Source of the DNA: Candidatus Hermodarchaeota archaeon
GTDB lineage: Archaea > Asgardarchaeota > Lokiarchaeia > Sigyniarchaeales > SOKP01
Assembly: GCA_048885525.1 (NCBI GenBank)
Contig: JBHLLP010000032.1
Coordinates: 1-41,744, forward strand
Reading direction: 5' to 3'
Length of the DNA stretch: 41,744 nt
Shown here piece after piece: positions 1 through 41,744 of this stretch (its first letter is position 1; each line of letters opens with the position of its first letter). The position numbers and the translations under genes were made by a program. Under the pieces are notes generated by a model that had not been told where the DNA came from, ran no database searches, and worked only from the letters and a program-made list of their open reading frames with translations.

Positions 1-160
1 CCGGGAATCTTGCGGATTATTGGGCCGCAAGCGGATGTCCTATTCGAGAATCTCGGGGTCAACGTCTTCATGCGACTAACCCGAGCATATCGCAGCTTGT
101 CGCGCTCTTCATCGGTGCCCAAGCCAAGATATCCACCAAATAGCGGAGGCGTATTGGCGT
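1..160 (-). rRNA. rrl: 23S rRNA gene, 5' end (runs off the left edge)
   Basis: Reverse complement reads TTTGGTGGATATCTTGGCTTGGGCACCGATGAAGAGCGCGACAAGCTGCGATATGCTCGGG, matching the conserved 5' domain I of archaeal 23S. The mature 5' end (~155-165) is approximate. Confidence 0.95.
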
Positions 161-243
161 CTAGTTGAGGAAAGATTCAGATTACTTGTATAAGGGTATG
201 CGTATTCGGAGACAATAACTCAATTGAGCAAATTTAGAGACTA

Positions 244-554
244 CTCAATATTGTTAATGACGATTTGAGACGATTATAAGAAGACATAAATTAAATAGGG
301 AGTATGTTCTTATGAGCATGATTTTTCATGCTTGACACTGGTTTACTTGAATCAACCAAGGTGGTGGTCAATTCAAGCACTCATATCCTGTAGTACCAGT
401 TTTTATTGATAAGTTTTTACTGATATACTTCAATGAGGCCTATGCCAGCTATTAGTCATATATCATCGTTAATAGATGAGATATTTTTATAACCAATAAC
501 TTGTCAACGATATCTTAGGAGTTTTTTTTGGAACTCAATAAATATCATCGGCAA
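244..554. ncRNA. Highly structured non-coding region, probably the 5' external transcribed spacer of the stand-alone 23S gene
   Basis: Nested inverted repeats: 244-268/456-480, 276-313, 315-332, 337-400 enclosing 346-377, 401-438, 501-554. No ORF in the track. Confidence 0.5.
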
Positions 555-595
555 AATATTAGAATAAATCCTTGATTAAAAATTTTATGGTCTAA

Positions 596-612
596 TTTTT
601 ATAAGTTTCAAA
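596..612 (-). promoter_or_regulatory. Candidate BRE+TATA promoter for the 23S gene
   Basis: Minus strand GAAA-CTTATAAAAA is a purine-rich BRE followed by a TATA box pointing toward the 23S. The AT-rich background limits certainty. Confidence 0.45.
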
Positions 613-799
613 GGGAAATCACATGGTTTGAGGAGTATTAATTAAATGGTTAATAAAGCGAGTATTAAAAAAATAGGTGAATTAACAGAGAGTACAAATT
701 AGAAAATATAGTAACTTTTATAGTTTAATTATGAATACCTTAAATTATTATTAATAGATCCATACGATTTCGAAGGGATATTCGAGAGTTTATTAGAAA

Positions 800-1681
800 T
801 TGGATGCAATGAATGATAAAAAGATATTAATAGGTACATCGGGGTGGGGTTATGATGAGTGGGTTGGCCCATTTTATCCAAGAAATTTAAGGAAGGAGGA
901 TTATTTGTTGTTTTATTCAGAGATCTTTTATACGAATGAGATCAATACAACATTTTATAATATTCCCTCTAGATGGGTTGTTGAAGGCTGGGTTAATAAA
1001 ACTCCGCGCAATTTTTTATTTTCAGCTAAACTCCCTCAATCTATTACCCACGAACATAAATTAGATATAAATGTATGTTTGGATGATCTGGATTATTTCC
1101 TAAAAGCAATGGAGCCACTAATTGAGTCGAGAAAACTATTGGCGTTTTTGATTCAGCTACCGCCTTATTTTAAGAAGGAGGAACATTTTAGTAATCTAAA
1201 GGAATTTATTAACAATTGGCCAAGATCTCTTGAAAATGATGATTATTATTTAGTTGTTGAGTTTAGAGATAAGTCTTGGATGGATAATGAGGTATTTAAT
1301 TATTTGAGGGATGAATCATTGACATATTGTGCAGTTATTGAGCCTCTTTTACCTCCAAGGATGGATATTACAAATCCAGCTTTTGCATATATTAGATTTC
1401 ATGGTTATGGTAAGAAAATTTGGTTTGATTATTGTTTTAGTGAAGAAGAAGTTAGAGATTGGGCCTATTCAATTAAAAATGTAATTCCAAAAGTTGATAA
1501 AATTGGCATATATTTTAACAATCATTTCTCGGGATATGCGGCTAAAAACTCTTTGATGTTAATGAAAGAATTAGGTGTTCAACCTAAAAATTCACCAGAA
1601 AGGGTAAGAGTATTAGATATTAAGAAAAAGACAGGAGAATATTCAAAGGGGCAAGTTGGTTTAGATAAATTTATAAAATAA
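800..1681 (+). CDS. DUF72 (YecE-like) protein with C-terminal PIP-box-like motif
   Basis: IGTSGW, EINTTFY, SAKLPQSITHE, IQLPP, VEFRDKSW, YIRFHG, YFNNH motifs; C-terminus QVGLDKFI. Confidence 0.9.
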   Translation: MDAMNDKKILIGTSGWGYDEWVGPFYPRNLRKEDYLLFYSEIFYTNEINTTFYNIPSRWVVEGWVNKTPRNFLFSAKLPQSITHEHKLDINVCLDDLDYFLKAMEPLIESRKLLAFLIQLPPYFKKEEHFSNLKEFINNWPRSLENDDYYLVVEFRDKSWMDNEVFNYLRDESLTYCAVIEPLLPPRMDITNPAFAYIRFHGYGKKIWFDYCFSEEEVRDWAYSIKNVIPKVDKIGIYFNNHFSGYAAKNSLMLMKELGVQPKNSPERVRVLDIKKKTGEYSKGQVGLDKFIK

Positions 1682-1703
1682 AACTGTTTGGTTACAATAG
1701 CTT

Positions 1704-2711
1704 TTGAATAAAAGAAGAGTAAGAATTGGTTTTATTGGAGCTGGTTCTATAGGAAGTTTATTTGGTGGATATTTAGCAGATAATAAATCCGATATTTATT
1801 CAATAGAAATTATTTTTTTTTGTATGGAAAATCATGCTAATGTGATTAATAAGGAAGGGTTAAAATTATACAGAAATCAGGAAATAAGAACGGTTAAAAA
1901 CATCAAAGCATATGAAAACGAAAAACTAATTGAAGAAAAAATAGATCATGATTCAAATTTTAAATTTGATTTTGTTTTTCTTACAACAAAAGCATATGAT
2001 ATAGAATCAGCGATATTTCAATATAAGAAAATACTTAACGCGAGTAAGTGTATGGTGATTTTACAGAATGGAATTGGAAATGAAGATCTAGCAGTCAAAT
2101 ATTGCAAAAAGACAAAGATTATTAGGGCTGTAACAACAAATGGCGCTCTATTAGATAAACCAGGGCATTTAATTCATACTGGGAAGGGCATGACTAAGAT
2201 TGGATTTCCATTTCTTAAGGACAATAATTTAAAAGTAACCGAAGTTGAGCAGGCCAAATCAGTTTTAACATTATTAGAGGATATATTAAATTCAGCTGGT
2301 TTGGAGACGATTATAGTTGAAGATATTATTAAGGAATCTTGGGAGAAGACATTAGTTAATATTGGGATCAACGCAATTGGTGCTTTAACTCGTTTAACTA
2401 ATGGAGAAGTATTAAAAAATGCAGAATTGAAATATTTTATTGAACAAGCGATTAGTGAAGCTATTATGGTCGCAGAGAAGAATAATATTGAACTTTCTAA
2501 AAAGAATTTTATAGCAGTAGCATACGATGTTCTTAAAAAAACATCGAATAATATGAATTCTATGCTACAAGATATATTAAATCGAAAGAAGACTGAAATA
2601 GACTTCCTAAATGGAAGAATTTTAAAGATGGCTGCAAATTTAGATTTTAGGGTGCCATATAATGAATTTTTAACATGTTTAATAAAAAGTTTAGAAAATT
2701 CAACAATTTAA
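1704..2711 (+). CDS. panE: Ketopantoate reductase (PanE/ApbA)
   Basis: GAGSIG Rossmann motif, TKAYD, LQNGIGNE, WEKTLVN, NSMLQD, TEIDFLNG. Confidence 0.9.
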   Translation: MNKRRVRIGFIGAGSIGSLFGGYLADNKSDIYSIEIIFFCMENHANVINKEGLKLYRNQEIRTVKNIKAYENEKLIEEKIDHDSNFKFDFVFLTTKAYDIESAIFQYKKILNASKCMVILQNGIGNEDLAVKYCKKTKIIRAVTTNGALLDKPGHLIHTGKGMTKIGFPFLKDNNLKVTEVEQAKSVLTLLEDILNSAGLETIIVEDIIKESWEKTLVNIGINAIGALTRLTNGEVLKNAELKYFIEQAISEAIMVAEKNNIELSKKNFIAVAYDVLKKTSNNMNSMLQDILNRKKTEIDFLNGRILKMAANLDFRVPYNEFLTCLIKSLENSTI

Positions 2712-3247
2712 AAATACTTCGCGTTTAGAGTCATAAAATATGCGCTTTCTCCATCTCGATAATAATTTTTTTTAATAGATTCAATTTTGTAATTGAATTT
2801 TTCATACAATCTAATTGCTGTATAATTCGAGACTCTTACTTCTAAAACGCATTCATGAATTTTGTATTTCTTTATTGCAGCCATACTTTGTACCAATAAT
2901 GCTTTAGCTACTCCTTTTCTTCGATATTCTTCAATGACTGCGATTGAGACAAGATGTCCTTTATTAATGTATTTTAAGCTATTAACAGATGGAGCTTTTT
3001 CAACTCTCCACATTATATAAGCTACTATTTTTCCATTTTTATTTTGAGCCACTAAGAAACAATCCGGAAAATTATCAAGTATGCTTTTATAAAAAAAGTA
3101 TGGATAATCTTCTGGTAATTCTCTCTCATTTATATCTATAACATCGTCTAAATCCTCTAATCTACATCTTCTAATAAAGAATTCTGGGTCAGTATTGGTT
3201 CCATTGAATGTGTCTATCTTAATTTCCTTATTAGTAGTCATTGTCAT
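2708..3247 (-). CDS. ard1: N-terminal acetyltransferase, Ard1/RimI GNAT family
   Basis: LPEDYPYFF, GHLVSIAV..EYRRKGVA, LEVRVSN..AIRLY, YYRDGESAY, typical of archaeal Ard1/Naa10. Confidence 0.88.
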   Translation of the reverse strand: MTMTTNKEIKIDTFNGTNTDPEFFIRRCRLEDLDDVIDINERELPEDYPYFFYKSILDNFPDCFLVAQNKNGKIVAYIMWRVEKAPSVNSLKYINKGHLVSIAVIEEYRRKGVAKALLVQSMAAIKKYKIHECVLEVRVSNYTAIRLYEKFNYKIESIKKNYYRDGESAYFMTLNAKYF

Positions 3248-3347
3248 CGATGTTGATGTGTTTTAAAATAAAAAATAGCCTTGGTACTATATGGAATATA
3301 ATAATAAAAGCTTTTAAGTTTTTATGAATTGGTGAATGCGGAAGTTT

Positions 3348-4145
3348 TTAAAATTTTACGATATCAAATGCAGTTTTTTTTTGTTTTTCAATATAATCAA
3401 GGATGAGATTTAAAGTGTCTTGAATATTTAATTTATTATTAAAGTTGCTGACAATTTCTTTTAAACCTGTTTTGTCTAATTTCTTTAATTTCTTTGCGGT
3501 TTTTATCATTTTGGGTATGACTCTTACAATATTGTCAACAATAGTGATATCGGCCCATAAAGCTGTTCTACTTAAAGGATTTAAATCCACTGCGATAACG
3601 GTTTTATTTAATTTTTTCAAGTTTTCAGTTCTATCTCCATCTTCTAATGGGACCATCACTACATCGGCTTGTGCTATTAATTCTACCTTTCTTCTATTGC
3701 TTTCAAAACCCTCAAGTTCAATCATCTTTTTCGGATCAGTTCCATATATCTCTTTGGCTCCTGCTTTTTGTAATACTTTTTTAATTGCCTCTATTCTACC
3801 TTCTTTTTGATAAAATAAGTTAATCTCAAGAGGAGCATTTAAAATATTTGATAATATTACGATGTCTTTTGGAATTAATGCGGCAACATTTCCATTTACA
3901 CTGATGATAGGTCTATTAGCTAATAATAGAGAGGCTACAGCTGCTTCAATGGCTTTTTTGGCAGATTTATTGGTTCTTTCGCCTATAATATAATCAAAAC
4001 ACTCTCCTCTTCCGTGTGCGATCAATCCGGCTTCAGCAACCACTAAATTTTTCATACCTTCGATTATTTTATGACGATATTTTAAACTTTTATAGCGGGG
4101 GTGAGACTTAGGAACTGTATGATCTTGATTTTCGTTCGAAGTCAT
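3348..4145 (-). CDS. pps: Archaeal phosphopantothenate synthetase (4-phosphopantoate--beta-alanine ligase)
   Basis: VPKSHPRYKSL, GLIAHGRGECFDYIIGE, SVNGN, VPLEDGDR, DLNPLSRT. Confidence 0.93.
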   Translation of the reverse strand: MTSNENQDHTVPKSHPRYKSLKYRHKIIEGMKNLVVAEAGLIAHGRGECFDYIIGERTNKSAKKAIEAAVASLLLANRPIISVNGNVAALIPKDIVILSNILNAPLEINLFYQKEGRIEAIKKVLQKAGAKEIYGTDPKKMIELEGFESNRRKVELIAQADVVMVPLEDGDRTENLKKLNKTVIAVDLNPLSRTALWADITIVDNIVRVIPKMIKTAKKLKKLDKTGLKEIVSNFNNKLNIQDTLNLILDYIEKQKKTAFDIVKF

Positions 4146-4239
4146 GAGATTTTAAAACCATTAATATTGTTCTTTATATAGATTGATATAAAGAAAAACT
4201 ATTAATCTTTTGTATAATTTTTCAATTATGTAGATATAA

Positions 4240-5514
4240 ATGAGTTCAGTAGCGAAAAAAAAGCCTAATGATTTAAGGATTTATAAAACAAAAAAGCTAT
4301 TAGAAGATCTGAAAAGTAAAAAAGGATTTCATACAGAATTAATTTCAGTATATATACCTCACGATAGGAAGATTTCAGATGTAACAAATCACCTAAAAAA
4401 TGAAATAAGTGAAAGTCAAAATATAAAATCTAAATTAACAAGAAAAAATGTATTAGATGGCATATCTAGTCTTCTGGGTCAATTGAAAAACATAAACGAT
4501 GTTCCTGAAAATGGATTGGTCATGTTTTCGGGAGCAATTCCCCAGAATAATACACCTGGAACAGAAAAAAATGAAATGTATATTTTAGTACCTCCTGATA
4601 GAGTGGTAACTTTTAGATATCATTGTGCTAACGAGTTTCTTTTATGGCCTTTAGAAGATATGTTAATGCCTAGAGATACCTATGGATTATTAGTTATAGG
4701 ACGAGCAGAATCTGCCTTAGGTTATATTAAAGGTAATACAGTTGAAGTAGTTAGAGAATTTACATCAGGTATCCATGGGAAGCATAGAGCCGGTGGTCAA
4801 TCTCAAAGAAGATTTGAAAGGTTAATTGAGGAAGGAGAGAAACAATTTTATCGGCGAATTTCAGAAACCGTGAATGAACTTTTCTTACCTATGGAGGATT
4901 TAAAAGGTATTTTTATAGGGGGTCCTGGCCAATCAAAAGAAAAATTTGTTAATGATGAGAGTTTAGACTATAGATTACGAGAAAAAATTTTAGATGTGGT
5001 TGATCTTGGCTATGGAGGCGCAGAAGGGATTCGAGCTTTAATAGAAAAAGTGAAGGATAAAATAGAAGATGTGAAATATATTCAAGAAAAACAAGTAATG
5101 CAACAATTTATGAAAGAGATTTCAATTGATTCAGGTTTAGCATCCTATGGATTGGAAGAAATACAAAGAGCATTAAATTATGGTGCTGTGGGCACATTAA
5201 TACTTTCAGAAAAATTAAATATCTATAAGGTTAAATTAGAATGTTCTAATTGTGAGTTTATTGAATATAGAAATATTAAAGAAAATGAACTTGAAATATC
5301 TAAGGGAGATATTCAAGATGAAATTTGCCCTAAATGCTCATCAAATACATTTAATATAACTGAAAAGAGGTCAATTATAGAAGAACTAGGAGAAATTGCC
5401 GAATCAACTGGAACAGATGTTATTATCTTATCAACCGAAACTGAAGAAGGTGAAATGTTATATAGTACTTTTGGGGGAATCGCGGCAATTCTTCGATATA
5501 AAATTGATTATTAG
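4240..5514 (+). CDS. prf1: Peptide chain release factor aRF1
   Basis: NIKS, GGQSQRRFER, GGPG, CxxC/CPxC minidomain, FGGIAAILRY. Confidence 0.97.
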   Translation: MSSVAKKKPNDLRIYKTKKLLEDLKSKKGFHTELISVYIPHDRKISDVTNHLKNEISESQNIKSKLTRKNVLDGISSLLGQLKNINDVPENGLVMFSGAIPQNNTPGTEKNEMYILVPPDRVVTFRYHCANEFLLWPLEDMLMPRDTYGLLVIGRAESALGYIKGNTVEVVREFTSGIHGKHRAGGQSQRRFERLIEEGEKQFYRRISETVNELFLPMEDLKGIFIGGPGQSKEKFVNDESLDYRLREKILDVVDLGYGGAEGIRALIEKVKDKIEDVKYIQEKQVMQQFMKEISIDSGLASYGLEEIQRALNYGAVGTLILSEKLNIYKVKLECSNCEFIEYRNIKENELEISKGDIQDEICPKCSSNTFNITEKRSIIEELGEIAESTGTDVIILSTETEEGEMLYSTFGGIAAILRYKIDY

Positions 5515-5571
5515 AGGAAAAAATCCAGCAATTTATAGAGGAACTAATTAAAAAAGGGTTTAAAATACAAA

Positions 5572-6564
5572 ATGGAATTAAGAGATTTGTTAATAAATTT
5601 AAAAATTATAATGTTTGGGGGGAAAGGGGGCGTTGGAAAAACTAGTTGTGCTGCAAGTTCAGCAATATGGGCAGCGGAACATGGAAGAAATACATTAATT
5701 ATAAGTACTGACCCTGCACATTCTTTAGGTGATAGTTTAGGGATTGAATTACAACCCGGGATTCCTACTCCTCTTGAAGACATTGAAAATCTGACTGCCT
5801 TAGAGATTAATCCAAAAGCAAACATGGCAGAATTCAGAGGATTAACCGACATGAATCCCTTAGAAGAAATGGGCATGGGAGATATGATGGGAGAGATGCC
5901 GTTGATTGGTGATCTAGAAGACTTGACTTCAATGAATCCCCCTGGAATTGATGAGGCTTTAGCATTTGGTAAGATATTAGAATTTATAGAAACTGAACAT
6001 GATTATGATTTAGTTATCTTTGATACTGCTCCTACAGGTCATACATTAAGATTCTTAAGTCTCCCTGAAACACTTTCTGGTTGGATTGGTAAGCTTATAA
6101 AAATGAGAATAAGATTAGGGAATATGTTTGGTGCATTAAAAAGGATGTTTACTCGTGAAGAAAAGAAAAAAGATAAATCTTTAGATGTATTAGAAAGGCT
6201 AAATCAATCGATTATAAATGCAAAAGATGATCTTACCAATCCAATTAAGAATTCTTTTGTAATAGTAATGATTCCAGAAGAAATGGCAATATTAGAAACT
6301 GGACGTTTACTTAATGAATTAGTTAAGTATGATATTCCCGTTTCTAATATCGTTGTAAATCAGTTATACCAAGATAATACAGAATTATGCGATTTTTGTA
6401 AAACCAGAAGAGAAATGCAACAAAAAAACCTTAGTAAGATAAAAGAGGTATTTAATAAGAAGTTGAATAAAATTGTAATTGAAGTCCCATTATTCAAGGA
6501 AGAAGTAAGAGAATATGATAAATTAAAGGAATTAGGGAAATATTTAATAAGGGAACATAATTAA
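5572..6564 (+). CDS. Get3/TRC40 (ArsA-family) ATPase
   Basis: GGKGGVGKT, STDPAHSL, PGIDE, DTAPTGH, Met-rich insert (MGMGDMMGEM), C-terminal CDFC; single ATPase domain. Confidence 0.9.
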   Translation: MELRDLLINLKIIMFGGKGGVGKTSCAASSAIWAAEHGRNTLIISTDPAHSLGDSLGIELQPGIPTPLEDIENLTALEINPKANMAEFRGLTDMNPLEEMGMGDMMGEMPLIGDLEDLTSMNPPGIDEALAFGKILEFIETEHDYDLVIFDTAPTGHTLRFLSLPETLSGWIGKLIKMRIRLGNMFGALKRMFTREEKKKDKSLDVLERLNQSIINAKDDLTNPIKNSFVIVMIPEEMAILETGRLLNELVKYDIPVSNIVVNQLYQDNTELCDFCKTRREMQQKNLSKIKEVFNKKLNKIVIEVPLFKEEVREYDKLKELGKYLIREHN

Positions 6565-7544
6565 GAAAGTTCTTGCAATAAATTACAATAAGTACATATG
6601 TTTTTACTTCCACATGGATAACCACATATTTGACATGAATTATACTTTTTTTGTTCTTTATGATTATAGAGAGTTTCAGATAATTCTAAAAATCCATTTA
6701 ATAAATTGAATTCAATTTCTGGGCTATATTTTTTACACGTTTGGATAAAATCTAATACTCTTTTTCTAATTATTGGATCTTTTTCTCTGTAAGGGCAATG
6801 GGAACGGTAATAATCAAATTTTTTAATATTTGAATATAAAAAGATTTCTTCTTCAGGGATTCTCATTAATGGTGAAATTTTCTTTATATAATAATGATTT
6901 AACTTTTCATTTTCTTTTTTAAATAAATATTGATTAGAAATAATATCCAAACGTTTATAGAGAATATTCATAAGGTAAGTTTCTGCGAAATCGGTAAGAT
7001 TATGTCCCATTGCTAAAATGGTACCACCTAATTCTTTAGCACCATCATTCAATAATCTTCTTCTTATTGTTGCACAATAATTACAAGCATATTTATAATC
7101 TGGAGTTTTTTTTTTGAATTCAATAATCTCATCTAAAGTATATCCAATTTTTTCTTTAAATGAGATGATCTTGTGATCGATATCATATTTCTTGCAAAAT
7201 TCTCTTGCTTTTTTAATACCATTTTCTCTATATCCTTTAATTCCTTCATCTATGATTAAAGCTATAACTGATTTAGATTGGTGTGTTTGATTTTGAATAT
7301 TATTCAAATTATATAAAAGTGTAGTTGAATCTTTACCTCCTGATAAAGCAACTACAATTCTATCTTCAGGTTTTAGCATTTGATATTTCGAGATTGTTTT
7401 ATAAATTAATTTTTCAATACTTTTTTGAAAGCATTCGGTACAAAGATTTTCTCCAGAATATTTTCTTTGTATTACAATAGTATTACTGCAGTGTGAACAT
7501 TTTCCTTTTTTCAAAAAAATATTATAATTAAACATTAAAGTCAT
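6561..7544 (-). CDS. tRNA 2-thiouridylase, TtuA/Ncs6 family
   Basis: N-terminal CxxC..CxxC, PP-loop SGGKDS, CNYC..RR, GHNLTD, CPY, C-terminal CxxC..CxxC. Confidence 0.9.
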   Translation of the reverse strand: MTLMFNYNIFLKKGKCSHCSNTIVIQRKYSGENLCTECFQKSIEKLIYKTISKYQMLKPEDRIVVALSGGKDSTTLLYNLNNIQNQTHQSKSVIALIIDEGIKGYRENGIKKAREFCKKYDIDHKIISFKEKIGYTLDEIIEFKKKTPDYKYACNYCATIRRRLLNDGAKELGGTILAMGHNLTDFAETYLMNILYKRLDIISNQYLFKKENEKLNHYYIKKISPLMRIPEEEIFLYSNIKKFDYYRSHCPYREKDPIIRKRVLDFIQTCKKYSPEIEFNLLNGFLELSETLYNHKEQKKYNSCQICGYPCGSKNICTYCNLLQELS

Positions 7545-7565
7545 TTAAAAAAAAATTGTTAAAAA

Positions 7566-9380
7566 TTAAATCCAAAATAGAAAATCGCCAAATTTTATAA
7601 AAGATAAGATAATATTACCTGCAACTATAAACAATGTGAAGTATCGTAGAAGATTTAAAAGTGTAGTTTTAATTTTTCGTTTTTCATCATACCAATATTC
7701 ATAAGAGATCTCAATAAGAGAACCATCTTTTATTTTTGTTGTTTCAGGAAGATTTAAAGCCACAGCATCTTTAAATCCATCACCAATGTTATCAATTAAA
7801 GAATACATATCTTCAGCTAAAGTTATTTCGCTTTGTTCCCTTATTCCAAATTGTTCCTCTATTAAAATTTTGACAGAATCTACTCTTTCGACTCTATATT
7901 CTGATAAATTGAGATCTTTCTCATCTTTTTTGAATTGAACTTTCTCTGTTTTTTTCTTTGTAGTTTGAAAATCCTCTCCAAAGCCCCAATTAATTAATTC
8001 TTTAACCATTCTATCTCCATCAAACACTGGTAAAGGAAGCATATTAAAAAGAGTAATACTGAAAGCAATAAAATAAAGCCATATTATTTCTCTTAACCAA
8101 AATTCTGGCCAAAAAGGTGTAAAAAATTTTGCAAAGTTATTTTTATGCATAAAGTATGAATTACTGTATATTCCAATTTTCACACCTATTACTTCAACTT
8201 CCAATATATAGTTATCAGATACAGTACTTAAATTAATAGTATTTAGATTAAATTCAGTTAATGCTTTTTCTAATGTATCTCCGCTAATTCTATTTATTGA
8301 AATATTATTTATTTTTGTAATATTTAATCCAATAGTCAAGCCTTTATCATAATTATTTCCTCCTTCACTTGCTGAATAGATTCTAGTAATTTGTAGTTCT
8401 GTATCAGAGATATATTCATAGAGGATCCCAATATAATATCGAGGTCCTACGGTTACATTTTTCTCTGAAAAGCTATCTGTAGAAGGACTATAGATTTTGA
8501 ATGTTAAATTATCCCCGATGGAACATTGTAAGCTAGTTCTATTATTTAAGATATTGTCAAGAGTTTTTCCAGCATAATTATCCAGAAAGACATATTCTTC
8601 ATCTCCAGTTCCCTCTTTTTTAATCGCTAGTATAACATCTTTATTAGTTAGATTTCCATAATTAATTCCTCCGTCTGCTTCTGAGATTACACTGTGCACT
8701 TGAGTGACATGTGTATAAAAGGGTGCTATAATTAGCGGAAAACTTAATAATAGGATGAAAGCGACTCCTGTTGTTATAGCATTTATATATGTCCCAGCAG
8801 CTGCGATACGTAATCTAGTATTCCTGCGAAATTTTCTGGAGCTTACTGCTCTTTCATCAACTTCAACAAAAGCACCAAATCCTATAATAAAAAAAAGTCC
8901 TGCTCCAAGAACTCCAGTAGATTTAATATCTACTCCCTCAGCGCTCGCCGCAATTCCATGAGCAAATTCATGTGTAGTTATAATAAATAATAATGGAAGG
9001 ATTAAATAAAACAACATAGGTAATTCGATTGTCACACCGGGAATAAGAAGAAGCACAGCTTGTTCAATACGGGGACTAATAATCAAATTAATAAAGTTTG
9101 TAAAAAAGAAGTATAATGCATAGATTGTAAAACTAAATGACACAAATATACCTATAGTCCAAAAAACTTTCCAAAATTTTGGAGCTTTTCTTGAGATTTT
9201 AGTTATTAATCTATTTAATTTCTTTGTTTTAAACATTGCGAGTAACGGAAACCAGAGATAATATGCCTCTTTTCTGTTTCTTAATAAACGAACTAAAAGT
9301 AAAACAAAAACCCAAAATATTAATGATAAAAAGAACCATGGATTTAAAATAAAATCTAAAATTACATCAATTACAGACAT
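7566..9380 (-). CDS. Site-2 protease (M50 intramembrane Zn metalloprotease) with PDZ-like repeats
   Basis: IPGV, HEFAH, GAFVE, AAAG, NMLPLPVFDG; several hydrophobic segments. Confidence 0.92.
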   Translation of the reverse strand: MSVIDVILDFILNPWFFLSLIFWVFVLLLVRLLRNRKEAYYLWFPLLAMFKTKKLNRLITKISRKAPKFWKVFWTIGIFVSFSFTIYALYFFFTNFINLIISPRIEQAVLLLIPGVTIELPMLFYLILPLLFIITTHEFAHGIAASAEGVDIKSTGVLGAGLFFIIGFGAFVEVDERAVSSRKFRRNTRLRIAAAGTYINAITTGVAFILLLSFPLIIAPFYTHVTQVHSVISEADGGINYGNLTNKDVILAIKKEGTGDEEYVFLDNYAGKTLDNILNNRTSLQCSIGDNLTFKIYSPSTDSFSEKNVTVGPRYYIGILYEYISDTELQITRIYSASEGGNNYDKGLTIGLNITKINNISINRISGDTLEKALTEFNLNTINLSTVSDNYILEVEVIGVKIGIYSNSYFMHKNNFAKFFTPFWPEFWLREIIWLYFIAFSITLFNMLPLPVFDGDRMVKELINWGFGEDFQTTKKKTEKVQFKKDEKDLNLSEYRVERVDSVKILIEEQFGIREQSEITLAEDMYSLIDNIGDGFKDAVALNLPETTKIKDGSLIEISYEYWYDEKRKIKTTLLNLLRYFTLFIVAGNIILSFIKFGDFLFWI

Positions 9381-9578
9381 AAGTTTCCATCAAAACGTTT
9401 TCTTTTTTATATCTAATTTACATAAAAAGTTAAAGTTATTGGTTATAATATTAGACTTTTTGACATTAGAAGGATAAATGCTCTTAAAAATAGAAAAAGA
9501 TTAAATTATTAGTTTATAATGTTATATATATATAATTGTATTAAATCATATACGAATTAAACCCATTAATGCTTTCAA

Positions 9579-9689
9579 AGCGGGGTGGGCTAGCCTGGTT
9601 TATGCCGCAGGGCTCATAAGTCGTAGAGCTTATACCCATCTCATTGAGATACCCTGAGATCGTTCGTTCAAATCGAACCCCCGCTACCA
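9579..9689 (+). tRNA. Initiator tRNA-Met(CAT) with a 32-nt intron at 37/38 (9619-9650) and encoded CCA
   Basis: A1:U72 acceptor AGCGGGG/CCCCGCT, CAGGG/CCCTG anticodon stem with three consecutive G:C pairs, TTCAAAT T-loop, BHB central helix CTCA/TGAG, 3' ACCA. Confidence 0.93.
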
Positions 9690-9847
9690 TTATTTATATA
9701 TTCTTTGATCTGCAAATAATCTACGAATAAGGATGTTTTAAGAAGAAGTGTCCTTTAATATTTCTGGTTTAATAATTATTCCTATATTAAAGAAAGATTT
9801 ATTTATAAAATATTAAAATAAGAGTAAGGTTTGAGTGGAGTTAAATA

Positions 9848-10582
9848 ATGAGTTTTAAAAGAAATCCCGCAGTTCAATGTTGGATAAGACATCTTTTAGA
9901 AGGTCAATATGATGAAACCCAAAAATTTTTCTATACTATTTTTGGAAATGTTAAGCGCATTCGAATAATTGCTACAATTATAGATAAAAAAGAGATTTTA
10001 ATTGATATGGATGAAACAGAGATAGGATTAGAAGAAATGGGTGATTCAAACATAAGACTTGATTTTGATTTAGATGATGGTACTGGCATGATAAGAGCAA
10101 CTATAAGGAATATAAATCCAGATAAGTTTAAAGCATTGAATAGAGGTGATATTGTGGAAGTCACGGGTCGCGTAAGTAAATTTAAAGATTTTGTATCTTT
10201 ATGGATAGAGTTTGTGAGAAAAGTAGATGAACCTAATCTTGTTTTATTGAGAAATGCTGAAATAATTAATAGGATAAAGCATGGAGACATTCAAGAGATT
10301 CCAGAATTTATTAATTCAATTAATGACATTGAAGAATTTTCAGATGAAATAGATGTTACATCTCTATTTGAAAGCGAAGATGATTCTTTTAAGCTTGATG
10401 AGATAAAAGAAAAAATATATTCAATAGTTGAGGAGTATTCATCAAAGGGGAATGGAATAAATTTTGAAAAATTAAAGCAAGTAGTTAAAATCCCTGAAAA
10501 TGATTTGAGAACATATATAAACGACTTAATATTAGAATCACGTATTTATGAATCTGACAATGATATTTTTGAGGCTTTTTAA
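9848..10582 (+). CDS. RPA32/RPA2-like protein (OB fold plus C-terminal winged helix)
   Basis: OB motif LDDGTGMIRA..GDIVEVTGRV, acidic linker, C-terminal GINFEKLK..INDLILESRIYE resembling the RPA32 winged helix. Confidence 0.78.
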   Translation: MSFKRNPAVQCWIRHLLEGQYDETQKFFYTIFGNVKRIRIIATIIDKKEILIDMDETEIGLEEMGDSNIRLDFDLDDGTGMIRATIRNINPDKFKALNRGDIVEVTGRVSKFKDFVSLWIEFVRKVDEPNLVLLRNAEIINRIKHGDIQEIPEFINSINDIEEFSDEIDVTSLFESEDDSFKLDEIKEKIYSIVEEYSSKGNGINFEKLKQVVKIPENDLRTYINDLILESRIYESDNDIFEAF

Positions 10583-10680
10583 TTTTAACCTATATTTCTA
10601 ATTTTTTCATCGATAATAGAAAATTATTTTTCTTATGGTTGATTTCATATATATAAACTAATTAAATTCAGAATATAATT

Positions 10681-11094
10681 ATGGATATTAAGAATTACGA
10701 CCAATTATTGGATAAAGCCTATGAAAAAATACCAGAGAATGTAAAAAGTTTATCAAGATTTGAAATCCCAAAAGTAGAAATTCGTATTGAGAGTAGAAAT
10801 ACATTTATAACAAATTTTAACAAAATAATTAGTACCCTTAATAGAGATAAGAAACATTTTTTAGGAATTTTTCTTAAAAAAGCAGGTACTATGGGTGAGA
10901 TTAGAGGTCAACAATTATTTTTAAAAGGGCAATATAAAGATCAAGTGTTAAATCGTTTAATTGAAAATTATACAAAAACTTATGTGTTGTGCAGTATTTG
11001 TAACAAACCAGATACCCAATTTCAAAGAGAAGGCAAAAAACTGTATTTAAAATGCACTGCTTGTGGTGCAAGAGAAGAAATAAAAGAAAAATAA
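10681..11094 (+). CDS. eif2b: Translation initiation factor aIF2 beta
   Basis: YDQLLDKAY, RFEIP, TFITNF..LNRD, CSICNKPDT..CTACGA zinc finger. Confidence 0.95.
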   Translation: MDIKNYDQLLDKAYEKIPENVKSLSRFEIPKVEIRIESRNTFITNFNKIISTLNRDKKHFLGIFLKKAGTMGEIRGQQLFLKGQYKDQVLNRLIENYTKTYVLCSICNKPDTQFQREGKKLYLKCTACGAREEIKEK

Positions 11095-11116
11095 AGAAAA
11101 AGTTGAAAATACAACA

Positions 11117-11416
11117 TTGATAAAGGTATATTTGAAAGTTCATATTAAGGATGATCTTGAAACAATAGCATGTTGTGATGAGGAATTACTTAATCAAGTT
11201 TTTAAAGAAGGAAATTTAAGAATTGAAATTTCTAACCAATTTTTTGGGGGGAGACTAATAAATCTTGAAGATGCCATTTCTATTTTAAAAAATGCTTCAT
11301 TTTTTAATATCGTTGGAGAAAAGATAATAAATAAAGCAATTGATTGTAATATTTTACCTAAAGAGGGAGTTAGATTTATTAATGGAGTACCCATGGCTTT
11401 AAAGATGATGTTTTAA
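11117..11416 (+). CDS. DUF424 family protein
   Basis: IACCDEELL, FFGG, NIVGEK, GVPMA; usual neighbour of aIF2-beta and NMD3. Confidence 0.85.
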   Translation: MIKVYLKVHIKDDLETIACCDEELLNQVFKEGNLRIEISNQFFGGRLINLEDAISILKNASFFNIVGEKIINKAIDCNILPKEGVRFINGVPMALKMMF

Positions 11417-12330
11417 TGCCCAAAAGATTTTGTGCTATATGCGGGAAGAATTTAGGACAAGAAGATCCTCATTTTGGAATGTGCCTTGCATGTTTTTTGA
11501 AAGAACATCCATTATTTGAATTACCAGATCGCTTAATGGTAAATATTTGCCTTGACTGTGGAAGTTATTCTAAGAAAGATGAATGGATTGAATCCTCAAA
11601 TAATGAATTATTTTCAGTTATAGAAGAAGTTGTTCGAAGATTCTTATTAAAATCTTTTTTAAAAAGAAATAATATTGAGTTCGCTATATCCTTTAATGAA
11701 ACCAGTTTTATTTATAGTTCAAAGGATTTATTAACTTCACTTGAAGTGGAAATTTTTGGTGTTTTAAAAAAGAATTCAAATATTAAACATAAACAAGTAA
11801 TAACACTAAACTTAAATTATATACTATGTAAGAATTGTACTAATTTAAGAGGAGGAACTTACTTTTTATCAATTATTCAATTAAGAATAAAAGAAGAGGA
11901 ACAATACAGTTTAATAATAGAGGTTTTGGATGAAATCCATGAGTATGTAGAGAACCTTTTTGAAAAAGACCAAAAGCAATATATTTCAAAAATAGAGGAT
12001 CAAAAACTAGGGGTGGATTTATATCTTAGTTCAAATGAACTAATGAATTATATAATTAAGTTATTAAAGTCAAGATACCACTTTCTATTAAAAAGATCAA
12101 AAAGATTAGTGGGAAGAGACTCTCAGAAAGGTAAGAATCTTTATAGACTTAAAGCGCTAATAAAATTCTTACCAGTAAAGAATAAGGACATAATTATTAT
12201 TGCAGATCAAGAGTACGGTGTAGAAAATATTACTAAAAATAAAGTTATTCTTAGAGGAGAAAATAACACTAAGTTGATAAAAGACTATTCTTTTTTCTTT
12301 AATGAGAAAATAGTTAAAAAGAATCCATAG
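11416..12330 (+). CDS. nmd3: NMD3-family ribosome biogenesis protein
   Basis: FCAICG..CLAC, CLDCG, CKNC..YF..IIQLR, GVDLY, LVGRD. Confidence 0.88.
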   Translation: MPKRFCAICGKNLGQEDPHFGMCLACFLKEHPLFELPDRLMVNICLDCGSYSKKDEWIESSNNELFSVIEEVVRRFLLKSFLKRNNIEFAISFNETSFIYSSKDLLTSLEVEIFGVLKKNSNIKHKQVITLNLNYILCKNCTNLRGGTYFLSIIQLRIKEEEQYSLIIEVLDEIHEYVENLFEKDQKQYISKIEDQKLGVDLYLSSNELMNYIIKLLKSRYHFLLKRSKRLVGRDSQKGKNLYRLKALIKFLPVKNKDIIIIADQEYGVENITKNKVILRGENNTKLIKDYSFFFNEKIVKKNP

Positions 12331-12341
12331 ATGAGGACCTT

Positions 12342-13190
12342 TTGGAAGAAAATAACAGGATTAATGACGACGAATTTAATGATTTGAATGAAAATGAGAG
12401 AGATAAAGAGTTTGATTTAAGTATAGATGAATTACAAAAAACTAAAATCGATACTAAAAGAATAAAGAAGATAGATTATTCAAAAAAAAGAGCAACAATA
12501 GAATCTGTTTTTGATGAAAGGACTGTTTTTACATTAAATAAATTATTAGTAAATGGACCATTAAAAAGAGTAGAAGGGATAATATCAGCAGGAAAAGAAG
12601 CAAATATTTACTTAGCGTACGATTTAACTGGAAAAGAGGTTGCTCTGAAAATTTATAAAATCGATAATAACACTTCAAAATGGATGAGAAACTATATTGT
12701 CGGAGATCCTAGGTTTAAGAAAATTCCGCGTAATGTATCAAAGGTTATTTTTTTATGGGCAAGTAAAGAATTCAAAAATCTTAAAAGAGCATATAAAGTC
12801 GGCTTAAATGTCCCACAACCAATATTTATCAAAAACAATATATTGATAATGGAATATATTGGGTTTGAATCAATTCCTGCCCCGCTTTTAAAGGATATCA
12901 AAGCACCTAAAGAACCTATTAATCTTATGAATGAATTATTATTATTTATAAAAGAATTATATCAAAAAGCTAATTTAGTCCATGGAGATCTTAGTGAATT
13001 TAATATTTTGTATCATAATCAAAAACCTATAATAATAGATATTTCTCAAGCTGTATCTATTCACCATCCTAAGGCAGAAATTTATTTAGTAAGAGATATT
13101 AAAAATATTTTTAAATATTTTGAAAAATTAGGAATAGACACACCAGATCCTAATGTATTTTATTATGAAGTTATAGATATTGATAATTAA
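12342..13190 (+). CDS. rio1: RIO1 atypical kinase
   Basis: ISAGKEANIY, GDPRF, WASKEFKNL, HGDLSEFNIL, IDISQAV; TTG start preceded by GAGGA. Confidence 0.95.
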   Translation: MEENNRINDDEFNDLNENERDKEFDLSIDELQKTKIDTKRIKKIDYSKKRATIESVFDERTVFTLNKLLVNGPLKRVEGIISAGKEANIYLAYDLTGKEVALKIYKIDNNTSKWMRNYIVGDPRFKKIPRNVSKVIFLWASKEFKNLKRAYKVGLNVPQPIFIKNNILIMEYIGFESIPAPLLKDIKAPKEPINLMNELLLFIKELYQKANLVHGDLSEFNILYHNQKPIIIDISQAVSIHHPKAEIYLVRDIKNIFKYFEKLGIDTPDPNVFYYEVIDIDN

Positions 13191-13233
13191 TAAAACAAAA
13201 AATATAGCGAATTTATAATATTAAACCAATAAA

Positions 13234-13791
13234 ATGAGGATTGGAAAAAATCGTATTGCAGTTCTAATAGGAAGAGAGGGAGAAACAAAAAGAGAGATTG
13301 AGTTTAAATTAGGAGTTAATATTAATTTGGATAGTAAATCGGGAGATTGTGAGATTTTACCGAAACCAGACGATCCTAATTATATGCCATTAAATATTTA
13401 CACTGCCGAAAAAATAGTAAAGGCGATTAATCGAGGGTTTAATCCAATTAAAGCTATGAAACTACTGGAAGAAAACTATGAACTTGAGACTTTTAATCTT
13501 TTATCAATTCTAGGAAAATCTGACAAGAGAATAAAGCGGATAAAAGGTCGAGTAATTGGGAGGAATGGAGAAATGCGTAAAGCTATTGAAAGATATGCTG
13601 AGAGCTTTTTATCAGTTTATGGGAAAACAATTTCAATTATTGCAGATTATGATAATTTACAGAACGCTAGAAAAGCAGTAAGCATGTTAATTAATGGAAT
13701 GCCTCATCATGTGGTTTTAAAATTTTTAGAAAATAAATTTAATGAAAAGAAAAAGGAACAATTTAAACAATTGTATAAACCCGAATTCTAG
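13234..13791 (+). CDS. dim2: Dim2/Pno1 KH-domain rRNA processing protein
   Basis: RIAVLIGREG, AINRGF, RIKGRVIGRNG, VYGKTISII, GMPHHVV. Confidence 0.92.
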   Translation: MRIGKNRIAVLIGREGETKREIEFKLGVNINLDSKSGDCEILPKPDDPNYMPLNIYTAEKIVKAINRGFNPIKAMKLLEENYELETFNLLSILGKSDKRIKRIKGRVIGRNGEMRKAIERYAESFLSVYGKTISIIADYDNLQNARKAVSMLINGMPHHVVLKFLENKFNEKKKEQFKQLYKPEF

Positions 13792-14163
13792 TTATTGTTT
13801 TAAAAGAGAATTATGATAAATTTTTGAGATATTTGTTGCTAAATCTTTTCCATAAATAATATCTTTTAATTCCTCTAACATAAGATTTCTATTTTTGATA
13901 TTATTAACAAAATATAATTCTTTATATTCTTCTTTAAAATAATTTTTAAGATGAACTTCGAAACTTTTAATTGAATATGTGTTTGTAGAAAAGGATTTAA
14001 AGATTGTTATACAACGAGGAAAAACATTCTTCTCTCTTAAAAAAATGGCCCAACCATCAAAATAAAATTCAATATTAAATTCAAAATAGTTCTTCCATTT
14101 CTCAATTTTAGCTAAAATATCATTTAATTCTACTTGAATATCTGGTGAAAACTTATCTTTCAT
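13792..14163 (-). CDS. Hypothetical protein (likely ATG start at 14163)
   Basis: ORF downstream of ftsZ on the same strand; its stop abuts the dim2 stop; no recognised motif. Confidence 0.6.
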   Translation of the reverse strand: MKDKFSPDIQVELNDILAKIEKWKNYFEFNIEFYFDGWAIFLREKNVFPRCITIFKSFSTNTYSIKSFEVHLKNYFKEEYKELYFVNNIKNRNLMLEELKDIIYGKDLATNISKIYHNSLLKQ

Positions 14164-14210
14164 GTAAAAATCTTTAAAAACAATTATAAAAAGGGAGAGC
14201 AAAAATTTTT

Positions 14211-15320
14211 TTAATCAAAGGCAATTTCGCCTATGTTAAAAATATCATCAGATAATCCTAATTTTGAAGTCTTTTTGATGCTTGAATTATACATAGAATT
14301 ATTGAAAGAATAGCCACTGCCAAAAATTTGAGGAGACTTAATACCAGTTATTAAGAGCATAACTCTTAAGAGCCCATCAAATTCATCTGAAACACGAGCC
14401 CCCCAAATTACCATTGAATCATTTACATCCATTTTTTCTGATATTTTTTTTGCCACTGAATTTGCTTCTGCTAACGTCATATCATTTCCCCCACAGATAT
14501 GAATTAGCGCACCTTTTGCACCATCAATACTTACATCTAATAAGGGAGTATTAAGTGCGTCATTAATAGCATCTTCAACGCGGTTCTCTTTTCCACTAGA
14601 TTCACCGACTCCCACGATAGCGACCCCTCCAGTACTTAAAATAGTTTTTACATCAGCAAAATCCAAGTTAATTAAAGAAGGTAGAGAAATGGTTTCCGTA
14701 ATACCTTTAACCATCGTTGCTAAAACTTCATCTGCTACACTGAAAGCTTCAATAATAGGTAGATTTGGAGCGATTTCTAGTAATCTATTATTATCGATTA
14801 CTACTAATGTATCCACATAACGTTTCAATAAATTTAATCCCATTTTAGCTTTATCTATACGTCCTATTTCAGTATCAAATGGTAATGTTACTACCCCAAC
14901 TACGATAGCACCCTCCAATTTTGCAATTTCTGCAATAATAGGAGCACTACCAGTTCCTGTTCCTCCTCCTTCTCCACAGGTAATAAATACCAAATTAGAT
15001 TCTCTTAATATTTTTGTTAAATCTTCTCTAGATTCTTCAGCTGCAGCTCTACCGATCTCTGGATTTCCTCCGGCACCAAGTCCTTTAGTTAAATTCTTTC
15101 CAATCAACAGTTTTATATGAGATTCAATACTATCTAAGTGTTGACAGTCTGTGTTAACAGCTATACATTTAGCACCCCTTATACCTATCTTCATTAATCT
15201 ATTAATTGTATTATTTCCGGCACCACCACATCCAATTATTTTAATATTAGCATACCCAAAGTTTTCTATCTGTGGTCGAATTATTTCTCTTTTACGTGCG
15301 TCTTTTATAAATGATTCCAT
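14211..15320 (-). CDS. ftsZ: Cell division protein FtsZ (FtsZ2-like)
   Basis: GGAGNN, GLGAGGNP, GGGTGTG, NLDFAD; DNNRLL, GITETI and PSLINLD resemble archaeal FtsZ2 rather than FtsZ1. Confidence 0.95.
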   Translation of the reverse strand: MESFIKDARKREIIRPQIENFGYANIKIIGCGGAGNNTINRLMKIGIRGAKCIAVNTDCQHLDSIESHIKLLIGKNLTKGLGAGGNPEIGRAAAEESREDLTKILRESNLVFITCGEGGGTGTGSAPIIAEIAKLEGAIVVGVVTLPFDTEIGRIDKAKMGLNLLKRYVDTLVVIDNNRLLEIAPNLPIIEAFSVADEVLATMVKGITETISLPSLINLDFADVKTILSTGGVAIVGVGESSGKENRVEDAINDALNTPLLDVSIDGAKGALIHICGGNDMTLAEANSVAKKISEKMDVNDSMVIWGARVSDEFDGLLRVMLLITGIKSPQIFGSGYSFNNSMYNSSIKKTSKLGLSDDIFNIGEIAFD

Positions 15321-15428
15321 AATTAATCAAATTTAATTTAATTTACAAAAATTATTATAATCAAAAGATTAGAATTAATGTAATATCGATATATTATTTA
15401 ATTAGACTGTAAAGTATGATATTTCAAT

Positions 15429-16649
15429 TCAATTTATTGAAATGTCTTTATCAATTTTAGGATCAAATATTAGATTTATACCTTTATCATTAATGAGAAT
15501 TATCGTTGGTAATGAAAAAGGAAACCTGTTTGAAAAAGTAAGACAATATGCACCTGTGTTAGTAATTAAAACTTTATCCCCCTTGATTAAATCTTCAGTA
15601 AAGAAATAATCTTTTGCTAATACATCTTGATCAGTAGGGATAATCCCCGCAATTGATGTTTTATATTTATGAGGTTCATTGATCTGAGAGGCATTATAAA
15701 ACCTTAAAGAACACCGAGCAAATTTAGGGCAAATATTAGTGCCAATATTTAAAAATATCCATCTATTTTCAATAACCTTTACAATTTTTGAAATGAACAA
15801 GCCAGCATCTCCTATAAAATACCTCCCAGGTTCAAAATAAACTTTTTCATAATCCAATTCAAATTTCTCTAAAGCTATTTTAATTTCCTTAGCGATACAC
15901 TTCAATTGATCTTGAGGCATAACAGTGGCTTCTGGAAAACCACCTCCAAGATTTATAGCATTGATAAAAATTCCATGTTCTTTTAATAGTTTTAGATTAG
16001 ATATTATAGCATTAACATTTTTTCTGTATTGATTAATATGATTCATTTGAGTGCTATAGTGAGACATTATTGATTTTATTTTGATATTATTTAAATCATT
16101 TATTGCTTTTTTAAACAAAATTAGTTTTCTTTCATCAAATTTTATACCTAGCTTACTATCGAATTTATGAGAATTAATCCTAATGCAAATATCTTGAATA
16201 TGGTTAAATTTCTGAGCAATTTCATTAACTTTTTTCAAGAGGCTGATATCGTAAATTATTATTTCTTTTAAATGATTTTGGATACTTAATTCTATCAATT
16301 CTTTTGATAAATAAGGCCCACCTACTATGATTTTATCAGGAGGAAATCCAAGTTTAAGCGCTAACTTCAATTCGGGTAATCCTACAATTTCTGCCCCAAT
16401 TCCTTCAGAAAGGACAATTTTACAAATTTCTGAAAGAAAATTAGCTTTGAATGAATAAAAACATTGAAAATCTTTGAATTCAGAGCTAAAAACATTAATA
16501 AAAGTTTTTATATTATCTCTAATTCGATTTTCTAAGAATATTAATAATGGTGTTTTAAATTTTTTAAGAATTTCATTAAAATTGATTGAATCAATAATGA
16601 TATTACCATTATCTTTTTTTATAAATGGATTTCCAGAAATATTTTTCAT
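15429..16649 (-). CDS. Fold-III PLP enzyme, diaminopimelate/ornithine decarboxylase-like (atypical)
   Basis: YSFKAN (PLP lysine), NLGGGF, FEPGRY, GAY; the usual GPxCESxD loop is replaced by GIIPTDQD. Confidence 0.8.
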   Translation of the reverse strand: MKNISGNPFIKKDNGNIIIDSINFNEILKKFKTPLLIFLENRIRDNIKTFINVFSSEFKDFQCFYSFKANFLSEICKIVLSEGIGAEIVGLPELKLALKLGFPPDKIIVGGPYLSKELIELSIQNHLKEIIIYDISLLKKVNEIAQKFNHIQDICIRINSHKFDSKLGIKFDERKLILFKKAINDLNNIKIKSIMSHYSTQMNHINQYRKNVNAIISNLKLLKEHGIFINAINLGGGFPEATVMPQDQLKCIAKEIKIALEKFELDYEKVYFEPGRYFIGDAGLFISKIVKVIENRWIFLNIGTNICPKFARCSLRFYNASQINEPHKYKTSIAGIIPTDQDVLAKDYFFTEDLIKGDKVLITNTGAYCLTFSNRFPFSLPTIILINDKGINLIFDPKIDKDISIN

Positions 16650-16659
16650 AATTTAATCA

Positions 16660-17955
16660 TTAAAAGTTTTTTATTAAATTTTTATATGTATCATGTGTTT
16701 TTTTAGCAATATGTTCCCACGTATAATTTTGAGATACTTTTAACTGCCCAGCCAATCCTAAATTTTTTCGTAATCTTTTAGATTTTAGTAAATTAATAAC
16801 TTTCTCAGCGATATCTTCAGGATTATCAAATTCAACTAATAGTCCATCGATATCTTCTCTAATTACTTCAGGCGTTGCTCCAATCCTAGCCCCTATAACT
16901 GGTTTTCCAGAGGCCCATGCTTCAAGAAATGAAATTCCAAATGCATCACTGCGACTTGGCATTAAATAGATGTCTGCTTCTTTAAAAGCCGATATTTTTT
17001 TTTTGTCGAAATAACCCGTTAAATTATATGGACTGAAATTGATGATACGTGCACTTTTTTCAAGTTTATGGATTTTAGATAATTCTTGATTAAAGGCGAT
17101 CGTTGAGGGGCCAATAAAAACAAAATATACTTTTTTTATCTTTTGAAGAATGTATGGTATTGATTTGAGAATTGATAATGCTCCTTTTTCATAATTCTTG
17201 TAACCACAAAATAGAATTAATTTGTAGTTTTTCTCTTTTTTATCAAAAAATTTCCGCTTAAAATCTTCTACTGAATGTTTATGACCGTTTTTAAACTTCT
17301 CATAATCTACTCCCATTGGGATAACTTTAATTTTTTCAGGCGGAATTTTGCATTCATGGATTAAGAATTCCTTCTCTAGATGTGTGCAAGCAATTAATAA
17401 ATCAAATTTCTTTAGTACTTCTATTAAACTTAAATCCGAATATCTAGGATTGGAAAAATGAAAAAATGGTGTACATATTTTTGGTTTGTTAATAAATGCT
17501 CCAATTATTAAACTTATAATACAATTAAAATATGGATAAAAAGTAGTATGAATTAAATCATAATTTAAATTTGGTTTTTTTAATAAATAATCTAATAAAT
17601 CTCCCATATAGGGACCGTTTTTTATAAACTTTATTAAAACTTCATCGTGAAGAGTTAGTCTTTTTAATACAGGGATTTTTTTCAATTTATGCAGAATTTC
17701 CTTAGTAGAGAGATTATAATTGACCCGGTATCTATTGATCTTTAAATTATTCACTTTATCAAAATATTTATTTTCTTGGGAAAGAGTTTTTCCATCCGAA
17801 TTTCGTAAAGCTTTAAAATCTATGGCATTTGAAGTGTAAATATCTACATTATAGTTGTATTTGGTTGTTAATATCTCTGCCATCCGCTGAAAATATAACT
17901 CAGCACCTGAGATTGAAGGAAAGTATCTAGTTGGAAGATATAAAATATTGTTCAA
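16660..17955 (-). CDS. Glycosyltransferase family 4 (GT-B)
   Basis: YFPSISGAE, IPMGVD, MPSRSDAFGISFLEAWASGKPVI, YTWE. Confidence 0.92.
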   Translation of the reverse strand: MNNILYLPTRYFPSISGAELYFQRMAEILTTKYNYNVDIYTSNAIDFKALRNSDGKTLSQENKYFDKVNNLKINRYRVNYNLSTKEILHKLKKIPVLKRLTLHDEVLIKFIKNGPYMGDLLDYLLKKPNLNYDLIHTTFYPYFNCIISLIIGAFINKPKICTPFFHFSNPRYSDLSLIEVLKKFDLLIACTHLEKEFLIHECKIPPEKIKVIPMGVDYEKFKNGHKHSVEDFKRKFFDKKEKNYKLILFCGYKNYEKGALSILKSIPYILQKIKKVYFVFIGPSTIAFNQELSKIHKLEKSARIINFSPYNLTGYFDKKKISAFKEADIYLMPSRSDAFGISFLEAWASGKPVIGARIGATPEVIREDIDGLLVEFDNPEDIAEKVINLLKSKRLRKNLGLAGQLKVSQNYTWEHIAKKTHDTYKNLIKNF

Positions 17956-18006
17956 TTTAGCAAAGATCCTTTTTAATTATAATAGATAATAATATATAAG
18001 ATACAA

Positions 18007-18399
18007 ATGTCAAAAGATTTATTAATTGAAGTTTTTAACCAAGCCAAGAAAAAACAAATAATTGATGAAGAATTCATTTCTTTCTTAGAAACGATTTTTC
18101 CTGGCAAATCTATGAAAGTAATTGAGGTTTTAAAAAGAGGAATTAAGAAATATACTTATAATCCTTCAAATAGAATCGTGTGGGTTGCTCAAGGAGAAAA
18201 TCAAGAACATTTGATATATCCAAAATTGTATTGTTCTTGTCAAGATTTCTACAAAAATGTTGTTGTTAAGAAGAAACATAAATTTTGTAAGCATATTCTT
18301 GCTCAAATAATTAGTGAAGCTTTAAATAAATTTACAGATGTTATTTTAGATAATTATAAATTTAAAGAGTTAATTAGAGATTTAAAGCTTAAAATATAA
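18007..18399 (+). CDS. SWIM zinc-finger protein
   Basis: YCSCQDF...CKHILA (CxC..CxH). Confidence 0.85.
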   Translation: MSKDLLIEVFNQAKKKQIIDEEFISFLETIFPGKSMKVIEVLKRGIKKYTYNPSNRIVWVAQGENQEHLIYPKLYCSCQDFYKNVVVKKKHKFCKHILAQIISEALNKFTDVILDNYKFKELIRDLKLKI

Positions 18400-18414
18400 G
18401 AAAACATTTTTAAA

Positions 18415-19011
18415 TCATTTCACAGAAATCTCAATTCTTTCCCAATTTTGTAAAAATCTATTAAATTCTTTCAAACTAATCTGACGTGGTATTTCTATCT
18501 GTTTTATTGCTTCTAATTTCCTTATTTTAAAGATTAATTTCTTATTTTTTCGATAAAATCTCTCTGCTTTTGGATATTCTTCCATAAAAATTTCTTTTAA
18601 TTTTTCTATATCCAAATTCTCTAATTCACTATAATTTTGAATAACAAAATTACAAAGTGAATCTATGGATATCTCAAAATTAAAGGCATCAATACGTTTC
18701 AATGCTAATGGATACGCTTGACAAGCTAATGGTTTTATTTCGTGTACTGTACATCCATGTGGTTCTTTGTAAAATGGACACCCTTTATTTTCATTATCTA
18801 ATCTTATTCGATAAGTTAATATTAATATTTTATTATTCTTTATATCTGGAAATACTAAATCTTCAATAATTTTAAAATCAACACCACGTTTCTTTGCAAT
18901 CTCAATTAACTTGTCTGCCTCTTCAGGATATATAGGAATTCGTTTCATATGATTCCCAGGAACCTCGAAACAACATGTGCCACACATTCTACATGTATAT
19001 TTTATAGTCAT
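18415..19011 (-). CDS. YkgJ-family cysteine-cluster (Zn or Fe-S) protein
   Basis: CRMCGTCC, CPFY, CTVHEIKPLACQAYP. Confidence 0.88.
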   Translation of the reverse strand: MTIKYTCRMCGTCCFEVPGNHMKRIPIYPEEADKLIEIAKKRGVDFKIIEDLVFPDIKNNKILILTYRIRLDNENKGCPFYKEPHGCTVHEIKPLACQAYPLALKRIDAFNFEISIDSLCNFVIQNYSELENLDIEKLKEIFMEEYPKAERFYRKNKKLIFKIRKLEAIKQIEIPRQISLKEFNRFLQNWERIEISVK

Positions 19012-19188
19012 TTTAAGTACTGATAATGTTTAGCTATAAGTATAATCGTTATATCTAAAATTAATTTTCGATAATATGTTTATATTACTTTTACAATAAA
19101 TCTTGTGTCTACTAGGATAATACATCGTTTTTAAATTGATAAAATCACGATATTATTAGGGACTTTTTTTAATAAAAGGGATAAGGTT

Positions 19189-19998
19189 ATGGAAGGAATA
19201 AGAGTAATAAAACATAATAATTTTGTAGAAAAAGATTTTATAAGACCTCTTTGTATTTTAGGAATGCCAGGAATAGCAGATGTTGGCAAATTTGCTTTAG
19301 ATTCTCTTATTGGGCAGCTTAATGCAAAAAATTTACTTGATATTATTTTCGATGATTATCCTGCTGGAGCTATTGTAGATGATAGTCTATTATCTGCTCC
19401 TAAAGCTGAAATTCTATATTGGAAAGACCCAAATGAACTAAGAGATATAGTATTAATTACCGCTGATGCCCAAAGTCTCACTCCAAAAGGTATATATAAA
19501 ATATCGAATTTTCTAACAGAAATTATTCATCAGTATGGAATAAAATTAATAGTTGCCCTAGGAGCATATCCAGTTAACAGTAGAAACATTACTAGTAATA
19601 TACCTAAAATCTATCTTAGTTCAACAAGTCAAGAATTATTAGATCATTATTTATTAGAAAATAATTGTCAAAAGATTCAAAAGGGAGTAATTATTGGTGC
19701 GAATGGTTTGATCCCAACACTAGCAAAAGCACGATTCAACATTGATGGATTAGTGTTTCTAGCAGAAACAGATAATATTGCAATGATCAATGAAGATGTT
19801 ACAGATTTGAAAGCATCAATTACTCTTTTAGAGATGCTTAAAAAATCCTTCACATTGCCAATTAAAAAGAAATATTCCTTAGAAAATATAAAAGAAATAA
19901 CCAAAAACCTTCAGATTAAGAGAGATCAGTTAGAAAAAGATCTCGATTCACTCCAACTTGTTGATGCAGATGATAAACGAAAATCATTATATATCTAA
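19189..19998 (+). CDS. PAC2-family proteasome assembly chaperone
   Basis: GMPGIADVGK, ADAQ, ALGAY, IIGANGL, AET. Confidence 0.82.
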   Translation: MEGIRVIKHNNFVEKDFIRPLCILGMPGIADVGKFALDSLIGQLNAKNLLDIIFDDYPAGAIVDDSLLSAPKAEILYWKDPNELRDIVLITADAQSLTPKGIYKISNFLTEIIHQYGIKLIVALGAYPVNSRNITSNIPKIYLSSTSQELLDHYLLENNCQKIQKGVIIGANGLIPTLAKARFNIDGLVFLAETDNIAMINEDVTDLKASITLLEMLKKSFTLPIKKKYSLENIKEITKNLQIKRDQLEKDLDSLQLVDADDKRKSLYI

Positions 19999-20095
19999 GC
20001 TTTTTCTTTTTTAATGAATTCTTCTTGCTTTTATATGAATTCTTGTCTAAAATAGAAGCAAAAACTATTTTAATCATGGGGAATTTAGAATAACT

Positions 20096-20245
20096 ATGAG
20101 TTATGTATGTGCTCGGAAAAATTGTGGAAAGGAAGTTAGTAAAAAGGAATTAAGTGCACTTCCCGGTATAAAATGTTCCCACTGTGGATTTCGAATTTTA
20201 TATAAAAAGAGACCAGATGTTATAAAACGAATTAAAGTTCGTTAG
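20096..20245 (+). CDS. rpoP: DNA-directed RNA polymerase subunit Rpo12 (P), 49 aa; absent from the ORF track
   Basis: Manual translation MSYVCARKNCGKEVSKKELSALPGIKCSHCGFRILYKKRPDVIKRIKVR has the YxC..CG..C..CG.RILYKKR signature. Confidence 0.93.
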   Translation: MSYVCARKNCGKEVSKKELSALPGIKCSHCGFRILYKKRPDVIKRIKVR

Positions 20246-20310
20246 ATTTTTTTCTCTATTAAAATTGTTTTTATTTAACTCCTCATAAAATCTAAAAGAA
20301 GAGAATTTTA

Positions 20311-21249
20311 TTAAAGCTGTATCTCAAACTTCAGATGATTGACTAATTCCTTATATCGATTTCGGATTGTTGCTTCAGTAACTCCTGCTGCTATTGAAAT
20401 TTCTTTCTGGGTACGTCGTTCTCCTTCCTGTATTGCAGCGACATATAATGCTGCACCTGCTAATCCCGTTGGTGCTTTTCCTGCTGTAATTCGATATTTT
20501 TTAGCAAGATTTAAGATAGATGCTGCTCTATTTTGAGTTTTTCCTGAGAGCTTTAACTCTGCACAAAACCGGGGAATAAAAAATATTGGAGAAGATACTT
20601 GTATGTTCAATTTAAGCTCCTTTAAAATTAATCTATAACATCGAGCAACTTTCTTTTTATCTACTGAAGCAAATTCTATGAAATCATCCAAAGTTTTTGG
20701 GATGCTGTTTAATCTACAGGATAAGTAAATAGATGCTATTAACATTGCTTCTATTGATCTACCTCTAATTAAGTTTTTATTAGCCATTTTTCGATAAATA
20801 TGTGCAGCAGACTCTTTCAAATCTTTAGAAAGATTCAATTGAGAAGAAAATCGATCTAATTCATTCATTGCATACGCTAAATTTCTATCAATCGATTTAT
20901 TAGTACGTGTTCTAACATGCCATTTCCTTAACCGATATACTTCAGCTTTCATTTTAGGAGTTATAGCTTTTCCAAATGCATCTTTATTTTTCCAACTGAT
21001 CATTGTGCTTAATCCCTTATCATGAAGAGTAAGTGTTGTAGGGGCACCTACTCTCACCTTTTTATTTGCCTCTTCTGATGTGAAAGCTCGCCATTCAGGA
21101 CCAGTATCTATTTGTCTTTGGCTTATTACTAAACCGCACATACCACATACAATCTCACCACGCGAATCATCTGAGATTACATTTTTATTACCACATTCTG
21201 GGCATAAATTAAGATTTTTTGGAGGGAATGAGAGATCCAATAATGCCAA
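20311..21249 (-). CDS. tfb: Transcription initiation factor TFB
   Basis: CPECG..CGMCG zinc ribbon, DTGPEWRAF, HDKGLST, RGRSIE, TEATIRNRYKEL. Confidence 0.97.
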   Translation of the reverse strand: MALLDLSFPPKNLNLCPECGNKNVISDDSRGEIVCGMCGLVISQRQIDTGPEWRAFTSEEANKKVRVGAPTTLTLHDKGLSTMISWKNKDAFGKAITPKMKAEVYRLRKWHVRTRTNKSIDRNLAYAMNELDRFSSQLNLSKDLKESAAHIYRKMANKNLIRGRSIEAMLIASIYLSCRLNSIPKTLDDFIEFASVDKKKVARCYRLILKELKLNIQVSSPIFFIPRFCAELKLSGKTQNRAASILNLAKKYRITAGKAPTGLAGAALYVAAIQEGERRTQKEISIAAGVTEATIRNRYKELVNHLKFEIQL

Positions 21250-21408
21250 CCCTTTAAAAATTCTCTTCTTTAACTTTCATAATTTGTCTTACACATTTAA
21301 ATGTTTGCGTTTTGAGGATTTATCCATTAATAAGAAACATAATTTATCACATTTGAAATTTAGATTAAATCGAAAAATTTTAATAAGTTCATTCTTTGTC
21401 TTAACATA

Positions 21409-21882
21409 ATGCGACATTATTATAAGTCTCATGGAAAACATTGTTATCTTCGTTCATTTCAATCAAAATGTCCAAAGTGTGGTGCTAATGTGTTATATTG
21501 GGAATGCACTCATGGAAGTAAAGTTTTTTTTGAATATCCTCCTTATGGAAAATTGGTGAGACATTTTTGTCGGTATAATATAGAAAAATTAAAAGTAAGA
21601 AAAAGGATTCAGGTTATTGTTAAAAAACCAAAAGGACTTTTAGAAAATCAATCTCCAAGTTGTCCTATCTGTGGGAAATTATTTAAAAATAAGATTAGTT
21701 TAGAAAATCACTTAGATAATACAAAGAAAAATGATATTTATCATAAACTTTTCTCTGAGAATAGAATTTCTTTTGTAAATGAATATAAAACAAATAATCA
21801 AAAAGATTTGGGTTACATCAAATTCCATGATCGACCAAAATTTGGTAAAATTAATTTAAAAAAAGAGAGAAAAATTGATTAA
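21409..21882 (+). CDS. Zinc-finger protein (N-terminal Cys/His cluster plus C2H2-like finger)
   Basis: CPKCG..CTHGS..HFC and CPICGKLF...LENH...H. Confidence 0.7.
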   Translation: MRHYYKSHGKHCYLRSFQSKCPKCGANVLYWECTHGSKVFFEYPPYGKLVRHFCRYNIEKLKVRKRIQVIVKKPKGLLENQSPSCPICGKLFKNKISLENHLDNTKKNDIYHKLFSENRISFVNEYKTNNQKDLGYIKFHDRPKFGKINLKKERKID

Positions 21883-21997
21883 AATTATCTTATAGATAAA
21901 TTTTTAATAAATTAGTATATAATTATTTTATAACAAAACTTAATGACTTTAGATATTATTTTTTTTTAAAATTACCTAAAGAAAGAGGAAATAAAAG

Positions 21998-22612
21998 ATG
22001 CCAGAAGATCCCGCAACTGCAGTTTATTATTTGATGCAATCAGATCCTAACATAATAGCAGCAGCAGTAATTAAAGGGAAGGATATTATTTATACAACAG
22101 ATAATTGGGATATTAGTGGAGATGTTGACAGAGTAATATCTAGTTGGGTTGGCCAAAATGCTCAATTTATAATGGTTTCTGGTGTAAAATATTCAATACT
22201 GCAGATGGAGACTGAACGGTTAGTTGCAATATCATTAAAAGGTGAAGGGAGTATTTGCGCGGCTAAAGATGAGGAACATAAACTTATTTGTTATCTTCAA
22301 CCAGATGGAGATGCCCGTGGTGCTATAATGGATGTTCAAAGAGCAGTAGGAAATATGAGTACAAAAACTCCATATATAGAAGCTGGTGCTGAATTGGGTG
22401 AAACTGCTTCTACGGGAGTTTCAAGTTCAGCAGGTACTGTTTCCAGAGTAGATCCTCAATTACAAGGTGAAATCCAATCGTTCTTAGCCTGGATAAAAGA
22501 TAGTGAAGGGTTAGCAGGGTATATTAATTATTATCTTCAACAAAATAATACTCAAATAATTTCTGAGTTATCAAAAATCTATAATGAATTAAGACAGATT
22601 TTTGGTGTATAA
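21998..22612 (+). CDS. Profilin-like protein with C-terminal helical extension
   Basis: AAAVIKGKDIIYTTDNWDISGD, SGVKYSILQMETERLV, GEGSI, LICYLQP match the pattern I recall for Lokiarchaeal profilins (T.NW.IS.D, G.KY....T.ER, G.G); about 80 extra C-terminal residues. Confidence 0.75.
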   Translation: MPEDPATAVYYLMQSDPNIIAAAVIKGKDIIYTTDNWDISGDVDRVISSWVGQNAQFIMVSGVKYSILQMETERLVAISLKGEGSICAAKDEEHKLICYLQPDGDARGAIMDVQRAVGNMSTKTPYIEAGAELGETASTGVSSSAGTVSRVDPQLQGEIQSFLAWIKDSEGLAGYINYYLQQNNTQIISELSKIYNELRQIFGV

Positions 22613-22797
22613 ACAGATTTAATCTGCAATAGAAATTCTAATGAATTTTTATTAAATATTCAATATATAATTATATAGCTGAATTTTCATCGCGATTTTT
22701 ATAACATAAATAGAAATAATAATCTAGAATTCAAAAGATAAAAATTTTTTAATATTATAGGTGATCTTAATAATTAAACTACTCATAATTTCAACTA

Positions 22798-23301
22798 GTG
22801 AGATTTTTGGCCAAAAAGAAAATAGTAAAGAAGAATAAAACGACAAAATTAAAAAAAACTAAAAGTAAGGCTATGCGGGAGGAAATGAAAAAGAAAAAAC
22901 CCACTAAAAAACCACTAAAAAAAGAAGAAGATTTAAAAATTGAATACTCATCAAAAGCAGATCTAGAATTAGATGTTCCAATTGTTCCAGAAGCACCTAA
23001 GAAAACTAAAAAATTAATTTTACAAACTTCTAATTTATCTAGTGATGTTTTAGAAAGAATAAAAAAAATTGAGTCCCCTGATATAAAAGTAGTATTAGTA
23101 AATTGTGAGCGTTGTAAAGCGGTTATCCCCATTCCGATTCCAAAAAAAGCAGTATTGGATTCAGAGTTGCCCATAGTTCCTATAAGTTTTGTGCATAAAA
23201 ATCTGCAAAAAGAAGATCAACATTGTTTAACAGTCCATCTCGATCATGATTTTGATATTCGAAGGCAGAGGTTATCTGATGTAGTTTTATCTTCTGATTA
23301 A
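22798..23301 (+). CDS. Hypothetical protein with Lys-rich N-terminus and C-terminal putative Zn-binding domain
   Basis: CERC...PISFVH...HCLTVHLDHDFDIRR; the start may be the TTG of LAKKK. Confidence 0.65.
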   Translation: MRFLAKKKIVKKNKTTKLKKTKSKAMREEMKKKKPTKKPLKKEEDLKIEYSSKADLELDVPIVPEAPKKTKKLILQTSNLSSDVLERIKKIESPDIKVVLVNCERCKAVIPIPIPKKAVLDSELPIVPISFVHKNLQKEDQHCLTVHLDHDFDIRRQRLSDVVLSSD

Positions 23302-23315
23302 CACATTTTATACTT

Positions 23316-23543
23316 TCATAAGAAAAAAATGATGAAAAGAGCAATTAAAAAGGGAATAATACATAAACAGCATAAAAATCCATACCAACTTTTCTTCCAA
23401 TTAATATATGCATTAGGATTTAAGATTACTTGACAATTTGGACAATATTTTTGTTTTCGATCAATAATCTTTACTCCACAATTATAACAACTTTTTAAGT
23501 CATTACTGAGTTTTTTATTTTTTTTTCCCTCGATTTTTAACAC
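23316..23543 (-). CDS. Small zinc-ribbon protein with C-terminal membrane anchor
   Basis: CYNCG..YCPNC followed by hydrophobic C-terminus WYGFLCCLCIIPFLIALFIIFFL. Confidence 0.75.
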   Translation of the reverse strand: MLKIEGKKNKKLSNDLKSCYNCGVKIIDRKQKYCPNCQVILNPNAYINWKKSWYGFLCCLCIIPFLIALFIIFFL

Positions 23544-23699
23544 TTTAGAGTTTCTTTTAGATTAAATTCTTGATATAATAACTTTTAGTGGCTACATTAA
23601 TATAATTTTTAAATATAATTAAATAATATAAGCATTTTTATAATAAAACATCAATTTTTAATTAGATAACTAGAATCTAAAAACTCAACTCTTAAAAAA

Positions 23700-24065
23700 A
23701 TGAAGCTCTTAGCTGAAAAGAATATGAAAATTGAAGAGATCACAATTTATTTAAATCTTTTTAAATTATATAAGAGTTTTTTGTTATTAATTTCTGATCA
23801 CCCAAATATGGGGATAGGGAACGTAACTTTAGGGAGTCCTCCTACAATTGAAGGATTAAAACCATTAACAGCATCTTATAGTTTGTTTGGTGTAAATAAA
23901 AAATTGATAAGTACTATTATAGCTGAAAGAGCTTCAAATATACTTAAAGCTCCTGTATTACTCCTTTTATTTTTAAAGAATAAAAAGAAGGAGGAGGAAA
24001 TATTAAAACCATTAGTAAATTTTCTGAATATAACTTTAGAGGAAACTCTTGAAAAATTAAAATAA
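23700..24065 (+). CDS. Proteasome assembly chaperone 4 (PAC4/PSMG4)-like protein
   Basis: SFLLLISD..IGNVTLGSP..SYSLFG..IAERASNILKAPVLL parallels the PAC4 pattern (SLFLWV..L.NL.VAM..STSLLG..LAQRLA..K.VFV). Recognised by eye only. Confidence 0.6.
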   Translation: MKLLAEKNMKIEEITIYLNLFKLYKSFLLLISDHPNMGIGNVTLGSPPTIEGLKPLTASYSLFGVNKKLISTIIAERASNILKAPVLLLLFLKNKKKEEEILKPLVNFLNITLEETLEKLK

Positions 24066-24227
24066 TGCAGGGAGTGGGATTCGAACCCACGAAGAGCTAT
24101 CTCACCGGATATCTCATAAATTATTATGTTAATCAACGGATAATATAATAATCAGATCTTGAGTCCGGTTATTTAGGATTAATATCCAAAAAAGTCCGGC
24201 ACCGTTGACCAACTTGGTTATCCCTGC
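24066..24227 (-). tRNA. tRNA-Leu(CAA) with two introns: 32/33 (24163-24193, 31 nt) and 37/38 (24111-24157, 47 nt)
   Basis: GCAGGGA/TCCCTGC-A acceptor, long variable arm, GTGGG-TTCGAAT-CCCAC. Removing two BHB introns (CCGG/CCGG and CTCA/TGAG helices) gives CCGGA-CTCAAGA-TCCGG. Confidence 0.9.
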
Positions 24228-24343
24228 TTGAAAAGTTTTTAAATATTTTATATATTCATTATACAAATTTATTATTTTAATTTTTTTAAAATTTTTAAAA
24301 AATACCAAAAAAGATAATGCTAAAAGTCTTGTCTAAATCGAAA

Positions 24344-24580
24344 TTAACCAAAAAATCCAGGTATTATCATTATAGACATCATCACTACTAGCATCACTAT
24401 TAAAAAAATACACTGCAATCTACTCCTTTTTTTCTGTTTTCTCTCTTGGTTCAGATAGTTATCTCTGCAAGCTTGACTACAGAATTTTTTATCTGGGGGC
24501 ATTGCCTTGCCACAAATAGGACAATGGCTATGAGGCCCCCATTTTTTTTTAATTTGATCTTTCCACGAAGATTGAGACAT
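24344..24580 (-). CDS. DUF2116-like Zn-ribbon protein with C-terminal transmembrane helix
   Basis: PHSHCPICGKAMPPDKKFCSQAC, basic stretch, hydrophobic tail. Confidence 0.82.
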   Translation of the reverse strand: MSQSSWKDQIKKKWGPHSHCPICGKAMPPDKKFCSQACRDNYLNQERKQKKRSRLQCIFLIVMLVVMMSIMIIPGFFG

Positions 24581-24653
24581 TTTTACCTCAATTTTAAAAG
24601 GGTTAATATAGGATAAATAAAATTAGAGGATTAAAATAATTTATTAAATATTT

Positions 24654-25364
24654 TTATTCAGAAATAATAGTGCAAATAATATCTTTTTCATCTCGCCAAT
24701 ATTTTTCAAATATTTTTAGATCTTTACCAGACATAACTCTTATGTTAATTTTACTTCTTTTCAAAATTTGTAAAGAAACTGTGTCAAATATGCGATATTC
24801 TCCTGCTGCCGCTTGTTTATTTTCCGTTGAATTAAGTATAATTTCTTGTAATTCAGCATAAGTCAAGATTTTCAACAGTTTAGCATCTTTAAATTTTTTT
24901 GGGTCTTTATCATAAATTCCTTCCACATCTGTAAGAATCACCAACTCTTCAGCTCCTATAAACTCAGCTACTTCTAGGGCTACTGAGGTAGTGGATTGTC
25001 CTGGTTGTAAGCCCCCCATAACTACCATTTTTTCAAAAAGCAATGCTGTAGAGAGTTCTTCTAATGATTTTGGTACTAATGGATAAGCAAAATCTTTAAA
25101 TGCAGATATGAGTAATTTAGCATTTATTCGAGACAGGTCAATACCAAATGTATCGCACAATGCTTCATTCTCTTGAAAAAATCTTACTGCACTAATATAT
25201 TCTCTTGCAATGGTACCACCACCACAAACAATAACATGCATTCCAGAATATTTCATATTTTTGAAGATTCGACAGAAATTTTGAATCTTTTCTATATCAA
25301 GGACTTCATCTTCAGTAAATAATAATGATCCCCCGATTTTTATTACAGTATTTCTATTTTTCAT
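24654..25364 (-). CDS. pyrH: UMP kinase
   Basis: KIGGS, GGGTIAREYI, GGLQPGQSTT, TDVEGIYDKDP. Confidence 0.93.
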   Translation of the reverse strand: MKNRNTVIKIGGSLLFTEDEVLDIEKIQNFCRIFKNMKYSGMHVIVCGGGTIAREYISAVRFFQENEALCDTFGIDLSRINAKLLISAFKDFAYPLVPKSLEELSTALLFEKMVVMGGLQPGQSTTSVALEVAEFIGAEELVILTDVEGIYDKDPKKFKDAKLLKILTYAELQEIILNSTENKQAAAGEYRIFDTVSLQILKRSKINIRVMSGKDLKIFEKYWRDEKDIICTIISE

Positions 25365-25428
25365 AATATTTTCATTAAGATCTTCTTTGTATTAATATAA
25401 GTGGTTCAGATAAATTAAGTTATTTTAG

Positions 25429-26409
25429 TTGATGTCAAAAAGAACAAAAAAAATTGCATTCGAAGTACCACATAGAATATCCGGATTTTTTGAGATCGTT
25501 GATAAAATTAATGGAGTTAAAATCAAGGATCCCACTAGAATAGGATCTCGAGGAGCAGGTTTTTGCGTTAATGCAGTAGGAAAAACAGAGATTTTAGTTC
25601 AGATAATTGAAGAAAGAATCGAACCTAGCATAGAGATTTATATTAATGGAAAAAATTTTAATCAGAAGGCAGAAACAACACATTTTATAGTCAATTATAT
25701 ACAAAAATATATTAATAAACCCTATAATATTAGGATTAATCACTCTTTTGACCTACCAGTTGGATGTGGTTATGGAGCTAGTGGTTCTGGGGCACTAGGT
25801 ACTATATTTGGTTTAGATTATTTGTTTAATTTGAACTTAACTTATCAAGACAAGGGAATGATTGCTCATATTGCTGAGGTTGTAAACCGAACAGGTTTAG
25901 GAACTGTCTGTGGTCAATTAAATGGAGGAATGGGGATCTTGAAAGAACCGGGATTCCCATGTGTATATGAGAGGATTAAAGTACCACAGAATTTAAAAAT
26001 TATCTGCGGATCATTTGGAGTGATTCATACAAAATCGATATTAACGGATCCTACCTTAAATGTAAAAATTATTGAAGCTGGTAAAAAAGCTCTGGAGAAG
26101 TTGATTATAGACCCAAATATTAAAACATTTATGGAAGCATCGATTGAGTTTGTGAAGAATACTGAAATGCTTGATATTTTAGAATTGCCAAAAATAAAAG
26201 AGTTAATGGACGATTTGAACAAATTAGACATTATTGGAGCAAGTATGAATCAGTTAGGGCGTTCTGTCTATGCAATATGTAGAAAAGATAAGGAAAAGGA
26301 GATTTTAGGTATTTTTGAGTGCTATAAACCAGAAATTAAAATCTTTAATACCTCTATTCATGAAAAATCGTCAATTATTTTAAAGCATAACGAAGATACA
26401 ATTAATTAA
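25429..26409 (+). CDS. pok: Pantoate kinase (archaeal GHMP kinase)
   Basis: PHRISGFF, GSRGAG, LPVGCGYGASG, AHIAEV..TGLGTV, SMNQLG. Confidence 0.9.
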   Translation: MMSKRTKKIAFEVPHRISGFFEIVDKINGVKIKDPTRIGSRGAGFCVNAVGKTEILVQIIEERIEPSIEIYINGKNFNQKAETTHFIVNYIQKYINKPYNIRINHSFDLPVGCGYGASGSGALGTIFGLDYLFNLNLTYQDKGMIAHIAEVVNRTGLGTVCGQLNGGMGILKEPGFPCVYERIKVPQNLKIICGSFGVIHTKSILTDPTLNVKIIEAGKKALEKLIIDPNIKTFMEASIEFVKNTEMLDILELPKIKELMDDLNKLDIIGASMNQLGRSVYAICRKDKEKEILGIFECYKPEIKIFNTSIHEKSSIILKHNEDTIN

Positions 26410-26507
26410 ACTACCTATTACCAAACATAATTTTTTCAAAAAAAAAATAGAACTTACTAATATTAATAAGATTTTTTTGTGTATATTCTGGTATAACAAT
26501 CATTGAG

Positions 26508-27242
26508 TTATTTTCTATATAACTCTCTTTTAAACTCCTCAATAAGTTCCGTTTTAATCGATCCATTGTTTCTATCATAACCTTCACATACTACAGATCT
26601 TATCCCTATAATATCAGGTGAGATATCATTTATAAGAGAAATATCTTTCTTTCTTAAATTTCCTGCTAATGCTACTTTAAGATTATATTCCTTTGCTCTT
26701 TTGGTAAATTCAATTAATTGATTGTAATTCAGAAAATCAAAAAGTCCCTTGTCATCCTTAATGTAAGTATCAAGCATGGCAATATCAGAGCCAGATTCTG
26801 ATGCAATAGTGGGAATACTCATAAATTCTGGTGAGGATTCCATGCGTAAACGATCAGCATATCCTGCTGCTACAATTTTAATATTATCATTATATCCTTT
26901 TACTGCTTTAACAACGTTTTTCATCAATTTTATTGCATGTTCTTCGTTCTTAGGCCCTTTTAATCCAACTTTAATTATATCTGCTCCAGATACTGCTGCT
27001 CCTAAAGCTGCTAATGAAGCTGAACCCGGTAAATTAGGAAAATCTCCGATAGTAGCACTTAATAGTTGATGACTTTGGTGAGGAATTAGGTCTTTCATTT
27101 CCTTAATAATCCAAGGAAAATTTGCCCCTAAAGATCCCTCCTCAGGATTTTTACAGTCAATATACTCTATTTGATTAGCAATAACGATTTTTGCTTCTTC
27201 AATCGTTTTTGGACTGATTAAAAGTTTGACTTTATGGGGCAT
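26508..27242 (-). CDS. mfnB: (5-formylfuran-3-yl)methyl phosphate synthase (methanofuran biosynthesis)
   Basis: LLISP..EEA, DCKNPEEGSLGANFPW, SATIGD, IKVGL, MLDT..KD, ALAG. Confidence 0.92.
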   Translation of the reverse strand: MPHKVKLLISPKTIEEAKIVIANQIEYIDCKNPEEGSLGANFPWIIKEMKDLIPHQSHQLLSATIGDFPNLPGSASLAALGAAVSGADIIKVGLKGPKNEEHAIKLMKNVVKAVKGYNDNIKIVAAGYADRLRMESSPEFMSIPTIASESGSDIAMLDTYIKDDKGLFDFLNYNQLIEFTKRAKEYNLKVALAGNLRKKDISLINDISPDIIGIRSVVCEGYDRNNGSIKTELIEEFKRELYRK

Positions 27243-27507
27243 TTTGTATCATATATAATGTAAAAAAATTAAAAAATTTATTTAGCGTTGGAAAATAAGA
27301 AAATAATTTCATTTTAATTAAATAAGGAGGTTACCCGTTTATTCTCAATTATTACTTAATAATATTAGTGTAGGGTTAAAAATTTTATAAATTTAAGATT
27401 TTATAAAAAGAATAGAGAGATCCAAAATATTTATTTTTGTAAAATTTTATATAAAAATTTAAATTAATTCAACCTTATTAAATATAAAAATTAATAACGA
27501 GTTTATT

Positions 27508-28035
27508 ATGTCACCTAAAGAAATTACAAAAGTGGATATTACTAATGAAGTATTTAAAGAACCAATAGAAGTAATTAAACAGTTATCAGCAAACTTAGAC
27601 CTAAAATACACTAAAGTAATACAAACTTATGTTATGGAAGATCGAAAGTTGAATTTATCATTGGAGGATCAAGGTTCTAGTTACTTCAAAGGTAAAGTTG
27701 TCTGGATTGGCAATAAGAAGGATGATACAGAGGGGTCCGTATTTTGTGTTGATACGAGAGACGAATTGAAACAAATTACTCCTACTGCAGAAAATACTGA
27801 AAATGTAACATTAGATATAAAAAAAGACTTAATAAAGGTATCTACTGCTTCAAAAACAAAATGTTCTGTATGTGGAAAAAACATAGAAATTTTTGATGAA
27901 GTAACTGGCTGTCCGATTTGTGAAGCAAAAGCACATAAAGAGCATCTAACAGATTGGGTTAGAATGAAACATACGTGTCCCGTTTGCAAAAAATCTTTAA
28001 ATGTTTCGAGTACTGGTGTAATATTTATAGACTAA
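27508..28035 (+). CDS. Protein with C-terminal RING-like finger (putative E3 ligase)
   Basis: CSVC-x12-CPIC-x4-HKEH-x3-W-x6-CPVC, with RING-typical W and CPxC spacing. Confidence 0.72.
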   Translation: MSPKEITKVDITNEVFKEPIEVIKQLSANLDLKYTKVIQTYVMEDRKLNLSLEDQGSSYFKGKVVWIGNKKDDTEGSVFCVDTRDELKQITPTAENTENVTLDIKKDLIKVSTASKTKCSVCGKNIEIFDEVTGCPICEAKAHKEHLTDWVRMKHTCPVCKKSLNVSSTGVIFID

Positions 28036-28041
28036 ATTCCT

Positions 28042-28788
28042 TTAATGTAAATTTCTTAATTTTTTAATATCTATTGTTCCATCATATAAAGCTGTTGCAA
28101 TTAATACTCCAGAGAATTTATGTACTTTATAATCTAAAATATCAGTATAATTTTTTATCCCTCCACCAACAAAGACATTTCCCATGAAATTGTGCAAGAT
28201 ATCCAAATATAGTGAAGGAATTCCTCCAATTTTCTGACCTACCCTAAATAAATCTAAAAGAATTAGATTTTTAATACCTAGTGATTCAATTTTTTTTATA
28301 AGTTTTAAAGGTTCTTGATCCTTTATATCCTTAGCACTTGATAAGATCTGTCCATTATACATATCTAAACTTATAATAATATTATTTTTATTTAAGATTT
28401 CTAAACTTTGATTTATTACTTCAAAATTTTTTACAGTTTCTAATCCAATAATTAGGTTTTTAATCTTAAATCTTGAAAAATGATAAATATCTTCAAGATC
28501 CATTATTCCTGGATCCAATAGTATTTCTATATCTGAAATGTCTAAAATTTGTTTTAAAATTTGGAAATTTGGAGTTTTTTTTATGATAGAATCTAAATCT
28601 GCCACATAAAACTCTTGAATCTCGAATTTATTTTTAATAATTTGAATAATTTCTACAGGGTTAGGTGATTGAAATAAATAAGATCTTAGAGGTTTATATT
28701 CTGTTCTTTCCCCCTTAATGGCGTGAACTGCTATAGAATTCAAAATATCTATTACGGGTATAATTTTAAACTTTGACATAGACACCAT
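28042..28788 (-). CDS. HisA/HisF-related TIM-barrel protein (hisAF_rel type, C1-cofactor associated)
   Basis: IIPVID..AVHA..GER..YKP, YVADLD, GLET, SLD, LDLFRVG, VGGGI, ATALYDG. Confidence 0.82.
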   Translation of the reverse strand: MVSMSKFKIIPVIDILNSIAVHAIKGERTEYKPLRSYLFQSPNPVEIIQIIKNKFEIQEFYVADLDSIIKKTPNFQILKQILDISDIEILLDPGIMDLEDIYHFSRFKIKNLIIGLETVKNFEVINQSLEILNKNNIIISLDMYNGQILSSAKDIKDQEPLKLIKKIESLGIKNLILLDLFRVGQKIGGIPSLYLDILHNFMGNVFVGGGIKNYTDILDYKVHKFSGVLIATALYDGTIDIKKLRNLH

Positions 28789-28996
28789 CGAAACATAATT
28801 AACTGAACTCTTATGGTGAATTTGAATATTAATTATCTCAATTTAAAGGACTCAATTAAAATATTTGAATAAATTACCTTTATCTAATACTCTTTAATTT
28901 TAAAAGAAGATGTTTTTTTAATTACAAATAAATAATTTTTTTTTTAAATAATCCCTACTAAATAAATTTTAAAACGAGAGCAATTTTTATACGATT

Positions 28997-30721
28997 GTGA
29001 TTTATATGAAAACTGAGGTTTATGTAAATAAAATAATAGAGGATACGGGTTTAACAAGAAAGGAGATCCAGAACTTAGTTGAAGATAAAAAAAATGAATT
29101 AAAGGGTTTAATTTCTGATGAAGGAGCTTTATTTATTATAGCTAAAGAGTTAGGAGTCGACATAAAAAATGAAAATAAAGATCTGTTAAAAGAAATTGAA
29201 ATTTATATCTCCGATATTACTCAAAATATGAAAAACATAACGTTGTTTGGGAGAATAAAAGAAATATATAAGGTTAATAGCTTTGAAAGAAGTGATGGAA
29301 GTAAAGGATATGTCGGATCTTTTTTATTGCATGATAAGACTGGAGATGCTAGAATAGTACTATGGGATAATCAAGTTAATATTTTTACGGAATCGAATTT
29401 TGAAAAAAATGAACTAATTAAAATTATTAACGGTACAGCAAAAAAAGGCAAGTTTGGAAGTATTGAAATTCATGTGGGACGTTATGGAAAAGTAATCTTA
29501 TCTCCTGATGATGTGGATTATAAAAAATATCCTAAAATTACGTACAAATCAATTGATATAAAAAATATTAATTTAAATCTTAATTCTGTATCAATAGAAG
29601 GTAAAGTAATCCAAATATTACCAAAAAGAGAATTTACTAGAAAGGATGGTGAATTTGGAAAAGTACAATCTTTAACATTATTAGATTCTACGGGTTCAAT
29701 AAGGATTACCTTTTGGAATGAAGATACTGAAAAACTAGAAACATTAGAAGTTAATGATGTTATATCAATTACTAATTTAAACCCTCGACTAAGCACTCTT
29801 GATTCAAAAACTATAGAATTAACGGCGAATAGAAACACAAACATTATAAAAAGCACAAAAGAGTTGGAGATTAAAGGAGAATCTATAAAAAGCATAGAAG
29901 AGCTTCAGAATAGAATTGGAGTTGTATCATTTAATGGAATTATAACTTCAGCTGATAATTTAAAAACTGTTTCTTTAAAATCTGGAGAAGATGTTCCTTT
30001 ATTAGGTTTTATTGTTAGTGATGATACTGATGGGATTAGAGTCACATTATGGCGTGAAAAAGCAGAGGAATTTTCAAAATTATTAAGCATTGGACAAGGA
30101 TTAGCCTTCAAAAATGTTTTAGTTAAATATAGTAACTTTACAAATAGAAATGAAATTTCTTTAATTAACGAGTCAATTATAGAGTTAAAAGATTTGGAGA
30201 TAAAGAATCTAAAAAGTATTAATATAGAGAAAATTGAAAGACCCTCTAATTTTTCTGGAAATTATACAAAAATTAATACAATCAATTCCTCCGGTACATT
30301 CGAAGTAAAAGGATTCATTGTTAAAGATTTAAGTAATATAACTATATATGAAGGATGTAAAAATTGTTTTAAGAAAGTAGAGAATTGTACTTGCGATGAA
30401 GGCGAAATTACTGAATTTAGGATGATCATTAATCTCATTATTGATGATGGTACCGGTACAATAAGAACCACTTTTATAGGAGAGCAAGCAGAAAAGTTAA
30501 TAGGCATAGAAACATCGAATATTGTGCAACTAAAAGAAACGCCTGAATTTGATAAATTTCTAGAAAAAAAATCATCCGAGCTACTAGGAAAAGATATTAT
30601 TATAAGAGGCAGAGCTAAATTCAGTGATTTCTCTAATCAATATGAGATATCTGTATATGATTTCAAAGATATCAATATTGATGAGGAATTAGAAAGAGTA
30701 ATGAGAAAAATTGAAAGTTAA
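28997..30721 (+). CDS. rpa: Replication protein A large subunit (multiple OB folds, C-terminal Zn finger)
   Basis: N-terminal GLISDEGALFIIAKELG; repeated D.TG.IR.TLW OB motifs; CKNC..CTC..DDGTG. Confidence 0.9.
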   Translation: MIYMKTEVYVNKIIEDTGLTRKEIQNLVEDKKNELKGLISDEGALFIIAKELGVDIKNENKDLLKEIEIYISDITQNMKNITLFGRIKEIYKVNSFERSDGSKGYVGSFLLHDKTGDARIVLWDNQVNIFTESNFEKNELIKIINGTAKKGKFGSIEIHVGRYGKVILSPDDVDYKKYPKITYKSIDIKNINLNLNSVSIEGKVIQILPKREFTRKDGEFGKVQSLTLLDSTGSIRITFWNEDTEKLETLEVNDVISITNLNPRLSTLDSKTIELTANRNTNIIKSTKELEIKGESIKSIEELQNRIGVVSFNGIITSADNLKTVSLKSGEDVPLLGFIVSDDTDGIRVTLWREKAEEFSKLLSIGQGLAFKNVLVKYSNFTNRNEISLINESIIELKDLEIKNLKSINIEKIERPSNFSGNYTKINTINSSGTFEVKGFIVKDLSNITIYEGCKNCFKKVENCTCDEGEITEFRMIINLIIDDGTGTIRTTFIGEQAEKLIGIETSNIVQLKETPEFDKFLEKKSSELLGKDIIIRGRAKFSDFSNQYEISVYDFKDINIDEELERVMRKIES

Positions 30722-30787
30722 AGTATAATTTTTTTAATTGCCTCTTTTTAATAATATAAATTTAAGATTGCTATTGCTTTAAAAAGC

Positions 30788-31738
30788 TTGAATGAAAAAA
30801 TGGGAAAAATAGATGTTATAGGTTTAGGTGAGGTGGTTGTTGATTGGGTGGCAATAATTCCTCAATTTCCTAAACCAGATGAAAAAATTAATGCTATATC
30901 TGAAGATTATTTTTCAGGTGGTGTAACCGCTAATTTCTTAGTTGCTGTAGCACGGCTTGGGGTCTCATGTGGATTTATTGGTGCCGTTGGTGAAGATTCC
31001 TACGGAAATTTTTTAATTGAAGATTTTATTAAAGAAAAAGTTGATACTAAATTAACTATTATGAAAAAGGGCATGAAAACTCCACTAAATTTTATTTTTG
31101 TAGTTAAAGGAGAAAAAACAATAATTCAATCCCCTCATATGTTAACAACTAAGCTAGAAATCTCTGATTTGGATGAAAATTATATAGCTGAATCAAAAGT
31201 CTTGCATACAACCTTGATTCACCCCGAATTATCAGAAAAAGTTATTAATTTAGCAAATCAAAATGATGTAAGAATTAGTATTGATTTAGAATCTCAGATA
31301 GCTCAACAAGGTTGGATGCGTTTAAAAAAAATGTTGTTAAAGGCAGATATATTAATTCCTAATCAAGAAGGAGCAAAAATGATAACAAAATGCAAAACAC
31401 CTAGGGATGCTGCTAAAAGATTAATCGAAAAAGGGATTCCCATTGTAATTATAACATTAGGTGCTAAAGGAGCATTACTTACAACTAAAGAACTCCAAAT
31501 CCAAATACCTGCTTACAAAACAGATAACATCATTGATACTACTGGCGCGGGCGATGCTTTTAATGGAGCTTTTTCGGTTGCTTATTTTATTAAGAATTGG
31601 AATTTGGATAAATCAATTAGGTACGCAAATGCTGCTGCCTGTTTGAAGATCCAGAAGTTAGGCGCAAGGACAGGAATGCCTAATGAGGTAGATTTGGTAC
31701 AATTTCTAAAAAATAATGATAAATATTTCTTTAACTAA
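30788..31738 (+). CDS. PfkB/ribokinase-family carbohydrate kinase
   Basis: GGVTAN..ARLG, GAVGED, PNQE, ITLGAKG, DTTGAGDAF. Confidence 0.93.
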   Translation: MNEKMGKIDVIGLGEVVVDWVAIIPQFPKPDEKINAISEDYFSGGVTANFLVAVARLGVSCGFIGAVGEDSYGNFLIEDFIKEKVDTKLTIMKKGMKTPLNFIFVVKGEKTIIQSPHMLTTKLEISDLDENYIAESKVLHTTLIHPELSEKVINLANQNDVRISIDLESQIAQQGWMRLKKMLLKADILIPNQEGAKMITKCKTPRDAAKRLIEKGIPIVIITLGAKGALLTTKELQIQIPAYKTDNIIDTTGAGDAFNGAFSVAYFIKNWNLDKSIRYANAAACLKIQKLGARTGMPNEVDLVQFLKNNDKYFFN

Positions 31739-31757
31739 ATTCAAATATAGTAATTAT

Positions 31758-32198
31758 TTATTGAGAGATTAAACAAATGCTTTTATAATTAGTTGGATAC
31801 TGCATCATTTCATTATAAACATCTAAAATTTTCTCTTCTGAAAGATCTTTTAAATGAATATTAAAAGGCCATACTCCTATAATAATGTCCCCTAAATTCT
31901 TCACATTACCAATCAAATATCCTGTTTTCTTTCCATTTAATTTTTTTGAATATAATATAACAAGATAATAATTATATGTATGGTCAACTATAGGATTTCC
32001 AATAATAAGAACTTCTTCAATATTTTGAAAATTGATTATATGTTGATTTGTTTCACTTAACTTTTTCAACTCTAAAGTAAATTTAGCGGGAATAGATATT
32101 GGCTTTTTAAACTCAAGTTGTTTAAAACTTAAAGTTAGATTTTTATGTTCAAATTGTTGATGTGCTCTAAAGATTACTTTATAAATAATAGAATCCAT
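31758..32198 (-). CDS. Hypothetical protein
   Basis: 146-aa ATG ORF downstream of aIF1 on the same strand; no recognised motif. Confidence 0.6.
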   Translation of the reverse strand: MDSIIYKVIFRAHQQFEHKNLTLSFKQLEFKKPISIPAKFTLELKKLSETNQHIINFQNIEEVLIIGNPIVDHTYNYYLVILYSKKLNGKKTGYLIGNVKNLGDIIIGVWPFNIHLKDLSEEKILDVYNEMMQYPTNYKSICLISQ

Positions 32199-32277
32199 AC
32201 AAAATATTTTAATCCATTTTATTAATTAATTCATCTAATACTAAAGTCTTCCAAATTATGGCGTTTTTTTTCTTCTA

Positions 32278-32595
32278 TTATCCTTGAATAAGAATATTAT
32301 CCTCAGGAAATCCCAGATCAATCAAGAATTTTTTCATTTTAAACCGATGATCTCCTTGGAGTTCAACTTCGTTATCTCTTACAGTTCCTCCAGAAGCACA
32401 TTTCTTTTTTGCTTTTGTTAATATATTTTTAAGATTTACATCGAAATTTCCAATGAAAGTGATAACAGTAACAACTCGCCCCCATTTTCTTCTATCGTTA
32501 GAGATTATTATTTGTTGTTCATCGGCGCTTAAGCTATCGCAAATACATAGTTCTTTTGGAAAACTACATATAGGACAAATTTCATCATCTTTAAT
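32278..32595 (-). CDS. sui1: Translation initiation factor aIF1 (SUI1), 105 aa, apparent ATT start; absent from the ORF track
   Basis: Manual translation (I/M)KDDEICPICSFPKELCICDSLSADEQQIIISNDRRKWGRVVTVI...KKKCASGGTVRDNEVELQGDHR...GFPEDNILIQG has the archaeal SUI1 signatures. In-frame TGA TAA lie 2 codons upstream of ATT. Confidence 0.93.
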   Translation of the reverse strand: MKDDEICPICSFPKELCICDSLSADEQQIIISNDRRKWGRVVTVITFIGNFDVNLKNILTKAKKKCASGGTVRDNEVELQGDHRFKMKKFLIDLGFPEDNILIQG

Positions 32596-32603
32596 GCTGT
32601 CTT

Positions 32604-32613
32604 ATCACAACCT
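32604..32613 (-). promoter_or_regulatory. Shine-Dalgarno-like element for aIF1
   Basis: AGGTTGTGAT matches 8/10 of AGGAGGTGAT, the complement of the 16S 3' tail seen at 41672-41681; it ends 8 nt before ATT. Confidence 0.55.
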
Positions 32614-32969
32614 TTATTGTTAAAACTTTTTAAAATTTAATTCTAAAAAATAATAGAATAAAATCTTATAAAAATCTTTTTTATTTTGGAATGGACCTTT
32701 TATAATAGTAATTATTATTCAATTTATTAGTTTCTTGAATACAAAAATCTCATAATTCTAAATTTTAAATAGAGTGTATTAGAAATTTAACGAATTAAAG
32801 AATAATAGTAATTAATTAATTATTCTTTTCAACTTCAATTTAGTTTTAACTCATTATTTTCTAGCTTTTATAATTAACCCTCTTAAGTAAAAAAGTATTT
32901 AAAGAAAAATTTTTATTATTTATCAATATGCTTATTCTTAATGTTAGAATATTTATGTGATACATTAAA

Positions 32970-33497
32970 ATGCAGAGCTCATGGATTTTTAAAGTAATTG
33001 TCGCGGGTGCGGGCGGTGTAGGAAAAACAGCAATGATTACAAGGTATTGTACGGGAAAGTTCGAGGAAGGGTATAAAATGACGATTGGAGCAGGATTTCA
33101 TACAAAATCTGAAACCCTCGATACTGGAGAAGCCGTTAAGATGCAACTTTGGGATTTTGCAGGTGAAAAACGTTTCCGTGAACTCCTCCCTGACTATTGT
33201 AAAGGTGCAAGCGGTGCTTTTATTTGTTTTGATATTAGTGATTATGATACATTTAGGGAAATACCTGAATGGTTAAAAATAATTCGTCAAAAAGCTGGTT
33301 TTATCCCAATAATTCTCATGGGAATGAAATGGGATCTTCCAGATCATGAAGTTAATTTTGAAGTAGCAAATGAATATGCGAATAAAGCAAAATGTAATCA
33401 ATGTGTCTTTTGTTCCTCTAAAGATGATATAAATATAAATGAATCCTTTCAAGCTATGGCAAAATGGTTAATTTATTACGCAGCTCTAGCAGATTGA
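32970..33497 (+). CDS. Rab/Ras-like small GTPase (Asgard type)
   Basis: G1 GAGGVGKT, G2 YKMTIG, G3 LWDFAGE, G4 GMKWD, G5 CSSK; no C-terminal prenylation motif. Confidence 0.92.
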   Translation: MQSSWIFKVIVAGAGGVGKTAMITRYCTGKFEEGYKMTIGAGFHTKSETLDTGEAVKMQLWDFAGEKRFRELLPDYCKGASGAFICFDISDYDTFREIPEWLKIIRQKAGFIPIILMGMKWDLPDHEVNFEVANEYANKAKCNQCVFCSSKDDININESFQAMAKWLIYYAALAD

Positions 33498-33611
33498 CTC
33501 AGAATGGATTTTTAAATGTTATTATATAATTTAAATAACAATTGAATATTAGAGAAAAAGCTAAATATTATATTTAATAAAAATATATATCAATAAAAAT
33601 ATCAAAGAAGC

Positions 33612-33763
33612 GCCTCGGTAGCTCAGCAAGGTAGAGTACCGCTTCGGTGTGCCTAAAGCACCCGGCTAAGGTAATTTTGATTTACCTCCGGAAGTTAACC
33701 GGGCGGTCGCATGTTCGATTTTCCATCTAAATAATAGGTGGATCGGAAACCATGCCCGGGGCG
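33612..33763 (+). tRNA. tRNA-Asn(GTT) with three introns: 22/23 (33635-33656), 33/34 (33668-33693), 59/60 (33720-33749)
   Basis: Spliced: GCCTCGG TA GCTC AGCAAGGTA GAGC A CCCGG CT GTT AA CCGGG CGGTC GCATG TTCGATC CATGC CCGGGGC G. Each intron is a hairpin with a 4-bp helix and 3-nt bulges; G73 discriminator. Confidence 0.88.
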
Positions 33764-34164
33764 CTAAATAATTCTTCACTTTTTTTAATATTAATGAATT
33801 CTTATTAAACTGATCATTTTTTTGTGGAAATTTTAATTTAATTTCACCATATTCTATAATAATTTGAAATTTGTTTGGTAATCATGTTATGCTTTTGCCA
33901 GAAATTCCCCCAATTATGACGATGAGAGAATAAATTTGTTCGCGAGATCCTTTCTTTTTTGGAGTTTAGCAATTCTGTTACTGATAGATTCCAATTTTGA
34001 GAAATCGCTTCCTAAAGAATTGAATTCGCCATTTTTTTAAATTTTTTTTTCATTACATGTAATTTTATAGGATTTTGATGAGTTTTTACCTTAAGGATAT
34101 TGAGAAATTTACGTTTAAAAATGAACAAAGTGCCTTTAATGTGACCCTAAATTATAAATTTTTG

Positions 34165-34301
34165 TGCTCCTGCCGGGATTCGAACCCGGTTGCCGTTTCA
34201 TGTCGATGATGACATGAGAAAGTCGGCGGGGTGAAGGCCCGCTATGTTTCCACATTAGGGTTGCTACCAATTATGACTTGGCCGTGCTACACTACAGGAG
34301 C
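34165..34301 (-). tRNA. tRNA-Glu(TTC) with two introns: 22/23 (34247-34276) and 48/49 (34190-34221); C at position 33
   Basis: Spliced: GCTCCTG TA GTGT AGCACGGCCAA GCAT A GCGGG CC TTC AC CCCGC CGAC CCGGG TTCGAAT CCCGG CAGGAGC A; acceptor and D arm are typical of archaeal tRNA-Glu. Confidence 0.85.
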
Positions 34302-34388
34302 AGAATTTATTTCATCAAAAATTTTATTTAATTATTAATGATGTAATTAATTTTGGGTTAAAAATTTTATGAATGAAGGTCATAATAA

Positions 34389-34506
34389 TGCGGGAAGGGA
34401 GATTTGAACTCCCGAACTCCTACGAGAATGGATTCTAAGTCCACCGCCTATAGTCAACCTTCGATCAAACCCCTTAAGGCTTTTGACCAGACTTGGCAAT
34501 TCCCGC
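34389..34506 (-). tRNA. tRNA-Leu(TAG) with a 33-nt intron at 21/22 (34450-34482)
   Basis: GCGGGAA/TTCCCGC-A, GTGGA-CTTAGAA-TCCAT, long variable arm. The BHB GGTC/GACT with AAA and ATA bulges restores GGTCAAAGGCG. Confidence 0.9.
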
Positions 34507-34675
34507 GAAATATTGTATTAAAATATTATTATTATTTAATTAAAAGACTAAGAAATAAATAAATTTTTTAGGATAGAATTAAGACTTAAATACGATTGAA
34601 TTAAAAGATAAAAATTTATTATTATACATAATACTAAAAATATATTATTTAGACTTAGCAAAAAAAATATATGAT

Positions 34676-35686
34676 TTGATTTCTCTAATGAGTGTAAGAG
34701 AATCTCTAATTAAACATTTAACATCTATTCTACGAGCATCAGAAGGTACATTTTTAGTTGTTCTATGCGATCAGAATGGTCTTTCAATAGCAAAAATAGG
34801 TAGAAAAAGTGAAATTGATTTAAATCCTAATCAGATCACTAGTTTAGCATCAGCAGCTTTTTCTGCTAGTGAAGAAAATTGGGAAGATTTAAATATTAAG
34901 GACCAAGTTATCTCATTTTCTTATTTTGATAAAGTTTGTTTGATAACAATCAGAATTAATGAAACACTTCTAACTATAGTACATGATTACCATAAGGAAT
35001 GGCCCTTAGATGCAGATAATTTAGCTACAGCTATGTATTATTTGAAACAAAAATTAGGTGAATTTTTTGGAAGTGGAGATGAGTCAGAAAGAGAAATTGA
35101 AATTTTTTGCGATAAAGTTCGTAGTGCCATTTACCTTTTTGGAATGGGCTCTGAAGTTCCCTTTGTATCTTATAAACCTGAAAGTTTCGAACAATCAAAT
35201 TTATTACCTTCTATAAGTACAGTATTAGATTCAATTCAAAATCCTATTTTTATAAGGTATGGTTTAGTTACCCCTTCTGGTTTAACTTTAGATGCGAGAG
35301 AAGTAAGCGGTCAAGAATTACCAATTACCATTGAAGCATTCTCTGCAAATGCTAATGTAGCTTTTCAAAAAATGAAGGAAGAATCGGGGGGAAGTTCTAT
35401 AGGAGATTTATTATGTTATATTGCAATTTCTGGTAAAGATGCTGAAAATTTTTATGGGCTTATCACTTGTCCATCAGGTAAATTAAAATTCTCCGTTTTA
35501 GAAGAAACTTCGAATATTGAGGATATTTCGTTTATTGGTTTATTCACATTAACGTATGGTGGGATCCCTGTTATTTGTGAATCAAGAAATATAATAAGTT
35601 CAATAATGCAAATATTAGGTGAAGAACAAACAACCATGAACTTTATAAAATCTGTTAATGTTCTTACAAGTTTCAAGTATGAATAG
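34676..35686 (+). CDS. Tandem roadblock/LC7 (MglB/LAMTOR-like) domain protein
   Basis: VVLCDQNGLSIA..ITSLASAAFSASE..LNI and GLVTPSGLTLD..AFSANANVAF..IG are two roadblock-like units. Confidence 0.7.
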   Translation: MISLMSVRESLIKHLTSILRASEGTFLVVLCDQNGLSIAKIGRKSEIDLNPNQITSLASAAFSASEENWEDLNIKDQVISFSYFDKVCLITIRINETLLTIVHDYHKEWPLDADNLATAMYYLKQKLGEFFGSGDESEREIEIFCDKVRSAIYLFGMGSEVPFVSYKPESFEQSNLLPSISTVLDSIQNPIFIRYGLVTPSGLTLDAREVSGQELPITIEAFSANANVAFQKMKEESGGSSIGDLLCYIAISGKDAENFYGLITCPSGKLKFSVLEETSNIEDISFIGLFTLTYGGIPVICESRNIISSIMQILGEEQTTMNFIKSVNVLTSFKYE

Positions 35687-35707
35687 TAAGGTATAGCAAT
35701 TATTTAT

Positions 35708-36205
35708 TTGAATAATTTAACCATTATATCTTTAGATCTTATAATGACTATTTCCAATTCAATAAAAGATACAATTAAGTTATTTTGTTTGAATTATAAA
35801 GAATGTGACCCAAAAAAATGTACCGCATCTAAATTAATAAAACTCAATCTTGTAAAATCCATAAGTAAAATCAAAGGCATCTTCAATAAATGTATCATTT
35901 TAAATCCATTTGCTAACCAAGAGTTAACTTATCTTGATAGAAATGCCATTCTTAGAAATGGTTTAATTGTAATTGACTGTTCTTGGAATAATATTTTGAA
36001 TTTAAAAAAATTAACTAATAAAAACAGTCGTAAATTGCCTCCTTTAATTGCAGCGAATCCAACAAATTATGGTAAATGGGAAAAATTAAGCTCAGCAGAA
36101 GCACTAGCAGCAGCACTATTTATTATAAAATTCTCTGATTGTGGGGATTTAGTTTTATCTAAATTTTCTTGGGGAATCCAATTTAAAGAATTAAACAATT
36201 TTTAA
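35708..36205 (+). CDS. tsr3: 16S rRNA aminocarboxypropyltransferase Tsr3
   Basis: CDPKKCTASKL, IDCSW, RKLPPLIAANPTNYGK..LSSAEA, FSWG; the start may be the downstream ATG (MTISNS). Confidence 0.93.
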   Translation: MNNLTIISLDLIMTISNSIKDTIKLFCLNYKECDPKKCTASKLIKLNLVKSISKIKGIFNKCIILNPFANQELTYLDRNAILRNGLIVIDCSWNNILNLKKLTNKNSRKLPPLIAANPTNYGKWEKLSSAEALAAALFIIKFSDCGDLVLSKFSWGIQFKELNNF

Positions 36206-36240
36206 AAAAAAGATAATAAAAATAAAAAGTTTTGAGGGAA

Positions 36241-37845
36241 TTATTCTTCGGGACCTTTTGATAGACCAGAAGCAGCTATCACATCATCAATCTTAAGGAT
36301 CATAGCAGAGACTTCAGTTGCAGACTGAACTGCCTGAGTTAAAACAGATAAAGGTTCTAGAACTCCTAACTTTACCATATCGTCTGGTTTTCCTGTCTCG
36401 ATATTAATGCCTTTTGATTTCCCTTCTTCAGTTTCATGCTCTGATCTTAATTCTACAATTAAGTCTACAGGGTTATACCCTGCATTTTCGACCAAAGTCT
36501 TAGGAATTATTTCTAATGCATTAGCATATACTTCAATCGCTAACTGTTCTCTACCTCCAATTGATCTGGCATATAATCTAAGTCTTTTAGCAAGTTCTAT
36601 TTCAGAAGCACCGCCACCAGGCAAGATAAAAGGCAATTCTATCGCTGCTTTGACAACTGATAACGCATCGTGAAGCATTCTTTCTGCCTCATCAACAACA
36701 TGTTCAATTCCAGCTCTTATTAATATACTCACTGCTTTTGGATCTGCGCATTCAGAAACAAATATCATGTTGTCATCTCCTATTTTCTTTTCTTCTACTT
36801 TTCCCGCTTCGCCTAGATCATTTTCACTGATTTCAAAAATGTTATTAATAATTTTTGCATTTGTTGCTCTAGCTAATTTCTCCATATCTGATCTTTTTAC
36901 TCTTCGTACTGTTATAATATTTTCTTGAGCAAGATAATTTTGTGCTTTATCATCAACACCTTTTTGACAAAAAACAACATTAGTGCCAATTTCTTTTAAT
37001 TTTGCTACACGATTTTTTAACATATTTGCTTCTTCTTCAAGAAATTTATTGATTTGATCAGGAGTTTGAACTCTTATTTCAGCATCAAATTCCGTTTTTT
37101 CTACTTCTAAAGAGGCGCTGATTAATGCGACCTTTGCGTTTTTGATTGACTTTGGCATCATTGGATGGACCACTTCTTTATCAACGATAATTCCATCAAT
37201 GATAGTAGTATCTAAAAGACTTTTACCCTCTTTTTTTATAATTTGAATTTGATCCAAATCTATCATAACATAACTTCCGCGTTGTTCTTTAACTTGGCTT
37301 ACTGCTTTCACAGAAATATCTGCAAAATGACTTTTTACACCTGTAATTAATTTACTATTCATTGAAGTTTCTGCAACTTTCATTAGAGTAGCGGTATCAT
37401 TAATCTCTATTTTTGTTGAGAGTTCTTTCAAGATATCTTTACTTTTTAATAATGCTTTTCTATACCCTCTGAAGACAATTGTAGGGTGTACACCCTGTTC
37501 TATTAATTCCTCAGCAAGATTTAATAATTCACCTGCTATGATTACACTCGTAGTAGTACCATCTCCAACTTTATCGTCTTGAGTCTTGGCAACCTCTACT
37601 ATCATTTTAGCTGCAGGATGTTCAATATCCATCTCATCTAAAATGGTAGCTCCATCATTAGTTATTTTAACGTCTCCAAGAGAATCAATGACCATTTTAT
37701 CCATGCCCTTTGGTCCCAGTGTAGTTCTTACAGATTCAGCAACGGCTTTTGCGGCAGCAATGTTGTTTTTTTGAGCATCTTTCCCTCGTTTTCTCTCAGT
37801 TCCCTCTTTTAATATAAGAATTGGAACTCCAGATAATTGTGCCAT
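36241..37845 (-). CDS. ths: Thermosome (group II chaperonin) subunit
   Basis: [38 protein letters not shown]; ATG start (MAQLSG) preferred over the upstream GTG. Confidence 0.97.
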
Positions 37846-37968
37846 CTTTTTTTCCACTTTTTTAATTATTCGTATAAAAATTTTATTTATATAGATCTCT
37901 AAGTCATAAAATTAAAAAAGTTTACGAAAAATAATTAAAAGCTTAATTTTTGGGTTTTTTAATATTTC

Positions 37969-39792
37969 GTGATGTTTTTAAAATTGAAGAATAATAAAGA
38001 AATAAAACTTCTAATTATGATAACAATTTCTATTTTTATGGGTTTAAGTTTAATCTCATTTTGTATGAATGTTGTATTCTATATATATAAAAAGAAAAAA
38101 TATTACTTAAGCCGAATTAAAATGTTGATTTTAGGGATTCTAATATGCACTACTGTCTTTCTTATTATAAATTTGCCAAATTTTGTCAATAATAATTCTG
38201 TTTCATTTATAGATACGATACAAGGATTTTTTATTCCAACAGTTATATTCAATCTATCTAATATTTTATATAGTAGTTCAGTTATTCTTTTTCTATTAAG
38301 TTTTATGCAAAGTGATGAGAATGTTGTAGATCTTGAAATCCCTACACATTTAAGTAATAAAAAAGGTAATATACCTATTGGAAGAATATTAAAAGGGAAA
38401 GCTAAAAAGCAGAGGTTTTATCTAGCCCTAAAGGATCTTGAGAAGCATATGTTTATATGTGGAGCAACAGGAACGGGAAAAAGTAACTTTTTACAAAATT
38501 TCCTTATCAATTTTAAAAAAATCTATAACATTCCTTTTTTCTTGGTTGAATTTAAAGGAGAATATCACTTTCTTCAAAAATCTGTTGATGAAGTTCTTAT
38601 ATTATGGCCTGGTGAAAATTTCTCTATAAATATTTTTAATCCAGAAAATGTGAGCCCTATTATTCATGCTGAAAGAATATTTGACATTTTAAAAAGTGGG
38701 AAGTTTTTGGATGAAAATTCTGAGTTTTCTCCACAAATGGAAAAGGTTCTAGTTGAAATATTAGTCAAAGTCTGTGGAAACAAAGACTTTCAAAACTGGA
38801 AAGGGTTTGAGCATCTTTGTAAAGAGTATTTAAAAAATAATAAAAATATAATCCCAATGCTAGCTCAAACGCTCATTAGTATTAAAAATCGAATCAGGAG
38901 GTTTTCAGTGGGGCCATTAAGGGTGTTATTCGAAAATAAGCATGAAATAAACATGTATGATTTGTTTAAAAAGAACGTAATCATGGATTTAAGCTCGATT
39001 ATTCGTTTAGGCGGTGAAAAAGAGGATGCTTTGTTCTTTCTAAACATGATTCTAAAATATTTATGGGATATAAATTTAACAAAAGGCTCACATGATTTCA
39101 ATGGAATCCAGCATATCACCATTATTGAAGATGCTCAGTATTTCGCTCCACAAGACTTAATGAAAAAAAGCAAATTAACAACCTATTTGGAAGATATTGC
39201 TTTATTACAAAGAGGGACAGGTGAATGCTTGATTACGTTAGCCACTCGTCCAGATATAAGTAAAGAAATCTTGGCGAACAATGGAGTTGTATTAACGTTT
39301 AAAAATCATATGGAGAAGGATATCATGTGTGAACTATTAAATATAGATATTGAAAATAAGAATTTCTTGTCAATTTTAGAGGAGGGTCAATGTATTATAA
39401 GAGTAAACTCAATTAAAGAATCTTTTTTGTTGAACGTTCCCTTAATAAAACATAGTTCAATATCAATTTCAGAAATCCAAAAAAATAATAACAAAATCCT
39501 AAATAAACCAAAAAGTAGTCTTAATTTGAAATCTGAATCGAGAATTAATATTATAGACCATAATGTTAAAAAAAATGGAATTGAAATTAAGAACCCAATT
39601 CTAAATAAATCTGAAAATATGATTGAGAGTAATAATCAAACTAAAGAGATTGTTTCTCAAAAATTTTCATCAATTATAAATAATTCTAAAAGTAAGATTA
39701 TATCCTCAGATGCTATTTCTCCAATAGATTCTTATAATGAGTTAGAAAAATATCTTAATCACCTTTACAAGTTGCAAAAGAAAAAGGAATAA
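37969..39792 (+). CDS. Membrane-anchored HerA/DUF87-family (FtsK-HerA superfamily) ATPase
   Basis: About 3 N-terminal hydrophobic segments, KHMFICGATGTGKS, EFKGEY, Walker B IIEDAQ, LEEGQCII; low-complexity Asn/Ser/Lys tail. Confidence 0.8.
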   Translation: MMFLKLKNNKEIKLLIMITISIFMGLSLISFCMNVVFYIYKKKKYYLSRIKMLILGILICTTVFLIINLPNFVNNNSVSFIDTIQGFFIPTVIFNLSNILYSSSVILFLLSFMQSDENVVDLEIPTHLSNKKGNIPIGRILKGKAKKQRFYLALKDLEKHMFICGATGTGKSNFLQNFLINFKKIYNIPFFLVEFKGEYHFLQKSVDEVLILWPGENFSINIFNPENVSPIIHAERIFDILKSGKFLDENSEFSPQMEKVLVEILVKVCGNKDFQNWKGFEHLCKEYLKNNKNIIPMLAQTLISIKNRIRRFSVGPLRVLFENKHEINMYDLFKKNVIMDLSSIIRLGGEKEDALFFLNMILKYLWDINLTKGSHDFNGIQHITIIEDAQYFAPQDLMKKSKLTTYLEDIALLQRGTGECLITLATRPDISKEILANNGVVLTFKNHMEKDIMCELLNIDIENKNFLSILEEGQCIIRVNSIKESFLLNVPLIKHSSISISEIQKNNNKILNKPKSSLNLKSESRINIIDHNVKKNGIEIKNPILNKSENMIESNNQTKEIVSQKFSSIINNSKSKIISSDAISPIDSYNELEKYLNHLYKLQKKKE

Positions 39793-39820
39793 TTTTAAGA
39801 AATCATGATTCATTATACAT

Positions 39821-41038
39821 ATGACATTAACAATAGGAATTATTGGAAAGCCTAGCAGTGGAAAAACAACATTTTTAAATGCGGCTTGTTTAACTCATGC
39901 TAAGGTTAGTGAAATACCATTTACTACAATTGATCCTAATAAAGGAGTAGCTTATGTAAAAAGTGAATGTGTTTGTAAAGAATTAAATGTCACAGATAAT
40001 CCACAAAATTCAATATGTATTGATGGTACTCGTTTTATCCCAATAAATTTAATTGATGTTGCGGGTTTAGTTCCAGATGCCCATAAGGGAAAAGGTTTAG
40101 GGAATAAATTTTTAAATGACTTGATCAAAGCTGATGTTTTACTCCATATTGTGGATATTACTGGATCCCTTGATAAATCTGGACAACTAGTATCTATGGG
40201 AGAAAACGATCCATATGAGGATATAATGTTTCTAGAAGATGAAATTAATTTATGGTTTAAAGAAATCCTTGAAAGACAAGATTGGACGAAATTTACTAAG
40301 ACAATAACAACAGAGAAGAGAAAAGTTGCTGAGGCACTATATGATAGGTTGTCAGGTGTAAAAATTACTAAAAAACAGATAATTCTCTCATTAAAAGATG
40401 CCGATTTAGAAGGTAAAAATCCCTCTACATGGTCGGAAATTGAGCTTTTAGAGTTTATAAAAATTTTAAGAAGGAGATCTAAACCAATTTTAATTTTAGC
40501 AAATAAAATTGATAAAGAAATTAGTGATGATAATTTAAAAGAGTTAAAGAAGAAATATCAGGGTACTATTATCCCATGTAGTGCATTAGCAGAGCATTTC
40601 TTAAGAAAATATCATGAAGAAAAATTAATTAATTATATACCGGGATCAATTAACTTTGATATTATTGACCAAAATAAATTGAAATCTGAAGAGCTAGAAA
40701 TGCTAAAAAAGATAAAAGTGAAAATTTTAAATAAATACGGAGGTACGGGAATTCAAAATGCATTAGATTATGCGTCGTTTAGTATTGCAAATCAAATTTG
40801 TGTTTATCCGGTATCAGACATTAATTCATATTCAGATAACAAAAATAATGTTTTACCAGATGCATTTCTTATAGAAAAAGGAACACTGCTGAAAGATTTT
40901 GTTAGGGAAAAAATACATAGTGAATTAGCTGAAAATTTTATGTTTGGTATCGATGCTAGGTCAAAAAGAAGGTTAGGAGAAAACTATGAATTGAATGATG
41001 GAGATATTATAAAAATTGTAACATCAAAAAGTAAATAA
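39821..41038 (+). CDS. ychF: Obg-family YchF-like NTPase
   Basis: GKPSSGKTT, PFTTIDPN, DVAGLVPDAH.G.GLGNKFL, ANKID, C-terminal TGS domain (LPDAF..IHSEL). Confidence 0.92.
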   Translation: MTLTIGIIGKPSSGKTTFLNAACLTHAKVSEIPFTTIDPNKGVAYVKSECVCKELNVTDNPQNSICIDGTRFIPINLIDVAGLVPDAHKGKGLGNKFLNDLIKADVLLHIVDITGSLDKSGQLVSMGENDPYEDIMFLEDEINLWFKEILERQDWTKFTKTITTEKRKVAEALYDRLSGVKITKKQIILSLKDADLEGKNPSTWSEIELLEFIKILRRRSKPILILANKIDKEISDDNLKELKKKYQGTIIPCSALAEHFLRKYHEEKLINYIPGSINFDIIDQNKLKSEELEMLKKIKVKILNKYGGTGIQNALDYASFSIANQICVYPVSDINSYSDNKNNVLPDAFLIEKGTLLKDFVREKIHSELAENFMFGIDARSKRRLGENYELNDGDIIKIVTSKSK

Positions 41039-41379
41039 TTAAACCTAATCTTGTTTGGAAGTTAAGAGTATATAAATAAGTATAATAATTAGTAAGATAA
41101 TACCGAAAAAGACAAGGATGAAATTATACATTTCAGCAGCTTCGGTAATAACTTGAAATAAAAAAAGAATGATTAATAATAATGTTCCAAAATACTTCAT
41201 ACTTATAATGAATATTTAATTAATAATTAAAAAATTTCTTATTTTTGTTAAGAGTGAAAAGTTAATCTTAAAAAGCAAATATAGCTAAGCCATTACTTTT
41301 CAAACTCTAGATATTATTTTTAATCATTCTGTTAATGTTAGATTCAGATATTTTTAATATTTTCAAATTTAATGAAAAA

Positions 41380-41481
41380 TGGACCTGACGGGAATTGAAC
41401 CCGTGACCTCTTGAATGCAAGTCAAGCGTTGTAGGTAGGTACAACAACGAACCCAACAATCTTCCACTGATCTACAGGCCC
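41380..41481 (-). tRNA. tRNA-Ala(TGC) with a 30-nt intron at 24/25 (41429-41458)
   Basis: GGGCCTG/CAGGTCC-A with G3:U70, CTTGA-CTTGCAT-TCAAG, TTCAATT T-loop; intron removal restores the GATC/GATC D-stem. Confidence 0.88.
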
Positions 41482-41670
41482 CGCTTTTTTACATTTTTTA
41501 TTTCTATTAAAAACATTAATAGTTAAAATCTTTTGCTTTTTCAAAGTGAATAATTAGTATTTTCTCAAAAAAAAAAAATTTTATGAAAATATAGTAATAT
41601 AATAGAAAATTAAGGTAAAAGTTAATTAAGAACTCACCTAAGAAAAGATTTATTTCAAATTTAATATTAA

Positions 41671-41744
<74 letters not shown>

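Follow-up and report, generated by a model that had tools for sequence, protein, structure and literature searches.

A tRNA-Leu(CAA) gene of an Asgard archaeon with a five-nucleotide anticodon exon between two introns and predicted splice motifs that exclude each other

Introduction

How does a cell make a tRNA whose anticodon lies in an exon of only five nucleotides, with an intron on either side? The question is raised by a locus on the minus strand (24227-24066) of the window, by which we mean the whole 41,744-nt stretch of DNA analysed here; it is one whole contig of a 3.58-Mb, 99% complete genome of an Asgard archaeon, Candidatus Hermodarchaeota archaeon. The locus encodes a class II tRNA-Leu(CAA) with a 162-nt precursor body. 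A sequence-only reading had noticed that the heptamer CCGGACT stands at the end of exon 1 and again at the end of intron 1. Is the second copy a duplicate of the exon? Can the two splice motifs exist at the same time? If not, which intron leaves first? The answer that we regard as likely is a two-intron gene whose bulge-helix-bulge (BHB) motifs are mutually exclusive and from which intron 1 is removed first, cleavage at the sites and the order of removal both being deduced from the analyses below. A literature search on tRNA micro-exons gave nothing relevant.

The gene and its parts

Rfam family RF00005 matches positions 24066-24227 on the minus strand with 43.6 bits, leaving 81 nt of the anticodon loop unaligned. 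When the three exons are joined they give 84 nt, which ARAGORN recognises as tRNA-Leu(caa) with a regular class II cloverleaf. This cloverleaf has a long variable arm, A73 and a leucine anticodon, together with a 3-bp D-stem and an extended D-loop; CCA is not encoded. The gene was thus placed correctly, with its coordinates and motifs, when it was first read (Rfam, and ARAGORN on the spliced product), and the introns at 32/33 and 37/38 around a 5-nt anticodon exon are borne out by the sequence, by ARAGORN and by relatives that have no intron 1. It is the one tRNA-Leu(CAA) locus found in the host genome, which is 99% complete. The parts, all on the minus strand, are as follows.

24246-24254, minus strand: AT-rich, TATA-like stretch about 19-27 nt upstream of position 1, a putative promoter element (sequence reading only)
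24066-24227, minus strand: the whole tRNA-Leu(CAA) gene (Rfam RF00005, and ARAGORN on the spliced product)
24194-24227, minus strand: exon 1, tRNA positions 1-32, ending in CCGGAC (27-32) (sequence; 0 of 34 sites vary)
24202-24213, minus strand: D-loop and 3' strand of the D-stem, GUUGGUCAACGG, partner of the intron-2 box
24196-24199, minus strand: exon strand of the BHB1 central helix, C27 C28 G29 G30, which is the 5' strand of the anticodon stem (pairs with 24165-24168)
24163-24193, minus strand: intron 1, 31 nt, non-canonical position 32/33, ending in CCGGAC (precisely absent in five relatives; 21 of 31 sites vary)
24176-24187, minus strand: inner hairpin of intron 1, GGAU/AUCC (sequence)
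24165-24168, minus strand: intron strand of the BHB1 central helix, CCGG, intron positions -6 to -3 (pairing kept across variants)
24158-24162, minus strand: micro-exon UCAAG, that is U33, the anticodon C34 A35 A36, and G37 (invariant in all 59 distinct homologues parsed)
24111-24157, minus strand: intron 2, 47 nt, canonical position 37/38, ending in UGAGAU (sequence; 20 of 47 sites vary; kept where intron 1 is absent)
24128-24139, minus strand: box CCGUUGAUUAAC within intron 2, complement of the D-arm (predicted ensemble, shuffles, conservation)
24113-24116, minus strand: intron strand of the BHB2 central helix, UGAG, with partners C32 (24194) and U33-A35 (24160-24162)
24066-24110, minus strand: exon 3, positions 38-73, with A38, the anticodon-stem 3' strand UCCGG, the long variable arm, the T-arm, the 3' strand of the acceptor stem and A73 (sequence; 0 of 45 sites vary; ARAGORN cloverleaf)
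24052-24065, minus strand: T-runs immediately past A73, a putative archaeal terminator (sequence reading only)

A scan for bacterial-type terminators found no hairpin terminator at the T-runs.

Relatives of the gene were sought by BLAST in the genus, the family and the order. Within the genus, 39 of 54 genomes have it, as do five more genera of the family. The 59 distinct homologous sequences that were parsed, 54 of which bear intron 1, are the basis of the comparisons below.

The splice motifs and their support

What would a splicing endonuclease see at these junctions? In the motif predicted for intron 1 (BHB1), C27-G30 pairs with intron positions -6 to -3 (CCGG/CCGG), and this central helix, referred to here as H1, is flanked by the bulges A31 C32|U and A C|U33 (ACU/ACU), each of 3 nt. 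Outside it lies a helix of G26:C34 and U25:A35, and inside it a UU/AA helix leads to the intron hairpin. The second motif (BHB2) would form after the joining of C32 to U33. It combines the anticodon stem (27-31:39-43) with a central helix, H2, between C32-A35 and UGAG (CUCA/UGAG), and its bulges AG|A and AU|A (AGA/AUA) again have 3 nt each. Both introns therefore have a central helix of 4 bp, with 94-100% of cells paired among 54 relatives, and in the predicted geometry of both the 3-nt bulges lie on opposite strands. Removal of both introns leaves the cloverleaf that ARAGORN finds in the spliced sequence. The flanking helices are less uniform: for BHB1 the outer helix has at least 2 bp in 49 of 54 relatives and the inner one in 41 of 54, while the inner helix of BHB2 reaches at least 2 bp in 33 of 54 and is a single pair in the window, which makes BHB2 a relaxed motif.

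How well are the pairings kept? The 4-bp central helix of BHB1 is paired in 94-95% of cells in 50-54 relatives, with one or two mismatches in 11 of the 54 distinct relatives, and the variant intron tetramers CUGG, UCGG, CCAG and CUAG retain pairing with exon positions 27-30. A 50-sequence alignment (A1) has 92% of cells paired for intron 1, a share that falls to 16-48% if the partners are slid. At pair 28:-4 it shows CG in 42 sequences, UA in five and UG in two, and the pair between intron position 2 and intron position -7 is UA in 28 and CG in 13. The covariation of BHB1 on A1 was reached by none of 500 shuffles, nor was that of the 4-bp helix by itself on a second alignment (A2). That the two CCGG copies form the central helix of BHB1, as was first read from one sequence, is thus what the family suggests as well. 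The real anticodon stem and H2 are paired in 99.8% of cells, with C28:G42 replaced by U:A in seven sequences. Shuffle tests of this kind overstate the support, since the relatives share ancestry. RNAalifold on a MAFFT alignment gave no consensus structure for the intron-1 region; the inner hairpins align out of register, and a bulged 4-bp helix scores poorly.

Duplicate or complement?

CCGGACT does occur at the ends of both exon 1 and intron 1, as was noticed at the outset: the 41.7-kb window holds two copies only (24193-24199 and 24162-24168, both on the minus strand), with 0.46 expected by chance. Why should an intron end in a copy of the exon before it? The tetramer within it looks like a copy of positions 27-30 because CCGG is palindromic, so that its complement has the same letters. 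With a CCGG stem the intron tetramer can pair equally well with 27-30, as in BHB1, or with 40-43, where it would stand in for the 5' strand of the anticodon stem (the substitute stem, or pseudo-stem). The two roles separate in eight sequences whose stem is CUGG/CCAG (U28:A42). In three of them, from genus g16, the intron carries CCAG, the exact complement of CUGG; the substitute stem then has two mismatches and position -1 is A. Three others, from g21, carry CUAG, giving H1 three Watson-Crick pairs and one G-U, and the substitute stem one mismatch. The remaining two carry CUGG, with two G-U pairs in H1 and a perfect substitute stem. Covariation of the substitute stem was matched by 145 of 500 shuffles, that is, there is no excess. 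These comparisons argue that the selected interaction is the BHB1 helix, and that the 'duplicate' mostly follows from the intron's complementarity to a palindromic strand. The sequence-only reading had also held that the intron's copy can take the place of the 5' stem strand. On paper this is so in the host genome, where the fit is perfect; as a selected feature it falters on the mismatches of g16 and g21 and on the shuffles, and across the family it is not conserved. All 54 distinct bearers of intron 1 have A at intron position -2, and 49 of them have C or U at -1. As sequences with a broken substitute stem keep the A at -2 too, its conservation needs another reason.

Could the intron have arisen by duplication all the same? 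A weaker variant of the idea has intron 1 born by local duplication beside the CCGG palindrome, which would have made an instantly spliceable BHB, and lets the 7-nt repeats explain its repeated precise loss. The comparison of intron end and exon gave it no positive support, and a duplication origin was rejected here, as the likeness to the exon stops at the tetramer and positions -7 to -9 vary (UAA, AAG, UAG). More generally, a direct repeat at the end of an intron need not imply duplication, as a palindromic exon strand in a BHB gives one automatically. A tRNA-Asn(GTT) gene in the same window (33612-33763, plus strand) has an intron at 33/34 in which CCGG of the exon (28-31) pairs with CCGG at the intron end. 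The palindromic stem is used there as in Leu(CAA), and the bulges, CUA and AAG, are not duplicated.

Order of splicing

Can both motifs be present on one transcript? The partner of positions 27-30 is intron 1 (-6 to -3) in one fold and 40-43 in the other. Likewise, BHB1 takes up C34 and A35 in its outer helix and BHB2 in H2, which in addition requires C32 beside U33. With these nucleotides shared, the two modelled motifs cannot coexist, and splicing would be sequential; the original proposal of exclusive folds holds up to this point. As to which intron goes first, the models suggest that intron 1 is probably removed before intron 2. ViennaRNA, which was used for the folding predictions, gives the full precursor of the window a probability of 0.94 for H1, 0.04 for the pseudo-stem and 0 for the real stem, so that the folding of the pre-tRNA, proposed earlier as a check, favours H1 over the real stem. 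H1 is already present in nascent 5' fragments of 70-125 nt. Deleting intron 1 from the window sequence brings the real stem to 0.62 and H2 to 0.58, and deleting intron 2 first gives a pseudo-stem of about 0.8 and an H1 of 0.04, a predicted trap. Among the relatives the thermodynamic prediction of the order is inconsistent: H1 beats the pseudo-stem in 34 of the 54 full precursors and loses in nine, and the real stem reaches 0.5 in only 20 of the 54 intermediates lacking intron 1. The order stays an inference, since the predictions are noisy and BHB2 is often poorly predicted.

The proposed sequence of events would run as follows. BHB1 would fold first, on the nascent transcript, and be cut and ligated. 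The removal of intron 1 would join C32 to U33 and release the 5' strand of the anticodon stem; the stem and BHB2 would then form, and intron 2 would leave last. With one motif at a time, the 5-nt exon would always be attached to a larger piece and never be free. A hazard is also predicted. If the real stem closed, CUUU/UGAG would offer three of the four helix pairs, and a cut there would skip the micro-exon and yield a Leu-bodied UUU tRNA.

What if intron 2 left first, or the order were free? The CCGGAC of intron 1 would then replace positions 27-32, pair with 39-43 and supply the equivalent of C32; BHB2 would be cut with intron 1 still in place, and intron 1 would be removed later. The window sequence would allow it, as the pseudo-stem (5 bp) and the matching pseudo-H2 (4 bp) are perfect. 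The bases at the intron end, A at -2 in 54 of 54 and C or U at -1 in 49 of 54, are also those that the pseudo-stem and H2 need, and in nine of 54 relatives the pseudo-stem is the favoured fold. However, the lineages with a CUGG stem break the pseudo-stem (two mismatches in g16, one in g21) and keep H1, the covariation of the pseudo-stem stays within the shuffles (145 of 500), and the A at -2 persists where there is no intact pseudo-stem to explain it. The intermediate without intron 2 would moreover be trapped, with an H1 of 0.04 for the window sequence; only two of 54 homologues have it at 0.5 or above. We therefore think this course improbable. In the g16 form, judged from the pairs that its sequence allows, only the order 1-then-2 is possible.

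Where are the junctions?

The position of the first cut is a question of its own, for every junction inside CCGGAC|U yields the identical spliced sequence in the window. Could the cut lie elsewhere in the 7-nt repeat, for example at 30/31 or 31/32, with the same product? The strict geometry of 3-nt bulges fits 32/33 alone, and it was from this geometry alone that the junction had first been assigned. Comparative data now support 32/33 too. The first CCGGAC is invariant, and in the second three of the six positions vary. The base that follows the first copy is T or A among relatives and is therefore not U33. In the relatives the second copy ends in U or A (-1) and carries A at -3 or -4, bases that junctions further upstream would move into the mature stem or position 32. 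Taken together, the alignments would place the junction at 32/33, or at most between 30/31 and 32/33, independently of the BHB geometry, and another register seems to us quite unlikely.

That the 31 nt are an insertion is seen from relatives that lack precisely these nucleotides. Five sequences (L042, L193, L197, L200 and L202) have no 31-nt insert and keep intron 2. They come from three genomes of the genus (G012, G043, G061) and two of genus g22 (G135, G139), and read CCGGACUCAAG.

Might the gene simply be decaying, its inserts unspliced and UUG read by tRNA-Leu(UAA)? The helices of BHB1 are indeed weakened in some relatives (CCGA, ACGA, CAGG). Against this, the exons are invariant while the introns diverge: in 14 distinct relatives of the same lengths, none of the 84 exon sites varies (0 of 34, 0 of 5 and 0 of 45), compared with 21 of 31 sites in intron 1 and 20 of 47 in intron 2. 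Compensatory changes have accumulated in the anticodon stem and the BHB1 helix, at least six genera have kept the gene, and the 99% complete genome yielded no second Leu(CAA) locus. A gene out of use is, on these grounds, highly implausible.

Gain and loss of the introns

When was intron 1 acquired? Six genera of the family have it, and in the neighbouring family the members that were sampled have intron 2 only, a distribution that suggests a gain in the ancestor of the family. The five genomes without it are scattered, which points to repeated precise loss, since their intron 2 closely resembles that of bearers (L193 compared with L038). Deletion across the 7-nt direct repeats, or recombination with an intermediate copy from which intron 1 had already gone, would fit. 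Direct repeats of 7 nt flanking intron 1 would in themselves permit a precise deletion. No parsed genome keeps intron 1 without intron 2. One genome, G091 of genus g17, lacks both; its Leu(CAA) gene (L236) has the stem AUGGA/UCCAU and an insertion past the anticodon arm.

In 11 relatives there is a third intron, in the T-loop. It measures about 30 nt in L036, L037, L039-L041, L185-L187, L192 and L235. In L039 a register of 59/60 fits a UUCG/CGAA helix built from the palindromic TTCGAA of the T-loop, and the intron is flanked by an 8-nt direct repeat, TTCGAAAA. The same register in L036 retains three of the four helix pairs.

Annotation of the locus and of its surroundings

How would such a gene appear to an annotator? 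Run with its defaults, ARAGORN reports no tRNA anywhere in the window, and in intron mode it mislabels the gene as a tRNA-Lys(ttt) with one 78-nt intron. This last model (ARAGORN -i, c[24066,24227], intron i(40,78)) can be set aside as next to impossible and is refuted by the relatives: although CUUU/UGAG would form three of the four helix pairs with the real stem closed, the body is of the leucine type (class II, long variable arm, A73), the supposed UUU sits in intron 1 and is replaced by UCU, AUU, UUA and others in relatives, and those without intron 1 read CUCAAGA.

The locus is hardly alone. Rfam counts 24 tRNAs in the genome and ARAGORN -i 34, several of them dubious. So few tRNAs at 99% completeness mean that many tRNA genes of this genome are probably hidden by introns. 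As standard tools miss or mislabel Leu(CAA), codon-reading inventories of Lokiarchaeota-type genomes that are built with them will be wrong. On contig C56 of the host genome (2789-2946, plus strand), ARAGORN mislabels as tRNA-Pro(agg) a gene that resembles tRNA-Leu(GAG) and contains two inserts, one within or close to the anticodon stem and one in the variable region. Both ends of the window belong to rRNA genes of the minus strand: the 5' end of a 23S rRNA gene opens the contig (1-160), the 3' end of a 16S rRNA gene closes it (41670-41744), and a tRNA (41380-41454, minus strand) lies directly downstream of the 16S gene. The two rRNA genes are thus about 41.5 kb apart and therefore unlinked.

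The splicing enzymes

Does the host have the means to cut such motifs? EndA is encoded by two paralogous genes that share 33% identity, each with the N-terminal and the catalytic Pfam domains. One of them lies on contig C2, at 50308-50904 of the plus strand, and the other on contig C9. The protein of 198 aa retains the Tyr, His and Lys; that of 205 aa has Ser in place of the catalytic His. The solved chains closest to the 198-aa protein are 3p1z_B, 3ajv_B and 2zyz_B, which we take to be catalytic subunits of crenarchaeal heterotetramers. The ligase RtcB is encoded as well, so the gene content includes both an EndA of the kind expected for non-canonical or relaxed motifs and an enzyme to join the ends. 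Two papers link the two-subunit EndA to the cutting of non-canonical and relaxed motifs (PMC5829648; PMC4090602). For the host, a similar substrate range may be inferred from the subunit type.

A box in intron 2 complementary to the D-arm

Intron 2 has a further feature. The box CCGUUGAUUAAC (24139-24128) is complementary over 12 bp to the D-loop and the 3' strand of the D-stem (24213-24202). The resulting helix dominates the predicted ensemble, with a pairing probability of about 0.95, and the duplex has a z of -5.7 against shuffled introns, with values of -3 to -6 in most relatives. The core CGTTGA (CGUUGA in the RNA) occurs in 56 of the 59 distinct homologues, across six genera, and is kept also where intron 1 is missing and where intron 2 is only 27 nt long. 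The 12-mer is unique in the host genome. Complementarity to the D-arm as a general trait of tRNA introns in this genome was considered and rejected: the 12 other introns called by ARAGORN have z values from -2.1 to +1.2. Among the homologues there is no compensatory change for the helix, and the U20-to-C variants are uncompensated, so the case for it consists of conservation and complementarity.

What might the box do? Introns can encode box C/D guides, in which a C box (RUGAUGA) and a D box (CUGA) flank a guide of 10-12 nt. A guide of the tRNA-Trp type was rejected for this box, as no D' box follows the 12-nt complement and the CUGA at the 5' end of intron 2 is not conserved. Rfam families of snoRNAs and sRNAs gave no match at the locus at E <= 1. 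A tentative and, in our view, rather doubtful idea drawn from the predicted folds is that the box acts as an antisense clamp on the D-arm, which would keep the body unfolded and unchargeable until the last intron leaves. If that were true, the clamp would be a device for timing or quality control, in a gene where incompletely spliced or mis-spliced forms (such as the Leu-bodied UUU tRNA with the micro-exon skipped) could be dangerous. No description of an intron box that pairs with the D-arm was found in the literature searched.

Relation to known systems and significance

How new is all this? Sugahara et al., in 2007 and 2008, and Tocchini-Valentini, in 2009, are said to have described tRNA genes with several introns in Thermoproteales and the ordered processing of their BHB motifs. 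The shared features are several BHB introns per tRNA gene, at non-canonical as well as canonical positions, removed (in Leu(CAA), as proposed above) in an order set by refolding, and an EndA of two subunits and broad specificity. The Leu(CAA) gene differs in its Asgard host, a member of the Promethearchaeota of Lokiarchaeota type, in having both introns in the anticodon loop, 5 nt apart, and in a first motif that uses a palindromic strand of the anticodon stem, so that the intron end mimics the exon.

A second parallel comes from nuclear tRNA genes of Cyanidioschyzon merolae, in which BHB motifs are processed in an orderly and sequential way, with the one in the anticodon arm always last (PMC3728597). 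This agrees with the order proposed for Leu(CAA). C. merolae, however, is a eukaryote, a red alga, and its motifs are each able to fold independently (PMC3728597), whereas those of Leu(CAA) are exclusive by sequence. Closer to the host, tRNA genes of Asgard archaea have been found to contain several non-canonical BHB introns, which gene finders miss or mislabel and which have been gained and lost repeatedly (PMC11291895; Goswami et al. 2026, 10.64898/2026.10.13.758758). These traits are shared with Leu(CAA); those studies centre on Atabeyarchaeia, Freyarchaeia and Jordiarchaeia (PMC11291895; 10.64898/2026.10.13.758758). In a word search of the preprint (10.64898/2026.10.13.758758), Lokiarchaeia, Promethearchaeia, palindromes, direct repeats and the order of removal are not mentioned.

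The locus is thus real and conserved, a further example of the multi-intron tRNA genes known from archaea, and probably one with ordered splicing. What is added here is a covariation test across the family, a correction of the 'duplicate', the pattern of losses, the annotation trap and the D-arm box. With natural variants that have one, two or three introns and stems that are palindromic or not, Leu(CAA) is a compact test substrate for ordered splicing.

Follow-up and report, generated by a model that had tools for sequence, protein, structure and literature searches.

A conserved, very probable AUU start codon on the aIF1 gene of a Lokiarchaeia family and its possible use in feedback

The aIF1 gene and its upstream signals

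The window analyzed here is a stretch of 41,744 nucleotides from a Promethearchaeota/Lokiarchaeia genome (3.58 Mb, 87 contigs, 29% G+C) whose congeners include the MAG 'Loki_b32'. Its minus strand carries a stop-to-stop frame of 107 codons (32278-32601) that encodes a SUI1/aIF1 protein. The Pfam SUI1 profile (PF01253) matches residues 28-99 with an E-value of 2.4e-18 (66.8 bits, cut-off 25.5) and over positions 2-77 of its 77, and NCBIfam NF002096 is matched with 116.3 bits against a cut-off of 98. An archaeal-type N-terminal zinc knuckle, CPIC...CIC (CxxC...CxC), precedes the SUI1 domain, and this knuckle (CPICSFPKELCIC) is conserved in all aIF1 orthologues with a complete 5' end. By its domain, its zinc knuckle and its standing as the main copy in the family, the product is SUI1/aIF1, the general initiation factor of the organism. 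The neighboring genes are a Ras-family small GTPase (Pfam Ras, 5.6e-39) that is transcribed in the opposite direction, away from aIF1 (32970-33497, plus strand) and, downstream on the same strand as aIF1, an ORF of 155 aa with no Pfam match (31761-32225, minus strand).

The minus strand reads TTG TGA TAA GAC AGC ATT AAA GAT GAT GAA ATT TGT CCT at the locus, letter for letter as in the initial annotation of this DNA. Two in-frame stops in tandem, TGA TAA (32602-32607), close the frame upstream, and the TGA is part of a GTGA that is conserved in every c1-type aIF1 orthologue. The first in-frame ATG, GTG or TTG is codon 88 of the 107, which leaves the zinc knuckle (CPIC...C.C) and the larger part of the SUI1 domain upstream of it. 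Both the upstream closure by two stops and the lack of a canonical start ahead of the CPIC motif had been noticed initially, and both were borne out. From composition alone, an 88-codon run with no canonical start has a chance of about 4% and is therefore not rare; the case for a start at ATT goes beyond chance because of conservation, and not because of the open run itself. Read from the putative AUU start (ATT, 32593-32595, minus strand), the coding sequence covers 32278-32595, with 105 codons and a TAA stop at 32280-32278.

An imperfect Shine-Dalgarno (SD) sequence, AGGTTGTGAT (32604-32613, minus strand), ends 8 nt before the ATT. The 16S rRNA encoded on the same contig ends in ...GGATCACCTCCT, and AGGTTGTGAT agrees at 8 of 10 positions with the SD that would pair fully with this 3' end, forming 3 base pairs, two central mismatches and 5 base pairs. 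The SD-like motif reported at this distance is thus confirmed, although in imperfect form. The sequence AAGGTTGTGA is present in 84 of 106 distinct sequences that start with ATT, ATA or ATC (hereafter ATH), of which 98 are main-copy aIF1 sequences and 8 are others. Other genera maintain the same SD register with different mismatches (AGGTAGTGA, AGGTCGTGA, AGGAAGGAAT). Since GTGAT or GGTGA usually lies 4-7 nt from the starts in this genome, the 8-nt spacing of aIF1 is on the long side.

Further upstream, a conserved block of 37 nt (32643-32679, minus strand) is composed of an A-rich BRE-like run, the TATA sequence TTTTTATAA (32674-32666), a spacer and an invariant G at 32643, which lies 24 nt after the TATA box. 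This block is almost invariant in the 22 congeneric orthologues (genus g1), is recognizable in six more genera (g12, g13, g15, g17, g21 and g22) and occurs once in the genome, with no second copy when up to 6 mismatches are allowed. Conservation is lost upstream of the block, and the leader downstream is variable. The BRE/TATA-like stretch first placed at about 32666-32680 is therefore real and sits within a larger conserved element. Its conservation and spacing lead us to infer a gene-specific BRE/TATA promoter, with a putative transcription start near the G at 32643. From the TATA box to the presumed start (within 32643-32679), conservation across genera exceeds that of the leader, and this part of the block may hold a binding site for a transcription regulator.

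Transcription from this putative start would give an AU-rich leader of about 48 nt (32596-32643, minus strand), which differs in length and sequence between genera. RNAalifold predicted no conserved pairs around the aIF1 start (0 pairs in 25 sequences from nine genera), and folding of the source sequence alone gave a z-score of -1.85. We also considered a special initiator tRNA as an explanation for initiation at ATT, and rejected it. Aragorn detected no initiator-like tRNA with a non-CAT anticodon, in a search that possibly missed intron-rich tRNAs, and returned a single ordinary tRNAi-Met (window 9579-9689, plus strand), with a CAT anticodon, an intron, A1:U72 and three G-C pairs in the anticodon stem.

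Conservation of the ATT codon and alternative readings of the start

We assembled 98 distinct main-copy aIF1 sequences from nine genera of one family, taken from the order (146 genomes) and from loci of the collection scan. At the start position, 95 of them have ATT and three have ATC, and none has ATA, ATG, GTG or TTG. Elsewhere in these genes, isoleucine is encoded by ATT (47%), ATA (34%) and ATC (19%). The median pairwise dS between the orthologues is approximately 1.5 and dN/dS is 0.05; synonymous sites are saturated and yet the start ATT is fixed, which indicates that it is held by selection on the nucleotide. ATG, one base away, was never fixed at this position. In 22 out of 22 congeneric orthologues, GGTTGTGA(TAA) is followed by two or three codons and then by ATT AAA GAC GAC, with no canonical start, and in seven sequences an in-frame stop lies just one codon before the ATT. 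After the ATT, the residues K-D/E-D/E-D/E are kept through synonymous changes, and this short stretch of one lysine and three acidic residues is therefore translated. The homologous position in sister genera is GTG, TTG or ATG.

Because ATT occupies 95 of the 98 positions amid freely varying isoleucine codons, and because it aligns with the GTG, TTG and ATG starts of sister genera, aIF1 is very likely translated from an AUU start. The proposal in the initial annotation that ATT is the sole plausible start is thus supported across nine genera with no canonical alternative, and the comparison of orthologues that it had called for returned only ATT or ATC in the close relatives (n = 98).

Other ways to read the frame were rejected. 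Read-through would have to pass two consecutive upstream stops, TGA TAA; some species also have a TAG one codon ahead of the ATT. For a programmed frameshift from an out-of-frame ATG or GTG, no slippery site is conserved, and the A-run of genus g22 is missing in genus g1. The second isoleucine codon, just before the first cysteine, is the start in one NCBI call; its distance from the SD is 23 nt, and its use is also opposed by the acidic residues ahead of it, which are conserved as protein.

Two observations come from a congeneric complete genome, G006. At its aIF1 locus (C1:1385113-1385367, L025) the 5' part of the gene is a run of N. Away from that locus, at C1:1032005-1032085, a match of 27 residues to the aIF1 N-terminus lies inside an open frame of 189 codons.

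A more trivial explanation would be that an indel hides an in-frame ATG, or that the ATT copy is a pseudogene while a second SUI1 gene is active. A second intact SUI1/aIF1 paralogue is indeed present on contig C2 of the source genome (G000:C2:79568-79882, plus strand; locus L002:1396-1743) and is 62% identical. However, this paralogue is sporadic in the family, being found in 8 of the genomes examined, and TAA stops break the copy in G007. Throughout the family it is the ATT-type copy that is present, and most family genomes showed that copy alone; SUI1 matches as such occur in 126 of the 146 genomes of the order and in 256 of the 268 of the phylum. The ATT copy is moreover intact and under strong purifying selection (dN/dS 0.05), and the same frame and the same ATT recur in 98 independently assembled sequences. 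We therefore exclude the sequencing error, either a single base or an indel, that had been named at the outset as a possible refutation, and assign a negligible probability to an artefact or a dead gene. The other doubt raised then, that another intact aIF1 might exist, was correct in the formal sense that a second gene is there; the universal copy, however, is the one with ATT.

In the source genome the paralogue has a strong SD (GGAGGTGA) followed by 8 nt and ATA AAA GAT, and its general layout is GAGGTG, nine variable bases, ATT or ATA and then AAA GA. From this arrangement, the second SUI1 copy may also start with AUH, in this case behind a near-perfect SD, and an in-frame GTG inside that SD may be an alternative start.

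The initial annotation had further proposed that an out-of-frame AUG just past the AUU acts as a decoy and captures ribosomes when aIF1 is high. The tandem ATGATG (32588-32583, minus strand) does exist in the source genome and opens an ORF of 19 codons (32529-32588). An ATG at +7/+10 is, however, found in only 4 of the 98 orthologues, namely the source genome and three sequences of genus g16, and is missing from the other 94; most relatives, including the congeners, read GAC GAC instead. Since nearly all relatives lack the ATGATG, it is no part of a conserved circuit. We judge it incidental, and consider the capture of ribosomes by this AUG very improbable. Another ATG out of frame, located 26 nt past the ATT, is shared by 93 of the 98 orthologues. 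In the window it is part of ATGTAG (32567-32572, minus strand) within ATA TGT AGT, so that a TAG follows it directly, here and wherever the next codon is AGT or AGC, forming a minimal start-stop. This element is probably a by-product of the Ile/Leu-Cys-Ser codons.

The AUU could also be reached by termination and reinitiation. The GTG within the SD-like motif opens a mini-ORF of five codons, GTG ATA AGA CAG CAT TAA, whose stop overlaps the ATT (ATTAA), and ribosomes might restart at the AUU. The distance from GTG to ATT and the ATTAAA are conserved in most genera, where the mini-ORF and its overlap are usually present. The arrangement nevertheless breaks down in several genera: in g16 the mini-ORF ends earlier (GTG ACA TAA) and the ATT is followed by ACC, AGC or AAC, g17 has no GTG at all (AAGGAAGGAAT), and g18 and g20 have an in-frame GTG. 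Furthermore, the GTG has no SD of its own, as the AGG lies only 2 nt before it, and the constant distance is explained equally well by the spacing between SD and start. Reinitiation is thus an improbable route to the AUU, and direct SD-led initiation is the reading that we retain.

ATH starts in other genes and in other Asgard archaea

The aIF1 gene is not the only one in this genome with a probable ATH start. We took the 3,023 long ORFs that remain when shadows of longer frames are set aside. In 97 of them the first canonical start is preceded by 35 or more codons, and in 77 of these 97 (2.5% of all long ORFs) this initial stretch scores as coding. Pfam searches on 20 of these ORFs identified at least 10 with domains that begin upstream of any canonical start. 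The examples include a rubrerythrin, an alcohol dehydrogenase, an aminotransferase, a ThiF protein, a Ras-like GTPase, a HIT protein, an aldehyde ferredoxin oxidoreductase, a luciferase-like oxidoreductase and CorA. Genes with a Pfam domain that begins before any ATG, GTG or TTG are located on contigs of the source genome (G000) outside the window, for example at C47:24315-24851(+), C43:25812-26798(-), C18:25661-26842(+), C17:7167-7910(-), C12:31525-32211(+), C24:11871-12398(-), C22:45608-46708(-), C19:57001-58851(+) and C29:35979-36911(+). Their typical layout is GGTGA, six bases and ATH, which occurs with ATT in 8 cases, ATA in 4 and ATC in 3, as compared to 0-1 for control codons. Enrichment of an SD before ATT over the first 40 codons gave no signal, in a test that was diluted, and the signal is detectable in the restricted context. 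Extrapolation suggests up to a few hundred ATH-start genes genome-wide.

Some of these starts are conserved in congeners. ThiF orthologues start with ATT, ATA or ATC in 21 of 21 congeners, with ATG at or near this position in the sister family, and so a conserved AUH start alone is no mark of autoregulation. Rubrerythrin and the aminotransferase have mostly ATT, with ATG in several congeners of the same genus. Two ATH-start genes have orthologues outside the family that start with ATG or TTG. In a 400-kb sample of a sister-family genome, where aIF1 starts with TTG, we found 0 such ORFs out of 345, as compared to approximately 7 expected at the rate of the source genome, which makes frequent ATH starts a lineage trait. 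A sample from a family whose aIF1 starts with ATA contained 5 such ORFs out of 361, one of which is aIF1 itself.

These data bear on the possibility that the AUU is real and involves no feedback, so that aIF1 would be one of many AUH genes in a lineage that is rich in AT (29% G+C) and selects starts in a relaxed, SD-dependent manner, and the weak codon would merely give a low and constant output. The tens of other ATH-start genes, their enriched layout of GGTGA followed 6 nt later by ATH, their conservation in congeners and the lack of such ORFs in the sister-family sample all agree with this explanation, and the wide use of AUU, AUA and AUC starts by other genes weakens the case for autoregulation. 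On the other hand, the aIF1 codon is far more constrained than a drifting start (97% ATT, never ATG), whereas rubrerythrin and the aminotransferase switch to ATG within one genus. Judging from these comparisons, selection on the ATT of aIF1 is tighter than at the other AUH starts that we followed.

We then surveyed 60 Asgard genera, which represent 27 families, with at least one aIF1 locus per genus. In 20 of the 60 genera, there is no in-frame canonical codon before the zinc knuckle, and the start is AUU or AUC (9 genera), AUA (6) or CUG (5). The start is GTG or TTG in 18 genera and ATG in the remaining 22. Pressure towards AT alone is not sufficient for this pattern, as one family with a G+C content of 43-56% at its sampled loci has either CTG or GTG at one and the same position behind AGGAG. 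We used aIF1A as a control, and identified an in-frame canonical start, mostly TTG, in 31 out of 31 loci, which include genomes whose aIF1 uses ATA or CTG. In other Asgard families (loci L355-L384) the aIF1A start is very often TTG, as in GGTGGTAAT TTG CCT AAA AAA, and GTG in one family. This second initiation factor thus tends to a start that is canonical but weak. Near-cognate aIF1 starts recur in other Asgard families, and one of them is CTG at 43-56% G+C, where aIF1A is canonical; this recurrence speaks against a start without feedback and, together with the exceptional invariance of the aIF1 ATT, strengthens the case for autoregulation. We regard low, constant output from an AUU with no feedback as possible, yet on balance doubtful.

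A wider proposal is that the AUU of aIF1 is a set-point of stringency. The level of aIF1 would be held where AUU is just usable, and this would open AUU, AUA and AUC as a regular class of starts, used by a few percent of the genes and co-tuned by aIF1. It is consistent with a single contrast, between the genome with an AUU-started aIF1 (77/3,023) and the 400-kb sample with a TTG-started aIF1 (0/345), and with the ATG or TTG orthologues of two ATH genes outside the family. We consider this proposal speculative and rather unlikely.

Possible feedback on aIF1 and comparison with known systems

The reading that we favor for the locus as a whole, with a probability of about 0.55, is that of a main functional aIF1 gene that starts with AUU and is under negative feedback. 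Transcription from the gene-specific BRE/TATA promoter would produce a leader of approximately 48 nt with no structure. The SD would position the 30S subunit, and Met-tRNAi would pair with the AUU with the third base mismatched. As aIF1 is expected to destabilize initiation complexes on near-cognate codons, a rise in its level should lower initiation on its own mRNA, in a negative feedback like that of IF3 on infC. The same setting would tune many other AUU-, AUA- and AUC-start genes of the lineage. Taken by itself, the feedback step, which is modeled on other systems, has roughly an even chance of being correct. In a lineage so rich in AUU starts, aIF1 may possibly be a poor discriminator against AUU.

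The ATT start is already present in machine calls at NCBI, and we found its interpretation in no paper. In several related MAGs, PGAP predicts proteins of 105-107 aa from the same ATT, beginning with MKDDDICPIC, under the bacterial name 'stress response translation initiation inhibitor YciH', itself a machine call. Other pipelines in the same database have forms of 65-91 aa that start downstream of the ATT, and those inspected are devoid of part or all of the zinc knuckle. Gene callers that accept only ATG, GTG and TTG therefore shorten aIF1, in some calls dropping the knuckle, and probably assign wrong starts to tens to hundreds of other genes in the family, with effects on Asgard protein catalogues and on presence/absence tables. 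None of the papers that our literature search returned deals with a non-canonical start of aIF1. Neither 'AUU' nor 'autoregul' occurs in the text of a review on archaeal initiation from 2020 (PMC7531240), and the passages searched in the papers on S. solfataricus and P. abyssi aIF1 (PMC4705826, PMC8211752, PMC6237735) are silent on a non-canonical start of the gene and on its self-regulation. One of these papers notes that the S. solfataricus gene is intact, having earlier been annotated with a frameshift (PMC8211752).

Within the archaea, the closest systems for comparison are the aIF1 proteins of Sulfolobus solfataricus and Pyrococcus abyssi, which belong to the same family and have the same N-terminal zinc knuckle. 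Sulfolobus aIF1 discriminates against AUU-programmed complexes in vitro (Hasenohrl 2006/2009, via PMC4705826 and PMC8211752), and this rejection of AUU is the activity that the feedback model requires; the aIF1 studied here may discriminate likewise. P. abyssi aIF1 destabilizes imperfect pre-initiation complexes, the stability of the aIF1-30S-mRNA complex being dependent on the SD (Monestier 2018, PMC6237735), and a long distance between SD and start lowers efficiency in that system, according to the same source (PMC6237735).

Feedback of a fidelity factor through a weak start is a theme of IF3 in bacteria and of eIF1 in eukaryotes, and our search found no archaeal description of it. If the model is true, the conserved AUU on aIF1, with AUA and CUG in other Asgard archaea, would extend this logic to the third domain. 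Bacterial infC, which encodes IF3, has an AUU start and is repressed at translation by its own product (Butler 1987; Sacerdot 1996; cited in PMC3326321). The locus described here shares with it a factor of start-codon fidelity whose own gene has, on an SD-led mRNA, a near-cognate AUU kept in many species (in the present case ATT in 95 and ATC in 3 of the 98 orthologues), and the predicted logic, in which more factor would mean less initiation on its own mRNA, is also the same. The two differ in that IF3 and aIF1 are unrelated proteins, and in that the feedback on infC is experimental whereas here it is predicted. AUU starts in E. coli are known from very few genes; in the present lineage, AUU also serves many other genes.

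The comparison with eukaryotes involves a homologous factor, as aIF1 and eIF1 share the SUI1 fold and both have a weak initiation site on their own mRNA. Asgard archaea are the closest archaeal relatives of eukaryotes. The gene for eIF1 (SUI1) is autoregulated via the poor context of its AUG (Ivanov 2010; Martin-Marcos 2011; cited in PMC3326321 and PMC6237735). While the eIF1 site is reached by scanning of the mRNA and is an AUG whose Kozak context is weak, the site on aIF1 is a non-AUG codon positioned by an SD, with no in-frame AUG before codon 88, and the likeness between the two is one of logic only.

Follow-up and report, generated by a model that had tools for sequence, protein, structure and literature searches.

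A tRNA-Asn(GUU) gene with three predicted introns in a Promethearchaeota genome

The tRNA-Asn locus and its flanks

The window analysed in this work is the whole of a 41.7-kb contig (C32) from a genome of the lineage Promethearchaeota (a Loki-type Asgard archaeon). The assembly is a draft MAG of 3.58 Mb in 87 contigs, with a GC content of 29.4%, a completeness of 99.3% and a contamination of 3.4%. A tRNA-Asn(GTT) locus of 152 nt is found at 33612-33763 on the plus strand, where four exons (23, 11, 26 and 14 nt) are separated by three inserts (22, 26 and 30 nt), the inserts making up 78 of the 152 nt. They are placed at tRNA positions 22/23 in the D stem, 33/34 in the anticodon loop and 59/60 in the T loop, with none at 37/38. 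A preliminary description of this stretch had given coordinates, insert lengths, helices and bulges for the locus, and all of these are present in the sequence. The features are the following.

33557-33579, plus strand: A/T-rich upstream box AAAGCTAAATATTATATTTAATA, 23 nt, unique in the genome
33609-33611, plus strand: 5' leader AGC, complementary to GCT at 33763-33765, the pairing including the discriminator G73
33612-33634, plus strand: exon 1 (E1), tRNA positions 1-22, with the acceptor 5' strand, D stem 5' strand, D loop and G22
33635-33656, plus strand: intron 1 (I1), 22 nt, position 22/23, relaxed HBh' motif
33657-33667, plus strand: exon 2 (E2), 11 nt, positions 23-33, with the D stem 3' strand, position 26, anticodon stem 5' strand, C32 and U33
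33668-33693, plus strand: intron 2 (I2), 26 nt, position 33/34, relaxed HBh' motif
33694-33719, plus strand: exon 3 (E3), positions 34-59, with the anticodon GTT, anticodon stem 3' strand, variable loop, T stem 5' strand and T loop to U59
33720-33749, plus strand: intron 3 (I3), 30 nt, position 59/60, full hBHBh' motif
33750-33763, plus strand: exon 4 (E4), positions 60-73, with C60, the T stem 3' strand, acceptor 3' strand and discriminator G73
33780-33786, plus strand: T7 run, 17 nt past the 3' end

Cutting each insert after the second bulge base had been proposed to yield a regular cloverleaf, which is indeed what the joined exons form: a sequence of 74 nt with 66% GC, called tRNA-Asn(gtt) by ARAGORN. 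Its acceptor stem measures 7 bp and its variable loop 5 nt; the D loop reads AGCAAGGTA, the anticodon loop CTGTTAA and the T loop TTCGATC. The discriminator is G73, and the CCA end is not encoded in the gene. The identity elements for AsnRS are the anticodon GUU and the discriminator G73. Both are found in the spliced product, together with a class I cloverleaf.

Other types of interrupted gene were considered. A split or permuted tRNA gene is ruled out, as the four exons are colinear inside 152 nt. Group I and group II introns are self-splicing ribozyme folds of hundreds of nucleotides; both were ruled out for inserts of only 22-30 nt that gave no match to an Rfam intron model at E-values up to 10.

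The upstream box ends approximately 32 nt before tRNA position 1 and is shared, at 4 mismatches or fewer, by 37 of the 70 distinct upstream regions from orthologues. Orthologues lacking the box usually have a tRNA-Glu gene directly upstream. The box is probably a BRE/TATA-type promoter of the tRNA-Asn gene. As it is unique to the tRNA-Asn locus, it was dropped as a general probe for tRNA promoters. The preliminary description had also proposed that AGC and GCT extend the acceptor stem by 3 bp; this pairing is real in the window and is not conserved among orthologues, where a leader-trailer helix of at least 3 bp is found in only 13 of 71 distinct flanks. The T7 run is probably an archaeal oligo-T terminator, and the trailers of the orthologues are T-rich too.

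A tRNA-Glu(UUC) gene, convergent to the tRNA-Asn gene, lies about 400 nt downstream at 34165-34301 on the minus strand. By eye it carries two inserts, one in the D loop and one at the junction of the variable region and the T arm, and its anticodon loop is CCTTCAC (C33). The gene was missed by both ARAGORN and Rfam. In many relatives tRNA-Glu is located directly upstream of tRNA-Asn on the same strand, and the locus is therefore rearranged here. Two further tRNA genes with introns are present in the window: one at 9579-9689 on the plus strand, reported by ARAGORN as Met(cat) with a 32-nt intron, and one at 24066-24227 on the minus strand, reported as 'Lys(ttt)' with a 78-nt intron. Positions 1-160 of the contig hold the 5' end of a 23S rRNA gene. 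At the opposite end (41670-41744) lies the 3' end of a 16S rRNA gene, which is followed by a tRNA at 41380-41454, also on the minus strand. Both rRNA genes are on the minus strand and are unlinked by about 41 kb.

Splice junctions and motifs

When 60 relatives were searched at the DNA level, the orthologous gene turned up in 33 of the 36 genomes belonging to the same GTDB genus. In addition, exact matches to 25 nt of exon 3 (the last base omitted) identified 61 Asgard contigs, the titles of which are nearly all Promethearchaeota/Promethearchaeia with a few Hodarchaeota or Thorarchaeota. Junctions were mapped by splice-aware alignment of an intron-less reference onto every locus. Intron-less genes are present in two species of the same GTDB genus (L022 and L023) and in a few other genomes; they are colinear with the predicted spliced product, including exon 1 in the case of L022 and L023, and score 64.9-66.5 bits with the Rfam tRNA model (RF00005). 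The colinearity of these same-genus intron-less genes with that product is what sets the junctions, with no recourse to any splicing motif. Given the exon sequence, the junctions of I2 and I3 are unique, and the junction of I1 slides by 0 to +2 nt with the product unchanged.

Conservation was evaluated on 12 distinct three-intron genes, in which the identity is 96.5% for exons and 64.2% for introns. In the precursor structure, 93.4% of the cells of this alignment are standard pairs, compared to 35-44% when the partners are slid by 1-3 columns. Changes on both sides of a pair are seen in 12 pairs, i.e. four of the I2 inner helix, six of the I3 inner helix, one of I1, and the acceptor pair 6:67 (GC/CG/UA). 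The covariation score was reached by none of 500 shuffles. Counts of pairing anchored at the intron ends, made on 24, 33 and 38 distinct introns, agree with the alignment result. For the 33/34 introns, H is invariant (33/33) and the inner pairs 1-4 are paired in 32-33 of the 33 sequences with AT, TA, GC and CG variants, and among 38 distinct 59/60 introns there are 36 whose inner helix begins directly after the 3-nt bulge. The intron helices keep their pairing through compensatory changes. The identity tRNA-Asn(GTT), the three intron positions and the cut sites, as proposed earlier from the letters of the window, are in this way backed by intron-less and partly intron-bearing orthologues and by covariation.

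At each of the three junctions defined by the orthologues, a 4-bp helix is located between two 3-nt bulges, with both cuts after the second bulge base. For I1, the central helix is AGGT/GCCT with bulges AG|A and AA|A and a 6-bp inner hairpin with a UUCG-type loop; the outer helix h has 2 bp at most, with an extra unpaired A, which makes the motif a relaxed HBh'. For I2, CCGG at positions 28-31 pairs with an intronic CCGG, next to bulges CU|A and AA|G and an inner helix of 6 bp; this motif has no outer helix h and is also a relaxed HBh'. For I3, the central helix is TTCG/CGGA with bulges AU|U and AA|C, h' has 6 bp after a U.U mismatch, and the 5-bp T stem serves as h. A motif in the strict sense (H = 4 bp, at least 5 bp in the inner helix) occurs at one pre-specified placement with a frequency of about 4e-4 in the window, and it is present at all three junctions that were set independently by the orthologues.

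Fold stability was compared with that of shuffled sequences, which gave z = -4.9 for the I3 region and z = -4.8 for the whole precursor. The global minimum-energy fold of the precursor contains the I2 and I3 motifs, not the I1 motif. The latter forms as a local minimum, a behaviour that would be compatible with co-transcriptional folding. If the three BHB motifs are formed together, the predicted energy is approximately 18 kcal/mol above that of the minimum-energy fold. In its minimum-energy fold, I3 forms a central helix of 5 bp and a UUU bulge, and an alternative A.U pair must open for the orthologue-defined motif to form.

Gene finding, splicing enzymes and the proposed processing

The unspliced gene is missed by ARAGORN both with and without the -i option. 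It is also missed by the Rfam tRNA model at the gathering threshold, at E-values up to 10 on a 400-nt region, and in the whole-genome search. The suspicion that default finders miss this gene thus holds for ARAGORN and for the Rfam tRNA model. Genome-wide, Rfam gave 24 tRNA calls and ARAGORN with -i gave 34, of which about 30 are credible. The search for an intron-less tRNA-Asn elsewhere, suggested in the preliminary description, revealed no credible candidate in the 99%-complete assembly using Rfam, ARAGORN -i and blastn-short; the latter, run with the spliced sequence, found no other exon copy in the genome. Two spurious candidates were discarded: an ARAGORN 'tRNA-Asn' with a 782-nt intron on contig C17, which is an AT-rich false positive (27% GC in the exons, poor arms), and an 18-nt exon-like match on contig C65, which has no tRNA shape.

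Furthermore, we carried out a blind scan in which any BHB-like motif was excised from the GC islands of the genome before ARAGORN (without -i) was run. This locus alone was recovered as Asn, and with exactly three excisions. The scan recovered about 18 tRNAs in total, being incomplete and no measure of the intron burden of the genome. Asn codons (AAU/AAC) make up approximately 6.1% of the codons in long ORFs and no other tRNA-Asn was found, therefore the gene must be productive. As the assembly is a draft MAG, a second tRNA-Asn gene may be unassembled.

Tools of this kind overlook other tRNA genes of the genome too. No genes for Leu, Phe, Tyr, Trp or His tRNAs were called by Rfam or ARAGORN in the 99%-complete genome. 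From the few tRNA calls and these five uncalled amino acids it follows that about one in three tRNA genes of the genome escapes detection, presumably because of multiple introns. Gaps in the tRNA sets of Asgard genomes have been read as a sign of undetected disrupted genes (PMC5829648).

The genome encodes two EndA paralogues (PF01974) as well as RtcB. The EndA on contig C2 can be aligned over its whole length with the catalytic alpha subunit of Aeropyrum pernix EndA (E = 8e-36) and shares with it the loop residues K44 and R46, the triad Y125/H133/K164 and, in addition, R157 and W183 (A. pernix numbering); the roles of these residues in the A. pernix enzyme with its Crenarchaea-specific loop have been described previously (Hirata 2011, PMC3241643). 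The EndA on contig C9 has kept the Tyr and the Lys and has a Ser at the position of the catalytic His of M. jannaschii EndA. A paralogue of this kind, without the His, has the pattern of a putative structural beta subunit. The host EndA is thus probably an (alpha-beta)2 heterotetramer, and an (alpha-beta)2 EndA with this loop (L1) has been reported for Asgard archaea (Kaneta 2018, PMC5829648). By gene content, i.e. an alpha-like EndA, a His-less paralogue and RtcB, the host encodes a predicted endonuclease for relaxed motifs and an RNA ligase. Judged by motif, product and host enzymes, the three inserts belong to the archaeal EndA-spliced (BHB) tRNA introns, a class assignment made at the level of prediction.

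The gene anatomy, the junctions, their conservation and covariation, the presence of the enzymes and the absence of a second tRNA-Asn from the assembly are all observed in these genomes. On this basis we consider, with a probability of roughly 0.93, that the locus is a functional single-copy tRNA-Asn(GUU) gene, the three introns of which are cut by EndA and the exons of which are joined by RtcB. Transcription, cleavage, ligation and any order of intron removal would belong to the following proposed course. A precursor of about 150-190 nt would be transcribed, probably from the conserved upstream A/T box. EndA, presumably as an (alpha-beta)2 enzyme with a Crenarchaea-type loop, would cut each insert after the second base of both 3-nt bulges, its substrates being one full hBHBh' motif (59/60) and two relaxed HBh' motifs (22/23 and 33/34). 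RtcB would ligate the four exons, and RNase P, a 3' nuclease and the CCA-adding enzyme would complete the 74-nt tRNA.

It is very unlikely that the gene is real with at least one junction different from those given here. The main candidate for such a difference is I3 taken as a 28-nt piece (TCGA/TCGG, bulges UUU and AAA), which would leave an enlarged T loop. Minimum-energy folds favour this shifted register, and the product of a 28-nt excision is also accepted by ARAGORN as tRNA-Asn. However, a shifted register would yield a T loop of 8 or 9 nt, whereas the intron-less orthologues and those with a 59/60 intron all have the 7-nt T loop TTCGATC, for which the junction is unique. The position of the inner helix directly after the 3-nt bulge in 36 of the 38 distinct 59/60 introns likewise speaks against it, and the 28-nt register was rejected on the evidence of the orthologues.

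That the locus is a decaying pseudogene, with a working tRNA-Asn in an unassembled or more fragmented gene elsewhere, we regard as highly improbable. The strong constraint on the exons (96.5% identity, and the acceptor pair 6:67 covarying as GC/CG/UA) argues against decay, as do the compensatory changes that maintain the intron helices and the occurrence of the same three-intron architecture in at least 9 distinct sequences from other genomes. No other exon-like piece with a tRNA shape was detected by blastn-short in this genome. In favour of the pseudogene reading are the draft state of the assembly and the certainty of other hidden tRNA genes, as Rfam finds 24 tRNA genes only and those for Leu, Phe, Tyr, Trp and His are uncalled. 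That the inserts stay in the mature RNA and enlarge the D arm, the anticodon loop and the T loop is hardly credible at all: any insert between U33 and G34 would leave the anticodon loop destroyed, and the three inserts lie in BHB-type motifs with cut sites that restore the orthologous sequence exactly. Nothing specific favours retention, apart from the fact that none of the Asgard tRNA introns of this class has been experimentally shown to be spliced, according to a recent preprint (10.64898/2026.10.13.758758).

Intron variation, origin and comparison with known systems

The number of introns varies considerably among 70 distinct orthologous genes, with 0 introns in 5 genes, 1 in 20, 2 in 9, 3 in 23 and 4 in 11. 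One GTDB genus alone spans 0 to 4 introns in tRNA-Asn, and the intron positions are recurrent. The combination of 22/23, 33/34 and 59/60 found in the window is the second commonest architecture (9 distinct sequences). Inserts of about 60 nt at 63/64 were observed in the orthologous tRNA-Asn genes of L009, L010, L032, L039, L053, L058, L060, L061 and L089. These have no single BHB motif (H = 0-1 pairs) and look like two adjacent or nested introns of about 30 nt, which would make five introns in e.g. L010 and L089.

I1, I2 and I3 are mutually unrelated in sequence, and a search for copies of the three introns elsewhere in the genome found only chance matches in coding or AT-rich DNA. The hairpin core of I1 has homologues in D-arm introns that occupy 18/19 or 14/15 in the tRNA-Asn of other species (z = 3.5-10 against shuffles). 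This family has the core ACCGC-loop-GGTGTGC, and its splice site is at 14/15, 18/19 or 22/23 depending on the species (L057, L052 and L066 as opposed to L047 and the I1 of the window). In most 22/23 introns the first six bases, AGCACC, repeat the downstream exon. In the 18/19 gene L057, a direct repeat of 10 nt, GTAGAGCACC, flanks the insert. The 3' arm of the D-arm hairpin is an inverted copy of the exon repeat.

It is tentatively proposed, as a possibility that we consider doubtful, that the D-arm intron was born by local fold-back or tandem duplication of exon sequence (template switching), followed by sliding as the repeat copies decayed. In a general test for exon-derived introns, local alignments were scored relative to shuffled sequences; the median z was about 0.2 for the 22/23, 33/34, 59/60 and 63/64 introns, and only the 18/19 introns were partly significant. 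As this general test was negative, the duplication idea therefore draws on position-specific repeats and is confined to the D-arm family. The route by which introns arrive is an open question in the 2026 preprint, where fold-back duplication was not tested (10.64898/2026.10.13.758758).

The analysis provides a correct annotation of an essential gene that is missed by two common tools. The tRNA-Asn encoded here is the only reader found for AAU and AAC, which make up about 6% of the codons of this AT-rich genome. The orthologue series, with 0-4 introns in one gene within one genus and with homologous D-arm hairpins at shifted sites, is a compact natural data set on the gain, loss and shift of protein-spliced introns.

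Multiple-intron tRNA genes are reportedly known in Thermoproteales from the work of Sugahara in 2007 and 2008 and of Fujishima in 2010. Genes with up to three introns are the classical case in this order (PMC4033280; PMC4090602). They resemble the present gene in having up to three BHB or relaxed-BHB introns per gene at non-canonical sites, for which an (alpha-beta)2 EndA with a specificity loop is needed. Near-identical introns recur across the tRNA genes of Thermoproteales, which has been read as transposition, whereas the introns found here are unrelated and copies elsewhere were not found. Between the EndA of A. pernix and that of the host, the full-length alignment of the alpha subunit, the loop and the catalytic residues are common, and the host in addition has a second, His-less paralogue. 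Compared with the A. pernix and the Asgard L1-loop enzymes, the host enzyme is known from its sequence only, from which a heterotetramer would be expected.

The closest comparison is with the Asgard archaea themselves, in which 92-95% of the tRNA genes are interrupted and over half have several introns (Valentin-Alvarado et al. 2024, PMC11291895). Up to five introns per Asgard tRNA gene have now been published (Goswami et al. 2026 preprint, 10.64898/2026.10.13.758758; see also PMC11291895), and the earlier remark that triple-intron tRNAs are known mainly from Thermoproteales is thereby outdated. With its Asgard host and its three introns, none of which is at 37/38, the gene described here belongs to the Asgard multi-intron class, for which two introns suffice if one of them is at a non-canonical site. 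It is like the published Asgard cases in having several introns of about 22-30 nt in one gene, mostly non-canonical and including the D and T arms, with BHB-type boundaries, in that standard finders miss genes or some of the introns, and in the recurrent gain and loss among relatives. A three-intron tRNA-Asn gene is ordinary for the lineage, since crowded tRNA genes are already published for Asgard archaea, and the known picture of archaeal tRNA splicing is unchanged by it. It differs from the published cases in that the intron number of a single-copy gene here varies between 0 and 4 inside one GTDB genus, and in that its host belongs to the Promethearchaeota (Loki-type), which is not the named focal intron-rich lineage in either study (PMC11291895; 10.64898/2026.10.13.758758). 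Promethearchaeota are hereby added to the Asgard lineages with three or more non-canonical introns in single tRNA genes.
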